This document shows, piece after piece, positions 1 through 64,000 of a stretch of 64,000 nucleotides of DNA. Below the pieces are notes generated by a model. That model was not told the DNA's origin. It searched no databases and saw only the letters and a program-made list of their open reading frames with translations. Where the stretch lies: NCBI RefSeq assembly GCF_006345805.1, contig NC_042997.1:30442001-30506000 (forward strand), read 5' to 3'. Origin of the DNA: Octopus sinensis. Taxonomy: Eukaryota. Each line of letters starts with the position of its first letter. Position 1 is the first letter of the stretch. The translations under genes and the position numbers were made by a program.

Positions 1-190
1 TCGCTTGAGAAAAATGGCATAAAAAGAAAATGGGACACAAAACCTGCCAAAATATCAAAATGATGAAAACACTTGTGTGAGACGTGTGAGGCTCTTTAAA
101 CTATAAAACTTGGAGGGAAAAATAAAACAGATACTGAAAACACCGCAAGTTTCAAGTATGAGTAACTTTATACCATGTATATTTACACAC

Positions 191-417
191 GGAGGCGCAA
201 TGGCCTAGTGGTTAGGGCAGCGGACTCGCCGTCGCAGGATCGCGGTTTCGATTCCCAGACCGGGCGTTGTGAGTGTTTCACCACCCTTTCTCCCACTCTT
301 TCTTCTGTTGGCCTGCTCGCTTAGCCAGCGGGGTGACTTCATTTAAAGGATAAAACAATGCGAATGCATTGTGATCAGCGATGTGTAACAACATCTGATG
401 GTTTGGTCGGTCCCGTG
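191..417 (+). mobile_element. tRNA-derived SINE family A (tail type A2), internally deleted
   Basis: Head GGAGGCGCAATGGCCTAGTGGTTAGG...GTTTCGATTCCC with Pol III A/B boxes; 12-bp TSD ATATTTACACAC at 179-190 and 418-429; same family at 3281, 15797, 18447, 30270, 41455. Confidence 0.9.
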
Positions 418-590
418 ATATTTACACACACACCACACACACACACACACACTCCTGGCTGGCCATCGAATCTACTGAGTTAATTCTCTGGTGAGCTTTG
501 TCTTTCGTATCACCAAACAAGCTTGAGGTTCCAGTTTAGCTGCCGACTACCCAGCCATGTACCTTACACGTTATCAGTTGCAGATCTCTA

Positions 591-811
591 TCAGTGGCGA
601 GGCGGGGCTCGTGGGGTCCGAATTAACCCCCCACCCCCACCCCATCCGTAATGTCTTCCAGTCTGTCCCACCATTCGATTTTATTATATTTTCATATTTT
701 TGTAAAATTTTTAATGTCATTTGTTTTGTATAATCATTCGCTCATCTGACCCCAAAATCAGATTGTATTGTCCCCTCTTTGTTGGCCCCTTGTGGGTAAT
801 AAAAAAAATCA
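591..811 (+). mobile_element. 5'-truncated non-LTR retroelement 3' end carrying the family-D tail
   Basis: 23-bp direct repeat ACGTTA(T/C)CAGTTGCAGATCTCTA at 568-590 and 812-834; ends in GCCCCTTGTGGGTAATAAAAAAAA as SINE D does. Confidence 0.75.
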
Positions 812-1117
812 ACGTTACCAGTTGCAGATCTCTAATGATAAGATTTTTAACCTGGCAGGAAACAGACATGCATGCTCACAAACTAGCATACATACAAATG
901 CATGTGTACAAATATACATATGTATATGTCCACTTGGAGAAATGTTTTATAAAATGTAACTTGTCATACTCGTAATCGAACAAGATTTGAGCGTAGAGTG
1001 GGGAAAAGATTTCACTCCGTCCGACAAATGTCTATAAACATCATACCAAAGGTTCGAACCTAATAGCAGATCAATCCGATATAGACGAGGAACTCTTAAC
1101 GGGGAATCAGACTTGGA

Positions 1118-1167
1118 TCACCGTTTATACTTTTATTTAATTGCCACTATAAAAGTATAAACGGTGA
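1118..1167. repeat. Perfect 19-bp hairpin
   Basis: TCACCGTTTATACTTTTAT (1118-1136) pairs with ATAAAAGTATAAACGGTGA (1149-1167); 12-nt loop. Confidence 0.9.
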
Positions 1168-1749
1168 AAATATAATTATTCGATGACAAATCAACATTGG
1201 GTGGACATGAGGAAAACCCGAATCGAAAGTAGGGGGAGTTCTTACTTAGGACTCTGGCGACTGATGCACTACGTGGTCACCCAAACTACTAGAAATAGCG
1301 GCCAAACTACACTTAACTCCTACCTAGTTCTCAATATCCCTAAAAAACGGTCACACTTAGAATGGCTTTAATTGCATGCCTGCTTGGTTAGGGCTAACCG
1401 GTCGGTGAAGTGGAGACTAAATAACTACTACTACTACTACTACTACTACTACACATATTAAATGCCATGAGAATCAATCTAATGAGGCAACTCTCATTAA
1501 ATATATCGTACAGTTTACCTGGGAATATTTGGGTAATAGACATTAATTTCATTGCTGTCGCCACTCTCAGGTAAGAATTATATGCTCGGTGGGACTCACT
1601 GAATCACTTTTCTCACTGATCCCTTTTGTTTTTTTAGCTCTAGTCATTCCCGCCTTGTCGTGTATATCATACACCTCTTTATCTCCTTCCCCTCATACGT
1701 GCGCGCGTGTGTGTGTGGATGAATAGATAGATAGATAGATGGATGGATA

Positions 1750-1780
1750 GATAGAATACCCGGCGTTGCCCTGGCTGAAA
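1750..1780 (-). mobile_element. Degenerate Helitron-like 3' terminus
   Basis: ATAGAATACCCGGCGTTGCCCTGG resembles the CTAG plus hairpin end at 7593 and 62678; extent not defined. Confidence 0.4.
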
Positions 1781-2179
1781 AGAAGTTATAGTTCGTTCTT
1801 AATAAAGACACATTCCGTTTAATAGCTTTCCTTTCAACCTATCTTTGAAATTGTTATCCAGTACGTTTGTAGCAGTCTTGTTTATTATGCCCTGAGCTAC
1901 AGATATGCACTCAATAATACATTTTGAAATTTGTATAAATGACAATTATTTTATTCAAGGAAATTAAGTAAAATCACAGAAAATCACTTGAAAAAAATTT
2001 TGAAAGCAGAAGCACTGAGAATCAAACCATTTGTGCAAATAGAAATTATTTCCTTAATGTGTAGAATAAGAAAACTGCAATATATGATGCAGTGATACAA
2101 ATATATAGAGTTTGCACATGAACAAGGATTACAATGCCGAGAGAGACTCTCTGGTTTAAGGTCTACATATATATATATA

Positions 2180-2320
2180 CACGACGGGCCGCTTTCAGTT
2201 TCCGTCTACTAAATCCACTCATAAAGCTTTGGTCGGCCCGAGGCAAAGAAGTCACTTGCCCAAGGTGAACCCAGAACCGTGTGGTTGGGAAGTAAGCTTC
2301 CTACCACACAGCCACACCTT
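2180..2320 (-). mobile_element. SINE family C, 5' part
   Basis: Matches the 5' half of the copy at 63594-64000. Confidence 0.85.
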
Positions 2321-2328
2321 CGTGTATG

Positions 2329-2369
<41 letters not shown>

Positions 2370-2399
2370 TTAGGGTGTTGCACTCGTGATAGCAAGACA

Positions 2400-3250
2400 G
2401 TGATTTCGAGCCCCAGATTGGGCGGTACATTGTCATTTCATGTTTCCCAGCGATCATCGACACAGGCAATGTCGATTTGATTAAAGGACAGGTAGGTGAG
2501 CTTGACCTAACCTTTCAAGTTTGGGGCGTCTGTATGGTAAGGTATGTCTCACAAGTTACGTTACCATCAAAGATAAACGGTCTCAACACATGAGCTTTCC
2601 ATAATTACCACCATACCATAATCCGTTGCATTCCTTGCTTGTTGTTTGGAAGGATCCATCCAAAGAGGAATGTTTTGCGACCAGTACCGAAGAATCTGTC
2701 GGTTAACCACACTGTTCGCATAAAAACAAAGCTTCGTCACTGATCAACACGGAGTCTTCTGCGAAGCGGTCGTTTTTAGCCTTGTTGATAAAGAACCATT
2801 CAAACATCTATAGTAATCTGTCAGCGTCGTCCTCTAAGTTGTGCAAGACTTGTAATTGGTACGGATGAAATTTCTCTTATGCTTTTCTCTACCTTTTTAA
2901 GATGTGTCTGATAGTTTCGCGAGAAACACCCAGCTCCATGGTCGTCCTGCGAAGTGACATTTTGAGGTTACCAAAACCTTTTAACCATCATGGCTCCTTT
3001 CGCCTTCATGCGTTACAGTTGGTCATTCGGGGTTTGTCCAAGACACTTCTTCATTGAATTTCTTGACCACCTTCACCTCCGAGGGAAAGGCGATGAGGAT
3101 CCTTCTGCATTGGGAACATCTGTCGATATGACGATCTCTCGAGTCAACTGAGTAGTACCAATTCAATTCTTTCATCGTCAGACAAGCTCCTATTCAATCT
3201 GCGGGAAGAAAATAAAACAAGTGATATTTCCCATGTATCCAGATTTTATG
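2400..3250 (-). pseudogene. Decayed Tc1/mariner-superfamily transposase
   Basis: Minus-strand fragments KFHPYQLQVLHNLEDDAD, LISDEALF and VVNRQILRYWSQN resemble rosa/maT-type motifs (FSDEA, VNRHN.RYW); many stops and frameshifts. Confidence 0.6.
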
Positions 3251-3280
3251 GTCACTCTGTATATATATATGTGTGTGTGT

Positions 3281-3586
3281 GGAGGCGCAATGGCCCAGTG
3301 GTTAGGGCAGCGGATTCGCAGTCGTAAGATCGTAGTTTCGATTCCCAGACCGGGCGTTGTGAGTGTTTATTGACCAAAACCTCTAAAGCTCCACGAGACT
3401 CCGGCGGGGGGGGGGCGTACCTTGTTGTACTCTTTCGCCACATCTCTCTCTCGTTCTTTCTTCTGTTGGCCTGCTCGCTTAGCCAGAGGGGTGGCGTCAT
3501 TTGAAGGCTAAAACAATGCGAAGCGCATTGTGACTAACGATGTGTAGCAACATCTGATAGCCTGGTCGGTCACGGTGATCACGGTG

Positions 3587-3588
<2 letters not shown>
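3281..3588 (+). mobile_element. SINE family A (tail A2)
   Basis: Full tRNA-like head; same tail as 191-417. Confidence 0.9.
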
Positions 3589-3619
<31 letters not shown>

Positions 3620-4257
3620 CGTGTACCATATAAAATGTATGTATGTGTGTGTGTGTATAGATTATATACTTATACTTAAGAGTAGAGAAGCGGAAGGTTC
3701 CGAGGTAGCGGGCTATAGAGAACCTGCTGCTTATCTAAATTTGTACGCATAGACGTAAATATATGTATGTGTGTGCATGTGTGTGTATGTGTGTATATAT
3801 ATATGTGTGTGTGTGTATATATATATATAAGTATATGTGTGAATATACAGTATGTGTTTGTGTACATATATATATATATATATACATACACACACAAACA
3901 TATACGTACACAGAGTGGCGTCTACAATTGATATGTCATTCATGTTTGCAGAGATACTTATCTTTATCTCTCAGCCACTCACTTTGATTTTTTTTTTACC
4001 TTTCTCCAACTCAACATCTTATTCCTCACTTCCCTCCTCCCCCTCTCTCTCCCGCTCTTTCTCTCTCCAATCTTTTCTAAATCTCTCGCTTCTTTTTATC
4101 TCTGTATCTCCCACGTTACTACATTTCACTATCTACATCTTATAAACACTCAAACACACACACGAATAAACACTCAATGTTACATACACTTAAATTTCTC
4201 ACGCATAAATATTCCTTATCTTAATTCATACTAATACAGGCGATGTCGTGCATTTCA

Positions 4258-4258
4258 A

Positions 4259-4298
<40 letters not shown>

Positions 4299-4345
4299 AA
4301 ACACACAACACACACACACACACCACACACACACACACAAACACA

Positions 4346-4383
<38 letters not shown>

Positions 4384-4402
4384 CATATGTATATATATAT
4401 GT
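4258..4402. repeat. (CA)n/(TA)n microsatellite, representative of dozens in the window
   Basis: Directly visible. Others include (CATA)n 6640-6785, (GATA)n 19783-19900, (CT)n 36974-37042 and 58024-58082, (TA)n 35347-35411 and 49033-49220. Confidence 0.95.
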
Positions 4403-4595
4403 ACATTCTCCTAGAGATATAAATATATCAAGCATGTCGTGCATACATACACGTACAGCTCAACATAGATGTGGCAAAACATATAAATATTGGCAAAAAA
4501 CGTATAAAAATACGCATTTCTTTCCATGACCACTGCTTCGGGATCTGCCGCTTTTCTACACTTATTATAAATTCTCATTAATATTAGTAATAATT

Positions 4596-5199
4596 TTTTT
4601 TTTTTTTTACTACCCACAAGGGGCTAAACACAGAGAGGACAAACAAGGACAGACAAACGGATTAAGTCGATTATATCGACCCCAGTGCGTAACTGGTACT
4701 TATTTTATCGATATCCGTAAGTATGAAAAGCAAAGTCGACCTCTGTGGAATCTGAACTCAGAACGTAACGGCAGACGAAATATCTATTTCTTTACTACCC
4801 ACAAGGGGCTAAACACAGAAAAGACAAACAAGGACAGATATAGGTATTAAGTCGATTACATCGACCCCAGTGCGTAACTGGTACTTAATTTATCGACCCC
4901 GAAAGGATGAAAGGCAAAGTCAACCTCAGCGGAATTTGAACTCAGAACGTAACGGCAGATGAAATACCTATTCCTTTACTACCCACAAGGGGCTAAACAC
5001 AGAGGGGACAAACAAGGACAGACAAACGGATTAAGTCGATTATATCGACCCCAGTGCGTAACTGGTACTTATTTAATCGACTCCGAAAGGATGAAAGGCA
5101 AAGTCAACCTCGGCGGAATTTGAACTCAAAAAGTAACGGCAGACGAAATACGACTACGCATTTTGCCCGACGTGCTAATGTTTCTGCCAGCTCGCCGCC
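4596..5199 (-). mobile_element. SINE family D trimer (one head, three bodies/tails)
   Basis: Head GGCGGCGAGCTGGCAGAAAC at 5199; ~185-bp body repeated, junctions near 4783 and 4967; single TSD TTAGTAATAATT at 4584-4595 and 5200-5211. Confidence 0.9.
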
Positions 5200-5499
5200 T
5201 TAGTAATAATTGGCGCACTTCCCTGTGTCGGTAAATGTTTGGTGCTTTGGAAAACCTGGGATTTTAAAGTAAAGAAATAGACTGACCCTCCCTTTACCAC
5301 TACATCTTGTTGGTAGAACAATGAAAATAATACTTGTCTGAAGTTGAACACGTTACCTTTATTGCTGTTAATAAACTCCATCGATAGAAACCAGCTTCTT
5401 TCTTGTAGGAAGAATTCAGATAATCAAAAAGCGGAAAATAGAATATGTACTTAATATATTTTTATCAATCACTTGGTTACGTGATTAACTGCCTCAGTA

Positions 5500-5895
5500 C
5501 CAATATTTTGGCACAAGGTTAGTGAATTTAGGAAAGTTGGTAAGATGGTTATATCGGTCCCAGTGCTCAACTGATACTTATTTTATCGATCACCGAAAGG
5601 ATGAAAAGCAAAGTCGACCTCTGTAGAATCTGAACTCAGAACGTAACAGCAGATGAAATATCTATTTCTTTACTACCCACAAGGGGCTAAACACAGAGAG
5701 GACAAACAAGAACAGACAAACGTATTAAGGCGATTACATCGACCCCAGTGCGTAACTGGTACTTATTTAATCGACCCGGAAAGGATGAAAGGCAAAGTCA
5801 ACCTCAGCGGAATTTGAACTCAGAACGTAACGGCAGACGAAATACCGCTAAACATTTTGTCCAGCGTGCTAACGACTCTGCCAGCTCTCCACCCT
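5500..5895 (-). mobile_element. SINE family D dimer (young-tail unit plus older-tail unit)
   Basis: Junction near 5662 at the same position as in the trimer; the 3' unit ends in the alternative ...CTTGTGCCAAAA tail. Confidence 0.85.
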
Positions 5896-6095
5896 CCTCA
5901 CTACAAATATTGAGAAGCAGAGATTCACAAAACAATAAAGAACGCGCAAAATAAGATTGCAGTTGCAAACTTTCAAAGGTATTGTCGTCATATATAAAAC
6001 AGTACTGAAATTCAGCATGTATACAAAGATCCGCATATGCAATGGATCCATGTCTGCAGCAATGTTCCCAATTGCACATGCATGCGTATATGCAT

Positions 6096-6135
<40 letters not shown>

Positions 6136-6510
6136 TGCTTGTTTCAGTCATTAGACTGCGGCCATGCTGGGGAGCCAACTTGAATTTTAGTCGAACGAAT
6201 CGGCCCCAGAACTTATTTTATATCAAGCGTGGTACTTTTATCAATCGGTCCTTTTTGCCGAACCGTTAAATTACGGTGATGTAAATACACCAACAACGGT
6301 CGTGAAGCAGTCGTGTGGGACAAACACACACACACACACTATACATACACGATGAGCTTCTTTCAGTTTCCGTCTACCAAATCTACTCACAAGGGTTTGG
6401 TCGATCCGAGGGAATAAAAGAAGACACTTGCCCAAGGTGCCACGCAGCAAGTCTAAACTCAGAACCATCGGGTTAAGAAGCAAACTTCTTACTACACAGC
6501 AACGTATGCA
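6136..6510 (-). mobile_element. SINE family C (diverged)
   Basis: Colinear with the other family C copies. Confidence 0.85.
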
Positions 6511-7592
6511 TACGTACATTACCCTGTAGTCTAACTTCCAGCAAATGAATTACTTCAAGGCTAGAAACCGGCTCTTTCTCCTTTGGTAAAAATTCGAGAA
6601 AAAAAATCACGAACGAATGATCGGACATACATACATACATAGCGTGCGGACACATACATAAATATATGCATGCACACATACATGCATACGCACATACATA
6701 CATACATACATACATACATACATACATACATACATACATGCACACATACATGCATACCCACATACATACATACATACATACATACAAACTAACTCTTACC
6801 ACAACATTATTTTACCCTCAACGTGACGCTCTGCTGCGTAGTAAAAAGAGCAGCCAGTTCCCCCTCATCTCAGCACCATCAACTTTTAAAAAAATACTTT
6901 GGGAAAACACATTGTATAATGTAGTCTTATATTTCTCTAAAATTTCTCTAAAAAGAGACTGTCACGACAAGAGCGCTTTTGATGAAAATCTCTACTCGAT
7001 TAAGGTTGAGCTACAGCTAAACAATAACATTCTGAATTTTTTTGAAACCTTTTTTTAATGTTATTACCATCTTTTTTTTTCTTTTTTGCTTTTGTAGTCT
7101 TTTCTTGCTTACATTCGCCCTCCCCCCTCACACACACCCACTTACTCTTCCATAGACGAATTTATACTAAGAAAAAAAAAAAAAAAAGGAAAGACAGAAG
7201 AAACGCACTTTGACGTTCTCTTCGCTTTTGAGAATCCTGGCTTACATTTACGTATACATTGCTTTGACACGTACGCAGACAAGTTTGCTCATTCATAAAA
7301 CCACTTAGCAAAGTTTTTATTATTGTATTTTTTTTTTTCTGCTGAGGAAAAAAAACCGCACAAAAAAGGAAAAGAAAAGAAGGTAGATATAGGCTGGCTA
7401 TGTCGAAATTGATAACAGTAGCAGAAGTACTTGCAATAACATCTCAGTCTTCCAGTCAGTCGCCAAAGTGTCGATAAATTTGATAGTATTATCTGTTAGA
7501 GTCCCTTATATGAAATATGAGTTTAAAAACTTTGATTAACTGAAATAATCCAAGCCATCAATACCCAAAAATTGTCTTAGGTATATTTAAAA

Positions 7593-7976
7593 CTAGCAGT
7601 ATCGTCCGGCGTTGCTCGGGTTTGTAAGGGAAATAACTATATAAGCATTTTTAGAGATGTAAAGTATAATAGCCGTCTCAATATGGCTAACCACAAAGGG
7701 GGGGGGGTGTTACTGTAGCTTTTTACGTTCTGAGATTTAATAATAAATTTTTAGAGTTACCTCCCTTATATATGCCAAAAATGCATTAAAAATGGGAAAA
7801 ATTGATGGTAAATTCTTTTTAAAATCGTAGACTCATCGTAGACGCGCGCTAATACCCAGAAGGGCTCGATATGAATCACGACTATAAGATACCCGGTTTT
7901 GGTTAAACTGTGGGAGTAGTTAGGAATCTAAATCGTAGGAGACAGACACACAACTTCACTTTTATATATATAAAGA
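7593..7976 (-). mobile_element. Non-autonomous Helitron
   Basis: Minus strand begins TC(TTTATATA) at 7976, ends in a GC hairpin then CTAG at 7593; inserted between A and T with no TSD; 3' ~75 bp nearly identical to the copy at 62678. Confidence 0.85.
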
Positions 7977-8282
7977 TATATTTTTAAAAAAACAAGCAAG
8001 GGAGATAATTCATATAAAATCAAGAAGCAGAGTAGCTGCTCAGAACTACAGGCCTATTTCTGACTCCAAGTCAAGGGAAGTTGATTATATTCAAGAAAAA
8101 AAATTACTTGTTCACTGACATGCAACACCGCATCCGTCCAGGAAGTAACTGCTTCAAACAGCCATTACAGAGATTATAGCTGGGTACTGAAACAGCTGTT
8201 CACTTATTTAAATGTGGATGTGATATGCCGTATTAACTATTGTATGAGTTGCACCTTTACTTCTATGTTTTGATTGTCTTTC

Positions 8283-8629
8283 ACTTGTTTCAATCATTAG
8301 ACTGCGGCCATTCTGGAGCACCGCCTTGAAGAGTTTTACCCGAATGAATTGACCCCAGTACGTTATTATTATTTTTTTTAATGCCTGGTTCTTATTCTAG
8401 CCGGCTCTTTTTGCCGAACCGCTAAGTTGCAGGGACGTAAACACACAAACACCAGTTTTCAAGCGGTGGGGGGACAAACACAAAGGCACAGACACACCCA
8501 TATATATATATATATATATATATATATCTTTTGCTGAACCGCTAAGTTACGGGAACGTAAACACACCAACACCAGTTTCCAAGCGATGGGGAGACAAACA
8601 TTAAGACACAGACACACCCATATGTATAT

Positions 8630-8670
<41 letters not shown>

Positions 8671-8807
8671 CACGATAGGCTTCTTTCAGTTTCCGTCTAC
8701 CAAATCCACTCACACGATTTGGTCGGCCCGAGGCCATTGTAGAAGACTGTAAGACTGAACCAAGCACCATATGGTCGGGGAGCAAGCTTCTTACCACTCC
8801 TGTACCT
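8283..8807 (-). mobile_element. SINE family C with internal duplication
   Basis: Segment TCTTTTGC(C/T)GAACCGCTAAG...GACACACCCATA appears twice (about 8408-8526 and 8527-8640). Confidence 0.85.
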
Positions 8808-9312
8808 ATTTTGTCTTTTCCTAATTTTAGCTTTGCTCCGTGGATAAGTCATACCCCAGTCTTTTTTTTTTTTTTTTTTGTATTTTTGGGGCGGAGTCTT
8901 CTTTTATTTTTTTACAACGAAAATCAAATATGAAATAATGTAAATAAATATGTAACTCGGCTTTGAGAATGCCTTCGATCAAGTCGAGCGTGAACTATGC
9001 CACGAACTGCTTGATCTCGGCATCGTTGGAAAAATAAGGGATAGTTTGCATGACTTTTTAAATAAGTAAGAACTAGACAGTTGCAGCCAACCTTACACCC
9101 TCTCAAGGAACATTACTTCTAAGCGAACTCCCTGAAAGAATCATACTGGAACAGCCGCTGTTTATAGTAACTCTCTCAATCATACAATCAGCCACTCTCT
9201 ACTGCAACGCAGACGATACAAATGTATCACAAGCAACAGATAATCATGATGATAACGCAAAATTACAAAAATGGTAAATATAGAAGGAAATAGAAGAAAC
9301 AGATAGTTCGAT

Positions 9313-9564
9313 ACATTATTTACAGTATTTACAATTGACGGCTATTTGTCCTCGTCTTTTTTGTTGTTAACACAACGTTTCGGCTGATATACCCTCCAGC
9401 CTTCATCGGGTGTCTTGGAGGAAATTTCGAACTTGATGGAGGCTGGAGGGTATATCAACCGAAACGTTGTATTAACAACAAACACGATGAGGACAAATAT
9501 CCGTTAATTGTAAATACTGTAAATAATGTACATAATTCCTCATCTCTTAAAAATAGAACTGAAG
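9313..9564. mobile_element. Penelope-like inverted-repeat insertion with hammerhead-like motifs
   Basis: About 9313-9408 is inverted at about 9434-9530; each arm has the GGCTG-loop-CA(G/A)CC-GAAACGTT motif; 9-bp TSD TAGTTCGAT at 9304-9312 and 9565-9573. Confidence 0.75.
9369..9414 (-). ncRNA. Minimal type-I hammerhead ribozyme fold, one core mutation
   Basis: GACAC-CCGAUGA-A-GGCUG(GAGGGUAUAU)CAGCC-GAAAC-GUU-GUGUU; U4 changed to C. Confidence 0.65.
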
Positions 9565-10017
9565 TAGTTCGATGCTGTAAAACTTCAAAGGCGCTACTAT
9601 TAGTCAACCAGAACACACAGGGCCAAACGTTTTTGTAATTCCAGAATCGCAATCACTGTGCCATATGGAAATCGATATGGGCAATGTTGCACCATTCCAT
9701 TGGCATATCAACTAAGATGGGAGCAATGGTGCAAGCGATTGGCTGGTTGGATCTTGTGATCATTCAGGTTAACTACAAAAGAAATTAAAGTAGTCTGTGA
9801 AGCCCATTCTGTTCTCAGTCGCCTAGACTACTGCCCTCAATAATAGACTTCATATGACGTCAAACTAGTAGCAGAGCTCGAAGCAATCTGGTTTTGTTAT
9901 ATCAAGAGTTCCTCAGTGCAACGGATGAGTCACTAGGAAAGGCTAAAAGAACTGGGGTTCTACTCACTAGAGCGAAATCGTGAAATATATGCTGTAATGC
10001 GCACACACATACACACA

Positions 10018-10055
<38 letters not shown>

Positions 10056-10104
10056 GAAAATATTTGATAATCGAGCATCACATTTTTAGACTGTAAGTTA
10101 TATC

Positions 10105-10320
10105 GGTTTCAAATTATGGCACAAGGCCAGCAGTTTTGGGGAAAGAGTTAGGTCGATTATATCGACCCCAATATTCAACTGGTACTTATTTTACTGACCT
10201 CGAAAGGATGAAAGGTAAAGTCGACTTCAGCGGAATTTGAATTCAGACCGTAAAGACGGACAAAATGCCGCTAAGCATTTAGCCCGGTGTGATAACGATT
10301 CTACCAGCTCGCCATCTTAA
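10105..10320 (-). mobile_element. SINE family D (older tail type)
   Basis: Conserved body GAAAGGATGAAAGGTAAAGTCGAC and head CCAGCTCGCC on the plus strand. Confidence 0.85.
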
Positions 10321-10329
10321 AGCTTTTAA

Positions 10330-10469
10330 GATGTATCAACACCTTATCGGATGCCGCAAAGTACTACCAACGGTCCCACACTCACCATCTTAAGGACCGA
10401 TCTGTATCAATACTTAATTGGATGCCGCTACGTAGTACCAACGGTCCCACACACACCATCTCAAGGACC
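10330..10469. repeat. ~70-bp tandem duplication
   Basis: GGATGCCGC...TACCAACGGTCCCACAC.CACCATCT.AAGGACC occurs twice. Confidence 0.85.
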
Positions 10470-10997
10470 AGACAGCTTAAGGTTCAAATGTATACAGCTT
10501 TCGCAGCTTTCCAATACCTTGCCAATATGCGTTAGAGATCTGCAAGGTAGAGAAGTGAATGTATTTAAAAAACACAAACAATAATTTTGAGATGTTAAGT
10601 GAGCTACATCACGGTGAGAAACACAAACGAGGGTGATGATATCCAACTCCCTTACTCCTGTAACAAACAATTCAGAGGTAGTAGTGGAATTAAACTACAG
10701 TAAAAGTTATACCGATGGCAGTGCAAAAGCATGGCCACAGCCTCAGGCTCTTTGTGTGTGAGTGTGAGTGAGAGTTATCCATACCTTAGTACAATCAAGT
10801 GTTCCTTGAGCATGCGTTTTGATTGAGCATCTATATGCATTTGGAACTTCTATCGCAGAGTTCCAAGCAGACATAATGGCGAAACACACGGAGGAACTTT
10901 AATATAAACCTGTGTTTATACTTATTTTTCCAGTATATTTTTATATTTCCAACGACGCTGGATTCGCCATGCATGATGTATGAAATCTCACCCGTTT

Positions 10998-11087
10998 AAC
11001 ATCTACCTGAAGATGGTGGATTATATGTTAAAGTGTAATCGATGAATACAGCCATAAAATTCTACTGAAACAGCTGTCATAAATGTT
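10998..11087 (+). ncRNA. Hammerhead-like fold with long stem-II loop (probable Penelope remnant)
   Basis: AACAUCUAC-CUGAAGA-U-GGUGGA...UCUACU-GAAAC-AGCU-GUC-AUAAAUGUU; intact core, palindromic stem III, two mismatches in stem I. Confidence 0.6.
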
Positions 11088-11199
11088 TCCACACCAGAAA
11101 CAAACACCAGTCAGATCTACAGTTTAAATTGGATTATTGTTCGCCCCATTGTGAACTCGATGTTACGGTATCTAGCCATTTCTGAGTTTGTACTGAATC

Positions 11200-11590
11200 C
11201 GTGGCTGTGTGGTAAGAAGCTTACTTCCCAACCACATGGCTCCGGGTTCATTCCCACTGCGTGGCACCTTGGACAAGTATCTTCTACTATTGCCTCGGGC
11301 CGACCAAATCTTTGTGAGTGGATTTGGTAGAGGGAAACTGAAAGAAGTATGTTGCACATATATATAATGTGTGTGTTTATGTGTATTTATGTCTGTGAAT
11401 CTTTGTTTTTCATTCCCCGCCAACGCTTGACAGCCGGTGCTAATAACTTAGTGGTTCGGCAAAGAAAACCGATAGAATTGGTACTAGGCTTACAAAGAAT
11501 AAATCCTGGGGTCGATTTCTTTGACTAAAAAATCCATTAAGGCAGTGCTCCAGCTTGGCCGTAGTCAAACGACTGAAACCAGTAAAAGAA
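11200..11590 (+). mobile_element. SINE family C
   Basis: GTGGCTGTGTGGTAAGAAGC...ACTGAAACCAGTAAAAGAA. Confidence 0.9.
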
Positions 11591-12155
11591 TGTGTGTGTG
11601 TGTGTGTGTGTGTGTGCATATATGTATATATATACACACACACATACATATATATGTATACACACAAACATATACACTCTCACAAATTATATATATATTA
11701 CATAAATCATTATCTGTGAAGCACCCCAAGTAAGCATACACTATATGTACACGACGAGCCAAAAGAACCTTTACACACACACACTCATACACATACACAC
11801 ACTCGTCCATATCCTTTTTACACGTTTACAAGTAGGAGATATTACTACTCATAAATTCGTTTACATATTTCAAGTGTGTGTATGTATATTTGAGCGCGTA
11901 ATTATATGTATTAAGGCGGTGAAGTAGTAGGGTCGTTGGAGCGTAGGATAGTCTTGGAATGATGGATTGATGGAATTATTAGAGCGTCGAAAGGAAAGCC
12001 TCGCGGTAATCAGTTCCGAATCTTTGCGTTCTGATGGCACAGGTGCCAGTCTGTATCGACTTTTGGCAAACTGCAGAAGTTTAGGGTAGGGAAAACTTGG
12101 AGGCTTAGGCACCTTATGGTCTGCTATTAAGAAAAGGAATAAATAAACTTACATA

Positions 12156-12195
<40 letters not shown>

Positions 12196-12319
12196 TCAAT
12201 GGCTTACTTATTCGTGCTTTGGCATTAAGTATCTTGATACAAATCACGTAGCTCTTGAAGGGTCTACAGCAGCCATGTGTATGTGTGTGTTTATTAGAGA
12301 GGATAGATTGACAGATATT

Positions 12320-12358
<39 letters not shown>

Positions 12359-13481
12359 GGAAGAGAGAATTAGGAAGAGAGAGAGAGAGATTTACTGAGA
12401 CGTACACGAAGCTCATTTTGAAATATGTGAATGAATTTGTAAGCATCAGTATTTTCTGGCTGAACGTGTAAGCAAAATATACGAATGTATATTTGTGTGT
12501 TAGCAGTGTGCTTGAATGTGTTTGCATACACATGTCCGCTTGGTGTACTTGAAACATATACACATTGTGTGTGCGTATGAAAGCGAGAGAGAGAGAGACT
12601 ATGTATATACTTACGTCCTTATGTAGAAAGTGAGGGAATGTCTAGTACAAACGTATCAACTTGTTTACGTAATTAGACTTAATTAGATATACAACTTCAC
12701 CAGAGACGATATGTGCTCTGGCTAATGTTATTTTTACATTTCTAACACAATTTCTAAGTATTTCCCATAACAGTTTCTACACTATTTTTAAACAGAGACA
12801 TTATGTAAAATATTGTCATTTTCAAGTGTCGCAGCTGATTTAGTCGTGTTCTACTATCATCCCATGCATTACTAGTTCGAAACTGGTTTACAGTACTGTT
12901 TAGAAAAGAAACGGAAGATTGTATGTGGTCTTCCTGTAATGATCTATCTGATGATAAACTACGAATTTTAAAGACCTATTTGCGTTTTTGTTTTTAGGGT
13001 TTTTTGTTTGTTTGTTTGTTTTGGGTTTTTTTTTTTTGTAGACTGCACTTAATTCTATGTCTTAGGTCACCTAGCTGTCGGGATACGAGTTTTATCCCTC
13101 AGTCACTTTAAGCCAAGAGACAGGAAGTAAAACAGCGGTATGTATGTGTGTGTGTGTCCTTTAGGAATTAGGACACTCATTTTTCTGGTGCTATGCACAA
13201 TTCATATCTAAGACACTCGTTAATTCATTCGTCCGTTTCCTTCCCCTCTGTAATTAAAAGATGTATAAAATAGGCAGATTCGATTAAATTAAACCCAGTA
13301 CAATTACGGGTACTTAATTTATAACGAGAAAACTCGTACCTACAGTACTGGCTATCATCTCAACACACTGTATTTTTTACAGATATCACCACAGCCTGAG
13401 AAAAAGATTCGAATAGTGTCGTTAATCATATGTCAATTACACGAAACTGCAATGAAGTTCACATTTTGTTATCATTTCGTT

Positions 13482-13718
13482 TTACTCTTACTCTTTACTC
13501 TTTTACTCTCTTTTACTTGTTTCAGTCATTTGACTGCGGCCATGCTGGAGCACCGCCTTTAGTCGAGCAACTCGACCCTGGGACTTATTCTTTGTAAGCC
13601 CAGTACTTATTCTATCGGTCTCTTTTTGCCGAACCGCTAAGTGACGGAGACATAAACACACCAGCATCGGTTGTCAAGCAATGCTAGGGGGACAGACACA
13701 GACACACAAACATACAAG

Positions 13719-13758
<40 letters not shown>

Positions 13759-13925
13759 TACGACAGGCTTCTTTCAGTTTCTGTCTACCAAATCCACTCA
13801 CAAGGCATTGGTCGGCCCGAGGCTATAGTAGAAGACACTTGCCCAAGGTGCCACGCAGTGGGACTGAACCCGGAACCGTGTGGTTGGTAGGCAACCTACT
13901 TACCACACAGCCACTCCTGCGCCTA
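13482..13925 (-). mobile_element. SINE family C, near consensus
   Basis: Complete head, internal (TA)/(TG) microsatellite and (GTAAAAGA)n tail. Confidence 0.92.
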
Positions 13926-14061
13926 TTTTATTTATTATTTTCATATTTTTCCCCTTTGACGTGGAGCCCTCAAGTACTTGGTACCTCTTTAACACCTACC
14001 CAGCTTTGGGCTTCATAAATACTACAGGCTTTTTCTACTTACATAAATGAGTACGCTATCG

Positions 14062-14311
14062 GTAAAAAGGTAAAGTTACCTTTTCGAGTTATGCCGACCC
14101 ATAACAGCCGGTTTCTTGGTGTATATTATTCCCCGCCTGGATGGGATACTGGTCCGTCGCAGGATTACTCATTTTTGCCAGTTGAGTGGTTTGGAGCAAC
14201 GTGAAATTACTGTTTTGCTCAAGAAAACAACGCGTCACCCGGTCCAAGAATCGAAATCGTAATCTTATGACCACGAGTCCAACACCCTAACCACTAAGCC
14301 ACGCGCCTCCT
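14062..14311 (-). mobile_element. tRNA/CORE-like SINE (family B-like head and body, A3-like tail)
   Basis: Head GGAGGCGCGTGGCTTAGTGGTTAGG; CORE-like CTTGAGCAAAACAG...CACGTTGCTCCA; tail resembles 18447-18560. Confidence 0.8.
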
Positions 14312-14802
14312 CATGCCGTCGGGATACATCTAATTAAAATCTATGTAGATGCATGACTTGTTAGAAATAGCAGGCACATTTCCCTCGTATATCAGAGCTC
14401 ACAGTCTTAAAAAAAAAACATCGTTGGACGGTGTAGTGCTGGTTAAACAAAGATAGTGGGGGTCACGACTGGACCGCTTTCGATCACCACTGACATAGGA
14501 CTAAACAGCTTCTAAGATGAACAAGTTATCACTGATCTTTACTGCATAGTTTTTCTGCGCAATGTCAAACTCTAAAAGTTTCGACATATGTGACTTTATT
14601 CCCCACCGATGAAAGGTCGTTCAGCCTGCTAGAAATAGCAGGCAATTCTCTCTCATTTTACACTGGATGATGTAGTTCTAAAAATACAACAAAAAAAAAG
14701 GCAAGAGAGTCACATTTGAAATGTTCTTGGAAATATATCTATTTGAGCAGGGCTGACCTTACAACTATCAACATTCAAAAACTTAATAGAACTAATTCAC
14801 CA

Positions 14803-14855
<53 letters not shown>

Positions 14856-14862
14856 TGTGTGT

Positions 14863-14897
<35 letters not shown>

Positions 14898-15796
14898 CTT
14901 CCTAATTGTAAACATGGATATTAGTAGTTCCCAACTGAAAATTGTTGGCTATGTAACTAGGTATAAAGCTTAATCCAAGCATTCAATTTGTCAACCTCTG
15001 ATCCTCTTGGGATATCTGGCAAAGTCTAACGAAATTCCTTAAACAGCAAAGCTGTCACACTAGTCATATGAATGCACTCTGGAGACATGGTGATGAAAAG
15101 GAATTAAAATGGTAGCATAGCAAAGGAATATTTATTGGTTAGAGTGTGCTATATTCTGTTCAAGTTGAAGAAAGGGCGAGTATATTTTTTTATACTTCTG
15201 GCCTGACTAGAAATGATCTTGTAAAATTTTGTTTTTGCCAAATTTAGTCAAAATAACTTTGAGCCTCTTGAATTCCAACATCCCTTTTTCCAGTAGGTCA
15301 AAATAGTTTAATCTACCTTCGAACAAAACCAAAATTAGTAATGAGAGATCATCCAATCTGCAATATGTATCACGACACACTAGGAAAATATACTTTATCT
15401 ACAGAATTGTGAAGTGTAAAGTTGTCTGAGGTGTATATGCTAAACCTTTAATGAAAAAATGCATGTGATGCGCACAGCTCTACGAAGTAGCATTTCTTGA
15501 GCAATGCTGTGTCGATTAGTTCCTTTTTGTTTATTATTGTGGCTCAGTCGACGAAGAAAGGGCAACACTTGGCGTTTGCAGACCCTCCAAGAGTAGTAGA
15601 GGATTTAAGCCATGATATATGTAACCAGAAGTTGCATATTAATATTTGGACTTATGTTAATATGCTACTGGAGACTTCACCAGGACACTTGCAAATAAAC
15701 GAACTCCATAATCTCCCAACAGCCAGATACCGTTTAGTAACAAAAAGAAATTAAATAAGAAGAAAACCGTGTGTGTACATGTGCATATGTATACTG

Positions 15797-16182
15797 AGTG
15801 GAGGCGCAATGGCCCAATGGTTAGGGCAGCGGACTCGCGGTCGTAGGATCGCGGTTTCGATTCCCAGACCGGGCGTTGTGAGTGTTTATTGAGCGAAAAC
15901 ACCTAAAGCTCCACGAGGCTCCGGCAGGGGACGGTGGTGATCCCTGCTGTACTCTTTCACCACAACTTTCTCTCACTCTTACTTCCTGTTTCTGTTGTAC
16001 CTGTATTTCAAAGGGCCGGCCTTGTCACTATCTGTGTCACGCTGAATATCCCCGAGAACTACGTTAAGGGTACACGTGTCTGTGGAGTGCTCAGCCACTT
16101 TCACGTTAATTTCACGAGCAGGCTGTTCCGTTGATTCGGGTCAACCGGAACCCTCGTCGTCGTAACCGACGGAGTGCTTCCA
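15797..16182 (+). mobile_element. SINE family A (tail A1), full length
   Basis: 13-bp TSD CATATGTATACTG at 15784-15796 and 16183-16195; nearly identical to copies at 30270 and 41455. Confidence 0.95.
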
Positions 16183-16815
16183 CATATGTATACTGCTGCT
16201 GGTACTGTGAAGAACAAATACAGACAGTAGATCTCACTGAATATGTCTTGGGTTAAGGGACTAACATGGAATTAGCAGGAAATATAAACAGATTTGAGAA
16301 AAGAGCTTCTATACGACATTAATTATCAACATGTTAATGACGGTGTCCTTTAATACTATTATAATTCACATGGTAACCAACAGCATTTACTAATTAGCAA
16401 AATATTGGAACTTGAAGTAAATTTGTTTACATACTATCAAATTAACTTTAAAAAAACTTCGAGTATTTTTATTATTGGTAATAATAATCCCTACACTGGC
16501 AAAAGTCAACAAATTTAGGGAGAAGGTTATTGTCGATATAATCATCATTAGAACGTAGTTTCTGCATATTTTATCAACCCAAATCATAAAAATTCAAGTT
16601 GACCTTGGTGGAATTCGAATTCAGAACATTAAAAAAGTGTAACTATGATGGTGATGGTAGTTGCAATGCTACTCCATTACCGTCAGCGCCATGATGGTGA
16701 TGTAGAAGTAAAAGATTTCATTATTCAATAAGACAGCGACGGATCAGATGATATAAGCTCAAATTGCAAAACAACGGTAGGATTTTACAAGCAAACAAAT
16801 TCGAAAACAAGCACC

Positions 16816-16959
16816 TGCAGGAGTGGCTGTGTGGTAAGTAGCTTGCTTACCAACTACATGGTTCTGGGTTCTGTCTCACTGCTTCGGGCCGACCAAAGCC
16901 TTGTGAGTGGATTTGGTAGACGGAAACTGAAAGAAGCCTGTCGCATATATATGTGTGTG

Positions 16960-17011
<52 letters not shown>

Positions 17012-17234
17012 TGTGTATTTCTGTGTGTCTGTGTTTGTTCCCCAACATCGCTTGACAACCGATGCTGGTGTGTATACGTCCCCGTCACTAAGCGGTTCGC
17101 CAAAAGAGACCGATAAAATAAGTACTAGTCTTACAAAGAATAAGTCCTGGGGTCGATTTGCTCGACTAAAGGCGGTGCTCCAGCATGGCCGCAGTTAAAT
17201 GACTGAAACAAGTAAAAGAATAAAAGAGTAAAGA
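16816..17234 (+). mobile_element. SINE family C
   Basis: Consensus match with a short internal deletion. Confidence 0.9.
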
Positions 17235-17249
17235 GAGATATAGAAGGAA

Positions 17250-18350
17250 ATGGAACGAAGCGTTGTCACATGGAGACAACCGATTAGGGCTAATTTAGGA
17301 ACTTCACAGATTCCAGATTATGCCAAGTGCGAATGCTTTCCCCCAGTTGGGTTCTTCAGGCTACAGGCACAAGCTGAGAGTTGGTTCCTCATTTATTCCA
17401 TCTATACTATGGATGAAAGCGTTACATCTGCGAGCAGCTACTAAGATGCATTCAGAAGTTTCAAATGCACATCTGCGAGACATTGCATACTCATTTCATA
17501 TTTTCAGCTTCACCTGCCTCAGAATCTCTCCTTGTCCTAACCCTTTACCATTGTCGAACACAGAACTACCATACTGTGCACTTCAGATTGACTACTTTAA
17601 AAATAGTAGGAGCAGTCTTGCCACCTGTTGATAAATTATAGCAATTCCAGGTTAAGTCACTGCAATACCAATGAGCTTGGATGAAACAACTTTTTGCCAA
17701 AACTAAATGATTAGTCTTACCTGTTCCACCAGAAGTATCAGAATAAACTATATCTCCCAAGTTAGTGTTAACAATTGTCTGATGCTTATATAAGCTATTT
17801 CTATTATCAGGAATCAAGAGCAATCTTTTAATGGAAATATTTTTCCAGTTGATTTTTCAGTGCCATAACTGGTTTCCTAAAAAATATCACTCGACTGAGG
17901 GTTGCTATAGCACTTAGCGATAGAGCTGGTAGCTCCCTTAGATCAAGCCATGTCAAACGTGCATTGAGCAATATTTACAAAAAGGATAAATGTTTAGTTG
18001 TACATAGCAAAGGCAAACTTTAAGTGGAGGTGTTTTTCTCTTGTTAAGTTTGGCACACCGTTTCTACTAATATCTCTTCTAGTGATTATGCTAAAGTTGC
18101 CGAGAATCGGATGAGAAACAGGTGAAGAAAATGATAGCAAGGTGGTTCTTCATCTTGTTTAGAGAATTTGAGACTGTTGCCTCTTACAATATACTGTTTC
18201 CTTCCGGATCATCTACCAAACTCTGCGACGTTTTGCGGTATGTTGCATAGACATATCAAGCAGCTACTTCGGGGTATCACAAAATACATACACATCATTC
18301 TTTGGAACGGCATCGTTATAAAAATAACTCGTTTAAGAAATATCTCAGAC
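17250..18350 (-). pseudogene. Helitron RepHel PIF1-helicase remnant
   Basis: DTSGGTGKT (motif I, DxxGGTGKT) and LSTGGKTAPTIFK (motif Ia, GG.TAHS.FK) in ORF 17566-17823; heavily decayed; boundaries approximate. Confidence 0.7.
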
Positions 18351-18446
18351 AGTTAAAATGCAGTTTCAAATGCCATGGAAGTTTTAAAACGTATTTTATT
18401 TCATCAACGCTTCAAGTCTAAATTTGCTTATAGTTCTAAGATATTT

Positions 18447-18743
18447 TTTTATGTGCCCTTTTCAAGCCTAGCAAGGCTTATGGGACCGGTTTCCTGGTTT
18501 CTGTGGCGTATGTGTTCCCTCCAGCTGGACGAGACGCCGGTCCATTGCAGCGTTACTCAAGAAACAGGAAGAAAGAGTGAGAGAAAGAGTACAACCGGGG
18601 TTGCCACCATCCCCTGCCAGAGCCTCGTGGAGCTTAAGGTGTTTTTGCTCAATAAACACACACAACGCCCGGTCTGGGGATCGAAACCGCGCTCCTCCGA
18701 CCGCGAGACCGCTGTCCTAACCACTGGGCCATTGCGCCTCCAC
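18447..18743 (-). mobile_element. SINE family A (tail A3)
   Basis: Family A head; 12-bp TSD TCTAAGATATTT at 18435-18446 and 18744-18755. Confidence 0.9.
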
Positions 18744-18769
18744 TCTAAGATATTTCGATATTTTTAAAT

Positions 18770-19145
18770 ATGCGCTGGAGTATGGTAAGAAGTTTGTTTC
18801 CTTACAACATGGTTCTGGGTTCGCGCTACTGCGAGGCACGTTAGGCATGTGTCTTCTACTATATCTCCGAACAGACCAATGTCATGTGACTGGATTTGAT
18901 TGGCGGAAACTGAAAGAAGACCCTCATGTGTGTGTCTTTGGGTCTATGTTTGTCCCCACTACCACCGCTTGACAACCGGTGTTGGTGTATTTGCATCCCC
19001 ATAATTTAACGGTTCAGCAAATGAGACCAATGGCATAAGTTCCGTGCTTTAAAAAAATAAGTATTGGGGTCGATTCGTTCAACTAAAATCCTTTAAATTG
19101 GTGCCCCTGCATAACCACAGTCTAATGATCGAAACAGATAAAAGA
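18770..19145 (+). mobile_element. SINE family C (old)
   Basis: Diverged but colinear with the other copies. Confidence 0.75.
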
Positions 19146-19781
19146 TGTGGATTTTATGCACACGAGATCGAAACCATAAGTGTGTGTGTGATATAGTATA
19201 CTATATGTATATGTACATATATATTTATGTATGTATATTTATACGTTTGTATATACGTGTATGCATGTATATTTACTTATATGAATATATTTATATCTGC
19301 TCGTATGTGTGTGTGTAATGCATGCATACATAATGTAATTTAATATTCATTCAATATTCTTATCTCTTTTTATTGGATGCTTTTCTCTTTTTATTTTTTA
19401 CGCGTGAACAATTTAATGTTATGATGTGGACAATTTTTTTTTTCTCACGAACATTGAAAAAAATATATGAATAATTGCATACATATCTGCCATTGTTTTT
19501 GCTAGTGACTTTCTGATTATTATTATTGCTATTATTATTGTTATTATTATTATTATTGTTATTATAATTATTTTAACCAGCAGGAATTCTAATTTTCAGT
19601 GGGAAGTAATGTTATATATAGACTAATTTCATTCACAAAGCTATAAATTTACTGCTGTGTCCGCTTTCTCTCACGCACACACTTATAATAAAGTGTGTAT
19701 GAATGTATCTATGGTACGTATGTATGGATTGGTGAATGAATGTGTGTTCGCACGGTTGTATGTGTACTCAGACACAGTCAC

Positions 19782-19853
<72 letters not shown>

Positions 19854-21776
19854 GTAGGTAGGTAGGTAGGCAGGTAGGTAGGTAGGTAGATAGATAGATA
19901 GATTGTATGACTTTGAGTTAAAATTTCGTCCCCGACCACTTCTTTCTTGGTTCGATCCTCATTCGTGGCCGGCAATTTAGCAAATATGTTCTGATATATT
20001 TCTGAGTTATACCGTGAGACTGGATTTAGTAGACAAACTTACTCGAAATCGTGGTATAGATAGATAGATTTATTCCTTCACTCACAGTTTTGTGGATAGC
20101 CGAAGAACAGAATAGTGGTACATCTTTGAAGTGGAACAATTATCCCGAGACAGATGTATATGAAGATTCTTTTCTGCTTACGTAAGAGAGCAGCAAGATA
20201 TTTTTATATCATCTCATCTCCAAAGCTAAGGTTTTTAAAAACAAAAATAATTTTTTTGTACGTTACAAGTTTCAAGTAATCTAAACTATGTTTTCTATGT
20301 ACACACACATACTCGCATATATATGTGTGTATATCTTTTGGTGTCAGAATAGCTTTACAAATTGCCTCATAATGTATTTCGTTGACAATTTTACTTTATC
20401 AATGCTTACTATCTCTACTGAGCGTCTAGTCCGTTTCCTTTACATATATAAATATACTTACTCCATTATGATTAAGTTCTATTATAATTAGGACTACTAT
20501 TGTTACTTATTAGACTCACGGTGAGCTCTGAATGAGAAGATCTACGGTCATAATTATTCCAACCATGAACATCCCGTCTATATATTCGTTTTTGTTTGTT
20601 TGTTTTCTTTAAGTCAGAGTTTATTCTGCTCTTTGTGGCGTATAAACGACCGAGAGCCTGATCGGAAGGCCCACTTCGCCGCAGGCTTAATCCCAACTCT
20701 TGCTCGTACTCATTTTCAGCTGATTGGAATGAAATAACATGAAATGAATTGTTTGCTCAAGGACACAACACGCCACACGAACTTGGAAACGAAACTATGA
20801 CTATGATTGTGAGTCTTACTCTCTAATAGACCATGGTCTTGTACCCTTATAAGGTAGCAGTGTGTAATTTGTTGGCAAATCTGCAGCTATTTTTAGTCAG
20901 TCGAGCGATCAACAGAAGACTCCATTGTTGGAGGTTGTTGTTTAACTGCTGATCAATTCTGATCAAGCAGTTCTCTGATGAAAAGGCTTTCCAGATCTGA
21001 CCATTCCACTGAGTTGTCTTTCAGGCAGAATATCAATTTAGGACTAGTTATGCGCTGATCTCTTCATATTTTTAAGGGGGTAGAGTGCTATTTGATGTAG
21101 ATTTGGCTATTTTTTTAACCAGTTCGAGCAACCAAGAGGAGAATATATCTTTGTCGTTGACTTCCACGTTACTTTTTTTATTGTGTAATCTTATATAAGC
21201 CTTCACCAAACATATGAATGATCAAAACAGCTCCAGCCATTAACTTTTGATAAGCATGTAAATGACTACATCATCCAATGTATCATTTCTTTTCCTTTCC
21301 CAAATAACGTGTGATTTTATTGAATTTGGCTACTATTTCTAGCATGTCGCATGACCACGTAGAGGTTCTTTCGTCGGTTCATGATGGTTGTTGTCGCTGT
21401 TTGTGACGGTGGTGGTGGTGGTGATGCTACTTTTGTGATTATTTCTAGCTTTGTTGCGTCTGAATGTAATCGAAATGAATTACTGCGGGATGGCGTTTGA
21501 CAGAAGGACATGGCGATTTGACGCTATTCACAAAGGGAACAAAAAAAAACGACGTTACTTCCACTCAAACAAAAGTTGTGTGAAACGTGATATTAACTGC
21601 AGACGTGATGTTACATACAGACTAAGGATCAGATATTTTTGAATACATCAAAAACAGTGACTATGTACACAAACTGACCTACGAAGAACTGAAGAGCTTA
21701 AATAGCACTAAAGGCGCTGCTGTTACTACTACGACAAGGGTAATAAAATAAATAAGACTTGGGATATAAAACGTGT

Positions 21777-21826
<50 letters not shown>

Positions 21827-21934
21827 GATATGAAGAGAGCAATGTTTGGAGGTTATAGAGCGGTCAGTATGCCGAGCTCGTTATTATTTGATTAGGAATA
21901 CACGATTGTCAAAACATTATTTGCCACTTTAATG

Positions 21935-22290
21935 TGACGAGCTGACAGAATCGTGAGTACATCAGAGAAAATGCTCGCCTCTTTACATCCTGAGCTCAAA
22001 TTCCGTCGAGATCGACTTCGCCTTTCGTCGTTTGGCAGTTTAGCACTGGGTTCGAAATAATCGACTTACACATTTCCCCGAACTTACTGGTCTTCAACCA
22101 GAATTTATTATTGCTATTTTTGGCAGTATCAAGACGGTAGGTAAGCAGAGTCGTTGGAGAGCGTCGAACAAAATGTTTTTTTACAGTATTCAGTTACGGC
22201 ATTTTACCTCAGTTCAAACCACGGTGAGGTCAACTTTACTTTTCCTCCTTTCGAGGTTGATGAAATATAATACCAATTAAAAAGTGGATT
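21935..22290 (+). mobile_element. Two old SINE family D copies
   Basis: GAGCTGACAGAATCG...AAATTCCGTCGAGATCGAC and GCAGAGTCG...GAGGTCAACTTT. Confidence 0.65.
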
Positions 22291-22387
22291 CAGACCGATT
22301 GGACTTGGACGAAATTCTTTGCCTGTGGACAGAATAATTCAGTTTTAAATTTGGCTCAACACAACTAATTTGTAGAAAGGACATAAC

Positions 22388-22682
22388 ACTGTGTAACAGA
22401 ATTTCACGATTTTTGTCCTTGCGTAGCAACTGATATTTCTTATTTGTTTACCAATTAAAAGTATGAAAAATGGTTAATATTTCCTTCAAACTTTGCTTTT
22501 GCTACATTTATTCAAACCCCAAAGAATCCTTCTCAAGACGTGGCTATGATACCCCCGACTACTTTAAGCAAAATTTGAAGGGAATAGTAATCATTTCCTT
22601 TTTATTTCAAGATACAAGCAAATAGAAACTAATAGTTACTGACCAAAGACGAAAAAAAAAATTAAAATTTGTTTACACGGTG
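22388..22682. mobile_element. MITE-like element
   Basis: Imperfect terminal inverted repeats CACTGTGTAACAGAATTT and AAATTTGTTTACACGGTG; internal inverted segment TTCCTTCAAACTTTGCTT / AAGCAAAATTTGAAGGGAA. Confidence 0.6.
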
Positions 22683-23052
22683 TTATTGATTAAATCGCCT
22701 TCAGTACAGGAAGGAAACACGTGAGAGATTTGATATGTCGATCCCAGAGTGAAATATGAACCTAGAATATAAAGGGATATAACTAGACATCACAGAAAAT
22801 ATTAGTGCCACATTCGAGAGAGTTTAGTGTATTGATTTCTAGCATAAGAGAAAGGCTAAAAATATGGAGGTTGAGTACGTTACCTATTATCGACCCCAGA
22901 AGGATCAATAGCAAAGCGGACCCTCTTAGGATTTACACTCAGAACGTAAGTTGCCATTGAATATATTGCATGTGGTATTTATTTCCATTCAAAAAGTTCA
23001 GTTGATACACAGTCTTCGAGAGGCTCCATACTATTAAGTGAATATTTAATGC

Positions 23053-24312
23053 TACGAGGTGTGTTCATTAAAGATTTCCTGTGACCCACTTCTGGTTAGT
23101 TCAGGAAACAGAACTTGTACCTGTATAATCATTCATATTTCTATATGTAACATTGTAAATTGCAGCTTTCTACTAGTATTCGTTTGTCTTTGATGGCTGC
23201 TGAAGTGGACTAAGGTATCATAATCGAAGCAGTTGAATGGTGATCAGGTTCTTATACATGAAAGGTCGTACACCAAAAGAGACTTTCTAAGAGATGAAAA
23301 AAGTTTATGGTGACGATACGCCATCATACGACGTAGTCAAGCACTGGCATCGCCAGTTCAAATGTGGTCGGACATTAATGGAAACTGCTCTTATTCCTGG
23401 ACGACCACGTTCCGCTATTGATGACGACACCATCCATAAAGTGGAAGCCGCCATTTTGGAGGATCGCCGCATAACTATTCGGCAACAAGCCCAATAAGTG
23501 AAGATAAGATTTGCACATGCGGAAGTTGTCTGCACGATGGATTCCCCAGATACTCACACCTTTTTAGAAGCAGGAACGAGTCAATTGCTTCCAGGCTTTT
23601 TTGGCAATGTGCCAAGAAACGAGGAGGACTTTTTCGGTAGACTTATTACACAGGATGAAACATGGGTCCATCACTATAATCCTGAGACTAAAGTCCAGTC
23701 GAAGCAATGGAAGTATAACTCACCACCTCCAGAAAAGGTTCGTGTCCGACCATCAGCAGGCAAGGTGATGTTCACAGTTTTTGGGACCAGTGTGGAGTTA
23801 ATGATGATGGATTTTCAGGCAAAGAGTACCACTATTAACAGGGAATACTATGCTTCTTTGGGGCAGAAATTGCAGGACGCCATCAAAGTACTGAGGCGTA
23901 GCACGCTAACCAAAGGATTCCACCTCCTCCAAGACTACGCCTCAGTTCACAATGCGCATGTTACCCAAATGAAAACACACTCTAGCGGCTATGAAATCCT
24001 TCCTCATCCCCCTTACTCTTCCAGCCTCGCACCATCTGACTTCCACCTCTTTCCAACCATGAAGTTTATTTTTAAAGGGAAAGCACTTTGTGGATGATGA
24101 TGAACTTATTTCCGAGGTAAAGTCTTGGCTCTGGATGCAACCTACCGACTTCTACAGACGTGGTCTTCACAGCTGCATAAACCGATGGAAGAAGTGTCTC
24201 ACCATTGGTGGTGGCTATGTAGAGAAGGACTAATAATCATGCCAAGTTCTATTTATCCCAGTCCTTCCTTGAGAAGTGGGTCAGGAGAAATCTTTAATGA
24301 TTGCACTTTGTA
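23053..24312 (+). mobile_element. Full-length mariner DNA transposon (defective)
   Basis: TA TSD; imperfect TIRs CGAGGTGTGTTCATTAAAGATTTCCTGTGACCCACTTCT and AGAAGTGGGTCAGGAGAAATCTTTAATGATTGCACTTTG; length about 1.26 kb. Confidence 0.92.
23230..24235 (+). pseudogene. Mariner (DD34D-type) transposase pseudogene
   Basis: HTH segment KVYGDDTPSYDVVKHWHRQFKCG, plus ITQDETWVHHY, LLQDYA and HPPYSSSLAPSDFHLF; broken by stops and frameshifts. Confidence 0.92.
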
Positions 24313-24910
24313 TGAGCAAAACTCGAAATAAATCTTTTAAATACATTATGTTGCTTGTAAAACACATTTAGTCAAGAACACTTTCAATAATAGCACATGC
24401 TAACACGAGGAAAGTGTTGATTTGCTAAGTTTATAAATCTAAGTCATTCGCACACGCTTGCTGCATTTTCAGTGATATGAAACACTGTGTTTGTAAATAG
24501 AACCTTTAATGCTGCAACAAGCATGAATGAATGAATTATTTCGTTTAAGGAAATCCCATGTTAGTTTATCAACAAGATCTATAAGACGTGATATTTAAAT
24601 AGATTGGCGGCAGTTCGTGCTCAAATGTCAAGTTATCGTCTTACACAGTAAATTATTGTAACAAAAGTTGAGAGATAAATAATTATTCATCTAAGAACTG
24701 CTTGTATTTCCGGGCAAGTAGAGAAATGACAACAGATAAATATATTTCTTAATACTTATTCTAAATGATAGGTCTACTTATAGCATTCCATTACTATTGT
24801 GTGTCACAGTTGATAGCGCCAACAGAATGATGGGCAATCAAGGAAAGTGTCACGGTTTCGTTTCGTCATTGATACAACTCAACGTTCAAGGCTAAGGTAT
24901 ATTGAAATCA

Positions 24911-25139
24911 GCCGGCGAGTTGGCAGAAACGTTAGCACGCCGGGCGAAATGCTTAGCGGTATTTCGTCTGCGTTACGTTGTGAGTTCAAATTCCGCCGAG
25001 GTCGATTTTGCCTTTCATCCTTTCGGGGTCGATAAATTAAGTACCAGTTAGGCACTGGGGTCGATGTAATCGACTTAATATCTATGTCTGTCCTTGTTTG
25101 TCCCCTCTGTGTTTAGCCCCTTGTGGGTAATAAAGAAAT
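24911..25139 (+). mobile_element. SINE family D, full length
   Basis: 16-bp TSD AGGTATATTGAAATCA at 24895-24910 and 25140-25155. Confidence 0.95.
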
Positions 25140-25282
25140 AGGTATATTGAAATCACACAGAATCTATTCACTTGCAAATAAAATAGATAACATGTTCGTA
25201 GCACAGCCTTTCCTGTACTCTTCGAAGTAAACATCATATGAAGACTCGGAAATTCCGGCGAATCAAGTTCACAATTCAGGTT

Positions 25283-25868
25283 TACTCTTCTACTCTTTTA
25301 CTTGCTTCAGTCATTTGATTGCAGCCATGCTGGAGCACCGCCTTTAGTCGAGCAAATCCACCCCAGGACTTATTCTTTGTAAGCTTAATACTTATTGTAT
25401 CGGTCTCTTTTGCCGAACGGCTAAGTTACGCAGACGTAAACACACCAGCATCGGTTGTCAAGCGATGTTGCGGGGAGAAACACAGACACACAAACATATA
25501 CACACACGTACATATATATACATATACATATACATATACATATATACGACGGGATTCTTTCAGTTTCCGTCTACCAAATCCACTCACAAGGCTTCGGTCG
25601 GCCCGAGGCTATAGTAGAAGACACTTGCCCAAGATGCCACGCAGTGGGACTGAACCCGGAACCATGTGGTTGGTAAGCAAGCTACTTTATTTCATTAAAT
25701 TTGTCATGGAGAGAGTACACAGATTAGGTAGCTTTGCAGGCTGGACAAGACATTAATGAAATGAATGATAACGATACGAGAATGATAAGGATGGGAGAAG
25801 AAAGAAAGCGCCCGCCGACCCTCTGCTTCTCTTTGTAGGCAAGCTACTTACCACACAGTCACTCCTAC
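25283..25868 (-). mobile_element. SINE family C interrupted by a ~150-bp insertion
   Basis: Head split at 25687/25835; duplicated GTA(A/G)GCAAGCTACTT. Confidence 0.88.
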
Positions 25869-26324
25869 GTTTGATTAAGTTTAGCCAGTATCACGATTCA
25901 TTAGACATACTTTCGTGGAGAGCAGACAGCATATCATCATAAGTACTTTACAGGACTAACAAACTGTGTACTGCTCCAGCACCGTTGTATTTGAATTTCA
26001 TATCGTAATACTTCACGCGTTATTCTTTCTCTTAAACTGCACACTTCTGAAACCTTACCCATGTTTGTTATTTTAGAAAACTTGGACTTGCAGAAAATTA
26101 AACTTGGCATCAACCTCATTGACTTAAGGGTTGTGTGCACCGTTTAACTTCCTCGTTTTAATAATGTTTAAAACAGAACAGTTCCCTTGCCTTCAGCCCA
26201 TGTGACCGCACCGTCTTTTTCGCCTTTACTCTCATACAAAGGGCACAGCCCTAAACGTTTCTTTCTTCATTTTTCTCCCTAATCACCATCTTGAACACCA
26301 ATAGTTGTACATTAGGAAGAAAAA

Positions 26325-26557
26325 AGGCGGCGAGCTGGCAGAAACGTTAACGCGCCGGCCGAAATGCTTAGCTGTATTTCGTCTGCCATTACGTTCTGAG
26401 TTCAAATTCCGCCGAGGTCGACTTTGCCTTTCATCCTTTCAGGGTCGATAAATTAAGTACCAGTTACGTACTGGGGTCGATGTAATCGACTTAATCCGTT
26501 TGTCTGTCCTTGTTTGTCCTCTCTATGTCTAGCCCCCTGTGGGCAATAAAGAAATAA
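26325..26557 (+). mobile_element. SINE family D, full length
   Basis: Consensus head-to-tail match. Confidence 0.92.
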
Positions 26558-27546
26558 GAAATTGCTCTACCACTGTAACAAATCTATTAAAAATGTGTTT
26601 ACATATTATAAGTATTAAAGCGGATAAGAAACATCGAGGGGTCTTCTGTGACCATACAATCTGCTGCATATATTATCCAAATATCCTACAAATCAAATCA
26701 TTGCATACCATGCTAAAAAACAATCATTGGATTATGAAGACAGATAAGAATGATAAAAGATCAGATCAATTGGAAGTCTACGCGTTCAAGGTTGACCTGA
26801 AAATATACCCAACAAATTTAAAGCAATACTGTCTTCCAAAACGATACCTGTACACGCGCGCTCGCACACATACACGCACCAAAAAATAATCAAACAAATC
26901 AAACTAACAAACTAAGCAACCAGCACCTTGCGTCACTTGACCCGCTAGAAATCCCAGCCAAATATTCGCAGTCTGATTATAGGCCCACACACAACACATA
27001 TATTTCAGTTTTAACTTCCATAAACTGATGCACACATACATAAAAAAGGCAAAAAAATATACCATGTACACAGATACTGTAGATCTTATCGGGTAACCAA
27101 CAACATGTTGTCAGATAATACATGTTCATACATTGCAGACACACCATATGCAGACTATGAATTTCTTTGATATCGCAAATGAATTTCCGTATTCAGCCAA
27201 GAATACAAACAAATGCACATAGCCATATCGTACAAACAAGCGCTCTTACATACACACACACATACACACACACACACACACACACATACACACATACACA
27301 CATACACACACACACACATACGCACACACACACATACACACATACACACATACACTTACCTATGGCTATGAATATATTTATACATGAATGTGTGGAGGGG
27401 TTTCTGTGCATGCATGCATACATACATACTTATATGTATGTATGTATGTATGTATGTAAGCAGGCAGGCATTGCTGAGTGAGTAAGAAAGATATGTTCGC
27501 TTCACGGCTGTGAGAGTTTATGGCTTTGACCGCATTTCATAGCATG

Positions 27547-28422
27547 CGTAGTCTGATCAATAAATATCCGGAATGTTGCCATAGTAGCGAAGCTAAAGCA
27601 CGCAAAGTGAAGCCGCTTGGCACAGACCGACCTTAAACTCTGCTGTGCATGCGTACTAAGTTTTAATGTTTCAGCTCACTTCCACCGTTTACAGTAGTGC
27701 TTAGAAGGAAGGTGTGCAGCCTGTGATCGTCGCATTGATCATGACAGATGCAGCTGAACAGAGAATCTGCATCAAATTTTGCCAAAAGTCTGACGATACC
27801 TGCTCAGAGGCCTACACAAAGTTTTCAAAAAGTTTACATCGTTCTCGACACAATCAAGGAGATTTTTCGGTACTGAAACTCGAGTGTTCTTTTGATCGGC
27901 TGAAAGTAATTATGGCACAAAGTTGACAGACACGCGTCTCATACCCAAATCTTCTGTGATGATGGACTGAACAGAACCGTAACTTATCTGCACATCTTGT
28001 GATAACACACGAATGGTGATTCAACGGTTTCCCCTCACAGCTGCACGCATATATGCAATGGTTTTCTCACTTCTGTTGGTTGCAGGTTTCCCAGAATGTT
28101 CGTCAATATCGACATTTTTTGGCCATCTTAGAAACGTCTCAACCACTCGTACACTTGTGTGCGGCTCATACACTCCACTTCATACACTTTCTGCAAAGTT
28201 GCGTAGGTCTTTGAGCAGGTATCGCCATGACAACCTTCTTTGTCGTGGTCAATGCGACGATCACACACTACACACCTTCCTTCCAAGAACTGCTATAAAC
28301 AGCGGAAGTGAGCTAGCATGTTAAAACTTAGTGCGCACGCACAGCAGAGTTCAAGGCCAATCTATGCCAAGCAGTTTTACCCTGCGTACTTTAACTTCAT
28401 TACTATAGCAACAGTCCCTATT
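27547..28422. mobile_element. Mariner-derived fold-back element built from two 5' ends
   Basis: About 27565-27760 is inverted at about 28225-28420. Left arm encodes MTDAAEQRICIKFCQK; the minus strand encodes ENVDIDEHSGKPATNRSEKTIAYMRAAV. Confidence 0.8.
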
Positions 28423-30269
28423 AAGTAAATAAATGTATTTGCTATAGCCTCGCGTTGACCCAAAACTTTGGTATGGGATTGAACAAGCATGAACCGCTCA
28501 GATTGACTGTATCTGAAATTTAGTGATGATCCAATGTCGTCACAATGTGTCTCGTTGATTCTGTACTCTACAGCTACTGACTGCAGAACTACGTGCTAAC
28601 GCTGCCATCGGGATCAACGCCAGATCGTTCAACTCCCAAACTAGAGTTTGTCGACCACGGAAGGATGAAAGGCAAAATTAACCCCAGCGTGCTTTGAACG
28701 AAAAGTACCAAAAGTCGGAACAAATCCTGCAAAGCCTTCCGTCTGACAGCTCAAAGATTCTGCCCATTCATCGCTTTTATACTTCTATGATGTAATACAT
28801 TTATGTGAACATATATCTATGTATATATAAATATACACGCGCTTGTAAAGTTGAGTAGTAAGGCACAAGTCTGCCCACACAAATATAACAACCATCCATT
28901 CTGGTGCATTATAGTTGTACATGATAATACCTAATGCATGCACACAATAGGGTATTTAGAAATTTGTTTGTTACTAAACACTTAACAAAGATATAAAAAT
29001 ATATATACATATGATATCGATTACATAAGAGTATGAAAGGAAAATAGATCTGACCGAACTATCATGTTCCGTTACTTCTAGACCTACCCTTTTCCTTGTT
29101 TCTTACCCTTTACAGATAGCGAGTTTTCCATCTTGTGGGTGGTCGGGTCACATAAATACATAAATGAGCGCTGAAGGAATTGAAACAGCAGCGTCGGGAC
29201 AATAATAAAGACCTCCTAGTGTGCTGAAAAAGCAGATTAAACAATGGAACAATAGCGTGTGTGTGTGTGTGTGTGTGTGGTGTGTGTGTGTGTGTGTGTG
29301 TGTGTTTGTGTGTGTGTGCGTGCACTTGCACTTTTGCTTGTGTGAATGTAGATGCATGTATTTTTATATGTATATTTATAAGTGTGTGTCTGCGTTCGTA
29401 TTATGTACATAAAAGAGGCGTTTTCCTGTCAAAATGAGTAACATGGCAATTATTTTATTGAAATTTATTTAACGAATTAATAAACTCGGATTAAAATAGT
29501 CTACAATGGATATGTTCGACTAAAATTATGAACACGGTTATCCAAAGTAGATGTCGAATGAATAAATCTAGAATGTAAATTAAAGAGCATACGTATACAG
29601 ATAACTGCCGGGTGAAAGTTTGTTATATGAAAAAATGCAAATATAATGATGGCATATATTAAATCATATATTAAATATATTTATATATATATATATATAA
29701 CTATGTGAAGTTCCGGATGCAAGAGTAGAGAATAACTAACTCTTTGTAAGAAATACATCAGAAATACCTTGGATGAAATTTAAAGAAATTTTATTTCATG
29801 GGTAATTTTACTTCCCGGCTTCAATTATCGAATTCTGCCTATTGAAGATTCCGGAGTCCAGGATATTTTGCATATATTTCTCGTTTTAAAGGAATACTTA
29901 CTTAAGATAACATGTATTCAGGTCTGTTTGAAGTTTCACAATGAAAGGTTTCCTAATTCTAGCTTAACTATTTTAGGTTTCCTAACCCACGCTCTCTTGT
30001 GCGTAAATATTTCGTAGTTATGTAATCTCGCCGGGAAAAGTATGGGATGCAAATTAGTGTAGACATTATACCTAAGTTCTAGATTTTGTTTCATGTAAAT
30101 AGTGATTAGCTATAGATTCTATTCGTGGCAGAAGGATGAGGTACCGTGAAACATGACTGTTTTACTTTTCTGTGATCGAGGAAAATAGCAAGATACATAC
30201 GCACCTTTTTAAACTTCCACAGCGAATAACTTTGAAACCAAAGTTTATTTTCTGTTATATCGCAATACT

Positions 30270-30654
30270 GTGGAAGCACTCCGTCGGTTATGACGACGAG
30301 GGTTCCGGTTGATCCGAATCAACGGAACAGCCTGCTCGTGAAATTAACGTGTAAGTGGCTGAGCACTCCACAGACACGCCTACCCTTAACGTAGTTCTCG
30401 GGGGTATTCAGCGTGACACAGAGAGTGACAAGGCCGGCCCTTTGAAATACAGGTACAACAGAAACAGGAAGTAAGAGTGAGAGAAAGTTGTGGTGAAAGA
30501 GTACAGCAGGGATCACCACCATCCCCTGCCGGAGCCTCGTGGAGCTTTAGGTGTTTTCGCTCAATAAACACTCACAACGCCCGGTCTGGGAATCGAAACC
30601 GCGATCTACGACCGCGAGTCCGCTGCCCTAACCACTGGGCCATTGCGCCTCCAC
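30270..30654 (-). mobile_element. SINE family A (tail A1), full length
   Basis: 11-bp TSD ATCGCAATACT at 30259-30269 and 30655-30665. Confidence 0.95.
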
Positions 30655-31870
30655 ATCGCAATACTACACAGTGGCTGTGTGAACTACGAAATCCTCGTCA
30701 CCACTGTTATGTCGCACGTTCGGATGCCTTCTACTCAACCTACTCTACTACGTCTCTAGTCAACTCTGACGTCTAGGCTTCTCCCTCCATATCTACGTAT
30801 TGGGCTTGCCTACTTCATCGTCTGGGGACGTCCATACAACATTTTCTTTCAAGATATATAAAGTGCAACCAAAATTTGATGGTGTAGATTCTTATCTTTC
30901 AATAAGTCACATCTTCCTTCTAAAAGCCATCTATTTCACTGGAAGACACACTAATACCAATTATGATCCTGGTTGGTATTTACGGGCGTTTGTACGGTGA
31001 TGATATCAGGCTTATGATTTTAACATCACTAGTAGTCGGTAACTGGTATTTTTAGAAAACGAATAATTACAGAATTCAATAAATTCAGTTTAAAGGTAAC
31101 AGCCAAAAGGAAACTTGCAACTATAAACTTTCAGGATGTTAAACTTAAACAAACTTAATCAAACGGGCCCTTTAAAGAACCCAAAAGCATCACTGTGTGT
31201 ATTTATACACGTTCAAACAATGTTATCAATGAACAGGAACAGAGAAAACTGCATCAGACGGACCGCTCTGGGGGAAACTCAATGCTTTATGTGTCACGCA
31301 AAGAGTGAGGACCTAAGTCTAAGAACACACACAACACACACATGTGTGTGTGTGGTGTGTGTGTGTGTGGTGTGTGTTGTTTACTATGTGTGTGTGTGTG
31401 TGTGTGTTGTTGTGTGTGTGTGTGTGGTGTGTGTATATATGTGTGTGACAAACAGACGCTATCTGACCAGCGGGCACGGACACATCTATTCACACCCGCA
31501 TACTAACCTCCTGATAACCCCAAAATCATTCATGCATAAAGGGGAAGTATACACCACATTGGCTACTTCCTCTGTTCTCTCAGTTCAGCCTTTCTGCTAA
31601 TACCGACAGGTCAGTAAAAACATATCTCGCCTTGTACTTAAAATATCTGAGATGTATAAAAAATCCATTTTAATTTTTGCTGTCAAAAGGCTGTATATAT
31701 ATACCAAAGATTGTATATATATACATGTATGTGACAATTTGCGACAACCAATAATTAACGCAACCAATTCCCAATAATATATTTGTTTTATCCTTTTCTG
31801 CCAAATTTTCCCAAATATTCTCATCACACTATTGAACTTCTCTGTTACCAAACACTATATTTATACATGT

Positions 31871-32008
31871 AATGTGACAATTATGTATAAAAAAACATTT
31901 TTGAATTCATAATATCCAATGTGACAATTATGTAAAAACTTTTTTGAATGCATAATATTCAATGTGACAATTATGTAAAAACTTTTTTGAACCCATATTA
32001 TTCAATGT
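31871..32008. repeat. Minisatellite, three copies of 43-47 bp
   Basis: Each unit begins AATGTGACAATTATGTA. Confidence 0.9.
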
Positions 32009-32124
32009 TTCCTTAAATGTAACTTTTGACAATCTTTTACAAAGAGTGAAACGGTTAAGTAAATAAACATCGTTTAAATTGCATTTTCAAACCTTTTTTC
32101 TTATATATATATATATATATATAT

Positions 32125-32413
32125 CGTTACCAACGTCGCCTTATTGGCACCTGTGCCGGTAGCATGAATAAAAAGATTTGAGCGAGGTCATTGCCAGTAC
32201 CGTCTGGCTAGCCCCTGTGTCGGTGGTACGTAAAAAGCACCCACTACACTCTCGGAGTGGTTGGCGTTAGGAAGGGCATCCAGCTGTAGAAACTCTGCCA
32301 GATCAAGATTGGAGCCTGGTGCGGCCATCTGGTTCGCCAGCCCACAGTCAAAATCGTCCAACCCATGCTAGCATGGAAAGCGGACGTTAAACGATGATGA
32401 TGATGAGGATGAT
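32125..32413 (+). mobile_element. SINE family E, 3' part with (GAT)n tail
   Basis: GTTGGCGTTAGGAAGGGCATCCAGCTGTAGAAA central block; ends GGACGTTAAACGATGATGATGA. Confidence 0.75.
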
Positions 32414-34111
32414 ATATAAGAGTGTGTATATGTCTGTGTATATATATAAGAGATTGTGCATGTGTGTGCATATATATATATATATGACAGAGAGAGTGTG
32501 TGTGTCTCCACCTCTTCTCTCCTTTCTTTATCTTTGCATCTACTATATCTCTTCTGTGTCTGTCTACAAATGATAATACAAGACTTTGATACAGACTTAT
32601 TGTCAGTTGAACAACTCGCACATTTACATACACACATATACGCACACAATACAAAGACAAATACACACTTCCATTCCCTTCGCTCTGAAACTCGTATGAA
32701 CAGTCACATATACACACACACAGCTGTGAAGGAATAACAGAGTTAAGCAGGAAATCTAACATTAGAATTACTGATCAAGATAAAAACGTATCAGATAGAA
32801 ATCTTACCAAAACAACCACCATCATCACCAGAACCTCTCCCCACCCCTTAAATAATCAACTCCCCCCCTATCACAACTGTCATAGCAGCTATACTCCCAC
32901 CACTTCCACTGAAAGTACCGCAACTTTAAAAAAGACCATAATTACCAGCGCTACACAAATACTAATACAAACTAAGTATAAATCATTGATATAGTATAGT
33001 TGCCGGCAAGGGAGTCTATCTGTAGTTTCTAACATAATTGACCTGTTAGAACTAGCAGCCAAGTCTTCTTCAAAAGACACCTCACTGTCTTCAAGGGTGA
33101 AGGGCGCATTAAATAATATAGTTTTAGACATATTATGCTTGAATTAAAGACGGAATTACCGCGGTCAGAGTATCTTTGCATAGAGATCGGCTCCTTCAAT
33201 GCTGACTTGGGGTTAAAGTTGTACCACTCTGTAATACTTCTTTAGGTTCAGCATCTTCATTCTTATGATACTTATAAATCTTTCTAATTTTGGTACAGTC
33301 AAAAGTTTTGAGGGAAGTGGGGAAGTCTATTACACTAATCTCAGTGCTCAACAGGTACTCATTTTATAGAGCCCGAACGAATGAAAGACAAAGTCGACCC
33401 CTGTGTTAGAAATGCCACCAAACATTTTGACGATTCTGCCGGCTCATAAAAACAATTATTTCTAATTTGGGTAACAGTTTTACGGAGAAGGGATTTAATC
33501 GATTACATTGCCTCAGTACTTCACTGGTACTTAATATGGAAATCAGAACGTAAATAGCCTGAATAAATGTAGCTAAGTTTTTTTATCTGTCGTTCTTGCG
33601 ATTCTGCCGATCTATCATCCTTATGCAAATACAAATAATGATTATATCTAACACGATTACACTAGTGTAGTCCATTAGGTCCAAATGATGAAAAATAAAC
33701 TTGAGTTCGGCGTAATTTTGAGCTTAGGAAAATAAAGTACCATAACAAAATACCGCAAAGCATTTTGTCCGACGTTCTACTCTGCTAACCCACCGCCCTT
33801 AATTTTATAATGATTTTTAGAAATCAATGAGTATGCATGTAGCTGTAAAAACTTGCCCTTATATTGCCCTATCTAAGACGAGAATCACACTGGTTCTACA
33901 AGCGACCACTTCTCTGAAGTAATAAACTAGTCTGTTAGTTCAACCACTTACTCTGAATATGAGACAGAAAAAAGTGTAAGACAGAATGATGGAGAGGGAG
34001 AGATAGATACGCTCACTGGTAGACAATTTTATTGACCAACAGCTAACACATTGCCTTTCAACCTGCTGAAAATAATACGTATCGCACCCTACTGTCTAAA
34101 GTAAAGGTTAT

Positions 34112-34448
34112 TAAGACTCCCTTCGGTCATGGCTGACCGTGGGATTGCACCTGGAAAGTTACCTTCCCAGGCATAAGTCCGGGCAAGGTTGTTTATGGAA
34201 GGCCAGCAGTCGCCCATGCATAGCGGCCTCCCCTCTCCACGCCACCAGTGTTATCCAAGGGAAAGGCAACAGCAGATACAGCTTGGCACCTGTGACGTCG
34301 CAACTCATTTCTACAGCTGAGTGAACTGGAGCAACGAGAAATAAAGGGTCTTGCTCAAGACTACAACACGCAACCCGGTCCGGGATTCGAACTCACAGCC
34401 TCACGATCGTAAGCTCGACGCTCTAACCACTGAGCCATGCGCCTTCAC
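34112..34448 (-). mobile_element. tRNA/CORE-like SINE family B
   Basis: 14-bp TSD AAAGTAAAGGTTAT at 34098-34111 and 34449-34462; matches the copy at 40601. Confidence 0.92.
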
Positions 34449-34682
34449 AAAGTAAAGGTTATATTGAACAGTAAAGGTTATACTATTCCTGATATGCAAA
34501 TGACTGGAGTATCTCGAGTATCATAATTTTGTTGCACTAAAATTCATACGGAAATACACAATAACAAAGTTTTACTTCGAACCAACTAAGGAAATCATAC
34601 GCGTTCACCAGAAACATTCAGGTGGAAATAAAAGAGGGAAATAACTTTGCTCAAAGGTCGCCTAGATCATGACTAACCTATA

Positions 34683-34911
34683 TATTTCTCTACTACCCAC
34701 AAGGAGCTAAACACAGAGGGGACAATCAAGGACAGGCAAACGGATTAAGTCTATTACATCGACCCCAGTGCGTAACTGGTACTTAATTTATCGACCTCGA
34801 AAGGATGAAAGGCAAAGTCGACCTCGGCGGAATTTGAACTCGGAACGTAACGGCAGACGAAATACGGCTACGCATTTCGCCCGGCGCGCTAACGTTTCTG
34901 CCAGCTCGCCT
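34683..34911 (-). mobile_element. SINE family D
   Basis: Consensus match. Confidence 0.92.
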
Positions 34912-35343
34912 ATAGCTATACAACAACTACTACTGCAACAACTACTACCACAACAACTACTACCGCAACAACTTCATTACTGTAGGCAGTTCGTTGTTGC
35001 TTTGCAGATGTTTCACAGTTAAGTATCAAGCTGTATCCTGCAAACTTGTGTATGTAACACTGTCCTTATTATGCTTACGGTACTAAACGAGGATATCCGT
35101 AGTAAAGTAAAGAAATTCACCTGGATAACCAGCATCTTCAGGCATCCATTTAAGCTTCTTGCAACTGTTCTTCATGCTTGTATCACAATCAGGATGATTA
35201 CAACTTTGTGGCAGTTTCAGATTCATTGAAATCCATATTGTAAATCCTAATATTCGTGTATTTTTCTCCTATTCTTTGTCATGTACGAAACTCTCCACTC
35301 ATGAGTCACTTTGTAGCTTCTGCCATTTTAAAGTAAAAATAAC

Positions 35344-35409
<66 letters not shown>

Positions 35410-35415
<6 letters not shown>

Positions 35416-35500
35416 ATCCAAACATGAAAGCACAAAAAAACACAACGCGAGGTGGTGGAACAAATACAGTATTATTGGACGCTCAGGAAAGAAGGAAATA
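35410..35500 (-). mobile_element. Possible Penelope-like terminal fragment abutting (TA)n
   Basis: Minus strand TTCCTGAGCGTCCAATAATAC...GGATTAACTATATA loosely resembles the sequence downstream of the hammerhead-like motif at 52091. Confidence 0.4.
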
Positions 35501-35504
35501 TATA

Positions 35505-35900
35505 TACTCTTTTACTTGTTTCAGTCATTTGACTGTAGCCATGCTGGAGCACCGCCTTTAGTCGAGCAAATCGACCCCAGGGCTTATTCTTTGTAAGCCT
35601 GATAATTATTCTATCGGTGTCTTTTGTCGAACCGCTAAGTTACGGGGACGTAAACACACCAGTATCGGTTGTCAAGCGATGTTGGGGGGACAAACACAGA
35701 CACACAACCATATACACACACACATACATACATATATATATATATATACGACGGGCTTTGAGTTTCCGTCTACCAAATCCACTCACAAGGCTTTGGTCGG
35801 CCCGAAGCTATTGTGGAAGACACTTGTCCAAGGTGCCACGCAGTGGGACTGAACCCGGAACCATGTGGTTCGTAAGCAAGCTACTTACCACGTAGCCACA
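35505..35900 (-). mobile_element. SINE family C
   Basis: Consensus match. Confidence 0.9.
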
Positions 35901-36094
35901 AAATAGTGTACATTTAAACACATTATAACACATAAATGTACGCTGTATTTTATATGAATAATATATAGTCTAGAATAATATATAGTCTAGAATAATATAT
36001 AGTCTAGAATAATACAGTCTATTTTCTATACGCTAAGCTACTGGTAGTAAAAATTTCTAAAATCTTTATTACCCTAATATTATTAATTATATAT

Positions 36095-36136
<42 letters not shown>

Positions 36137-36970
36137 TCGGAGTTTTTGATATATGCATGCATATATATATTTCCCATTTGTGATTATATATGTATGTACA
36201 AATATCCGTGTGTGTGTTTGTGTTCGCGCGCGTGTACGCAGATACATATAATACTTACAATAGGAGGTTCTCTGACACTGTGTGACAGGAATAGACATCT
36301 CGTTCTCATCGACCCGACACCACACACAGTCCCGACTTCCTGATCTGATATAGCTAGCTGCCCATGTGCGTGTGTCTGTAAGAAAGAGAACGAGAGAGAG
36401 GGGGGCGGAGAGAGAATAGTATAGGAAAAAAAAGTCAGATAGACAGAGTGTGTCTAGCCTAGTGTTTAAAGAGGGAATAGAGCAAAATAAATGGATGGAT
36501 CGACTCTAGATAAACCAATAACGACAACTTTAAAGAAATGTTAGTGGAGGCACTGGACTGTCCAGGCGCCAGCTACAATCTCTTCGCGACTATTCGCTAG
36601 TATGAGGTAATCTAATGAAATACAAATAAAAAAGTACAGACGACTGAACTGCTTTTGAAGAACGGAAGGAAGTGAGTCTGTTGTTGTATTTGTTGTTAAA
36701 CCCGTCTTTTCAACGTTTGGTTCCTTTTAGCCAGTTACGAATATGTTCATATAAGGTGTGAATTTGCCACCCACTGCGCGCATGAAAAAAAATATCACGA
36801 AGTGTGTGTGTGTGTGTGTGTGATAGTGTATGGTTTTGACTGTTTAACGTATTCTACACCGAAACCTGGATCGCTGCTATGTCAATTAAGTGTTGTAGTA
36901 AAAGAGTGACATGTAACCCCTTTGCATACCGGTGCCGTACATGTATGCATGGACAAGGACCTTAACATTA

Positions 36971-37056
<86 letters not shown>

Positions 37057-37321
37057 TCACACACACAAACGCATTCATGCTGAAAACAGGTGCCCGTTAT
37101 TGTTGCTTATCTCAAAAGTCACCGTGACTAAGTTCACTAATGACTACAGAGCCCCCAATTATCATTATCCGATCTTTCTAGTCATAGCCCTATGATCAAA
37201 AACATTCCAGCCGTGATCATACCACCCTTTATTAATGTAGATTATATGTAGGGCATCATCATCCAAAATGCCCTTCTTTTATTTCAAGTGAAAGTAGGAT
37301 ATAATTTGAGATAGATTTGAG

Positions 37322-37645
37322 TGAAGGCGCATGGCTCAGTGGTTAGGGCGTCATGTGGTAGTGAGTTCGATTCCTGGACGGGGTTGTGTGTTGTGTTCTT
37401 GAGCAAGACATTTTATTTCACGTTACTCCACTTCACTCAGCTGTAGAAATGAGTTGCGATGTCACAGGTGCCAAGCAGTATTGGTCTTTGCTTTTCCCTC
37501 GGACAACATCGTTGGCGTGGAGAGGGGAGACTGGTATGCATGGGCGACTGCTGGTCTCCATAAAACAACCTTACCTGGACATGTGCTTCGGAGGGTAACT
37601 TTCTAGGTGCAATCCCGTGGTCAGTCATGACCGAAGTGGGTCTTT
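37322..37645 (+). mobile_element. SINE family B
   Basis: GAAGGCGCATGGCTCAGTGGTTAG head, CORE-like body and CATGACCGAAG tail. Confidence 0.88.
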
Positions 37646-38128
37646 ACACCCGCCTCCCAACTTTTTTTTTCTATCTAATAGTTAGTGAGCTGGCAAAAAC
37701 GTTAACAATTTTGATGGTGTCAGGGTAGTTCAATTGCATCGACCTCCAACGCTCAACTGGTACTTATTTTACCGACTCCGAAAGATGGGAGGTAAAGTTG
37801 ACATCAGAGCGTAAAGACGGACGAAATGCCGCCAAACATTTTGCTTGATGTGCACACCGCCTTAAAAGAACTCAATATTGGTTACATGGTAAGTTATAGA
37901 TATTCATTATCTATTTCTTTACTACCCACAAGGGGCTAAACATAGAGGGGACAAACAAGGTCAGACAAAGAGATTAAGTAGATTACATCGACCTCAGTAC
38001 GTAACTGGTACTTATTTAATCGACCCCGAAAGGATGAAAGGCAAAGTCGACCTCGGCGGAATTTGAACTCAGAAAGTAGCGGTAGACGAAGTACCGCTAA
38101 GCATTTCGCCCGGCGTGCTAACGTTTCT

Positions 38129-39859
38129 TATTTCTTTATTACCCACTAGGGGCGACACAGAAAGGGACACTAAGAAACATGGGGACATATAACATTATAA
38201 TTAAACTTTATGAACATGAATTGTTAAACGAAAAAATGATTAAATGAAAGCGATACCAACGGCCCCGTCCGTCAGCATCACTTACCTGTCCTTTGTTTTT
38301 CATAGTCACTTGAATGTTCCTTGCCAATACGAACAAATTCCATATCCATTCTTACTCCGAAATACTCATCCATATTTTCACGAATTCATCGCTCATTCTT
38401 ATATCTTTCACCTCCAATTCTCGCATTCACACATCACCATAAAGTCACCTATGTTCTTCTTTTCAATCACAGCATACCTAGTCTCACCAACATCATACCA
38501 TTTATACTCTTCCATTAGACTTTTAACTTCTTTCTGTTCAGTCATAGTACAAATGTACGGCCTGATATCGATTTCAATCTCTTGTGTGTGTGTATTCTTT
38601 TTTTTCTTTTGTTTTCTTGTTGGGGGGGAGCGGGTGGGTCAATGTCTGCATGGATAGGGTGGGACTCAGAGGGCGTGGGTGGTTTTGGGGTGGATTGGAG
38701 TTCCATATTATTTTCTTTTCCACGTATTCTTCTCTTCCTCTTACTTCCAGCTTCCTTCCATTTCTGTGTATTCTCTTCCTCTGTTCCTTCTCCTCTGGTT
38801 TCTGCTTCTCTCTCTCTGGTTCGGGATCCATTTCTTTCCCTGGGGGAGGGCAGAAGGCTCTTATGTGACCCCTCAGGCCACACTTGTAACAACGTGGAGC
38901 CCTGCCCTCCACCCACACTCTCATGATCACTTCTCCCAGTCTGATGCTTTCCGTCAGGTCCACCAGTACCTCGGTCTCTGCCTGTACGTTCAGCTCCACT
39001 GTTACGCCTCTCCAGCCCTCGGACTTAACCGAGGCATGGAGAATATCCACTTCGTCCTCGTGGCGCTGATCACAGCCGCCACAATCCATTCTGCCTCCAC
39101 GTTTGGTGGCACTCCCTCCACCCTTATTCGTGTAATCCTCCTGTTTAAATACGTAGGTAACAGTGTTACCTTTTCCGACTTCACCGCCTTCGCCGCCATC
39201 TTCCTCGCTGCAGATTCACTTTTAAAATGCACAACTACGGTCCCATACTTGGATCCTCGAGTCAGAAAATTTATTTCCTCCTCAGTTCTTCGCAGGGCTT
39301 CCTCTATCCATTCCATGGTTACAACTTCTACCCTCTTCCTTTCGTTTGCGAACACCCTGTAAACAATGGTCCTCTTATCATACCATTCTTTTCTCCTGGG
39401 TGTCGGTGCCAGTTCCACCTCACCGCTTTCCTTTTTCATGTGTTTCTGGTAACTTGGTAGCTTGGCCAAGTCGACCCCTTTCTCTTCCGCCTTCTTGGTT
39501 ACACCGGCATAAGTATAACTCAGCTTCTTTTCCAATTTCCTTGCTGCCATTTCTAGCTCCTTCTCAGACATGTCTGATAAAGACTCGAAAACTCCAGCCT
39601 TTTCCTCCATCAGCTTCACTGCAATTGCCTGTTCCAGTTCTCATCTGTCGTGGACAAGTCTGTTAGAGACTCATAGTCCATTCCTTCTGTCTGACAGACC
39701 GAAAACGGCCGCCAAAACAGAAAAAAGTTTAACGCGCTGAACGAGCGAAACGCGAAACCGCGTCAACGCCGTTCAGAATTTCCACAACAACAACAACGCT
39801 TTTTGTTCTTTTTTACCGAATTTTCAGGAGCCGAAAAAAACACAACCGACGTCAAACGA
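38129..39859 (-). mobile_element. ORF1-only non-autonomous non-LTR retroelement (Tx1/L1-like, HAL1-type organisation)
   Basis: 15-bp TSD CGTGCTAACGTTTCT at 38114-38128 and 39860-39874; ~180-bp 5' UTR; one frameshifted ORF; tail CCCCTAGTGGGTAATAAAGAAATA; no EN or RT motifs seen. Confidence 0.82.
38280..39681 (-). pseudogene. ORF1p-like nucleic-acid-binding protein with CCHC zinc knuckle (frameshifted)
   Basis: Joins ORFs 39002-39619 and 38574-39089: RRM-like GTVVVHFKSE...RIRVEGVPP, then VWVEGRAPRCYKCGLRGHIRAFC (CX2CX4HX4C); probable ATG at 39681. Confidence 0.8.
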
Positions 39860-40473
39860 CGTGCTAACGTTTCTGCCAGCTCGCCGCCTTACTTTGTGTG
39901 ACCACGGCGGATTTTGGAAATATTGGTTTCAAATTTTGGCACTGGGCCAGGGGGTTTGAGGGAGGGGCAAAGTCGATTAATAAATCGAACTCAGTGTTCA
40001 ACAGGCACTTATTCTATTGATCCCCGAAAGGATGAAATGCAAAGTCGACCCCACTGAAATTTGAACACAGAACCTGAAGCCGGACGAAAGGACTTGGAAA
40101 ATATTAACCATAAAATAAACTGTTCCTGTCATTGATTTTTATTTATTTTTTTTTTTGCTTTGTTTGTCTTTTACTTTTTTGTTTGTGGCGGGGGTGGTGA
40201 CCTTGATTCGCGAAGGCATCCTAGTGCATCAAATTGTAGGGGACAGGATGTAACGTGTTAGGCAGATGATGAAATGGTCAAAATTTTACGTGCGACTAAC
40301 ATCCTAGCTTGGAGCGTAAATGTTTCATTTTAACTGCTTCTTAATGCATTGAAAACTGAGATAAGCTCCTGTATACACAGCCCCCACCGACGACTTCTTT
40401 TTTATTAATAGCAGTTGTGCATATAAAATGTATGCATGTAGGTCGCGTGTATGTATGTGTGTGTATATGTATG

Positions 40474-40510
<37 letters not shown>

Positions 40511-40538
40511 TACATACATATGTGTATATGTATTCATA

Positions 40539-40599
<61 letters not shown>

Positions 40600-40600
40600 T

Positions 40601-40934
40601 TGAAGGCGCATGGCTCAGTGGTTAGAGCGTCGAGCTTACGATCGTGAGGTTGTGAGCTCGAATCCCGGACCGGGCTGCGTGTTGTGTTCTTGAGCAAGAC
40701 ACTTTATTTCACGTTGCTCCAGTTCACTCAGCTGTAGAAATGAGTTGCGACGTCACTGGTGCCAGCTGTATCGACCTTTGTCTTTCCCTTGGATAACACT
40801 GGTGGCGTGGAGAGGGGAGGCCGGTATGCATGGGCGACTGCTGGTCTTCCATAAACAACCTTGCCCGGACTTGTGTCTAGGAGGGTAACTTTCTAGGTGC
40901 AATCCCATGGTCATTCATGACCGAAGGGGGTCTA
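40601..40934 (+). mobile_element. SINE family B, full length, inside (TA)n
   Basis: tRNA-like head plus CORE-like TTCTTGAGCAAGACACTTTATTTCACGTTGCTCCAGTTCACTCAGCTGTAGAAATGAG. Confidence 0.92.
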
Positions 40935-40938
40935 AGAA

Positions 40939-40975
<37 letters not shown>

Positions 40976-41454
40976 GTATATATGTATATATATATATGTA
41001 TATATATGTATATATATATATGTATAGAGATGTGTGAGTGCATGTGTATGAGTATATATACATGCACACTTATATAGAATGTCTGTAACATATATATATA
41101 TATATATACACAGAATGTGTGTATCTAATGAGTGTTTGTGCGTGTGTGTGTGTGTGCATACATTTTCAGCTTCTACTCCAGTAACGTTACTATAGATGCT
41201 GCACTGCTAATACAACTACTATTTCCACCACCACTGTTACCACCTTTTATGCTACTACTACTATCACTACTGTCACGGCCTTACTTCAACCAGGCAGTGT
41301 ATCACAATGTGTGGGTTGGGTTGTAAACGATAATCATTCAAGCTAATTACAATTCTTTATGAAATTAACAGGGTCTTTTTTTTTCTTCCTTCCATATATA
41401 TACAAAAAGAAACTGATGTACGTCATGTTTTACGTTGAATATTATTTTTTTGTT

Positions 41455-41843
41455 GTGGAGGCGTAATGGCCCAGTGGTTAGGGCAGTGGACTCGCGGTCA
41501 TAGGATCGCGGTTTCGATTCCCAGACCGGGGGTTGTGAGTGTTTATTGAGCGAAAACACCTAAAAACTCCACGAGGCTCCGGCAGGGGATGGTGGTGATC
41601 CCTGCTGTACTATTTCACCACAACTTTCTCTCACTCTTACTTCCTGTTTCTGTTGTACCTGTATTGCAAGGGACCGGCCTTGTCACTCTCTGTGTCACGC
41701 TGAATATCCCCGAGAACTACGTTAAGGGTACACGTGTCTGTGAAGTGCTCAGCCACTTACACGTTAATTTCACGAGCAGGCCGTTCCGTTGATTCGGATC
41801 AACCGGAACCCTCATCGTCGTTACCGACGGAGTGCTTCCTTCC
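41455..41843 (+). mobile_element. SINE family A (tail A1)
   Basis: Nearly identical to the copy at 15797. Confidence 0.93.
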
Positions 41844-42579
41844 TATTTTCTGTGTTAGAGAAGACATAATTCTTAAAGAAAACTGATTCTCAAATACTAG
41901 TCCCACATTCATACACTATTAGTAAAAACCTTATGCTTTCGCTCTGTTTATTAATGGCTTCAAATTTTAACACAAAACCAGCAGTTTTAATGGGATAGGG
42001 ATCATGGAATACATCGACTCTAGTACTAGACTGGTAATTTGTTTTATAGACATCCCCCGGAAGAATGACAGGGAAAGTTAACCCGGGCAGAATTTGAACT
42101 CAGAACCTAATGAATGAGTCAGAAGAAATTCTGCAAAGCAGTTTTCCCAGACATGCTACAGTTTTGTCAACTCGCCCTCCACCTCAATTTTTTACTAATG
42201 AGAAGACAGAATAGAACTTTGCCTTTCAGCTTTTCGGGCTCAATATGAAAAAATATAAGTACCAATCTAGGGTAGTGGATTGGCAGAACTGTAACAAGTT
42301 CAAACCAGGTGTCTTGAGGTATTTGAGCTGGTTCTTTGCTTTGTGAGTTCAAGTTCTGTTATGGCATATACGGGTAGTAGACTTAATGCGTCATCCGGTT
42401 TAACCCCACCACCTGGTGCACCTTGGACAGGTACCTTCACTGGAGTCTACTCTGTTGCAAGCATTATGACCGGATCTCCAGTTTAAGGATACATTCTTCC
42501 ATCCCTCTTATCAATCTCAGCAACCCTAGTAAGTCATTGGTGATACCTTACCTCCTGGCTGAAAGATAAGAAATAATTT

Positions 42580-42965
42580 CGCATGCGTAGTGTGAAGCTG
42601 AGTAGCTCGCTTTACAGTCACGTAAAATAGGATTCAGTCCCACTGCGTGGCACTTTGGGCAAATGTCTTTAACTATAGCCTTGGGCCGACCAATACCCAG
42701 TGAATGAATTTAGTAGGCGGAAACTGTATGGAAGCGCGCGCACGTGTGTGAGTGTGTCTTTGTGCTTGTTTCCACTCCCGACTACTTGACAACCGGTATT
42801 AGTTCGTTTACGTACCCGTAACTTAGCGGTTCGACAAAAGACCCCGACAGAATATGTGCCAGACTTAAAAAATAAGTATTGGAGACGATTTGTTCGACTA
42901 AATTCTCCAAAGTAATGCCCCAGCATGGCTACAGTCCCATGACTGAAACAACCAAAATAAGAAAA
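42580..42965 (+). mobile_element. SINE family C (old)
   Basis: Diverged but colinear. Confidence 0.75.
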
Positions 42966-43025
42966 TAATTCTTTGTTCGTCGCCATATTGCTGGAAACAT
43001 TTAAAACATTGCAAGTACAACTTAT

Positions 43026-43208
43026 ATCACGTGAACACGTGATTGACCAGACTATCGGATGTTGTTATACATCGCTGATCACAATGCGCTTTGCATCACT
43101 TTAGATTTCGAATGATGCCACCCAGCTCCCTAGGGGAGAAGACCTACATTTCCCCTGATCGGAAGGCTGCTCCATTGCAGGGTTACCCATTTACAGCTGT
43201 GTGGACTT
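43026..43208 (-). mobile_element. SINE fragment: CORE-like body joined to the A2 tail
   Basis: Minus strand AGTCCACACAGCTGTAAATGGG...GCATTGTGATCAGCGATGTATAACAACATC. Confidence 0.65.
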
Positions 43209-43609
43209 TTATCACATTTTGCAATTTTCCCCCACATTTTCAACCTTCATACTTCTACTCCCTATTAGAAACCCTGAATTAAAGTATTCCAGTGAAAATA
43301 AAATTAAGGCATAATATATGTTTAATAATTTGAGGTTAAATGGTTCAAAATGAGTCAAATTATTTCCTCTTCATTTATTAATTTATTTTTCGTAAAGCTA
43401 TATTTCTTCTCAAATTTTTCGTTGTTGATTGATATATATACTTTCTCCACCGGTTGTCAGTGCTTAGGTTAGCTTATGGTAATCCCAGTATTAAAGACAA
43501 CAGTCGGTTCATACGCTTCTTGACACACACAGTAGGAGAATTTCGTCCTAATATTGCAGGGAATTCAGTGCTAGTCATAAAATGTGCAAAGAGGTTCCAT
43601 TGGAAGAAG

Positions 43610-44020
43610 CAACTGAGTATTTTATTTTATCGACCACGAATGAGGAAAGGCAAAGTCAACCTCGGTGGCATTTGAACTCGGAACGTAAAGACAGACGAAG
43701 TCAGCTCACCATCTTAATTTCAAATTTTGACACAAGGCCAGCAATTTCGGGTAAGAGGATAAGTCGATTGTATTGACTCCCCAGTGTTCAACTGGTACTT
43801 ATTTTATCGACCCCGAAAGTATGAAAGCAAAGTCGCGGGGAAGAGGATAAGTCGATTGTATTGACTCCCCTGTGTTCAACTCGTAATTATTTTATCGACC
43901 CCGAAAGGATAAAAGCAAGGTCGACCTCGACTGTTTTTGAACTCGGAAAGTAAAGACGGACGAAATAACGCTAAGCATTTTGCTCGACATGCAAACTATC
44001 CTGCCAGCTCGTTACCTTAA
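43610..44020 (-). mobile_element. Old SINE family D copies with an ~88-bp internal tandem duplication
   Basis: AAGAGGATAAGTCGATTGTATTGACTCCCC...AAAGCAA.GTCG repeated at about 43749-43835 and 43836-43923. Confidence 0.8.
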
Positions 44021-44990
44021 TAATAGTTTAAATTTTTAACACAAAGTCATCAGGTTTAATAATTTCTTTTATTTATCACAGGTGCATTAGATAAGGATGA
44101 CATTACAGGGACAGTTTGCAATTTGCGTGGGGTTTACATAACAGATGGGAGCGAAAGAGAGAGGAAGGTTAAATTAGGTACATAGCATATATAAATGTGT
44201 GAATACATCTATGATACAGTCTTCTTGATACAGGAAAAATTTCCATCTAGGGCCAGTCAAGGAACTTCACAGATCCTGGTTCCCCTTGACAACTAAGGGT
44301 ACAAGCTCATGTCAATATGTTGCTCTCCAATCTACAGACGCTTGCTCAGAGTTGATTCTTTCATCCTAATCCTCTATTCCACAATTAATCTTAGCTGGCG
44401 CAATGACTCGACTGCAAGATGGCCTCCTCAGTTCTCAGACATTTTATAATAAATGTGGTGAATATTTGGTAAATTCTGATGCAGTTCTAACAGTGAAGAT
44501 GACTGTACTCAAAACTTCAATGCTATCAATAAAAATCTTTTTTTTTCTGTCACCATCACCACTTTCTCCAGTTCTGTTGCCTCATTCCACATCTTTCTCT
44601 CACCAAAGTAACATTTCTGGCGTCTTAATTTGTTTCTTTGACAGATGACAATTAAAATATTGAATTATGAGCAGACGACAATTACACTAAGTTAAACAGC
44701 AGCCGACATTCTCTTTATTGTTTATATTACAGCAACGATATCGCTAACGGAGGTAATGGCGGTAATGGGCGGCGTCGTCAGACAGTAAATAAATTATTTT
44801 GCCTTGCTCGTCGTAACAATGAAAGAAACAATATATATTCATTTTTTACATTATCCCTTGTGATTGTTACCTGTCTGTGTGCGTGTATGCGTTTGGTGTG
44901 CGTGAATTTATGACTGTATGTATATACATCTAAGTAGACATATTTAGATATATATTATGCATCTGTTTGTATGCATGCACATATCTATGC

Positions 44991-45048
<58 letters not shown>

Positions 45049-45049
<1 letters not shown>

Positions 45050-45257
45050 GAGAGGAATATTATAAGGCAGAATGCTAAATTGAAAGTAAATTTTAATAAA
45101 AATGGGTGTATGAAAAATAAAAAAGAAAAAATAATAAATCGAACGGTTTTCATCGGTTTGATTTATTATTTTTTTCTTTTTTAATTTTCCATACATCCAT
45201 TTTTATTAAAATTGACTTTCAATTTAGCATCCTGCCTTATTATAATATTTTATCTCC
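45049..45257. repeat. ~100-bp-arm inverted repeat embedded in (TA)n
   Basis: ATAAGGCAGAATGCTAAATTGAAAGT...AATAATAAATC mirrored by GATTTATTATT...ACTTTCAATTTAGCATCCTGCCTTAT; centre near 45150. Confidence 0.85.
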
Positions 45258-45382
45258 TATCATTTCTCAACGTCCGGTCAACACAACCCCACCATTTACT
45301 TATTTATATTTATATATATATATTATATATATAAGGGAGAGGTAGAGAGAGAGAGGTAGATAGATAAAGAGATATATGTATA

Positions 45383-45425
<43 letters not shown>

Positions 45426-45452
45426 GCATGTGTGTAAGTATACATTATTACT

Positions 45453-45491
<39 letters not shown>

Positions 45492-45884
45492 GTACATATA
45501 TATATATGCATGTGTGTAAACATGCATTTATATATGTGTATATATATATATTTGTATATTATATGCATGTGTAGACAGACATTTATACGTGTGTGCGCGG
45601 CGCGTGCACACATGTTTATACACACACGAATACATGTATATGCATACGAGTATAGACACATATACACACAGACATTCAAATCCACACATGTATGTATACT
45701 TTGTGAAGAGATCCACTTGTAGTGTCATTCAGTCTACGTTTAGTCTAGAAATATGTAGATGTTGTCAAAAACTGTGAATGCAGGAATTTAAAATATATAA
45801 ATATTTATATATCTAAAATAATAAAAGTCAAAGCACGAGAAATTTCTTCTACATCTTTCTCACTCTCCCTCTCTCTTTCTCACT

Positions 45885-45932
<48 letters not shown>

Positions 45933-47605
45933 ATTTCATGTATGGACTTGTAAACCACAGTATCGTTCTTTTGATATTACTTGTTGAATATCTTTTCAAA
46001 AATAATGTTTCATGAATTGAACTAGTGTCAAAGGTGAACTGTAAAATTTGATGTTTATCATATTTTTTATTCTCCTTTCTTCTCTTACTCTCCCATTCCG
46101 TACCTCGTTTTTATCCATTTTTATATATTTCTTCTTCGCTGATATTAAATGATGAAATCTACGACTGAAACATTGGTGGGAAGATACTGCTGTTATCATT
46201 GTTCAACAAGAATTTGCTTCAATGAACAAGCTTCACTCGAGCAGTGACAAGTGTCTATCAATAAATTTATACTAACGCTGATGCGCCTAAAGGTTGAAGA
46301 GTGGTCTTTTTTTCCACTACTTCTCTTTTTATCTATGACGATTGCTATAACTGGAATGTCGAGCGACAACGTAGAGGACCCTTTGTTATAAATGAGTTAC
46401 CCAATAATTGTTGGCAGTAGTAACTGTCTCGTTGCGGAAATCTGAACAACGTATTTTTTAAATACATGTGGTTCCATCTCGCAAAGCTTGTTAATACGAA
46501 GGATATAACTATACTGTCATAGCATGAGGCAGGATTAGAAATTTGAATTTGAAATACGAGCAAGAAAGTCAGTAGAGTTCCCTATGAAGTTCTTAGAATT
46601 TCTAGTTGGTGGTATTCATATATGGCACTATTTCATTCTTTTCGAAAATCTTCAGCATGACATAATGTACAACTTATAAATTAGATATATTACGAAGTGA
46701 GATATTTTATTAAAATTACAGATGAAATTATGCAATCTGTGGGAAATTCAATATTGCAAACCTCATTTACACTGAGCAAAGAGTTAAATTACGATAAAAT
46801 GTTTCAAAAGTTTTGAATAAATGATCCACAATTTGGAAATGTTGCACGAAAGCAATAAAGTTTTGTGTAACGTATGCAATGTTGACAAACCAACAAAACC
46901 AATTTAATAAAACATGCATGCTTTATCAGCTATAGAGAAAAAAATAGTACAGTAAAAACAAAATCAAGTTTGCTGCAAATTATGAAAGTGGTTGTTTTTT
47001 GTTTCTAAGATTAAAACAACTAAAATCTGACCATCCATCTATTTTCGCCGTCCCCTATTCCGAAGGAAGTCGAGTGGGTAGAGTCCCCAAGTACTTCCTC
47101 CATGGCATCCTAGAGAAACAACAGCCATTAAACGTCCGTTAGATTCCCTAGTGTAATCAATTGAAACTATAGATATTAACCATTATGATCTTTCTCTGGG
47201 TCTCCTGTCGGTTACATCGATTTGAAGAATCTGTCCAGCAGAATTCTTATTATACGTACATAGTAGCGGAACCGTGACCTCTCGGTGCGAAAAAAATCTG
47301 GAGAGAATCCCTGATCTTTGATCTACACTACTTATCAAGTAACGTTACTCAAGGGATCCTACAGAAAAACCCCATTTCGGCCGCTTCTATTCACCGTCGT
47401 ACCATTTCAATTATTACACAGCATTCAGGACCCTAGGAGAGGATAGGTACGAAAACAATGTGGAATGAAAATTTTCAGAAATATATTCTGATCTAGAAAT
47501 ACTGTCCTTTGGTGCGAAATGTTAAAGTGCTGTATTTTAGTATGGAACTTCAGACGACTGGTGTGGATCGAATGTCTTCTTACTTTTAATTTCAATACAT
47601 CCTTT

Positions 47606-47810
47606 AAGGCGGGAAGCTGGCAGAATCGTTAGCACGCCGGGAAAATGCTTAGTGACATTTCGTCTGTCTACATGTTCTGAGTTCAAATTCCGCCGAGGTA
47701 GACTTTGTTTTTTATCATGTTCGAGGTTGATAAAGCAAGTACCTGTTGAGCATCGGGGACGATTTTATCCAGCTCCCAATATTGTTTCCTTTGTACAAAA
47801 CTTAGAAGCA
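47606..47810 (+). mobile_element. Old SINE family D
   Basis: AAGGCGGGAAGCTGGCAGAATCGTTAGCACGCC head. Confidence 0.8.
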
Positions 47811-49050
47811 ATATCAATGCATTCTTTAATATTCTAATTTCCTTCTGTTTTCATCTTTCTTACACTTACAGCAGTTTTAGTAAGGTTCGAAGAAGTTAAT
47901 CTGTACGTAATAGCTCAGTCTGCTAGCTATGGCAATCAAATTTCCTTCAATACACACCATGCCTTCTATAAAGAGAATATGCACAGTACGGGATGATCAC
48001 GAGTAAAATTACCTTGAAGCTAGGTCAGCTTGACCTAGGAACAAACAATAACGATCTCTAAACAAGTGCAATTAATACGTACTGATTCGTTCTGATTGCT
48101 GCTCTTTTTATAATCTTAAAATCCTAATCTATGTCAATGCCTCTAGACACACAGATTCTTCAACAGGTCCATAGCAGCCTTTAATGAAGGTTCTTTCTGA
48201 TCCACAACCCTGGTTCTGACGCACGCTTTTAATGCAGATACTGGCCTATAAGTGTTTAGGCTGAGCAACGCTTGTTTATGTGTGTATGTTATGTATATAT
48301 AGATATGTGTGTGAGTGAACATATATGTATATATGTGTTATGCGTACATGTAGTCACACACATATCACATAAATATTTCGTCTGTGTGTGTCATATATGT
48401 CACGTATATATTTGTGTATAGATGAATGTATATATACACATGAACGCGCGCATGTACACAAATATAATTAAGAGTTCTCAGTAATGTGTCTCTATGTTAG
48501 ACATGTGTGTTTGCGTGCGCGCATGTGATAGAGACCAACTAGGAAGCTATATTTTTCAGTATGTTCGACCTTTAGATAATATTTAAGAAAAAAAAGAACT
48601 CTAATAAGAAAATATATTTGTAGCAGGGTACTTTGAAGCAGTAATGAACACAGAAGGAGTCTGTCTGCATAAGCCTATGTGTATATTTGTCTAAATAGTA
48701 TTTAAACAAGGTTATTAGTTTCTGCCCTTCGTCTGTAGATCCCATCTATTTTACCACGCCGTTATTAAATGAGAAAGACCACCCAAGTTTCTACTATAGC
48801 ATAGCTTCTAAATTTCAACTTTTAAAGTTTTGTATCACAAATTATTTTAATGATTTCTAAATACAGAAATTGTTAAACATGCATGTGTGTGTGTGCGTGC
48901 ACAGAGATGTTCATATGAACGTTTACATCTGCACATATGTATGCTTATATGCACATGTGAATGCATGTATATATATGCACATATATTTTCATATATATAT
49001 TACACACATACAGATTTATATTTATATATATATATATTACACACATACAG

Positions 49051-49128
<78 letters not shown>

Positions 49129-49653
49129 ATATATGTATATATATATATATGTATTACACATACACAGATTTATATATATATATATTATATATATATATAT
49201 TATATATATATATATATATGCACACACACATACAAATTTTTATATACACATACAAGCGTATATATGCATGTATGCATAGATATACGCATTCGTAGAGAAA
49301 CGAGTTTGCAGTCACAAGAGTATCAGGTATAATTCTTTATGCTATTTGTTTCGGCTATGTACTTCTTGAGTTCAAATCATACGAGGTTAACTTTGCCATA
49401 CATCTTTTTGGATTTGCTAAATAAAATAGCCTTGTACAACCTGCTGAGCAATGGATTTCACGATGTTTAAAATGCCTTAGAGATTTTTTGTATATCACAT
49501 CCGCTCCCCTGCAATTCCATCCGGAATTGGGAACACAAGCAAGAATGCACGCGCATGTGTGTGTGCGTGAGTGTGTTTGTGTCTGTGTGTATGTGTGTGT
49601 ATACACTTTACCATGTATCTGTAGAACAAACATATCCATTTATAGAAATAATC

Positions 49654-49709
<56 letters not shown>

Positions 49710-50894
49710 CATTATATAAGATAAAGATGAAGAACTGAAGAAAAACGTTTTGATAAATAATTTTTATGTCAATTACAATCAGGATATCATGCTGTTGCCC
49801 TGGGTTTCACTGTAGCAGACTGTGTGCCAAAATGGCTGCTGCTTTGGATAAAAACATATCTTCAAATACCTTGGCTTACAGTCAGAGATTTCACAGACTG
49901 AGCGAACATTTGCTGACCCGCCCAGCCAGCAAGGAACCCCGATTACCACAAGGGTATCCTGACTTTAATTTATATAAGGGTGTGTGTGTTTTATTGCTTT
50001 CTATAAATATATACATCTACATACTATTTTTCGATTAACAACACATATGTATATTACATAATTTACATACATATGTGTGTCTCCCTATATGTAGTGCCTC
50101 TATCATAAGTTAGTATACTCTAACATTGTAAAGTATCTATTAATCTGAACTTTAATAGCCAAATTTTGTCTGCCTGGGAAGTGCAATCAGCCGTACTTGT
50201 CCTTTGCATGATGAAATATCTTCAAGATTCCAGAAGCAACTGATTCCTCCAAGGTTTTGAGTCTCGTGTCTGGTCCCAACATTACATCACAAGACAAACA
50301 AAAGTTGCTGTGAATCGTACATGTGTGTTGACGTCGTTCCTTTACTCCTTAAATGAAGAAGATTTTGATCACCAAGCTCAATTCTGCGAGAAAATGGCGT
50401 TCTTTTGTCGTGATCCACGTTTTATTTATCGCATAATGGAGTTACATTATGCAGTTGGAATCAATAGTTTCAGTTGCGTACTTTATGAAACGCATGTTTA
50501 GTTCTGAATTTTGCATCTCGACAGCCTACAATTTACAAATCTTCCTTTGTCGAAGTGTGCAATACTGGTCGTCATTACCAGATTTAAAAAGAAATTCTGG
50601 CCTGTTCTTCCTTCACTAATCCGTATTTTTCATCAGATTGATTCGGGCCGCAAGCAGGATTTTGTGAAACAACTTCAAGATCTCTTAACATGACACTTCT
50701 TGAGATTTTCCCTTGTGCGAACAGCTCTAGAATAACGTCTGCTAATGAAATCGAAACATTTATAATCTAAAGATTGGGCTATAAAAGAATTTAAGCTTTC
50801 CGCCACTTTTTGATGACAGATGTGTGCGTGTGCGTGTGTTTGTATGCGTGTGTCTATATATATACATATACCCACATATGTGTGTGTCTTTCAT

Positions 50895-51257
50895 GTTTGA
50901 AGGGTTTTAGTCGAACCAATTGACCCCAATACTTTTTTTTCTTTTTAAGCCTGATACTTACTCTACAGCCTCTTTTGCTGAATCCCTAAGTCACAGGGAC
51001 GTAAACATACCAACATCGGTAAGCTTGTATCACACACATACATATGTAAGTAAGTATATATATATATACACACACATACATACACATATATATACGACGG
51101 GCTTCCGTATAGCTTCCGGACAACGAAATTCACCCACAAGGTATTGGTCAGGCAAGAGCTGTAGTACAATCTCTTATCCGAGGTGCCGCACAGTGGGACT
51201 GAACCTGGAACCACGAGGTTACAAAGCAAGCTTAACTACACAGCCAGGCCTGCACCT
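50895..51257 (-). mobile_element. SINE family C (old)
   Basis: Diverged but colinear. Confidence 0.7.
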
Positions 51258-51763
51258 AATACACTCACGCGCTCATAGAAATGTATATTTGAAAAATATT
51301 ATCCTTAACCCAGCCTTGATATGAAAGGGTGAAAGTGGGACAATGCGTGTGTGCGTGTGTATTCATAAATAGGGGAGGCGTTACAAGCATGCCTGTGGGT
51401 GTGAGAGCTATTTTGTCGGGGTCCATTTTTATATTTCATTCATTTCTCATTATATACAATCACAAATGTTTTCAACTTTCGGCTGGCTGGGAACATTTGC
51501 CGCATATTTAAAATCACAATCGTACAAACACACGCACTCACACATTCACAAGCATACACTCAAAATATACATTTATACAAACACACACAAACACACACAC
51601 GTACACACGCACATAAACGCACACACTGACTTTTGTATATTTTTATTACTTATGAAAAGTCTGAACGACGGAAGATATAACTAACATAAGTGATTAGAGA
51701 AACAAAACAACATCTCCTGTAAACAGGATATTAAATTAAGAGCGTCCAATGTATGTGTGTGTG

Positions 51764-51814
<51 letters not shown>

Positions 51815-52090
51815 TGCACGCACACATTGCTCATGAACCCAGGCAGTACAATTTTAGTTCATCTTGGCGTGATATTTAATTACCGAGAGTGCACAATGAC
51901 TCAACAGGTAGTCGGCGCTTAACTTGATGTCTAAGAGACATTAACAGACGTGGAAAATGGAACTCTATAGATACGTGTATACGGAAAATGGCTAAAACTG
52001 AAAAAAAAAACAGTTCTGAGTTTCTCCGCTATGTATTTTCCAATATTGTGCGCGAGAAACGCTTTTTATTTTTATCTCTCTTTTTCTGGC

Positions 52091-52126
52091 CTTTCCGAAG
52101 AAGAGCGTAGGCGCAAAACGTTAAAG
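52091..52126 (+). ncRNA. Degenerate minimal hammerhead-like motif
   Basis: CUUU-CCGAAGA-A-GAGC(GUAG)GCGC-AAAAC-GUU-AAAG; three changes from a canonical fold; about 100 bp upstream of a (TA)n tract. Confidence 0.45.
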
Positions 52127-52235
52127 ACTGTTTCCAATTTTCCCGAGAAACCTGAAACATCGTGTTTGTTTTTTTTTTTGTCTCGTCTACGGTTTTTTTA
52201 TATTTTTGTACCATATCTTTACGTGTGTATGTATG

Positions 52236-52322
<87 letters not shown>

Positions 52323-52326
<4 letters not shown>

Positions 52327-52486
52327 CGCAGGCGTGGCTGTGTGGTAAGAAGCTTGCTTCCCAACCATATGTTCTGGATTCAGTCCCACTGCGTGGCACC
52401 TTGGGCAAGTGTCTTCTATTGTAGCCTCAGGTCGACCAAAGCCTTGTTAGTAGATTTGGAAGGCGGAAACTGAAGGAAGCCCATGG

Positions 52487-52535
<49 letters not shown>

Positions 52536-52740
52536 TTGTGTCTGTGTTCCCCACCACCATCGCTTGACAACTGATGTCGGTGTGTTGACATCCCCGTAAC
52601 TTAGCGGTTCAGCAAAGAGATCGATAGAATAAGTGCTAGGTTTACAAAGAATAAGTCTTGGGGGTCAATTTGTTCGACTAAATCCTCTTATGGTGGTGCC
52701 GCAGCCAAATGACAGAGGCAAGTAAAAGAATAAAAGAATA
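52323..52740 (+). mobile_element. SINE family C
   Basis: Consensus match. Confidence 0.9.
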
Positions 52741-52807
52741 TATATATATATATAATATATATATCTGTGTGTGTATGTCTGTGTGTCTGTGTGTGTGTGT
52801 GTGTATG

Positions 52808-52849
<42 letters not shown>

Positions 52850-52922
52850 TGTGTTTGTGTGTGCTGATTCACCAGAAGCAATAAATTACAGAACTCGATA
52901 CAAATGTATAGTATTCTTTAAT

Positions 52923-53622
52923 ACATTATAACTGTAAGGCTCCGATTTCCAGCACTCAAAATTGCTCGTTTCCGATCATCAGCTGGTAAACCGATCCTGA
53001 TTTGCTATTGTCTTTCAGAAAGGTTTTTAAACAAAAGAATATAAGAATCAGCATTTCCTTCAAGCTTTCATTTCATATTTCAAAAAAATATTCATTGGAT
53101 ACTCTTTTACTTGTTTCAGTCATTTGACTGCAGCCATACTGGAGCACCGCCTTTAGTCGAGTAAATCGACCCCGGGACTTATTCTTTTGTAAGCCCAGTA
53201 CTTATTCTATCGGTCTCTTTTGCCGAACCGCTAACGTGACGGGGACGTAAACACACCAGCATCGGTTGTCAAGCAACCAGGCTCCAGTCTGATCTGGCAG
53301 TGTTTCTACGGCTAAACATATACACACACATACATATATATATATACATATATACGACAGGCTTCTTTCAGTTTCCGTCTACCAAATCCACTCACAAGGC
53401 TTTGGTCGGCCCGCGGCTATAGCAGAAGACACTTGCCTAAGATGCCACGCAGTGGGACTGAACCCGGAACCATGTGGTTGGTAGACAAGCTACTTACCAC
53501 ACAGCCACTCCTGCGCCTATAGGATAATCAATAATTTAAAAAAATTGGACTCGGTTTACCAGCAGATGATCGGAAATGAGCAACTCTAAATACCGGAAAT
53601 CGGAATCTTTCAGTTATAATGT
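52923..53622. mobile_element. MITE with ~75-bp TIRs, interrupted by SINE C
   Basis: ATTATAACTGTAAGGCTCCGATTTCC...CTGGTAAACCGA mirrored by TCGGTTTACCAGC...GGAAATCGGAATCTTTCAGTTATAAT. Confidence 0.8.
53101..53520 (-). mobile_element. SINE family C containing a family-E patch
   Basis: Consensus except 53276-53313. Confidence 0.9.
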
Positions 53623-54209
53623 GTGTCATGGGGGTGTGTCTGGGAAAGGGAGAGGCAGGTTAAATCTTGAAGAAAGACAATATTATGCTATTGTTAGGCT
53701 CCTTTCTTTACATTTGTTAGGACAATCATGCCTGATGGGGTTTAGTCTTGATGTATGACCTGTACCCAGCGGGTATAAACTTAAGTTCATTCACAATATA
53801 GTTTCACGAAAAGCAGGGAATGTTTACAGAATATATTTTTTGTTAACGTTTTCTTTGTTATATATGTGTGTGTGTGGCATACATTGACATTGTCTGAATC
53901 TATATATTGTTATATATTATAATGGAGAAAGCTGCTTACTAATTAGGTATATAACAGTTACCAAGAATACTAAAAGAAAGCAGTTATTAAAGGCTTAACC
54001 GTTTGGAATTTTTTTTTATAAATTCATCTTCCAAGAAATTGTCTATAATTTCGATTTCTGAACTTTATTGAATTTTTGAACTCTAATTTTCACAAATTTA
54101 AGTATTCGTTGCACTCACTACGGAATATTCCGTTTTCATTTGCAAAGTCTCTCACTTTCTATTTTCATTTCAAGTTTTAATTCGCTATTTAGAAAACCTA
54201 CAGTTTTTT

Positions 54210-54980
54210 TCTATATACGTAATGTAAAAACGTTATTTATTGAACGAAATTTTTTTAATATACCGGTATAATTTTTGTAAAAAAAAATTAAGAATTGATT
54301 TTGTTGATATAACTGTTTGGAACGCTCCGGACCGATTTTGGTCATTTTTTAACTTAAAGATCATGGGAGGAACCTTTTCTGTTTCTAGCACAACGCAAAC
54401 CACCCTCCGTTTTCACTCTCACATGTATTGATATTTTTCAATATTTTTCTCCCATTAAATACATTTTATGGAATGATGACAAAGTAACACACGAGGTCTG
54501 TTGGTGGAATATAAGCAACAAAATTTTCAAAACTCTACTTCATACAAAGATGCTCATCCCTTCACTTCGAAGGCTGTGGTTATAAAAAAGTGGGGGAAAT
54601 CCCTGTCAAAACAGAGTAGTTCTAACTTCTTTGGTCTTCCTGATCCGAAAATCAGTTTTAACCAAACTCCTCTTCCCACCTCCTCGGAAAAAAAATTTCC
54701 CCATAAGTTTCTTTATAATTGTAATCTATGCCGTTTGAAAGGTATTTGTATAAACTTTCATTAAAAGATACCCATTTTCCTCAAAGTTATGAGAGGAAAA
54801 ATGTCGGATCTTATGAATTTTCGAAATTCCGTTCTCCGCCCCCGCGGAAAAATTTTTTCCCATAAATCCCTATATCGTCTGAAGCCACATCTAAGCGGTA
54901 TTTGTAGAAAATTTCGTTAAAAACTATCCATTTTTCGGATGTTATGAGACAACAAATTCGTGGGTGTATACATTTGTAGT
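54210..54980 (+). mobile_element. Possible decayed Helitron/Helentron-type non-autonomous element
   Basis: Starts TCTATATA and ends with hairpin ACAAAT...ATTTGT then AG; no second copy in the window. Confidence 0.35.
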
Positions 54981-55053
54981 TATGCCCTTTAAACAATTGT
55001 TTCATTTCATGTATATTTCATTCATTGTTTGCAATGTTCTCTCTCCCCCACTT

Positions 55054-55087
<34 letters not shown>

Positions 55088-55212
55088 ATACACACACATA
55101 CACACACACCACACACACACACACTCACTGCAAAGCTTACAGATAAGCTGCTGATTTGAAAACTCTATGTTGCTTTGAGGAAAGCTAAAACTTGACAAAC
55201 TGCTTCCCCCTC

Positions 55213-55454
55213 CACGGGCATATGGCATAGTTGTTAAGAGTGCGGTCTACTAACCCCAAGATTCCGAGTTCCATTCCAGGCAATGACCTGAATAATAATA
55301 ATAACAACAACAACATCGAAAAATACCTTAGGAATGAGAACCCAGGTTCGAAATTTCCCCAAGACACCTGATAAAGGCTGGGGGGTATATCAGCCGAAAC
55401 GTGTTAACAACAAACAAGATGAGGGCAAATATCCATCAAATGTAAATAATGTAC
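55213..55454 (+). mobile_element. tRNA-headed SINE-like element with Penelope-like, hammerhead-bearing 3' half
   Basis: A box TGGCATAGTTG (55223-55233), B box GTTCCATTCC (55268-55277), (AAT)n(AAC)n linker, then sequence matching the arms of 9313-9564. Confidence 0.75.
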
Positions 55455-55934
55455 CTTGATTTACATTTGATTTGCTTAAAAATGCGAGATTATGACTGTG
55501 ATGAAATAATAACAGCAATATTTACCAAACAAGTAAGCACTATTATGCAAAGAAATAATTTGACGTAAAATATAAAAATTATTAGAATTGGGAATCAAAT
55601 GTGAAAATATCAAGTGGCTAGTACAAAACCGCCTGGAGAGCGGTCTTTCTGCTAGTAAAGATAATGTTGTCTGGTTGAAAGAAGACGAAGGAAGAGATGA
55701 ATGAGAGGGAGTGAAGGAGGACTTACGGTAAAGAGGAAGGGAAAGATTTATTAGGGATAAGGAAGGAAAAATTGAAATGAGAGGAAAAATTAGGAGAAAG
55801 GGAGAAAGCCGTTCTGAAATACATAACTCATCTGCCAACACCACAGTATGTTGTGTGTATGTGTGTCATGTGACCATCAAAAGTAACTGACGCCATAATG
55901 ACCCAGAATTAATTTACAAAACTTGGTGTTTTCG

Positions 55935-55969
<35 letters not shown>

Positions 55970-56353
55970 ATTTTTGCAGTAGCCATCTCGGTGATGCTGG
56001 AAATTTCTTCGGAATTAAATGTTCTTTGTCTTTATCTAAGGGTTTTATCCTTTGTTGGATTTTCCACTGCATTGGAATCTGAAATTGGTTGAGGCCGCTC
56101 TGCTTTCGTTGTAGCTAATCGGCGAGTTACAAAGCGCTTTTAAATTCCATATATATATATTTTTTTTTTTTCTTTTCGTAACATATTTCTACTATATAAC
56201 TTAGAATAACTTAGAAAGGTTTTGGCCAGTATTGATACATATATATATATTATATATACACATATATATATATATAAATAAATATATATATATATATATA
56301 ATAAATATTATATATATATTATATATATATATATACACTATATACATATATAC

Positions 56354-56407
<54 letters not shown>

Positions 56408-56646
56408 CATATATACATATATATATAAATATATATATGTACATATATATATAAATATATAAATATATATATTTACCAGGTGGTGCTATTAAGTTAGACA
56501 TGGCCTGGGCCAATAATGGCCGAAACCTATCAAAGTATATATATATATATATAAAATATTATTCGAGACAAAACCACTATTTTGCAAAACAAACAAGGAA
56601 AGACTAATTAATACATAAAATTTTAATAAATAGTCAAAAAAAACCG

Positions 56647-56689
56647 CCACTACAATCGTTTCTTGTCTTGATCGACAATCTTCAGGTGG
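56647..56689 (-). ncRNA. Minimal type-I hammerhead ribozyme, intact core
   Basis: Exact reverse complement of 56737-56779. Confidence 0.75.
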
Positions 56690-56736
56690 ACTTCCAATAA
56701 TTCAGTGTCATAATTTGACACTGAATTATTGGAAGT

Positions 56737-56779
56737 CCACCTGAAGATTGTCGATCAAGACAAGAAACGATTGTAGTGG
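56737..56779 (+). ncRNA. Minimal type-I hammerhead ribozyme, intact core
   Basis: CCAC-CUGAAGA-UUGUC(GAUCAA)GACAA-GAAAC(GAUU)GUA-GUGG; predicted cleavage after GUA at 56775. Confidence 0.75.
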
Positions 56780-56954
56780 CGGTTTTTTTGACTATTTATT
56801 AAAATTTTATGTATTATTAGTCTTTCCTTGTTTGTTTTGCAAAATAGTGGTTTTGTCTCGAATAATATTTTATAATATTTTACTATAAAATTGATTTAAT
56901 CATAAATCTGATTTTTTCCCTGTAAATTTGGATTTATTCCCTAATATTTATTAT

Positions 56955-57021
<67 letters not shown>

Positions 57022-57102
57022 TTTGATACTTTGATAGGTTTCTATTAAGTTAGACATGGCCTGGGCCAATAATGGCCGAAACCTATCAAAGTATATATAT
57101 AT

Positions 57103-57144
<42 letters not shown>

Positions 57145-57304
57145 TTTGATACTTTGACAGGTTTCGGCCATTATTGGCCCAGGCCATGTCTAACTTAATA
57201 GCACCACCTGGTAAATATATATATTTATATATTTATATATATATGTACATATATATTTATATATATATGTATATATGTATATATGTGTATATATATATTA
57301 TATA

Positions 57305-57357
<53 letters not shown>

Positions 57358-57699
57358 ATATGCATGTATGTAGCAGCTGATTCTTCTGGTCCCTATCTAT
57401 CAAATTTATAAAATCCCCTTCCTCACCTGTACTCAGCGACGATGGTTCTGAGAGCAGTACACTCACGGAAAGAAACTTTTACGTTGGCAACCAGATTCAC
57501 AGCTACATCCTCTCTGCACACAATTAGTAAATCGCCTTCAAATCGATTTTTTTATTCCTTTTCAGCCTTCCAGATTTACCACCATATATGCATACACTAT
57601 AAATGCGAAAACACCTCCAGGCACTTCAAACCAACAAAGTCACCAAACCTGACAATGTTCCTTCCACTATCCACAAATATTATCGCCTAACTCTTCAAT

Positions 57700-58019
57700 T
57701 CCTCCCTCTCTATTGAGACCTACTCTGATTTTTGGAAACATACTACAACGTGTTGCATTCCTAGGAAAGGCAACCTTTTTAGACCCTGTCCTCTCTCACC
57801 CTATCGCACTCCTAACATAATCTCCAAGGTGATGGAGGCAGCCATTAACAATGTCGTTTTCCAACGCCTTGAATCCCTCTTTCTCTTTCTCCAGTTCTCT
57901 CGCTCGCTCTAGCTCTCTCTCTCTCTTCTCACCCTCGCTTTCACTTTCGTTCGTCCATGCTCTCTCTCCCCTCTCTCTTTCACTCTTCTTTTTCATCCTC
58001 TCTTTCACTCATGTTCTTC

Positions 58020-58086
<67 letters not shown>

Positions 58087-59400
58087 AAGAACGATATCTA
58101 CAGTCTCCTAAAGCCAAATTCACCGGTATACTACTCGGCGGCGAGCTGGCAGAAACGTTAGCGCGCCAAACGAAATGCTTAGCGGTATTTCGTCTGCCGC
58201 TACGTTCTGAGTTCAAATTACGCCGAGGTCGACTTTGCCTTTCATCCTTTCGGGGTCGATAAATTAAGTACCAGTTACGCACTGGGGTCGATGTAATCGA
58301 CTTAATACCTATGTCTGTCCTTGTTTGCCCCTTCTATGTTTAGCCCCTTGTGGGTAATAAAGAAATAGGTATACTACTTTCTTATGCCACTTCGCCTTGA
58401 CGAAATACCATGAAAGCAATGTTGGCCTTGACATCATCAAATCTTTCGACCGTGTCTGGCGAGTGAATTTCCTGCTGATACTACCCACTTTTCAGCTCTA
58501 CCAGTTTCTCATCTCTCGAACTGGTACTTCCCTATCAGTTCTCACTAAATCGGCTTGTTGTCGAAGCTCTTTTTGTTCCTCACTATTAATTCCAGCGTAC
58601 CCAATGGCTCTGTTTTGTTCCCTGCTCTCTTTCTTCCATACATTAATGACTGATTAGCTGTCACGTCCAGCAACATCCTCTTTTGCGCAGATAGCATTAT
58701 TCTTCATTATTCCCGAGTTCTATCCCACCGTGCATCATCTGCACGCAACCAAGGCACCACACGCCAAATCCGCACCGATTTCATTAAACGAGTACTTTGA
58801 AAGGATCCCCCAATGGAGTATACCAGTTTTGTCTATTTCAGCAGTAAAAGCAACACAAATGACACTCATATCAAATAAACACCATCGCGCCACACACCCT
58901 CTTAAGCATGAACAGCATGCAGCCAGAGCCCTAACAATTACTAAAAAAATTGGGAAAATTGGGAAAATTGGGAAAATGCTATCCCGGGAACATAGCGAGA
59001 ACTACATTCCAGCAACTAGCCCTTCTATTCATAACAAGCAGATACGTTAGCCCCAACAGTTATCGCCACTCTACTATGCTCAACTGAGGCTAGAATTGGA
59101 ATAGTGCATCCACATCTGGGACGGTGTTGCTGCTGCACACATCGATATCCTCAACAGCATCTAAATTTGGAACCCATCACACTGTTCGGTATGAGCGCTC
59201 TGAGAAGCATACCAGCTTATGGCTCACAACAGAATTTATTATCTCTCCCTTTTCTCCCGTTACTATAATAGCCTCTACTCCTCAGAACAAGGTGGGGGCC
59301 AAATCACCTCCACTCAACAGGAGTCTTGCGAAGAAGAGACATTAGCGCAGGTCTAGAAAGATTAAATCCGACCCACACTGCACACAATACCCAGTCCTCA
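57700..59400 (+). pseudogene. CR1/L2-group LINE RT remnant
   Basis: ISKVMEAAINNVVFQRLES, LDIIKSFDRVW, FCADSIILH (YADD-like) and CIHIWDG; interrupted by (CT)n and a SINE D. Confidence 0.72.
58136..58367 (+). mobile_element. SINE family D, full length
   Basis: 11-bp TSD GGTATACTACT at 58125-58135 and 58368-58378. Confidence 0.95.
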
Positions 59401-59411
59401 AATCATTAGCT

Positions 59412-60278
59412 TTCAGGAATTCTAGAAGTTTTGAGACTTTTTAGGATAGGTAGTTGTAACTTCTTGAGGATCATAGTTTTTTCATATCATTACTATACAT
59501 CAAATAAAGCGACCTGTAATTTTTTTGCTATTCTAGATTAAAGGAGACGTTTGTAACAGCTCTTTGAAAAGACCCTACTAAGCACTGATTGTCACAGCTG
59601 ACTAGTTTGCAGAAAATAGTCAGGGCTTCAAGGCAATTTAGAATCTCGCTATCCAATAAGGTTTTGTGTCAAACTGGGCAGAAATACAAGAAAAACTTAT
59701 GAAATGCTCCAGACAGCTTATGTATTAACTTGTGTGGTCCGAATATGTTTTTCGTTGGGATAAGGGGCCAGGCAAAGCAAGTCCACCGAGACATTCATAA
59801 TGGTTCCCTTTTTCAACGGCAAGGATATCATCTACATCCATTGGGTTCCCTCTGGCCTGATGGTCAACAAAGAGTACTTTGTCGAGTAGAAGAATTCAAG
59901 AGTTAAGATTTTGTCGCAAAAGGCCAGAACACCTGCACAAGGACAATGCACCAGTTAGTGCACAAATCCATCCTAGTAACCAACTACTTGATAGAGATGG
60001 ACATCAAAACTATCCCTCGACTTCCTTATAATACAGTCCTTGCTCCCTATAACTTATGATTGTTCCCCAAGCTGAAGGAAAGATGAAGGAAGCTGTAACA
60101 AGGGTCTTGGACACCTTCACTTTGGAAGATTTCCATGGTCCTTCATGAAGTAGGTGTGCAACTAGCGCATTGAAGTTAGAAGATCCTACTTTGAAGGAGA
60201 TTAAAGTTTTGTACTTCTGTGAAATCAATTAATGCCTCTCTTGAAAATGTTTCAAAGCTTCTGGAATGCATCTTGCAC
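59412..60278 (+). mobile_element. Internally deleted mariner remnant
   Basis: SRYPIRFCVKLGRNTRKTYEMLQTAY, LHKDNAP and LFPKLK; imperfect TIRs ATTCTAGAAGTTTTGAGAC and GTTTCAAAGCTTCTGGAAT. Confidence 0.75.
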
Positions 60279-60525
60279 CTCCGTGCTCTTGTCTTTCCCA
60301 CAGATGGTTCAAGAGAAACATTATTTATAGCAATCTCACCGGTCTAGTAGGGAGAGGTTCAGTGTAGGCTATGTGCATTAATCCTTCCTTCAGACTCAAC
60401 AAGTAAAATAATGAATATAAAATAAAAGAATATATACATGCCTTTTTCACTTTTGGTTATTCTTTTAATCTATACATTTTAGAGAAAGACACACTGTGTG
60501 TGTGTGCGTATGTGTGTGTGTGCGC

Positions 60526-60577
<52 letters not shown>

Positions 60578-60915
60578 TGGACAGTAATATAAGGTGTTAC
60601 GCATTGAAGATATTCATGTGATGTTAGTTTACTCCAACCGATATGTCACCTCCACCTGTCGTAGACAGCTCAATATGGTTTAGGCTCTCCCGTACCACGC
60701 TAGCCTACTGGATATTAGCATAGACGAACAATCATTTAAACACACCCCAGTATTTTACTAGTATTTTATTTATCGACCTTAAGAGTACGAAAGGTAAGAG
60801 ACTCAATAAATTCAATGTGTTAATAAACTATATACCTGTAAACTTGCATAAAGAAATGTGGGTAATTTGAACTACGTTACAAACTGTCTACCTGCTTAAT
60901 ATCAATTAATTTACT

Positions 60916-61110
60916 AAGGCAGCGAACTGGAGAAATGTTAGCACGCCGGATAAAATGCTTAGCAGCATTTCATTCGTGTCTACGTTCTGAGTCCAAATTT
61001 TGCCGTGGTCGACTTTATCTTTCATCCTTTCGGGGTCAATAAAATAATTACCAGCCGAACACTTACTTTCTCCACCACCGAATTTGCTAGCCTTGTGCCA
61101 TTATTTGATA
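60916..61110 (+). mobile_element. Old SINE family D
   Basis: AAGGCAGCGAACTGGAGAAATGTTAGCACGCC...CTTGTGCCA. Confidence 0.8.
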
Positions 61111-61257
61111 CCAATATTACTTAAATTACTACATACAACCTGCCTATATTAACTTCATAATTTTGTCTTTTCGTCTGTTATAGGTCTCATTGTCTTGCCT
61201 CTGTTCTCGGTGTTGCCTTCGAGATACCGAAAGGTAAATATTGTATTCATTTACATT

Positions 61258-61945
61258 TGTTTTTTTGTACTTATTAGTGTTTATTGTTGTTTGACTTAAA
61301 TTTGAATCAGTAGACTTTACAGTCTATGGTGGGGGTCGATGCGGGGTGAGTCAGAGATACAGAAGAGGTAGGGACGAAGGAAGACAGAACGAGGGCGGCG
61401 GGGGAGGGAAGTGACGGGTTTGTCGGCGCCCAGGGGGGGGAGGCGGGATCGGGAGGCCACTGTCGGGAACCGGTGGCAGAAGCAGAGGGGATGCCCAAGG
61501 GGGTGAGGAGCTGCCTGAACTCGAGAATATGCATGCGGTGGAGACGGAACCGGAAGAGAATGAATATAGACATGGAGCATTCTTGGTCTACTGCGTGGGG
61601 AGTGCGGAGGTGGAGGGGAGAGTGTCCAGGTAGAGGGGATTGGTGGGGTGTGGCTACCTGGAGTGGGGGTTCAAGGAGGGTGAGAGGTGTGTTCTCTTGA
61701 ATGACGAGGGATGCGACGTGTTCGTGGGTTCATGTCGTGAATTGATGACTATGATTAGCGTGCCGGTGTTGTATGATGCCCTGCCGCCCGTGGTGGAATA
61801 TGAAGATTTGAGAGATTTTAGACAAAAAATATATGACATGAACAATATAAAAAAAATTATGAAAATGTGAACTTTTTTTTAAAAAAAAGGAGAAAAGAGG
61901 GAAAAAAAACTGTCCAAAATAATGTCTAAATGTAACCACACGACT
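61258..61945 (-). mobile_element. Putative non-autonomous retroposon or retrocopy, GC-rich
   Basis: Sharp GC-rich island; T-rich 5' end, Pro/Ser-rich broken reading frames and AATAAA followed by a short A run on the minus strand; no TSD found. Confidence 0.4.
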
Positions 61946-62120
61946 TCGGGGGTCGAGTGGGCATTGCGCCTCATTTTATCATTTTCGTAATTTCAATCGT
62001 TTATTTTTATTTTTTCTTCCTTGTTCGATTTCTTTTCGTATTTTTATTTGTATTTGTAGTTTTATATTGTCTTTGTAATGTATAACCTCTGTATTTAGCC
62101 CCTTGTGGATAATAAAAAAA
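61946..62120 (+). mobile_element. Retroelement 3' end carrying the family-D tail
   Basis: Ends CCTCTGTATTTAGCCCCTTGTGGATAATAAAAAAA without the SINE D body. Confidence 0.6.
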
Positions 62121-62247
62121 CGAGGACGTTGGTGTTACCTTGGCGGAGGTTTGCGCTCTCTGAGTGCTCTTGTTATTATTAAGGTGGAGAGCTGTTAGAA
62201 TTATAAGCGCTTCGGCCAAAATGCTTAGCTGCATTTCTTCTGATTCA

Positions 62248-62600
62248 TACTTACAGCCTTCTCCATCAAACCTCATTTGGCACAGCCACAAGGCAGGGAA
62301 GCTGCCTGTCTTTCTGGTCAAAGGAAGACGGCGGGGCTATCTTCACAACGGTGTCGGCTGGTAGTCGGATCTCTCTTGCTTGCAACGGTATGTTTGACAG
62401 AAATGATCAAGCACCGTAGGAGTTGGTGCAGGACTGTTTCGTTGCTCTGTGCGCATCTCGAGTAGACTCGGCTGAAGGTACTATTATACATGTAGAATTT
62501 ATCCTGAACCTGTAGCGCTACAAGACCAGAGATTTCGGGAAATTATATTTAGGCTCTGGATAGAAAAATCTCCACTCCGTTTGACAGGCGGGTAAGATCC
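62248..62600 (-). pseudogene. Tx1/L1-clade ORF2 C-terminal (zf-RVT-like) remnant
   Basis: ALQVQDKFYMYNSTFSRVYSRCAQSNETVLHQLLRC then VVKIAPPSSFDQKDRQLPCLVAV; the C...ETxxH...C spacing fits the L1/Tx1 cysteine-rich domain. Confidence 0.62.
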
Positions 62601-62677
62601 ACGAGAGGGAGCTAAAAAGTTCCTGCTTTGGGATAAAAGAAAATACAGGAGGATTAGTTAATTGATTTTATTCAACA

Positions 62678-63010
62678 CTAGCAGTATCGCCCGGCGTTGC
62701 TCGGGTTTGTAAGGGAAATAACTATATAAGCATTTTTAGAGAGTTACTTCCCTTATAGATGCCAATTCGGGCTTTCTTAGCCATTTCTGTTTTGGTGTCT
62801 TCAAGCCATGAAGTCGTTGTTCTAAAAGAACGCTGGTCTCCTTGACAACGCTTTACGGCGTTGATTTCCTTACACTCCCTTCCCCACAGCTTCACGAGGG
62901 AGGGAAGAAGGGGGAGAAGCAAACACATGTGCAGGTGTTTGAGCGTGGACACCAACTCCGCCGTCATCGACACACGAAAAATTATGCATTAAATGGAATA
63001 AAAAATGATG
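62678..63010 (-). mobile_element. Helitron 3' portion running into the gap
   Basis: CTAGCAGTATCGCCCGGCGTTGCTCGGGTTTGTAAGGG matches 7593; the interior differs after about 75 bp. Confidence 0.8.
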
Positions 63011-63110
63011 NNNNNNNNNNNNNNNNNNNNNNNNNNNNNNNNNNNNNNNNNNNNNNNNNNNNNNNNNNNNNNNNNNNNNNNNNNNNNNNNNNNNNNNNNN
63101 NNNNNNNNNN
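63011..63110. other. Assembly gap (100 N)
   Basis: Run of N. Confidence 1.
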
Positions 63111-63593
63111 ACTCTGCTCTATATAATGTTTGTTTTACGCTCGATTTTGCTTTCTTTTTACGATTTTTTTTTCTTAAATTTAAACACAAGGTCAACAGTT
63201 TTTGAGGGTGGGGTTTCTGGATAACATTGACATCTATACTTAAATGGTACTTCAATTTATTAATCCAGAAGGGATTTGAATTCATAACATCTAGAACCGA
63301 AACAAATAGTGCAAGAAATTTTTCTGACGCTTTAACGATTCGGAAAGACTTCCATTTGTATCCCTCCATGAATTTTTTTTTTAATATTAGACATATTAGA
63401 CATGGTGGAAAATTGATTTCCTACCATGTCTTATAATAATAAAGATGAGAAAGTCATAAAAATTAAGAATTTCTATTAAAAAAAATTCATTTCTGTATTA
63501 TATATATTCATGTCCCAGTTTGCCTAACCTTAAGACATAATTGCCTAACTATGAAATTTGCTTAACATTGGGACATGAATAGGCATATACATA

Positions 63594-63766
63594 TAGGCGC
63601 AGGAGTGGCTGTGTGGTAAGTAGCTTGCTTACCAACCACATGGTTCCGGGTTCATTCCCACTGCGTGGCACCTTGGGCAAGTGTCTTCTACTATAGCCTC
63701 GGGCCGACCAAAGCCTTGTGAGTGGATTTAGTAGACGGAAACTGAAAGAAACCTGTCGTATATATG

Positions 63767-63803
<37 letters not shown>

Positions 63804-64000
63804 CTGTGTTTGTGCCCCCAACATCGCTTGACAACCGATGGTGGTTTGTTTACGTCCCCGTAACTTAGCGGTCCAGCAACAGAGACCGATAGAATAAGTA
63901 CTAGGCTTCCAAAGGATAAGTCCTGGGCTCGATTTGCTTGACTAAAGGCGGTGCTCCAGCATGGCCACAGTCAAATGCGTGAAGCAAGTAAAAGAGTAAT
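63594..64000 (+). mobile_element. SINE family C, full length
   Basis: AGGCGCAGGAGTGGCTGTGTGGTAAG head, internal microsatellite and AGTAAAAGAG tail. Confidence 0.93.

Follow-up and report, generated by a model that had tools for sequence, protein, structure and literature searches.

A family of ORF1-only retroelements in Octopus sinensis that shares its 3′ tail with a complete LINE and a SINE

The window analysed here is a stretch of 64,000 nucleotides of the Octopus sinensis genome (GCF_006345805.1, contig NC_042997.1, positions 30,442,001 to 30,506,000), and all coordinates without further label refer to it. On its minus strand lies a full-length ORF1-only non-LTR retroelement of subfamily A (38129..39859). 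The 1,731 bp of the element are enclosed by two identical copies of the 15-bp target-site duplication (TSD) CGTGCTAACGTTTCT, one on the 3′ side of the element (38114..38128) and the other on its 5′ side (39860..39874). The 5′ UTR (39682..39859), whose first 61-77 nt also form the 5′ end of helper-LINE copies at the same SINE site (see below), is followed by ORF1 (38278..39681), which encodes 469-471 amino acids in intact sister copies. In the window copy the frame runs from the ATG at 39681 to the TGA at 38278, and is spread over three frames by seven single-base losses. The ORF encodes a duplicated acidic N-terminal motif (39539..39675), two predicted tandem RRM domains (38904..39376), a CCHC zinc knuckle (38850..38891), a charged, proline-rich linker predicted to be disordered (38567..38834), and a fast-evolving alpha/beta C-terminal domain of about 80 amino acids that is exchanged between subfamilies (38320..38560). 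The element ends in a 3′ tail with a small predicted stem-loop (38129..38166), common to the helper LINE and the host SINE. No endonuclease or reverse transcriptase match was found inside 38129..39859. An earlier sequence-only reading of this DNA had described a perfect 15-bp TSD around 1.73 kb, one long frameshifted ORF with two N-terminal repeats, a CCHC knuckle, a charged linker and a C-terminal segment, and no APE endonuclease or RT motif, and each of these points was borne out, on the minus strand.

What that reading left out was the context of the insertion, in which it mentioned neither a target preference nor arrays. The window copy interrupts the head of an abundant SINE of about 237 bp, also on the minus strand, whose 5′ start (39875..39890) was split off by the insertion from its body and tail (37906..38113). 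The insertion point is GAGCTGGC^AGAAACG. Seven more copies of this SINE in the window cover 180 nt or more at 87-91% identity; SINE copies were seen at 4602-5893, 24910-25144, 26324-26556, 34679-34910 and 58137-58371, some of them as head-truncated tandem runs. The SINE head presumably carries tRNA-like A and B boxes; searches of the head with Rfam and ARAGORN gave no match. The tail of the SINE is 84% identical to that of the element over 38 nt, and the SINE is probably moved by the same machinery. The z-scores of the tail stem-loop are weak (-2.25 for the window element and +0.3 for the SINE and the LINE). Another LINE family has its insertion site about 30 nt deeper in the SINE head, at CGTATTTCG (L033, G000:C6:45200900-45206200; L120), and truncated SINE copies join at CGTATTTCG too.

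The frameshifts of the window copy were compared with four intact sister copies. Seven single bases are missing from the ORF, all within runs of two or three identical bases, together with one in-frame stretch of 6 nt, and only six substitutions separate the ORF from the nearest of the four. Contigs of public sequencing runs restored the base at all seven positions. Because the losses lie in short runs, the substitutions are few and the public contigs restore the bases, the frameshifts are probably long-read consensus errors of the assembly; this reading is likely rather than shown, since the public contigs reflect the majority of the family and not the window locus.

The protein encoded by ORF1 gave nothing above cut-off in a Pfam search, and no Transposase_22 match in Pfam-type domain searches. 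At a threshold of E≤1 all 13 family members matched the zf-CCHC profile (best E 1.8e-5), although below the Pfam cut-off for subfamily A. An AlphaFold2 model computed from a 15-sequence alignment is confident in the core (residues 70-280, pLDDT about 77-91) and in a domain at residues 379-457, with a disordered linker between them (residues 286-375, pLDDT <50). The best Foldseek matches of the core were the tandem RRM proteins IMP3, Sxl and U2AF65 (E 4e-5), and the RRM-like region noticed at first can thus be refined to two predicted RRMs (pLDDT about 80-91). ORF1p is therefore predicted to be of the RRM+CCHC type, which is called Type I in the available text of PMC5203782. The N-terminal repeat, modelled at low confidence (pLDDT 30-58), is a duplication confined to subfamily A, and a sister subfamily has one copy. 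The C-terminal segment, initially described as unrecognised, was predicted as a confident alpha/beta domain (pLDDT 82 when modelled alone) without a significant fold match: its sequence had no match in the PDB (best E 0.19), Foldseek had none at E≤0.001, and a comparison with 48,161 chains reached a best Z of 5.0. A ferredoxin-like fold, with a similar beta-alpha-beta-beta-alpha-beta order, was considered and rejected as unsupported, which gives no ground for proposing a new fold. Five protein homologs were found, all hypothetical proteins of Octopus vulgaris, and a profile search of 1.84 billion representatives returned 450 matches at E≤1e-10, which come without names or context.

The window element is one of many. 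A DNA search of its own genome, in which the best nine of 644 candidates were scored, found at least 18 copies of the same length at 94-100% identity. A protein search gave 96 matches, 16 of which span all 471 amino acids without a stop. Exact matches to a 28-nt tail motif occur 154 times in the genome and to its reversed control not once; not all of the 154 are ORF1-only copies (hereafter half elements), because one of the 28 tail-selected loci described below is a complete LINE. We fetched 66 regions, chosen by similarity to the window copy with only the best candidates scored; 13 of them were fetched for their LINE, and region C642, a duplicate of C10211, was dropped from the count. ORF2 in other copies would have made the window copy a one-off deletion, but none of the 150 ORF1 knuckles of the clade in these regions is followed by an endonuclease. 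The 3′ tail follows 728-788 nt downstream in 147 cases, and neither tail nor endonuclease in the other three. Conversely, all 29 ORF1s linked to an endonuclease in the 66 regions carry a different motif before the knuckle. Since the regions were picked by similarity and from the best candidates only, they could lack an uncommon parent that has ORF2 together with a closely similar ORF1. A second sample was selected by the tail and comprised all new non-array sites among the first 100 of the 154 listed tail matches, 28 loci in total. An ORF2 joined to the 3′ UTR of the half element was absent from all 28; one locus held a complete LINE whose last 32 nt are the same, a second had a LINE that ends immediately upstream, and a third was an unrelated match on the opposite strand. 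The half elements are a young, multi-copy family rather than a one-off deletion.

At least eight ORF1-only subfamilies form one clade (support 100/100) with core identities of 56-94%, whereas the core of subfamily A is 34-42% identical to seven aligned LINE ORF1 cores. ORF1 aligns with LINE ORF1 at E 4e-45, and is 39% identical to that of the LINE sharing the ends of the element. Between subfamily A and four sister subfamilies, the dN/dS of the core is 0.09-0.18 by NG86 and 0.14-0.26 by YN00, with several A-versus-B and deeper pairs not computable owing to saturation. These ratios, well below 1, show that the core is under purifying selection. For the C-terminal domain among A, A2 and C, dN is close to dS (dN/dS about 0.7-1). 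Subfamilies A2 and C share 60% of the core but 88% of the C-terminal domain, and C and B 93% of the core but only 25% of the C-terminal domain, so that the 3′ module is swapped by recombination; two core types are paired with at least four C-terminal types. Two more ORF1-only families, D (about 1.8 kb) and E, are only 33-39% identical to the window family. They have other C-terminal domains and are also stacked in front of LINEs (L079:5820-7223, L123:6059-7393, L195/L196, L208). D and E are possibly of independent origin: the ORF1 tree requires two changes to derive them and the window clade, 42% of the bootstrap trees allow one, and long branches meet there.

Two kinds of copies bear on the mode of transposition. 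First, 12 of the 28 tail-selected loci are 5′-truncated, with intact 3′ ends and TSDs of 14-20 bp at unrelated sites, and six further 5′-truncated copies lie outside this sample. Second, five of 135 long alignments have an excess of A-to-G changes on the sense strand (114 A-to-G against three other changes in one of them), compared with two and four in the controls. Such an excess is the trace expected from reverse transcription of RNA edited by ADAR. Hyper-edited copies with up to 125 sense-strand A-to-G changes were seen at L032 (G000:C5:19152405-19153718), L080, L146 and in the C5e array, and in L032 the changes are limited to the 5′ half of the ORF. Because the 5′-truncated copies carry TSDs and other copies are hyper-edited, these observations point to movement of the half elements through RNA.

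Complete LINEs with APE endonuclease (PF03372/PF14529) and RT (PF00078) domains occur in the same arrays as the half elements, and directly adjoin a half element in 11 of the 66 regions, two of the 11 being among the 13 fetched for their LINE. The candidate helper has an intact ORF1 of 515-552 amino acids and an intact ORF2 of 1,131 amino acids. Its last 33 nt share 31 identities with those of the window element. Three helper copies at the SINE site begin with the first 61-77 nt of the half element, which replace the usual 5′ end of the LINE, and L242 is a fourth helper copy with this start. As an element without ORF2 ends in a tail shared with complete LINEs, it is likely that it borrows the copying enzymes of a LINE, and this particular candidate is the likely source of the RT as judged from the tail. 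The helper is not uniquely identified and several are possible, because similar tails occur in at least three further LINE families that likewise lie next to half elements. The helper homologs have the RT+EN+zf-RVT (PF13966) layout of the L1/Tx1 group. The APE endonuclease, the RT, the C-terminal zinc finger (on the homologs), the RRM+CCHC ORF1 and the target preference match the Tx1 clade; the 105 helper homologs include no named animal Tx1 reference, and one fungal match at 26% identity is labelled TX1-like. We therefore consider the helper to be an L1/Tx1-type LINE, for which strict Tx1 membership is an inference. Hence, of the original proposal of a Tx1-type half-LINE that supplies its own RNP protein and borrows RT, the ORF1-only family, its selection and a LINE with the same tail were confirmed, and the source of the RT and strict Tx1 membership stay inferred. 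A second site, GGCATGGTTTGTCCGAT, inside a repeat, is also a frequent target of the helper LINE, which forms LINE-only arrays as well (L191, L192, L205, L207, L239-L249). Its ORF1 has an N-terminal tandem repeat, which at one locus has expanded so far that the open frame reaches at least 594 amino acids (L206/L207, G000:C10:103851000-103861000).

Taken together, the window element is very probably a full-length member of a long-established, ORF1-only, non-autonomous family in the L1/Tx1 group. The RNA of the element is likely packaged by the predicted RNA-binding ORF1p that it encodes, and the element is likely copied by the endonuclease and RT of a complete LINE able to recognise the 3′ tail common to both. 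ORF1p would act in cis and form an RNP with its own RNA, and the endonuclease and RT of the complete LINE would recognise the tail and carry out target-primed reverse transcription in trans. Arrays would grow as new copies insert, one after another, on the 5′ side of a resident one. Less surely, a few read-through RNA bases beyond the tail might pair with the nicked target and bias where a sub-lineage lands.

Having no endonuclease, the half element must have its target set by the helper or by its own RNA. Twelve of the 66 regions match the 5′ junction pattern GAGCTGGC^AGAAACG, one of which (C1d) is an antisense look-alike, and both full-length copies in the tail-selected sample are at the SINE head site. 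Other half-element lineages use a fixed site in one repeat, which we take to be Mariner-like by its end motifs, or an ORF1 fragment within another repeat, presumably Helitron-like, again by its end motifs. At L099 (G000:C6:117782000-117791999) one such recurrent target is a decayed ORF1 fragment inside a repeat with Helitron-like ends. Some half elements have inserted into the ORF of another half element, where a short stretch matches the 3′ extension of the inserted one (L077, L082, L083, L095, L105). That the endonuclease of the acting helper sets the target, as is standard for Tx1, with the matching RNA ends a by-product of earlier TSDs, has a somewhat better than even chance of being correct. 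The literature attributes target choice mainly to the endonuclease (available text of PMC4494074). Several LINE families with their own sites exist, the host SINE is also inserted at the same position in other SINE copies (C2b), and residue N116, just after YAPP, is present in all three SINE-site helper copies and absent from the other 14 aligned copies. Against this, helper copies from the SINE site differ from those at an unrelated site in only 2-3 of 240 endonuclease residues, although the 5′ head is particular to each target group, and elements that are nearly identical insert into different targets, which match the ends of the elements themselves. Junctions off the usual targets, moreover, open with the bases expected from read-through into the next unit: after the end variant AATCA, CC is found in 15 of 26 cases and AG in none, whereas after AAATA, AG is found in seven of 13 and CC in none (Fisher p 4e-4 for CC and 1e-4 for AG). 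This comparison covers junctions located neither at tags nor at canonical targets and excludes 13 that have other end variants; its classes were drawn up post hoc, and two pairs derive from a single array. In four cases CCA falls within a mapped TSD and hence belongs to the target. Given the post-hoc classes, the same-array pairs and the N116 marker, endonuclease variants or different helpers could explain the pattern, and we regard steering by RNA as a main determinant of target choice as rather unlikely. Similarly tentative is a broader proposal in which the landing site is inherited as RNA: both ends of a transcript would keep remnants of the last target and pair with new targets, so that lineages served by one helper endonuclease could colonise the SINE head, the Mariner-like end and the ORF1 fragment in the Helitron-like repeat. 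They would accumulate together with the helper in arrays, and the swappable C-terminal domain would be a further variable module.

Head-to-tail arrays of 2-9 units, in which half elements can be mixed with LINEs, are present in 32 of the 54 element-bearing regions. Their spacers are target-derived and change stepwise along the array, and one array (C9a) copies 5′ flanks of varying lengths; such spacers fit sequential insertion in front of a resident copy. The frequency of arrays could also be read as the mark of a satellite-like unit that spreads mainly by tandem duplication at the DNA level or is inflated by mis-assembly, and within array C5d some neighbouring spacers, and truncated units too, are repeated without change, a pattern expected from unequal exchange; the assembly, besides, has many single-base indels. 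This reading is improbable, since arrays mix diverged subfamilies and LINEs, the target-derived spacers of C9a differ in length, and solo copies carry their own TSDs. Some arrays also show what appears to be local duplication, which probably adds to them and does not explain dispersal. Still less probable is that an ordinary LINE lost its interior, once or repeatedly, and left ORF1 as a passive remnant. In favour of this, the window copy is frameshifted and agrees with a complete LINE at its 5′ end and in its tail, but the low dN/dS across at least eight diverged subfamilies and the lack of a linked endonuclease at any of the 150 knuckles rule it out, barring an unsampled close parent. The uniform knuckle-to-tail distance in 147 units, the low ORF1 identity to the LINE sharing its ends, and a shared 5′ end that in three SINE-site LINE copies is that of the half element also speak against it.

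HeT-A elements form head-to-tail arrays mixed with their RT-bearing partners TART and TAHRE, and carry 5′ tags from the upstream neighbour. HeT-A belongs to the Jockey clade and has a host function at Drosophila telomeres, whereas the octopus arrays are interstitial, in SINEs and other repeats, and have TSDs. Membership in HeT-A is excluded, as the half-element copies lie inside chromosome-scale contigs, within SINEs and other repeats. HAL1 is derived from mammalian L1, has an ORF1p with coiled coil, RRM and CTD, and ends in poly(A), in contrast to the mollusc host, the RRM+CCHC ORF1p, and the stem-loop with a short A-rich end of the octopus element, which unlike HAL1 also has recurrent targets and head-to-tail arrays. 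HAL1 proper is excluded by the lack of a Transposase_22 match and by the two predicted RRMs and the CCHC knuckle. The octopus element thus works like HAL1 and HeT-A and is a member of neither. According to the available portions of PMC5786205, PMC5753468 and PMC3414825, ORF1-present non-autonomous LINEs comprise HeT-A (Jockey), HAL1 (L1) and Ag-Sponge (CR1). The likeness to HeT-A is that of an ORF1-only element (PMC5786205), and that to HAL1 extends to a non-autonomous element with ORF1p only, an L1-group origin and several independent origins (PMC5753468, PMC5786205, as far as their available text goes). Ag-Sponge of Anopheles arose by internal deletion (PMC5786205, PMC3414825, same portions), belongs to the CR1 clade, and is likened to the octopus element by description and not by sequence. 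A preferred site inside another transposon is described for Tx1 in Tx1D and for Tx1-Mar and SINEU-3 in Mariner-N4_AMi, as are tandem insertions sandwiching a TSD and a dependent SINE that uses the same target (PMC4494074, available text). The dependent element SINEU-3 is non-coding, whereas the octopus half element keeps a selected ORF1 and its near-identical lineages use several host repeats. For R1Bm and SART1Bm, insertion is more accurate when a short RNA sequence, located at the 3′ end or past it, pairs with the nicked target, according to the accessible text of PMC7265360; in those elements such annealing refines one fixed, endonuclease-defined target, whereas in the octopus elements it might switch targets between lineages. 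A cephalopod repeat survey names L1-Tx1 only as a class in its available part (PMC8967140). The literature searched contained no ORF1-only Tx1-type or cephalopod element, and Repbase, subscription journals or supplements may already list the family.

The half-LINE family would add a fourth LINE lineage that gives rise to ORF1-only dependants, beside the three known. It is a young family with intact copies and an intact helper in one genome, and because the two coexist, the question of why ORF1 is retained, by cis packaging, co-assembly with the ORF1p of the helper or competition, becomes testable. In this genome the dominant SINE has its tail and its landing site in common with a LINE and a half-LINE. 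If it is true that the target follows inherited RNA ends, the octopus elements would be a natural case of re-targetable insertion by target-primed reverse transcription.
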